14,071 bases of DNA from Sulfurimonadaceae bacterium (GTDB lineage: Bacteria > Campylobacterota > Campylobacteria > Campylobacterales > Sulfurimonadaceae), in assembly GCA_041548245.1 (NCBI GenBank), contig JBFESZ010000049.1, forward strand, positions 1 through 14,071, written 5' to 3'. Positions 1 through 14,071 of the stretch are shown piece after piece. The notes beneath the pieces were generated by a model. It was not told the DNA's origin. It made no database searches and was given only the letters and a program-made list of their open reading frames with translations. A program made the translations under genes and the position numbers. Position 1 is the stretch's first letter, and each line of letters starts with the position of its first letter.

Positions 1-643
1 ATACTGTAGCTGTCACACTATTTGACGCTTCTAAGACTGCTTCTGAATCAGGCTCAGCTTCTTGTAACACCTCGCTCTGGGAAGGGTGACTCAGGACTTC
101 ATCGTGTTTCATACCAATCTCTTCTGGTGGCTCGAGTGCTTTGATCCCATTATCTTTTTCAGCTATAACAATGGCTTGAGACGGTACCTCTTCTTGCTTT
201 GGCTTTTTTACTTGAGCTTCTAAGACTTTGAGTATCTCATTGCTTAGTTGGATATCAGCATTTCGAAAGACACTCAGACTTTTATAGTCTTTCTCTTCGT
301 GAAGTTTTTTAATATCACGTCGTAACTGATATTCAATCGCTTCATTTTGAACCGCTAGACGACGAAGCTCTTTTGCGTAGGACTTGATCCCTGTTTTATC
401 TATCGAAGCTTCCGGATCCTCTTGTCTCTTGTCCAGTGCATAGCCTCTTTGTAAACTGGCATTGGCATCACGACAAAAGGACTCCAGAAGTTCTGGTTTA
501 TCCGCATAGATATCCAGATCCTTGATTTTCAGGTATCTCTGCATATTTGAGTATATCTCATCACCTGCCGAACTGAATATTTTTGGAAAACCATCGCCAT
601 ACAGAAACGTTGTCATTATTAAAAAAAGTGCGACTACACGCAT
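1..643 (-). CDS. Secreted/periplasmic hypothetical protein, 3' end beyond the left edge (>214 aa); not in the ORF track
   Basis: Manual translation of the minus strand from ATG at 643 is open to position 1: MRVVALFLIMTTFLYGDGFPKIFSSAGDEIYSNMQRYLKIKDLDIYADKPELLESFCRDANASLQRGYALDK...EAEPDSEAVLEASNSVTATV. Purine-rich SD (GAAGGGG) lies just upstream. Sec-type signal peptide at the N-terminus; acidic, Pro/Glu-rich distal part. Confidence 0.85.
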   Translation of the reverse strand, partial: MRVVALFLIMTTFLYGDGFPKIFSSAGDEIYSNMQRYLKIKDLDIYADKPELLESFCRDANASLQRGYALDKRQEDPEASIDKTGIKSYAKELRRLAVQNEAIEYQLRRDIKKLHEEKDYKSLSVFRNADIQLSNEILKVLEAQVKKPKQEEVPSQAIVIAEKDNGIKALEPPEEIGMKHDEVLSHPSQSEVLQEAEPDSEAVLEASNSVTATV

Positions 644-697
644 TCGTCCCCTTCAAAAATCAAGATTTAAATTCATTTAAACGCGGTTCAAACTCTT

Positions 698-805
698 GTC
701 TAAGAAGACTATTATTGAAGTATTGCCAACTTATTCCTATTCATCCTACATCCCATGCTAGGCTGAATAATATCCAGTAGCTATTCAATTCAATACTCTA
801 AAGAC
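698..805 (-). ncRNA. Putative structured RNA (5' leader or sRNA), long imperfect hairpin, family unidentified
   Basis: Nested inverted repeats: 738-751/755-769 (13 WC pairs, 1 bulge, 1 mismatch), 725-731/776-781, 713-719/789-795 and 698-701/802-805. A candidate extended -10 lies immediately upstream on the minus strand. Confidence 0.4.
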
Positions 806-810
806 GACTT

Positions 811-819
811 ATGCTATCA
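811..819 (-). promoter_or_regulatory. Candidate extended -10 promoter (TG-A-TAGCAT)
   Basis: Minus strand reads GTGATAGCAT and would place the TSS at about 804-805, the 5' base of the hairpin. Confidence 0.3.
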
Positions 820-853
820 CGCTTTTTCTAAAATAGCCATTAACATGGAGTTT

Positions 854-876
854 CAAAACAGATATCAACCGTTTTG
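854..876 (-). terminator. Hairpin downstream of the GGDEF-EAL gene, possible terminator
   Basis: Minus strand CAAAACGG-TTGATAT-CTGTTTTG (8-bp stem with one G-U), about 20 nt after the stop at 896; no clear separate U-tract. Confidence 0.35.
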
Positions 877-895
877 TCAAAGCTTTCCCTACTGA

Positions 896-2593
896 TCAGA
901 ATACTTTAAAAAGAGATGCCATAGGTTCAGGCTCTGCATAATAGTGCCCTTGTGCATAATCAACACCCATCTCTTTCAAGATAGCTTCTACTTCCGGACT
1001 TTCAACAAACTCACAAATTGTCTTCATACCCATAGTGTGGCCTACCTCATTAATCGACTTTACCATAGCTCTGTTGACCTTGTCTGTATCAATATTATTC
1101 ACAAACGAACCGTCTATTTTCAAATAATCCACAGGGATGTTCTGCAAATATGAAAAAGAGGAGAGCCCGCTTCCAAAATCATCCAAAGAGAACTTGCAAC
1201 CCAGTTTTCGCATCTTTTTTATAAATTGTAAAGCCACATTCAAATTTGCTACAGCCGCCGTTTCCGTCACCTCAAAACAGATAGTATCAGGAGTAATCTT
1301 ATAACGTATAAAAAGCTCCTGAATGGATCTTTCCAAACCTTTGTCATTAAGTGAAATTCCCGAAAGGTTGATACTAAAACGATATGCCCTACCTGTGTCC
1401 TTTTGGAGTTTCACAGATTCTTTAAAGACATTCTCAATCACCCATCTGTCAATACGCTGCATCATCCCATAACGCTCAGCCGCAGGGATGAAGGCCATAG
1501 GTGGGATGATCTTGCCATCATCATCTTCCAGACGAATCAAGACCTCATAATGACTTAAAGGCTCACTCTCTTGCCCCAGAGCGATAATGGGTTGGACAAA
1601 AAGTAAAAACTTATCCTTTTCCAAAGCCTCAGTAAGCTTAGAGAGCCATTGCATCTGGCCGCGTCTCTCCTGAAGCTTCTGGTTATCACGGGTTGCGATA
1701 TAGATACGGTTCCTACCCTCTTCTTTAGCCTGATAACAAGCTGCATCCGCTGCTGATATAATATCGATCAATGAACAGCAGTCCCGTACTATAGGCACCA
1801 TTCCCATACTGGCCCCAATAACGAAAACCTTTCCTTCCCATGAGAAACGGTACTCTTTGATACTGCGTAAAATAGCTTCTGCTTTCTTGCGTGCAGTTTC
1901 AAGGGTATCACCGACAAAGAGTACACCAAACTCGTCTCCACCCAAACGCGCCACTATGTCCTTGGCACCGACATGTTTTTGCAGTATCAAAGAGACCTGT
2001 TTTAACAGCTCATCACCTGCCATATGTCCTGAAGTATCATTGACTACCTTAAACTGATCCAAATCAACATAACACATAATGCTCTGATTTGATACGGTTG
2101 AGGAGTATTTGAGTGCAAACTGCAGGCGTCTTTCAAACTCATATCGGTTATACAAACCGGTAATGCTGTCATGTATCGCGAGATGTTGAAGTTCTTTCGT
2201 ACGGTTCTTAACCTCTTCTTCAAGATTGTGCGAATGCTTGCTAAGCTTCTCATTCAGATTCTGGTTCATAAAATCGGCACGGGCCAAAGCATCTGTGTTG
2301 ACCGTCACTTCATACCCCAAAGCAAAGAATAGCCCGATAATGATGATGATGTTCAAACGTATTAATAAAGGGTCATCAATAAACAGAAACATCAGCACAA
2401 AAAAACCGATGCAGAATGTGAAAAGATTAAGGTGCATCCCCATGCAAGACTTGACATGTAATTGACAATAATTACATCTCTCATAAGGCTTAAACCCATT
2501 GCGGGCCAAGATGCAATGTTTATTGACCTTTCCTATCTGTTCAGTGAAAAGATCATTTTCATGACTATTCTCAACATCTCCTAGACTAGGCAT
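896..2593 (-). CDS. Membrane-anchored diguanylate cyclase/phosphodiesterase (GGDEF-EAL) with Cys-rich N-terminus
   Basis: GGDEF motifs: HDSITGLYNR, VDLDQFKVVND, RLGGDEF. EAL motifs: EVLIR, SINLS, FEVTE, DDFGSGLSS, LKIDGSFV, CEFVE, AQGHY. Two hydrophobic segments (about aa 55-94) are followed by a coiled-coil-like linker. Confidence 0.96.
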   Translation of the reverse strand: MPSLGDVENSHENDLFTEQIGKVNKHCILARNGFKPYERCNYCQLHVKSCMGMHLNLFTFCIGFFVLMFLFIDDPLLIRLNIIIIIGLFFALGYEVTVNTDALARADFMNQNLNEKLSKHSHNLEEEVKNRTKELQHLAIHDSITGLYNRYEFERRLQFALKYSSTVSNQSIMCYVDLDQFKVVNDTSGHMAGDELLKQVSLILQKHVGAKDIVARLGGDEFGVLFVGDTLETARKKAEAILRSIKEYRFSWEGKVFVIGASMGMVPIVRDCCSLIDIISAADAACYQAKEEGRNRIYIATRDNQKLQERRGQMQWLSKLTEALEKDKFLLFVQPIIALGQESEPLSHYEVLIRLEDDDGKIIPPMAFIPAAERYGMMQRIDRWVIENVFKESVKLQKDTGRAYRFSINLSGISLNDKGLERSIQELFIRYKITPDTICFEVTETAAVANLNVALQFIKKMRKLGCKFSLDDFGSGLSSFSYLQNIPVDYLKIDGSFVNNIDTDKVNRAMVKSINEVGHTMGMKTICEFVESPEVEAILKEMGVDYAQGHYYAEPEPMASLFKVF

Positions 2594-3056
2594 CTTTTGA
2601 CCTAAATGTTTTCATCAAATATTGATACCCTATATATACCAGCGATGATAGGCAAAAACCAAAAAAGCTTGATACCAGCATAGCCACACCCATAAATGAA
2701 GCTATCATCCAAGCCGAAAGAGGAAAAACTGTATAAAGATATATGATCAGTATACCGCCCATAATACGGAGTATATCTTCAAATATCTCTGCTAACTTGT
2801 TCGTGATATATGAATGAGCATACTGGGGTGCCGTTGTAAATAGCTGACGTCCAAAAATAAAACTCAAAAATTTAAACAGCCAGGTTGTCGGAGAGTAGTT
2901 TATCGTTGTAAGAAAGGCAACTACGCTAAACCCGAAAAATATATATACGATCTCCACTTTCTGAAAAAGAACTGCAGACAACATGATAAGGCCAAAAACA
3001 AGACGCTGAAATTGCACATGTTCAGCCTTGGGCTGTTTATATTTTAAAAAAATCAT
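2586..3056 (-). CDS. DUF4395-like integral membrane protein (156 aa)
   Basis: About 4 hydrophobic segments. C-terminal FFGFCLSSLVY resembles the FGFCLGC-type motif I associate with DUF4395 (recognition by eye). ATG at 3056 is preferred over TTG at 3089. The stop overlaps the next gene's start by 8 nt. Confidence 0.7.
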   Translation of the reverse strand: MIFLKYKQPKAEHVQFQRLVFGLIMLSAVLFQKVEIVYIFFGFSVVAFLTTINYSPTTWLFKFLSFIFGRQLFTTAPQYAHSYITNKLAEIFEDILRIMGGILIIYLYTVFPLSAWMIASFMGVAMLVSSFFGFCLSSLVYIGYQYLMKTFRSKDA

Positions 3057-3062
3057 ACTTTT

Positions 3063-3068
3063 ATGATA
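3063..3068 (-). promoter_or_regulatory. -10 box (TATCAT) for a probable leaderless transcript
   Basis: Minus strand GGC-TATCAT-AAAAGT-ATG: 6-nt spacer, no SD. Confidence 0.5.
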
Positions 3069-3091
3069 GCCAAGATGAAGATAAATCAAGC

Positions 3092-5362
3092 TTATGTTTT
3101 AAAGTTTTGACACAGTGCCTGCAGGACAGTCGCTCGACGTGTTGTATCAAGCTTCTTGCATCCAGCGCTAAAGGCTGTACCCTCTCCGACAAGATGGCAC
3201 TGCCCCTTGGCTCTGGTGATTGCCGTGTAGAGCAGTTTTGTATTGTGCATAATAAAGTGCGAATAACTGATAGGAATGACGACCGTCTCATACTCCATCC
3301 CCTGTACCTTATGGATGGTCAACGCATAAGAGAGTGAAAGATAGCTTTTAAGCTGGTCAAAATCATATTGGACCACAAGTTCTTCATTGGGATAAAAGAC
3401 AAAAAGAAGTTCCTCTTCCATATCGATCTTGAAGACCAGACCTACCATCCCGTTAAAAACCCGTTTTTCAAAACTCTCACTGCCATCTTTGAATCCATCT
3501 GGTGTGAAACAGGGCATATTCTCATTTTTGATATGGACGACCTTGTCCATCAAGCGATACTCGTATTTCCCCGCTTTGACAGAATCTTTTGTCGAAGGGT
3601 TGAAGTACTGCTGCAGTACATTGTTAAGGTTCTCGCTTCCCAAACTCCCACCCTTCATCGGCGTAATGACCTGAAAAGCATTAAGATACCCCAAGATATC
3701 CTTGTTCTTCAACAACTCTCTTGAATGTGGGATCTCGGCAACTGCAAGATGCATCATCGCTGCAAGAACCTGCTGAGAGTGATCTTCACGTAACTCTTGA
3801 AGTTGCGACTTGCTCAAGGTATTTTTGAGTTGGTAGTAGTTCTCAATACCCACTTCTTTAAAGTGAAAATCATCATACTCCGCATAGAACTCAGGGACTT
3901 CTCCCTGACGGATGGTATTGGCCACCAGAGCAATAGCCTGTTTCTCGTTTTGTCTGTAAAGCTTGGTCAGTTTGACCATCGGGGCCAAATGTAGATTGAT
4001 CATATCTGAGAGTACATTACCGGCACCGATAGGAGGTAACTGTCCATCATCGCCGACGACAATAAACACGGCGTCATCATCCACCATCTTAATAAGCTGA
4101 AAAAAGAGCATGGAGTTGACCATAGAAGCCTCATCAAGAAGGATGACCTTAAAAGGCATCTCACCCTTCTCTTCATAGCGCACGATGAGACTTTGAATCG
4201 TCGAGCTTTGATACCCTGTCGTCTCCGAAATTCGCTGTGAAGCAATACCACTTAAAGCCGTACACATAATAAAACTCTCCCCTACCTTTTCTGCCATCAA
4301 ATCTAAGATAAGACGAGCCGAAGTCGATTTACCTGTCCCGGCATACCCCACAAGAAGCAAGATCGATGAGCCCTGATTAAGGATCTCTACAGCGCGACGC
4401 TGCTCTTCTGAGAGCCTAAAGCCTGCTTTCTCTTCGCGCTGAGCGATGAAACTGTCCAAGTCTTTCTTGATCTCTCCAAAATCCTGCCGGCATTTCTTCT
4501 TAATGAAAGAGAGTATCTGCTCCTCCGCATAATAATAGACATCGGGTGCGAGCAGTTCTCCAAACTGATGCAAATGCCCGTCATTGACCATCTCCAAAAC
4601 CGTTTTTTCGTACAGCTCTCTATGATTAAAAAGAGCCAGTTCTTCATCTAGCCGTTCATATAGAGTCATCTTAGAGATACAGGAATTCCCCTGCATGTCA
4701 CAGAGTTCTCTGATGAGATAGTTTGTTGCGGCATGCAGTCTGTTCTCATCCAGATTGCCAACACCCATCTTCTTGCCAATCTCATCAGCCCGCTTAAAGC
4801 CTATTCCCTTGATACGTGTTAATATATAGGGATTGTTTTTGATCTTCTCAGCAGGGTTAGGTACCTCTTTTAGTTGGGTGGCTATCAGATGGATCATTGC
4901 AGAACTGACATCATAGGGAGCAAGAAACTCTCCCAGTTCTCGAACTGAGCGAAACTGTTTCCAGGACTTTTGTATGCGTTCAAGCTTTTTCTCTTTGACC
5001 CCTTTGAACTCCAAAAGCCTCTCGATGTCATTATCCAAAACATTAACCAAGCCTTCTTCCCCAAACTTCTCTATGAGGTCTGAAGTAAGTTTTTTGGTAA
5101 AACCCTTGACCACCCGGTTGAGAAAGAAAAAAAGTTCGGATTGATTGACTTTGACAGCACTGCATTTAAAGGTTGACCCATATTTCTTATGCTCGACCAA
5201 TTCCCCTTCAAGCGTGACTGCTGCTCCAATCAGACTTTGTACAGGTGCCTCGACATACTCACCTGAGACCTTTGTCTTATCACTTAATACAGCAATAAAA
5301 AAGCTCTCGTTCTCATAGATGATACTATCAATCTGTCCAATAAGTTTCTGTGGGGTTTTCAT
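3092..5362 (-). CDS. recD2: ATP-dependent RecD-like DNA helicase (RecD2, SF1B)
   Basis: N-terminal OB-like part and HhH repeats (FKGVKEKK, IKGIGFKRAD), Walker A GYAGTGKS, Walker B LLDEASM, VGDDGQLPPIGAG, YRQ, YALTIHKVQGMEY, LLYTAITRAK. ATG at 5362 is preferred; TTG at 5380 is an alternative. Confidence 0.93.
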   Translation of the reverse strand: MKTPQKLIGQIDSIIYENESFFIAVLSDKTKVSGEYVEAPVQSLIGAAVTLEGELVEHKKYGSTFKCSAVKVNQSELFFFLNRVVKGFTKKLTSDLIEKFGEEGLVNVLDNDIERLLEFKGVKEKKLERIQKSWKQFRSVRELGEFLAPYDVSSAMIHLIATQLKEVPNPAEKIKNNPYILTRIKGIGFKRADEIGKKMGVGNLDENRLHAATNYLIRELCDMQGNSCISKMTLYERLDEELALFNHRELYEKTVLEMVNDGHLHQFGELLAPDVYYYAEEQILSFIKKKCRQDFGEIKKDLDSFIAQREEKAGFRLSEEQRRAVEILNQGSSILLLVGYAGTGKSTSARLILDLMAEKVGESFIMCTALSGIASQRISETTGYQSSTIQSLIVRYEEKGEMPFKVILLDEASMVNSMLFFQLIKMVDDDAVFIVVGDDGQLPPIGAGNVLSDMINLHLAPMVKLTKLYRQNEKQAIALVANTIRQGEVPEFYAEYDDFHFKEVGIENYYQLKNTLSKSQLQELREDHSQQVLAAMMHLAVAEIPHSRELLKNKDILGYLNAFQVITPMKGGSLGSENLNNVLQQYFNPSTKDSVKAGKYEYRLMDKVVHIKNENMPCFTPDGFKDGSESFEKRVFNGMVGLVFKIDMEEELLFVFYPNEELVVQYDFDQLKSYLSLSYALTIHKVQGMEYETVVIPISYSHFIMHNTKLLYTAITRAKGQCHLVGEGTAFSAGCKKLDTTRRATVLQALCQNFKT

Positions 5363-5379
5363 AGGAGATATTGTACTCA

Positions 5380-5403
5380 AACATCCTTTTGATTAAGGAT
5401 GTT
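5380..5403 (-). terminator. Perfect 9-bp hairpin between glyQ and recD2, likely the glyQ terminator
   Basis: AACATCCTT-N6-AAGGATGTT, 14 nt downstream of the glyQ stop. Confidence 0.55.
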
Positions 5404-5417
5404 ATGACAGAAGGAAA

Positions 5418-6302
5418 TTAATTGGCCGCGACCCTTGCATTTCTCTCAGCTTCTTGTTCCTTGTAAAGCTCAGCACACCCTTTTGAAAGATCACGTATCT
5501 GCAAGATATAATTGGCACGTTCCGTTACAGAGATCGCCTTACGGGCATCCAAGACATTGAAGGTGTTAGACGCGGCCATACACAGATCATAAGCCGGAAG
5601 AGGAAGACCGGCATCCAAAGCGGCCTTGCACTCTTTTGACTTGGCATCAAAATCGGCAAACAACATAGCCGTATCCGCTACCTCAAAGTTATATTTTGAA
5701 AACTCGATCTCGCTCTCTTTGTGTATGTCACGATACAGTGTCTTGCCATATTCGTTCTCATTCCAAACGATATCAAAGACCGAGTCTACTCCCTGAAGAT
5801 ACATCGCCAGACGCTCTGTACCGTATGTGATCTCAACAGCAACCGGGTCACAACTGATCCCACCAACCTGTTGGAAATAGGTAAACTGTGTCACTTCCAT
5901 ACCGTTCAACCAGACTTCCCAGCCAAGTCCCCATGCACCAAGCGTTGGAGACTCCCAGTTATCCTCGACAAAACGGATGTCATGCTCTGATAAATCCAGC
6001 CCCAAATACTCCAGACTCTTTAAATACAGTTCCTGTATGTTGTCCGGGCTGGGTTTGATAAGTGCCTGAAACTGATAGTAGGATCCGAGACGGTTTGGGT
6101 TCTCTCCATAGCGACCATCTGTCGGACGGCGACTTGGTGCGACGTATGCGACAGACCACGGCTTGGAATCAAGCGAACGTAAAAACGTCGCAGGATGAAA
6201 GGTCCCAGCGCCAGCAGGAATATCGTATGGCTGAACGATATTACACCCCTGCTCTTTCCAGAACATCTGAAGCTTTAAAAGTAAATCACTAAAGGTAATC
6301 AT
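5418..6302 (-). CDS. glyQ: Glycine--tRNA ligase alpha subunit
   Basis: [74 protein letters not shown] at 6311-6308 fits the ATG at 6302 (alternative 6305). Confidence 0.99.
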
Positions 6303-6340
6303 CATATCTCCATCGTAGCAAGGCTACATTTATTGCGCGT

Positions 6341-6346
6341 ATTATA
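6341..6346 (-). promoter_or_regulatory. sigma70 -10 box for glyQ
   Basis: Perfect TATAAT on the minus strand about 40 nt upstream of the start. Confidence 0.6.
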
Positions 6347-6386
6347 CAAAATCAATTGTATAAATGGGCTTATAGTGATTTAGAGA

Positions 6387-6395
6387 TGCTATACT
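6387..6395 (+). promoter_or_regulatory. Extended -10 promoter for the DsrE-family gene
   Basis: TG-C-TATACT followed by an AAGG SD and the GTG at 6414; divergent from the glyQ promoter. Confidence 0.55.
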
Positions 6396-6413
6396 TTTTA
6401 GAAAAGGTTTATC

Positions 6414-6752
6414 GTGAAAAACAAGTTACTTATCGTATGGAGTTCACAGGACAAGGAGGTCGCTGAAAAAATGGTCCTGTTATATTCTAGTGTTATACTC
6501 CCAAGGCAATATTGGGATGAGGCCATCTTGATGATATGGGGACCCTCGGCCAAACTGCTAAGTGAGAATAGTGATCTTCAAACAAAGGTCAAAGAGATAG
6601 CCTCAACAGGTGTCAAACTTCAAGCCTGTATCGTTTGTACCGATAGTTACGGAGTCTCTCAAAAGCTAGCAGCTCTTGGTATCGAACTGATTCATACCGG
6701 TGAGATGCTGACCCATGCACTAAAGAGTGACTGGAAAGTCGTCACCTTTTAA
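6414..6752 (+). CDS. DsrE/DsrF-like family protein
   Basis: 112 aa with KLLIVWSS, WDEAILMIWGPSAKL, GVKLQACIVCTDSYG (CxxC) and terminal VVTF, the typical DsrE-family pattern. GTG start with SD. Confidence 0.85.
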   Translation: MKNKLLIVWSSQDKEVAEKMVLLYSSVILPRQYWDEAILMIWGPSAKLLSENSDLQTKVKEIASTGVKLQACIVCTDSYGVSQKLAALGIELIHTGEMLTHALKSDWKVVTF

Positions 6753-6791
6753 ATCGTCCCTTTTCACCAAGGGCTCCTTAAAGTTTACACC

Positions 6792-7691
6792 TTACTTAAT
6801 ATAGGTTGAGAAGTCAGCATCTAAAAACTTTCTAAACAATTTATAAAAGACCCACAAAGCGACAAGGGGAATAAGCATGTTTTCGACAATAAAGATGGTT
6901 ATAAGCACCAAAATATAATCAATAGCATGGTCAAACTTCTGCTGCAGGTTGTTCAAAAGTGTTTTTAATCTCATTTTCAAAGTCTGCAACTGCTTGCTTA
7001 TATTTAAACTCTGAATCGTCTCATTGAAATAGTTTTGTGCCTTTTCCAGCAGGGAGTTTTCTTGATACCTCTGTACGTGAATCTGTTTTTGTTGGTTCAA
7101 ATGGACTTCATCCACAATCCCTTTGATCTCATCATTTGAAAACACCAACGCAGCCTTGGCCTCCTCATACTTCGGTTCAAGAACATAGGTGTATATACCT
7201 TCATTAAACACGATCAAAAGAGGAACAACAAAACGTAAGAATAAAAAGATGATGACACCTTTGGAAAGGATATTGAACGTTTTCTCATGCCATATTCTGC
7301 GTTCCCACAACATCAGAAGGATGAGCGATACACTGGTCATTAAAAGAAGCTGTACGGCCATGGTCTGACCCAGGTGCAACATGATCTCCTGAACCCCCAA
7401 AGAGATTGAACTCATCAGCATAACCCATGAAAAGCGCTCAACCATATCATTCATCGGATCGACAATCTGTCCGACTGCAAAGTTAACACCGACTCCGGCA
7501 GGCGTCGCATACACTTCGGTACCTTGGACAACGGAGATGACTCCGTTGAGACCTCTGGCAATTGCAAAAACCGTAACTGAACGGGTAAATGCTTTGTCCA
7601 GTTGAGCTGAACTGAACCTGTCAACTGTCTGAGTAGATGAGAGAAAAACAAGTATAATCAGCGAAAATGAAATCAATATTTTTTTATACAT
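6792..7691 (-). CDS. Conserved hypothetical multi-pass membrane protein (299 aa)
   Basis: Several hydrophobic segments, a conserved-looking core (ARGLNGVISVVQGTE...PAGVGV...GQIVDPMNDMVERFSWVML) and a long helical soluble segment before the last TM. ATG at 7691 is preferred over the ORF-track start at 7736. Confidence 0.85.
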   Translation of the reverse strand: MYKKILISFSLIILVFLSSTQTVDRFSSAQLDKAFTRSVTVFAIARGLNGVISVVQGTEVYATPAGVGVNFAVGQIVDPMNDMVERFSWVMLMSSISLGVQEIMLHLGQTMAVQLLLMTSVSLILLMLWERRIWHEKTFNILSKGVIIFLFLRFVVPLLIVFNEGIYTYVLEPKYEEAKAALVFSNDEIKGIVDEVHLNQQKQIHVQRYQENSLLEKAQNYFNETIQSLNISKQLQTLKMRLKTLLNNLQQKFDHAIDYILVLITIFIVENMLIPLVALWVFYKLFRKFLDADFSTYIK

Positions 7692-7697
7692 ATGCTT

Positions 7698-7703
7698 ATT
7701 ATA
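7698..7703 (-). promoter_or_regulatory. -10 box (TATAAT) for a probable leaderless transcript
   Basis: Minus strand GGG-TATAAT-AAGCAT-ATG: 6-nt spacer, no SD. Confidence 0.6.
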
Positions 7704-7723
7704 CCCTAGATAAAACAATGATT

Positions 7724-8086
7724 CTAATCTCCACAAAAGTTTCCGTCACAAGCGGGGATAACACCCAAATCACTCCCGCTCGTCGTCAAAAACTTGACAA
7801 GATGCCGACGGCGATTCTTATAATAAGACCTACTCAAAGCCTTAATTGCTTTTTCATTTCCCATATGAATAAACAAGATCTTTTCATCGCCATCTCTAAA
7901 AAGTCTCTTCCACTCCTGTGATGTATACATCGCGGCCCCTTTATAGGGATTCCCATGACAGCTTTTACAGAGTTTGATATAGGTTTTTATCCCCTCTTCC
8001 GAATAGTTTTGACGGGCCTGTAAACTGCTGGCACATAAAACTAAAAGCACTGACAACGCTACGGCTTTCATTGAGATAACACACAT
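7724..8086 (-). CDS. Periplasmic monoheme c-type cytochrome
   Basis: Signal peptide (KAVALSVLLVLCASSLQA), one CKSCH heme motif and C-terminal SDLGVIPACDGNFCGD. AGAGGG SD upstream of ATG 8086 (alternative start 8071). Confidence 0.88.
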   Translation of the reverse strand: MCVISMKAVALSVLLVLCASSLQARQNYSEEGIKTYIKLCKSCHGNPYKGAAMYTSQEWKRLFRDGDEKILFIHMGNEKAIKALSRSYYKNRRRHLVKFLTTSGSDLGVIPACDGNFCGD

Positions 8087-8115
8087 ACCACACCCTCTAC
8101 ATTCTGTAATCCAAT

Positions 8116-8121
8116 ATTATA
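8116..8121 (-). promoter_or_regulatory. -10 box for the cytochrome c gene
   Basis: Perfect TATAAT on the minus strand about 30 nt upstream of the start. Confidence 0.5.
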
Positions 8122-8334
8122 CATCAATAACAGATCTGTACCATTGTCTTTTTTCTGTAAGGTTCACTACAACAATCGACCTGCTAAACCTATAACCTTT
8201 TTTGTTCTGATGTATAAATCTATTTTGTCACCTTCTGAACCAACCCAAAGGATATCAATAATTTTTTATAAGAAAACTTTATGCAAAAAAAGGGTTCAAT
8301 TAAGAATAAGACTTTTTTAAAAAAAGGATTTAAC

Positions 8335-8685
8335 ATGCAAGCCAAAGACTTAGAATTTTTCAAAGAACAACTCTTAAGTGCAAAAAGTCATATTCTTCAA
8401 AATGTGGATCTTGCATCGCAGGAACTTAATCAACTGCAGACCCAAGAGAACAATGATGACATGGATTTTGCCTCTATGCGAAGCGATGCAATGATAGAGC
8501 AGGTGATCTCTGATCAGCAAAAGTCCGAACTTGCTGATATCGAACATGCCTTGAAGCGAATCGAAGAGGGAAACTATAATATCTGTGAAATGTGTTCAGA
8601 AGAGATAGGCATGTCCAGGCTCAAAGCGAAACCCTATGCCAGACTCTGCATGACCTGCCGTCCTTTATATGAGAAATCGAAGTAG
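8335..8685 (+). CDS. dksA: RNA polymerase-binding transcription factor DksA
   Basis: Coiled coil with DxxDxA tip (DDMDFA) and C4 zinc finger (CEMC...CMTC). AAGGA SD precedes the ATG at 8335, preferred over 8281. Confidence 0.93.
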   Translation: MQAKDLEFFKEQLLSAKSHILQNVDLASQELNQLQTQENNDDMDFASMRSDAMIEQVISDQQKSELADIEHALKRIEEGNYNICEMCSEEIGMSRLKAKPYARLCMTCRPLYEKSK

Positions 8686-8712
8686 CCCTATTAGCTGCTT
8701 GTAATATTTTTC

Positions 8713-8721
8713 TGTTATTAT
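8713..8721 (+). promoter_or_regulatory. Extended -10 for a probable leaderless aroK transcript
   Basis: TG-T-TATTAT-TTTTCC-ATG: 6-nt spacer, pyrimidine-rich with no SD. Confidence 0.55.
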
Positions 8722-8727
8722 TTTTCC

Positions 8728-9255
8728 ATGAAAAACAATAATATTATTCTAATGGGTTTTATGGGTGTAGGAAAAGGATCTCTTGCACGAGAACTCGCCA
8801 AGCAAACTGGACGTATCGCCATAGACACCGATGACCTCATCGAAAGTCTTGAGAACACGACAATCAAAAAGATCTTCAAAAAAAAGGGTGAAGCCTATTT
8901 TAGAAAACGTGAGAAGGAATTCTCACACTGGTTGCAACAAAGTGTCAAAGACACTATTATCTCCATCGGTGGCGGTTTCTACCAGGTCGGAAATCTTCAA
9001 GAAATCGGTCATGTGATTTATCTCGAAGCCTCATTTGATGCCATTCTTGATCGTATCCATGCTTGTGACAATGCTAAAAACAAGTTAAAAAAACGCCCAC
9101 TTCTACAAGATATAAAAAAGGCAAAAAAACTGATGGACAGTCGTCATCCACACTACATAGCATGTGCCGATACCGTCATCCATACCTCAGGAAAAAGCTC
9201 AACACAAATAGCTAAAGAGATCATCAATATCTTGCCACTTTTAAACAATAAATAG
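8728..9255 (+). CDS. aroK: Shikimate kinase
   Basis: NIILMGFMGVGKGS (P-loop), IDTDDLIE, GEAYFR, SIGGG, KRPLL. Confidence 0.96.
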   Translation: MKNNNIILMGFMGVGKGSLARELAKQTGRIAIDTDDLIESLENTTIKKIFKKKGEAYFRKREKEFSHWLQQSVKDTIISIGGGFYQVGNLQEIGHVIYLEASFDAILDRIHACDNAKNKLKKRPLLQDIKKAKKLMDSRHPHYIACADTVIHTSGKSSTQIAKEIINILPLLNNK

Positions 9256-9330
9256 ATTATATCTTGATAAAAGCTGCAGAAGCGCTCATTTTTGCTTCAT
9301 CTTCCTTGTAAAAAGTAATCTTTTTGTAAT

Positions 9331-9358
9331 TTTACTGGAGTATAATCATTCTAGTAAA
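9331..9358 (+). promoter_or_regulatory. T2SS cluster promoter: TATAAT (9341-9346) flanked by an imperfect inverted repeat
   Basis: TTTACTGGAG-TATAATCA-TTCTAGTAAA (arms match 8/10), about 80 nt upstream of gspG. Confidence 0.5.
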
Positions 9359-9425
9359 TATCCTTATACTCTCAACAGAATATGATGATTTCGAGAGGAT
9401 AAAAGAAGCACTAAAGGTTAAAACA

Positions 9426-9857
9426 ATGCAAAGTCAATTCAGAAATGCTTTTTCTTTAATAGAGTTAATGATTGTCATCGTAATCTTGGGATTGTTGGCA
9501 GCAATGGTTATGCCAAATCTAACAGGAAAAGGTGAAGAAGCAAAACGAAATCTTGTCTGCGTACAGATGAAAAGTATCTACAATGGGGGCCTTGATATGT
9601 TTAAAATCAATAACAGTGTATATCCTTCGACAGAAGAGGGTCTAAAAGCCTTGGTCGAAAACCCTGATGAAGAAAAATATCCTAACTACTCGCCTTCTGG
9701 ATATTTCAAAGATTCAAAAATCCCAAAAGACTCATGGGGAAGTGAATTCATCTATATCAATGATGAAGGTTCAATTGAGCTTATCTCCTTGGGAGCCGAC
9801 AGAAAAGAAGGTGGCAAAGACGAAAAAGCCGATATTAGAATGAGTAGCTGCAAGTAG
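9426..9857 (+). CDS. gspG: Type II secretion major pseudopilin GspG
   Basis: Prepilin motif A|FSLIELMIVIVILGLLA, then YPSTEEGLKALV, PKDSWG, SLGAD..EGG....ADI. AAAGG SD. Confidence 0.95.
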   Translation: MQSQFRNAFSLIELMIVIVILGLLAAMVMPNLTGKGEEAKRNLVCVQMKSIYNGGLDMFKINNSVYPSTEEGLKALVENPDEEKYPNYSPSGYFKDSKIPKDSWGSEFIYINDEGSIELISLGADRKEGGKDEKADIRMSSCK

Positions 9858-9862
9858 TCTAT

Positions 9863-10366
9863 TTGAAAAAAGCGTTTTCTTTGATTGAGTTGCTTATCGT
9901 TGTTGTGATTATAGGAGTTGTTTACATGCTGGCTGTTCAAAACCTCCAAAGCTTTAAAGAACCCGCAACGACGCTAAGCCTAAAGAATATCAAAGAGTAT
10001 CTATACGCTTTTCCACATACAAAAAGTGTCCAACTCTTATGTCTGGATGACTGTTCCAGCTGTAACATCATTGTAGACGACTATCAAGACCCCACTATCG
10101 ACTCTATTGATGATTTCATAGATGATTCCATACAGACCTATCAATATGATTTTCATCTAGGCTTTCAAGAACAGGCTAAACAAATCTTTTTCACTGAAGA
10201 TAACATTGAAAAGAGTGTATGTTTTTCATTATCTGTGGATAAACAAGGTGTAAGCGAACAGGTCATTGTCAAATTTAAAGACAAAATTTATGACTATACG
10301 CCATACTTGACCCCGACACCTGTGTACAACTCTCTCAAAGAGCTTGCTGCCACTAAAGGTATATAA
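9863..10366 (+). CDS. Minor pseudopilin (GspH-like), prepilin N-terminal cleavage/methylation domain
   Basis: KKA|FSLIELLIVVVIIG, TTG start, directly after gspG; contains CLDDCSSC. Confidence 0.8.
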   Translation: MKKAFSLIELLIVVVIIGVVYMLAVQNLQSFKEPATTLSLKNIKEYLYAFPHTKSVQLLCLDDCSSCNIIVDDYQDPTIDSIDDFIDDSIQTYQYDFHLGFQEQAKQIFFTEDNIEKSVCFSLSVDKQGVSEQVIVKFKDKIYDYTPYLTPTPVYNSLKELAATKGI

Positions 10367-10369
10367 CAG

Positions 10370-11584
10370 ATGGTTTTTAAATATAAGGGTCTGACACCTG
10401 AAGGCAACTGGACAAAAGGGAAACTCGAAGCGCAGACTCTTGAAGAGGCCAAGAGCAAATTAAAAGTCAAAAAGATTGTCTATAAGAGCATAGTCGAAGA
10501 CACCCCCTCTTTTTTTGACAATATTAGCTTGTCACGAAAATACAGACTCACTACCAACGAACTCTCTTCGCTCTCTCGGGAGCTCTCAATGTACATTCGC
10601 TCAGGTATCAGTATAGTCTCTGCTTTGAGAATCATGCAGACGCATTACGAGAACAACAAACAGATGAAACTGTTTTTGACAACCCTCTCTACCCATCTGG
10701 ATGAGGGAAATAACTTCTACTCTGCTTTAGAATCCCAAAAGATTGTCAAACTGCCCGAATTTTATAAACAATCCATTAAAGTCAGTGAAAATGGAGGGAT
10801 ACTTGATGAAGTACTTCTGGAACTTTCGCGATTTTTAAAAGAACAGGACAAGATCAAAAAAGAGATAAAAGGGGCCTTCGCCTATCCGGCATTTATGGTT
10901 GTCATATCGCTGTTAATGATCTCATTTATGCTGGCTTTTGTTGTTCCTCAAATAACTGGAATTTTTGAAAGTATGAACCAGGAATTGCCCTTGGCAACAC
11001 GTATAGTAATCTCAATGGGTGACTTTTTTAATAACAACTTCAACACTATTTTAATCCTGATTTTTGTCATGACAACTCTATTTATACTACTGATGCAAAA
11101 AAGCCATCGCTTTGCCTACCGTATGCATGCGCTACTACTCAGACTGCCTCTCTTTGGCCAAATAGCACAGAAAAGTGAACTTGCACGCTTCTCTTACATC
11201 GCCTCTTTATTGGTACGTTCCGGTGTGCCCTTTGTCCAGACCATCAACCTTAGTGCCAATATACTAAACAACCTGGTCTTAAGAGAGATATTCGTCTCCA
11301 GTGCAAAAAAAGTGGTAGAAGGAAAGCCTCTCTCAAGTGCCCTCAATGATGCAGGCACTCAGGTAGACTATGCCTTTATACAGTCTATCGCCTTGGGCGA
11401 AGAGACTTCCCAGCTTGAAAATGTACTCACAAATATGTCTGACCTCTATTTTGAAGAGAACCGGGACAAGATCAGCATGCTGTTGACACTTTTGGAACCT
11501 GCCCTGATGCTTTTTGTGGGCGGAAGCATAGGCTTTATTGTAGCAGCCATGTTATTACCTTTGTTTTCAATGAGTGTGGGATAA
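10370..11584 (+). CDS. gspF: Type II secretion system inner-membrane platform protein F
   Basis: 404 aa with FKYKG start, two T2SSF repeats, AFAYPAF, FVVPQI, LGEETSQL, LLEPALML and three TM segments. Confidence 0.93.
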   Translation: MVFKYKGLTPEGNWTKGKLEAQTLEEAKSKLKVKKIVYKSIVEDTPSFFDNISLSRKYRLTTNELSSLSRELSMYIRSGISIVSALRIMQTHYENNKQMKLFLTTLSTHLDEGNNFYSALESQKIVKLPEFYKQSIKVSENGGILDEVLLELSRFLKEQDKIKKEIKGAFAYPAFMVVISLLMISFMLAFVVPQITGIFESMNQELPLATRIVISMGDFFNNNFNTILILIFVMTTLFILLMQKSHRFAYRMHALLLRLPLFGQIAQKSELARFSYIASLLVRSGVPFVQTINLSANILNNLVLREIFVSSAKKVVEGKPLSSALNDAGTQVDYAFIQSIALGEETSQLENVLTNMSDLYFEENRDKISMLLTLLEPALMLFVGGSIGFIVAAMLLPLFSMSVG

Positions 11585-11585
11585 G

Positions 11586-12491
11586 ATGGGAAAAAGAGGG
11601 ATCGCCCTGCTCATCACGATATTGTTTGTGATGGCTATTTCTATCAGCATCGGAATCGGACTCAAATATGTCAATAAGGCCTCTGCCGAAGTCGAAAACG
11701 AGAACTTTTTATTTCGTACCCGAGTGATTACCGATGATATTCTCAAACTCTTAAAAAGCTCAAAAGAGCTGGATGCGTTGATTAACGATTCTTCTATAGA
11801 GGGCTTGTTCATGTTTTTATCCCAATCAGGCTTTATCCCATTAGAGATCTCAGATCTCAAAATAAGCATGGAAATCAGCAGTGCCAGGGCAATGTTCAAT
11901 CCCAACACACTTTGTGATGGAAACAATACGATTGCATGGAAGAAAGTTGATGCCCTCAAAGAGTACATGAGCAAACATCATATCAGCCAAGTTTACACCG
12001 ACATTCTTCTGGATAATGTCAACCCTTCAAGCCTTTCTTACAATACCAGTCTCTTTGATGAAAACCCCGAGCTTTTTAGAGATTACATTGCATCAAATAC
12101 CCATTTAGAAAAGTTAAACGACTTTTACACCCAAAGATACTACGATAACAAGGTAAAAGAGATAAACTTGGACAAACTGTTTTATCCAAGCCCGGATAGA
12201 CACACACGTATTGACCTAAACTACGCCACTTCTGAAGTTTGGGAAATGATGCTTGGTGTCGATACAGTAAGAGCCGAGCATCTTAGCCTAGGTGGTGGTG
12301 GCTACACAAACCTTGAATCTCTCGGCTTAAATGAAGAAGAAAAAAAGTCACTTTCACGATTTGAAGTCAGTTATTTTGAACCGGTATTAGACATTAAATT
12401 GCAAATCATTCAAAATGACAAAAGTGCACATATACGATTCGAATATGATATCAAAAACAAACAAGGATTAAATTTCAGTTATGCAATTTAA
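11586..12491 (+). CDS. GspK-like minor pseudopilin
   Basis: KRG|IALLITILFV lacks Glu5, as is typical of GspK. About 300 aa with an IDLNYA motif, in T2SS context. ATG at 11586 is preferred over GTG at 11574. Confidence 0.7.
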   Translation: MGKRGIALLITILFVMAISISIGIGLKYVNKASAEVENENFLFRTRVITDDILKLLKSSKELDALINDSSIEGLFMFLSQSGFIPLEISDLKISMEISSARAMFNPNTLCDGNNTIAWKKVDALKEYMSKHHISQVYTDILLDNVNPSSLSYNTSLFDENPELFRDYIASNTHLEKLNDFYTQRYYDNKVKEINLDKLFYPSPDRHTRIDLNYATSEVWEMMLGVDTVRAEHLSLGGGGYTNLESLGLNEEEKKSLSRFEVSYFEPVLDIKLQIIQNDKSAHIRFEYDIKNKQGLNFSYAI

Positions 12492-13410
12492 CAAACAATA
12501 TAAAGTTCTGTTTTTAGATCCAGACTATGATATAAAATATACTGATGAAAAAGTTGATATCATTTTATCGCCATCACTCTACTGGATTAAAAAAGTCTCA
12601 CTTCCACTCAACAGTTTACGGGAAGTAAAAGCACTACTGCCTTCCATATTTGAGGACACTCTTCCTGATGGAATTTTTAGTTACAGCGTCTATAAAAGTG
12701 AACACGACTCTCTGTTTTATGCATTTGCCTATGAAGACAAAAAAGTATTGGATGTCCTTGCACAAAAAAACATACCTGTCAGCAATATAAACAGTGTACA
12801 CTTTGCTCAAAGCGAGCTTAACAACATTGAGCATGCTATATATATCAATAACGATCAATGTCTGTACACAAAGGACTCTACCGTTGTATTACTCCCCTCT
12901 TCCTGGATAGAAGAAAAAGAAAAATTAGATCTAAGCAACATTACACTCTCAAAGCATAAAGTCACACTTCAACAGTTTGCCCATCTGATAGACTACAAAA
13001 GTCTTTATGGTATCATCACTGTACTGACTCTCTTGATTCTTCTTACCGGTAGTGAATGGTTCATCACCACACAAAGATCGGCAGACATTAGAGCAAAAAC
13101 GGATGAGTTCTTTGTAAAAGAAAAGCTCAGCGCAACAATGTTTGAAAACAGGTCAATCCTGAAAAAATATGAAAAAACGCATGAGTTTCAGACAAAACTC
13201 CGCGAATACCTCACCCAGCTTCTAACACTGAAGTTAAACAAGAATGAGAAAATGACTCGGATAGGTTTGAAAAGCAAAACAATCTTCGCTGACTTCAGTA
13301 ACATCAATAAACAGCGAACTGCTGAGATCACATCACTCTTGAACTCAACAGGCATGCCATTGACACAAGTACTCAAAGATGGGGTATTACATCTGGAGAT
13401 AAAGATATGA
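12481..13410 (+). CDS. GspL-like T2SS assembly platform protein
   Basis: Cytoplasmic N-domain, single TM (about aa 175-195) and periplasmic coiled coil; overlaps both neighbours. Assigned by topology and position. Confidence 0.6.
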   Translation: MQFNKQYKVLFLDPDYDIKYTDEKVDIILSPSLYWIKKVSLPLNSLREVKALLPSIFEDTLPDGIFSYSVYKSEHDSLFYAFAYEDKKVLDVLAQKNIPVSNINSVHFAQSELNNIEHAIYINNDQCLYTKDSTVVLLPSSWIEEKEKLDLSNITLSKHKVTLQQFAHLIDYKSLYGIITVLTLLILLTGSEWFITTQRSADIRAKTDEFFVKEKLSATMFENRSILKKYEKTHEFQTKLREYLTQLLTLKLNKNEKMTRIGLKSKTIFADFSNINKQRTAEITSLLNSTGMPLTQVLKDGVLHLEIKI

Positions 13411-13814
13411 ATCGTATAAATCCTATCCATATCGTTGTATTATTGACAATTATATTGATCATTGCCCTGTATTCACTTGCTTCAAGCAAACGTGAACTGA
13501 CAGAGAACAAGGAGACTTTCAAGTCAACTCAGGAAGTTGCCCAGAGGCTGATCGCCTTGAAAGATGTATATGCGAATAAGGTCAGGATCAAACAATCTTT
13601 ACAGAGAATACTGAACGATGCGATGATTAAATCTTCAACCATTGCGACTGATTTTAAAAAAAACTCCGTCAGTATTCATGCAGAGAACATCGATTTGAAA
13701 ACACTAAACCTTCTTGTCGGTAAACTTCTTAATGCAGCCTATATCATTGAATCTATGGATATCAAGAATACGAGCGACAGCCTGGCTGAACTAAAAATGG
13801 AGATAAAATGGTAA
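13407..13814 (+). CDS. GspM-like T2SS protein
   Basis: N-terminal TM, coiled coil and small alpha/beta C-domain; ATGA overlap with the upstream gene. Assigned by topology and position. Confidence 0.6.
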   Translation: MNRINPIHIVVLLTIILIIALYSLASSKRELTENKETFKSTQEVAQRLIALKDVYANKVRIKQSLQRILNDAMIKSSTIATDFKKNSVSIHAENIDLKTLNLLVGKLLNAAYIIESMDIKNTSDSLAELKMEIKW

Positions 13815-14071
13815 AAGTGGGAAAATTTTTTGCATATTCACTTTTCTTTATCCTGGCGCTGATATATCTTACGCCAAAAGCCAGTGTCTACCACTTTTTT
13901 GAAGAGCAGCTCAAGCCTTACTCTATTGTTCTTAATAATGAGTCTGTTACGGAAAGTCTGCTTGGACTGGATATCACCGATGGAATATTATTCGTCCAGT
14001 CGGTAGAAGCTGCTGAGATCAAATCCATAGAAGTCAATCTCTTTGTCCTGTTTAATGCCATCGATATAAAG
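13808..14071 (+). CDS. GspN-like membrane-anchored protein, truncated at the right edge; not in the ORF track
   Basis: Manual translation from ATG 13808 is open to the end: MVKVGKFFAYSLFFILALIYLTPKASVYHFFEEQLKPYSIVLNNESVTESLLGLDITDGILFVQSVEAAEIKSIEVNLFVLFNAIDIK. N-terminal TM followed by Pro, then beta-rich sequence. Confidence 0.7.
   Translation, partial: MVKVGKFFAYSLFFILALIYLTPKASVYHFFEEQLKPYSIVLNNESVTESLLGLDITDGILFVQSVEAAEIKSIEVNLFVLFNAIDIK

What the first reader, a model, noticed from the sequence alone, without database searches (positions are those of the whole stretch)
896..3068. Candidate two-protein c-di-GMP sensing module: DUF4395-like membrane protein coupled to a GGDEF-EAL enzyme with no periplasmic sensor
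Seen: the two genes overlap by 8 nt (2586-2593), have their own -10 at 3063-3068 and a hairpin after the second gene, so they look like a self-contained bicistron. The enzyme's two TM helices are joined only by a tiny loop (DDP) and lead through a coiled coil into GGDEF, with no PAS, GAF, Cache or CHASE domain evident. The partner has a single Cys at the end of its last TM (FGFCLSS). Recalled, unverified: DUF4395 proteins are uncharacterised and in Actinobacteria often lie beside thioredoxin and sulfurtransferase genes. Inference: the small protein is a co-sensor that packs against the enzyme's TM hairpin and relays a thiol, sulfane-sulfur or metal signal to c-di-GMP turnover.
Basis: partly seen in the sequence, partly recalled or inferred. 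Interest (0 to 1): 0.75.

Follow-up and report, generated by a model that had tools for sequence, protein, structure and literature searches.

The report
Two-part cysteine-rich membrane sensor for c-di-GMP
A small four-helix membrane protein and the cysteine-rich membrane anchor of a c-di-GMP enzyme look like two halves of one undescribed sensor, which other bacteria encode as a single fused protein or attach to histidine kinases.

Summary
The gene pair is real. A 156-aa four-helix membrane protein (2586-3056, minus strand) overlaps by 8 nt a 565-aa GGDEF-EAL enzyme (896-2593).

The pairing is well supported:
- In 353 genomes of the same family, every such cysteine-rich anchor is fused to, or directly follows, a homologous four-helix part.
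- Fused forms fall in at least four lineages.
- In Patescibacteria the same anchor heads histidine kinases, and 38 of 38 testable loci have the small partner directly upstream.

There is one counter-example. Seven metagenomic kinase loci have the anchor but no adjacent partner.

The partner is a divergent DUF4395 protein. No Pfam family or solved structure covers the cysteine-rich anchor.

The signal is inferred only. Cysteine desulfurase, SufE or cysteine-synthase-type genes precede 36 of 37 Patescibacteria modules. Canonical DUF4395 genes sit beside Rrf2 regulators and sulfur amino-acid enzymes. This points to sulfur, thiol or iron-sulfur status.

The complex prediction gave no verdict. The proposed terminator hairpin is weak.

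The parts
2586..3056 (-). Gene for the 156-aa four-helix membrane protein (divergent DUF4395 / YgaP-like TM), the partner half of the sensor
   Evidence: ORF and translation. Pfam YgaP-like_TM 28.1 bits, DUF4395 17.1 bits. hhalign 99.8% to canonical DUF4395. Hydrophobic helices at about aa 18-33, 36-52, 95-112 and 116-142, with three K/R residues in each of the N-tail, central loop and C-tail.
2652..2663 (-). FGFC motif (aa 132-135) with the single cysteine C135 at the cytoplasmic end of the last helix
   Evidence: G133 and C135 are kept in 61 of 61 partner sequences from both phyla, and F134 in 59 of 61. C135 is the only Cys in the protein.
2586..2593 (-). 8-nt overlap of the stop codon of the small gene with the start codon of the enzyme gene (ATGCCTAG)
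   Evidence: The same ATGnnTAA/TAG/TGA overlap is found in 8 of 10 same-genus loci. One locus has a 4-nt overlap and one has a 2-nt gap.
896..2593 (-). Gene for the 565-aa membrane GGDEF-EAL enzyme
2444..2515 (-). Four-cysteine motif (aa 27-50: C27, C40, C43, C50), cytoplasmic, directly before the membrane hairpin
   Evidence: The four cysteines are invariant in 32 of 32 family sequences. The same spacing is found in 51 of 52 remote N-terminal hits; the remaining one is a 51-aa fragment. No Pfam family covers this region.
2300..2437 (-). Membrane hairpin of the enzyme (aa 53-98) with the three-residue loop DDP
   Evidence: Hydropathy and alignment.
2180..2299 (-). Helical linker (aa 99-138) between the membrane hairpin and the GGDEF domain
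   Evidence: Conserved heptad-like stretch in the alignments. A long helix continues from the last membrane helix in the model of a fused relative.
1706..2179 (-). GGDEF domain (aa 139-296). Contains DLDQFKVVND and GGDEF; no RxxD inhibition site
   Evidence: Pfam 128.4 bits; motifs.
929..1639 (-). EAL domain (aa 319-555). Contains EVLIR, DDFGSG, KID, EFVE and QG
   Evidence: Pfam 231 bits; motifs.
3063..3068 (-). TATCAT, a possible -10 box ending 6 nt before the ATG of the small gene (would give a leaderless or near-leaderless mRNA)
   Evidence: Sequence. TAnnAT at the same place in 10 of 10 same-genus loci. Not called by the promoter scan. Function is inferred.
854..876 (-). Weak 8-bp A/U-rich stem-loop about 20 nt after the enzyme's stop codon
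   Evidence: z 0.58, no better than shuffles. No terminator called here.
3092..5380 (-). recD2 helicase gene, the upstream neighbour 35 nt away (context; possibly co-transcribed)
   Evidence: Pfam and NCBIfam. Synteny.

Best explanation
The two genes encode the two halves of one membrane-integral sensor that controls c-di-GMP turnover.

Half one is a four-helix DUF4395-type protein. Both of its ends and its central loop face the cytoplasm, and an invariant cysteine (C135) sits at the cytoplasmic end of helix 4. Half two is the enzyme's N-terminal input module. It consists of a cytoplasmic four-cysteine motif followed by a two-helix membrane hairpin and a helical linker into GGDEF-EAL.

Shown:
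- The two halves are co-inherited.
- Their genes overlap at the stop and start codons, which fits translational coupling (inferred).
- In relatives they are fused in this same order.
- The cysteine-rich hairpin is a modular input domain. It also heads histidine kinases, a PP2C-type phosphatase and an HD-GYP-type protein.

Inferred:
- The halves pack into a six-helix bundle.
- The five conserved cysteines lie together at the inner membrane face.
- They hold a metal centre, either an iron-sulfur cluster or zinc, or they act as a thiol/persulfide switch.
- Its state is passed through the linker to shift the balance between c-di-GMP synthesis and hydrolysis. Both catalytic domains look intact by sequence.
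- The signal is most likely linked to sulfur: sulfide or persulfide, cysteine, or iron-sulfur status.

My odds: the halves work as one module, about 0.8; the signal is sulfur, thiol or iron-sulfur related, about 0.5; a specific cofactor, no more than 0.3 each.
For: Conservation within the genus:
- The order recD2, small gene, enzyme is kept in 9 of 9 other same-genus loci. The overlap of the stop and start codons is also kept.

Family-wide search (353 genomes, query a fused sensor module; parsed):
- 33 genomes have a match. 32 of them carry the cysteine-rich hairpin, and in every one it is either fused to the four-helix part or directly downstream of it on the same strand. The thirty-third, G008, has only a stop-riddled fragment.
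- 5 genomes carry a fused GGDEF form of about 445-475 aa.
- 11 genomes carry a fused GGDEF-EAL form of 706-724 aa.
- 18 genomes carry the split form, in four genera.
- Two genomes carry both a split and a fused form.

Independent fusions:
- A tree of the hairpin module needs 5 changes between fused and split (18 fused and 27 split rows).
- The AU test allows one of the fused groups to be a single clade. That leaves at least 4 fused lineages.

Search of 1.84 billion representatives with the fused-module profile:
- Only 73 hits.
- 6 carry the full fused module, one of them with a kinase output.
- 15 are four-helix-only proteins.
- 52 carry the cysteine-rich hairpin at the N-terminus. Their outputs are GGDEF-EAL (4), GGDEF-HEAT (1), histidine kinases (35), GAF-SpoIIE (1) and GAF-HD_5 (1). 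Ten are fragments or have no output domain.

Patescibacteria (39 kinase loci):
- A homologous partner of about 140 aa lies directly upstream in 37 loci.
- It is frameshifted into two pieces in 1 locus.
- 1 locus is cut by the contig end.
- So 38 of 38 testable loci have it.

Conserved residues:
- The four cysteines are invariant in 32 of 32 sequences.
- C135 and G133 are kept in 61 of 61 partners.

Signal context:
- The gene directly upstream of the partner in Patescibacteria is Aminotran_5 (cysteine-desulfurase type) in 23 loci, SufE in 11 and PALP (cysteine-synthase type) in 2. That is 36 of 37 loci with upstream DNA, while the outer flanks vary.
- Among 13 canonical DUF4395 loci of the order, Rrf2 regulators are adjacent in 3, including one in this genome. 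Cys_Met_Meta_PP enzymes are adjacent or one gene away in 4.
- Helices 3-4 match the membrane domain of the rhodanese YgaP.
- A DUF2892 gene was about 10-fold induced under H2S oxidation in Azospira (PMC5358917, passage read).

Catalytic motifs of both domains are intact.
Against: - The pairing is not universal. In 7 of 7 metagenomic loci of one kinase clade (L103-L109) no four-helix partner was found within the flanks (hmmsearch E<=1). Two of these loci are short. The neighbours there are SCO1/SenC and PCuAC copper chaperones, a fatty-acid hydroxylase, rhodanese and a sulfur-globule protein. The cysteine-rich hairpin may therefore work alone, or with a partner encoded elsewhere.
- No physical contact has been shown.
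- The cysteine motif is modelled with pLDDT below 50, so no geometry or cofactor can be read from the model.
- In the window's own family no sulfur gene is a consistent neighbour. The upstream gene is recD2/glyQ in two genera and IlvD in 9 of 9 checked loci of a third.
- Many of the counted loci are kin, so the counts overstate independence.
- The window's own small protein is below Pfam's DUF4395 cut-off.
- Four cysteines could be a purely structural zinc site.
Confidence: 0.6

Rival explanations
1. The cysteine-rich hairpin is the whole sensor, for example a metal or iron-sulfur site that reads oxygen, nitric oxide, copper or iron-sulfur supply. The DUF4395-type protein would then be only a scaffold, stabiliser or insertion helper that some lineages have and others do without.
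For: In 7 of 7 loci of one kinase clade no adjacent partner was found. All four cysteines lie in the enzyme half. The spacing C-x2-C-x6-C plus one distant Cys resembles the cluster-binding motifs of FNR and WhiB-like proteins (recalled, not tested).
Against: The partner keeps its own invariant residues (R18, W116, G133, F134, C135, Y141) across two phyla. That is more than a passive scaffold would need. Fusion in at least four lineages and 38 of 38 adjacency in Patescibacteria argue for an integral role. A partner encoded elsewhere cannot be excluded for the metagenomic contigs.
Confidence: 0.2
2. The DUF4395-type protein is a small transporter or channel for a sulfur compound, and the signalling protein reads its working state. 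This would resemble co-sensing pairs of transporters and kinases. The four cysteines would be structural zinc.
For: DUF4395 and YgaP-like genes recur beside enzymes that make or use sulfide or persulfide: cysteine-desulfurase type, SufE, cysteine-synthase-type and Cys_Met_Meta_PP enzymes. Earlier notes of this scan list DUF4395 beside rhodanese, CysO, cysM and thioredoxin genes (leads only). The YgaP paper's title and the part of its abstract shown in the search listing report binding of thiocyanate (PMC4730233, search listing only).
Against: A bundle of four short helices with very short outer loops is small for a transporter. No structural match to any transporter was found (inconclusive). 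No transport assay exists for the family.
Confidence: 0.15
3. The pair is a single gene broken by a frameshift, either a decaying pseudogene or an assembly error. The small ORF would then have no separate role.
For: Fused one-gene forms exist in relatives. Two loci (L028, L029) have the halves separated only by in-frame stop codons.
Against: The split form, with intact ORFs and a kept overlap of the stop and start codons, is found in 18 genomes of four genera at 64-79% identity within the genus. It is the rule in Patescibacteria. Both halves keep their invariant residues.
Confidence: 0.03

Closest known systems
DUF4395 (Pfam PF14340), including the canonical copy in this same genome that is followed by an Rrf2 regulator
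   Same: Length of about 140-155 aa. Four helices. Full-length profile match (hhalign 99.8%). A cysteine in the G-F-C position near the end of helix 4. Sits next to a cysteine-bearing regulator or signalling protein.
   Different: The window protein scores below the Pfam cut-off (17.1 against 24.5 bits). It lacks the N-terminal C-P-I cysteine and the second cysteine of the C-x-G-C motif seen in canonical members of the order. No function is published for the family: 2 incidental mentions for 'DUF4395' and 2 for 'PF14340'.
YgaP of E. coli (membrane rhodanese; Pfam YgaP-like_TM, formerly DUF2892)
   Same: Helices 3-4 with the G-x-C motif match YgaP-like_TM above the cut-off (28.1 bits). Both have a link to sulfur chemistry.
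   Different: YgaP has one two-helix hairpin joined to a cytoplasmic rhodanese domain. Here there are two hairpins, no rhodanese, and the partner is a signalling enzyme. For the YgaP papers I saw only search listings.
CSS-domain c-di-GMP phosphodiesterases of E. coli (PdeC type)
   Same: A membrane-anchored EAL enzyme whose input is a pair of membrane helices with conserved cysteines acting as a redox switch (review PMC8846402, passage read; PMC13712737, listing only).
   Different: In the CSS domain the cysteines lie in a periplasmic loop between the helices. Here the loop is three residues (DDP) without cysteine, the cysteines are cytoplasmic and number four, and a second membrane protein belongs to the module.
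Iron-sulfur sensor proteins (NreB kinase, FNR, WhiB-like, Rrf2 family)
   Same: A short stretch with three or four invariant cysteines ahead of a signalling output. NreB is a kinase whose [2Fe-2S] cluster senses sulfide (PMC13478379, abstract read).
   Different: Those are soluble proteins with known folds (PAS, CRP-type, Wbl, winged helix). Here the motif is tied to a membrane bundle and has no detectable sequence or structure relative. Cluster binding is untested. The FNR and WhiB spacings are recalled, not checked.
Histidine kinases that need an accessory membrane protein or transporter as co-sensor (for example DcuS with DctA, BceS with BceAB; recalled)
   Same: A signalling protein with a minimal membrane hairpin and no extracytoplasmic domain, paired with a separate membrane protein.
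   Different: The partner here is a 156-aa protein of unknown activity. The pair is also found fused. Outputs include c-di-GMP enzymes.

Membership tests
DUF4395 (PF14340) | Score at or above Pfam's gathering cut-off (24.5 bits) | tested here: not met
   The window protein scores 17.1 bits, E 0.007, over profile positions 7-127 of 130. Relatives of the same subfamily do pass: 30.3 bits (L037 partner); 38.5, 29.5, 53.6 and 47.8 bits (P0048, P0050, P0062, P0076). 22 of 40 fused relatives carry PF14340 in the precomputed annotation.
DUF4395 (PF14340) | Full-length homology by profile-profile comparison | tested here: met
   hhalign of A4 against A9 gives probability 99.8%, E 1.4e-27, over 138 columns. 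Caveat: 2 of the 11 rows of A9 (P0048, P0061) are partner-like, which favours the match.
DUF4395 (PF14340) | The cysteine pattern of canonical members (N-terminal C-P-I, C-x-G-C at the end of helix 4) | tested here: not met
   Only the first cysteine of the C-x-G-C position is kept (C135). The N-terminal cysteine is absent.
YgaP-like_TM (PF11127) | Score at or above the gathering cut-off (25.3 bits) | tested here: met
   28.1 bits at aa 94-136, profile positions 10-53 of 66.
YgaP-type membrane sulfurtransferase | Rhodanese domain on the same polypeptide | tested here: not met
   No rhodanese match in the small protein or in the enzyme.
GGDEF diguanylate cyclase | GGDEF signature and metal/substrate residues (D-x-D-x-F-K-x-x-N-D) | tested here: met
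   Pfam 128.4 bits. GGDEF at aa 218 and DLDQFKVVND at aa 177. No RxxD site five residues before GGDEF. Activity was not tested.
EAL phosphodiesterase | E-x-L-x-R, DDFG(T/S)G, K-I-D, E-x-V-E and Q-G residues | tested here: met
   Pfam 231 bits. EVLIR at aa 350, DDFGSG at 471, KID at 492, EFVE at 528, QG at 548. The residue list is recalled. Activity was not tested.
CSS-domain phosphodiesterases | Periplasmic loop with two cysteines between the two membrane helices | tested here: not met
   The loop is DDP, three residues with no cysteine.
Iron-sulfur cluster sensors | Three or four conserved cysteine ligands | tested here: met
   Four cysteines are invariant in 32 of 32 sequences and present in 51 of 52 remote N-terminal hits.
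Iron-sulfur cluster sensors | Bound Fe-S cluster | not testable with these tools
   The motif is modelled at pLDDT below 50. This needs anaerobic purification and spectroscopy.
Two-protein co-sensor pairs (accessory membrane protein plus signalling protein) | Physical contact and dependence of signalling on the partner | not testable with these tools
   Only genomic evidence is available: fusion, adjacency and overlapping stop and start codons.

The most novel reading that the evidence does not exclude
DUF4395 proteins and the four-cysteine hairpin together form an undescribed membrane sensor of sulfide, persulfide or iron-sulfur status. The DUF4395 half would bring or gate a sulfur species at the inner membrane face. 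The five cysteines would hold a labile iron-sulfur or polysulfide centre, and its state would switch kinases, phosphatases and c-di-GMP enzymes. In Patescibacteria this would close a feedback loop with the adjacent cysteine desulfurase and SufE genes. In sulfur-oxidising Sulfurimonadaceae it would couple sulfide supply to c-di-GMP-controlled behaviour. It would also give the first function to DUF4395.
Probability: 0.25. Interest if true: 0.85.

Novelty: new variant of a known kind. Interest (0 to 1): 0.72.

Why it matters
Most input domains of c-di-GMP enzymes and histidine kinases that lie within the membrane have no known signal.

This work defines a compact, modular input: a four-cysteine motif plus a two-helix hairpin. 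No Pfam or NCBIfam model covered it in the proteins scanned, and it has no solved relative. It also shows that the input travels with a DUF4395-type membrane protein, either as a separate gene or fused.

The consequences are these:
- It gives a first testable role to DUF4395, a family with no published function in the library searched.
- It offers natural single-chain versions (about 445 and 710 aa) for structural work.
- It points to a simple two-component system, tied to cysteine desulfurase and SufE, in the reduced genomes of Patescibacteria.
- A 2022 census of c-di-GMP sensory inputs contains no occurrence of 'iron-sulfur' or 'Fe-S'. An iron-sulfur or persulfide input here would therefore be a new class for c-di-GMP signalling.

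Tried and rejected
- Complex prediction of the small protein with enzyme residues 14-112, using own alignments A4 and A5, gave no verdict. The scores were 0.03 and 0.01 against a mark of 0.32, and the controls were not run. This is evidence neither for nor against binding.
- Structure of a fused sensor module (alignment A3, 14 rows): mean pLDDT 67.6. The four-helix part is confident (block means mostly about 70-92). The cysteine motif is below 50 and helices 5-6 are at 64-74.
- Foldseek against the PDB found no match at E<=0.001; the best was E 1.
- VIA-align wide search gave only generic helical-bundle rows at Z 7-8, within the noise stated for helical models.
- Sequence search of solved structures with A5 and A4 found nothing better than E 0.82.
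- The ESM Atlas search gave scores of 0.88 or less, so no lead.
I repeated it with closer sequences (A7).
- Programmed frameshifting to make a fused protein was considered and dropped. The junction sequences of the 10 same-genus loci share no slippery motif.
- A shared sulfur-gene neighbour within Sulfurimonadaceae was looked for and not found.
- Earlier notes of this scan near the window, or with similar sequence: none.
- Literature searches found no description of the module: DUF4395, DUF2892/YgaP, Patescibacteria + histidine kinase + cysteine desulfurase (0 papers), Sulfurimonas + c-di-GMP + GGDEF, membrane-associated sensor terms, and PF14340/PF11127/DUF2892.
Full report
**What is in the window**

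On the minus strand the window carries four genes in order: glyQ (5418-6305), recD2 (3092-5380), a 156-aa ORF (ATG at 3056, stop at 2586-2588) and a 565-aa ORF (896-2593). The last two overlap by 8 nt, ATGCCTAG.

Pfam finds only GGDEF (aa 139-296, 128.4 bits) and EAL (aa 319-555, 231 bits) in the large protein. NCBIfam adds only families of the same two domains. The catalytic signatures of both domains are intact: DLDQFKVVND, GGDEF, EVLIR, DDFGSG, KID, EFVE and QG. There is no RxxD inhibition site. The residue lists are recalled.

The N-terminus of the enzyme has two hydrophobic helices (aa 53-72 and 76-98) joined by DDP, followed by a helical linker.

The small protein has four hydrophobic helices arranged as two hairpins with very short outer loops. 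There are three K/R residues in each of the N-tail, the 37-residue central loop and the C-tail. This fits a topology with both ends and the central loop in the cytoplasm (the topology is inferred). Its only cysteine is C135, in FGFCLSS.

The enzyme begins with four cysteines (C27, C40, C43, C50; spacing C-x12-C-x2-C-x6-C) just before the first membrane helix. Because the GGDEF domain must be cytoplasmic and the hairpin has two helices, this motif is cytoplasmic (inferred). The four cysteines are invariant in 32 of 32 aligned family members. N24, A30, F34, P36, Y37, R39 and G52 are invariant too.

**Regulatory signals**

TATCAT lies at 3068-3063, 6 nt before the ATG. All 10 same-genus loci have a TAnnAT hexamer 5-6 nt before the ATG. 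This would fit a leaderless transcript. The promoter scan did not call it, and nothing shows that it is used.

recD2 ends 35 nt upstream. It is the upstream neighbour in 9 of 9 other same-genus loci and in 3 loci of a second genus. Read-through from recD2 is therefore equally possible.

The hairpin after the enzyme gene is an 8-bp A/U-rich stem (854-876) with no U tail. The region folds no better than shuffles (z 0.58).

**Family assignment of the small protein**

- Pfam gives YgaP-like_TM above its cut-off (28.1 against 25.3 bits, aa 94-136).
- Pfam gives DUF4395 below its cut-off (17.1 against 24.5 bits), though over nearly the whole model.
- Members of the same subfamily do pass the DUF4395 cut-off.
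- A profile of 31 partner sequences matches a profile of DUF4395 sequences at 99.8% probability over 138 columns. Two of the 11 rows in that second profile are partner-like, which favours the match.

I file it as a divergent branch of DUF4395. It lacks the N-terminal C-P-I cysteine and the second cysteine of the C-x-G-C motif seen in canonical members of the order.

The same genome has a canonical DUF4395 gene (80.8 bits) on another contig. It is followed after 2 nt by an Rrf2 regulator gene.

**Is the pairing conserved? Within the family**

The small protein alone was found in 10 of 16 other genomes of the genus. It was found in 0 of 24 genomes outside the genus in that sample. Two of the matches lay inside ORFs of 452 and 466 aa. 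These are fused proteins with, in order, the four-helix part, the cysteine motif, the two-helix hairpin, the linker and GGDEF.

A search of all 353 genomes held for the family, using such a fused sensor module as query, hit 33 genomes. Parsing the loci gave three architectures:
- Fused with GGDEF, about 445-475 aa: 5 genomes in four genera.
- Fused with GGDEF-EAL, 706-724 aa: 11 genomes of one genus, one of them cut by a contig end.
- Split, with the small gene directly upstream on the same strand: 18 genomes in four genera.

Two genomes carry both a split and a fused form. In two genomes of one genus the halves are separated only by in-frame stop codons.

The 33 hits count genomes, so the three classes sum to more than 33.

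No cysteine-rich hairpin was found without a four-helix part. The exceptions were one stop-riddled fragment (G008) and one lone four-helix gene (G159, contig 34).

A word-indexed protein search returned 40 relatives. Of these, 38 are fused GGDEF proteins of 415-460 aa. Two of them are named by their sources as from Sulfurimonadaceae and Campylobacterales.

**Beyond the family**

In a sample of 401 genomes of the phylum, the hairpin profile gave full matches only inside the family. Elsewhere only weak matches to the helices and linker appeared.

A profile of 14 fused sensor modules was then run against 1.84 billion representative proteins. It found only 73 proteins at E<=0.001. By matched range, cysteine pattern and Pfam content they divide as follows:
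- 6 carry the full fused module. One of these has a histidine-kinase output, and two have strong DUF4395 scores.
- 15 are four-helix-only proteins of 63-179 aa.
- 52 carry the cysteine-rich hairpin at their very N-terminus.

The outputs of those 52 are:

| Output | Number |
|---|---|
| GGDEF-EAL | 4 |
| GGDEF with HEAT repeats | 1 |
| Histidine kinases (some with PAS or receiver domains) | 35 |
| GAF-SpoIIE | 1 |
| GAF-HD_5 | 1 |
| Fragments or no output domain | 10 |

No Pfam family covers the hairpin in any of them. It is therefore a modular input domain.

The largest kinase subgroup was located in species-representative genomes. This gave 39 loci. Most records are titled as Patescibacteria-group lineages. 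A few carry other labels, such as 'Woesearchaeota archaeon', 'Pacearchaeota archaeon' and 'uncultured Gammaproteobacteria bacterium'.

A local HMM of the partner found an ORF of about 140 aa directly upstream on the same strand in 37 loci. It carries the same F-x-R and G-F-C motifs, and its frame mostly abuts or overlaps the kinase frame. In one further locus it is present but frameshifted into two pieces. One locus is cut by the contig end. So 38 of 38 testable loci have the partner.

Across 61 partners from both phyla, G133 and C135 are kept in 61, R18 in 60, and W116, F134, L139 and Y141 in 59 each.

**Counter-evidence**

A second subgroup was located in metagenome contigs. It is related to P0058, P0054, P0056 and P0059, and on the tree it lies closer to the window's family than the Patescibacteria clade does.

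Seven real loci were found (L103-L109). Five hold complete kinase ORFs of 380-493 aa, one of them with a PAS domain. L107 and L109 are cut at the contig end.

No ORF in any of them matched the partner HMM at E<=1. Pfam found no DUF4395 or YgaP-like domain among the 24 neighbouring ORFs scanned. Two of these loci are short.

The neighbours include divergently transcribed SCO1/SenC and PCuAC copper chaperones, a fatty-acid hydroxylase, a rhodanese, a sulfur-globule protein and a cytochrome oxidase subunit.

The hairpin can therefore occur without an adjacent partner. Whether a partner lies elsewhere in those genomes cannot be told from contigs.

**Fusions are repeated events**

On a quick maximum-likelihood tree of the hairpin module (58 rows, 101 columns, weak resolution), the fused or split state needs at least 5 changes. 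This count uses 18 fused and 27 split rows; 13 rows of unknown context were left out.

The AU test does not reject a single clade for the fused GGDEF-EAL group (p 0.589). The safe count is therefore at least four fused lineages:
- the GGDEF form;
- the GGDEF-EAL form;
- two fused proteins nested in the Patescibacteria clade;
- one fused kinase.

Repeated fusion in a fixed order, together with adjacent genes whose stop and start codons overlap, is the classical genomic signature of parts that work as one protein. Physical contact itself was not shown.

**What signal?**

Nothing here measures it. Four lines of context agree on sulfur, thiol or iron-sulfur chemistry.

1. Patescibacteria neighbours. 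In 36 of 37 loci with upstream DNA, the gene directly before the partner is one of three kinds:
   - an Aminotran_5 protein of the cysteine-desulfurase type (23 loci);
   - SufE (11 loci, preceded by Aminotran_5 in 7 and by a PALP, cysteine-synthase-type enzyme in 4);
   - PALP (2 loci).

   The exception is L089. The outer flanks differ widely (enolase, tRNA synthetases, RF-1, S7 and others), so the block is kept through rearrangements. A receiver-only response regulator follows the kinase in 15 of 33 loci that have a downstream ORF.
2. Canonical DUF4395 neighbours. Among 13 loci of the order, Rrf2 regulators are adjacent in 3. Cys_Met_Meta_PP enzymes are adjacent or one gene away in 4.
3. 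YgaP similarity. Helices 3-4 resemble the membrane domain of the rhodanese YgaP. A gene of that family was about 10-fold induced under H2S oxidation in Azospira (PMC5358917, passage read).
4. Earlier notes of this scan list DUF4395 beside rhodanese, CysO, cysM, thioredoxin and persulfide genes in other phyla. These are unchecked leads, not support.

Against this reading, the window's own family shows no constant sulfur neighbour. The upstream gene is recD2/glyQ in two genera, and IlvD, itself an iron-sulfur enzyme (recalled), in 9 of 9 checked loci of another genus. The partner-less clade sits beside copper chaperones.

Four invariant cysteines in 24 residues argue for a metal centre. The C-x2-C-x6-C spacing with one distant cysteine resembles FNR and WhiB-type cluster motifs (recalled). 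Structural zinc, copper(I) or a thiol/persulfide switch are all open. A kinase that senses sulfide through a [2Fe-2S] cluster has recently been described (NreB, PMC13478379, abstract read).

**Structure**

The model of a fused module has a confident four-helix part but an unmodelled cysteine motif. Neither Foldseek nor the wide structural search gave a match above the noise for helical bundles. Sequence searches of solved structures found nothing.

**Novelty**

- 'DUF4395' occurs in 2 papers of the library and 'PF14340' in 2 others, all incidental mentions.
- A search for Patescibacteria, histidine kinase and cysteine desulfurase together returned 0 papers.
- A 2022 census review of c-di-GMP sensory inputs contains no occurrence of 'iron-sulfur' or 'Fe-S' (term search only, not the whole text).

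I therefore regard the module as an undescribed input for known kinds of signalling proteins. Supplementary tables of the review were not opened and might list the architecture without comment.

**Verdict**

The hairpin and the bicistron claims are weak. The mechanism and the signal remain inferred.

Noticed in passing
L102:3432-4261 (G000 contig 24, 22931-23760): The same genome has a canonical DUF4395 gene (80.8 bits) followed after 2 nt by an Rrf2-family regulator gene. DUF4395 followed by Rrf2 recurs in 2 other loci of the order (L099, L101). In L099 a Cys_Met_Meta_PP enzyme follows.
   Followed up: partly
L052-L088 (Patescibacteria loci): A conserved block of cysteine-desulfurase-type gene (or SufS-like plus SufE, or PALP plus SufE), four-helix partner, cysteine-rich kinase and receiver-only response regulator, set in varying flanks. 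It may be a feedback circuit for sulfur mobilisation in reduced genomes.
   Followed up: partly
L028:163-2292 and L029:166-2298: In two genomes of another genus the two halves are separated only by in-frame stop codons (one TAA in L028; three stops in L029). This could be a recent fission or stop-codon read-through.
   Followed up: no
L031, L032, L034, L038 (small-protein genes): Partners of one genus carry an extra C-C pair in the loop between helices 3 and 4, and cysteine-rich C-terminal tails (for example R-R-C-G-G-C). These add further thiols near the cysteine motif.
   Followed up: no
L018-L027 upstream ORFs: In 9 of 9 checked loci of the genus with the fused GGDEF-EAL form, the upstream same-strand gene is dihydroxy-acid dehydratase (IlvD).
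   Followed up: no
L103-L109: The partner-less kinase clade sits next to divergent SCO1/SenC and PCuAC copper-chaperone genes and a convergent fatty-acid hydroxylase gene. Rhodanese, a sulfur-globule protein and cytochrome oxidase subunit II are nearby.
   Followed up: partly
L055:3550-3976 and 3980-5130: In one Patescibacteria MAG both the partner (103 + 50 aa) and the kinase (294 + 90 aa) are each split by a frameshift. This is either decay or assembly error.
   Followed up: no
L015:2-874 and L016:78-1295: Other c-di-GMP genes lie next to the fused GGDEF form: a protoglobin-GGDEF protein in L015 and an EAL-HDOD protein in L016.
   Followed up: no
window 8281-11584 (+): The rest of the window holds a DksA-type zinc-finger gene (8281-8685), shikimate kinase (8728-9255), and pseudopilin and T2SS-F genes of a type II secretion or type IV pilus system (9426-11584). 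Several ORFs have no Pfam match: 2-643, 6792-7736, and 11574-14071.
   Followed up: partly
L053, L061, L069, L074-L077 (record titles): Several records with the Patescibacteria-type module are titled 'Woesearchaeota archaeon', 'Pacearchaeota archaeon' or 'uncultured Gammaproteobacteria bacterium'. These are probably binning or labelling errors.
   Followed up: no
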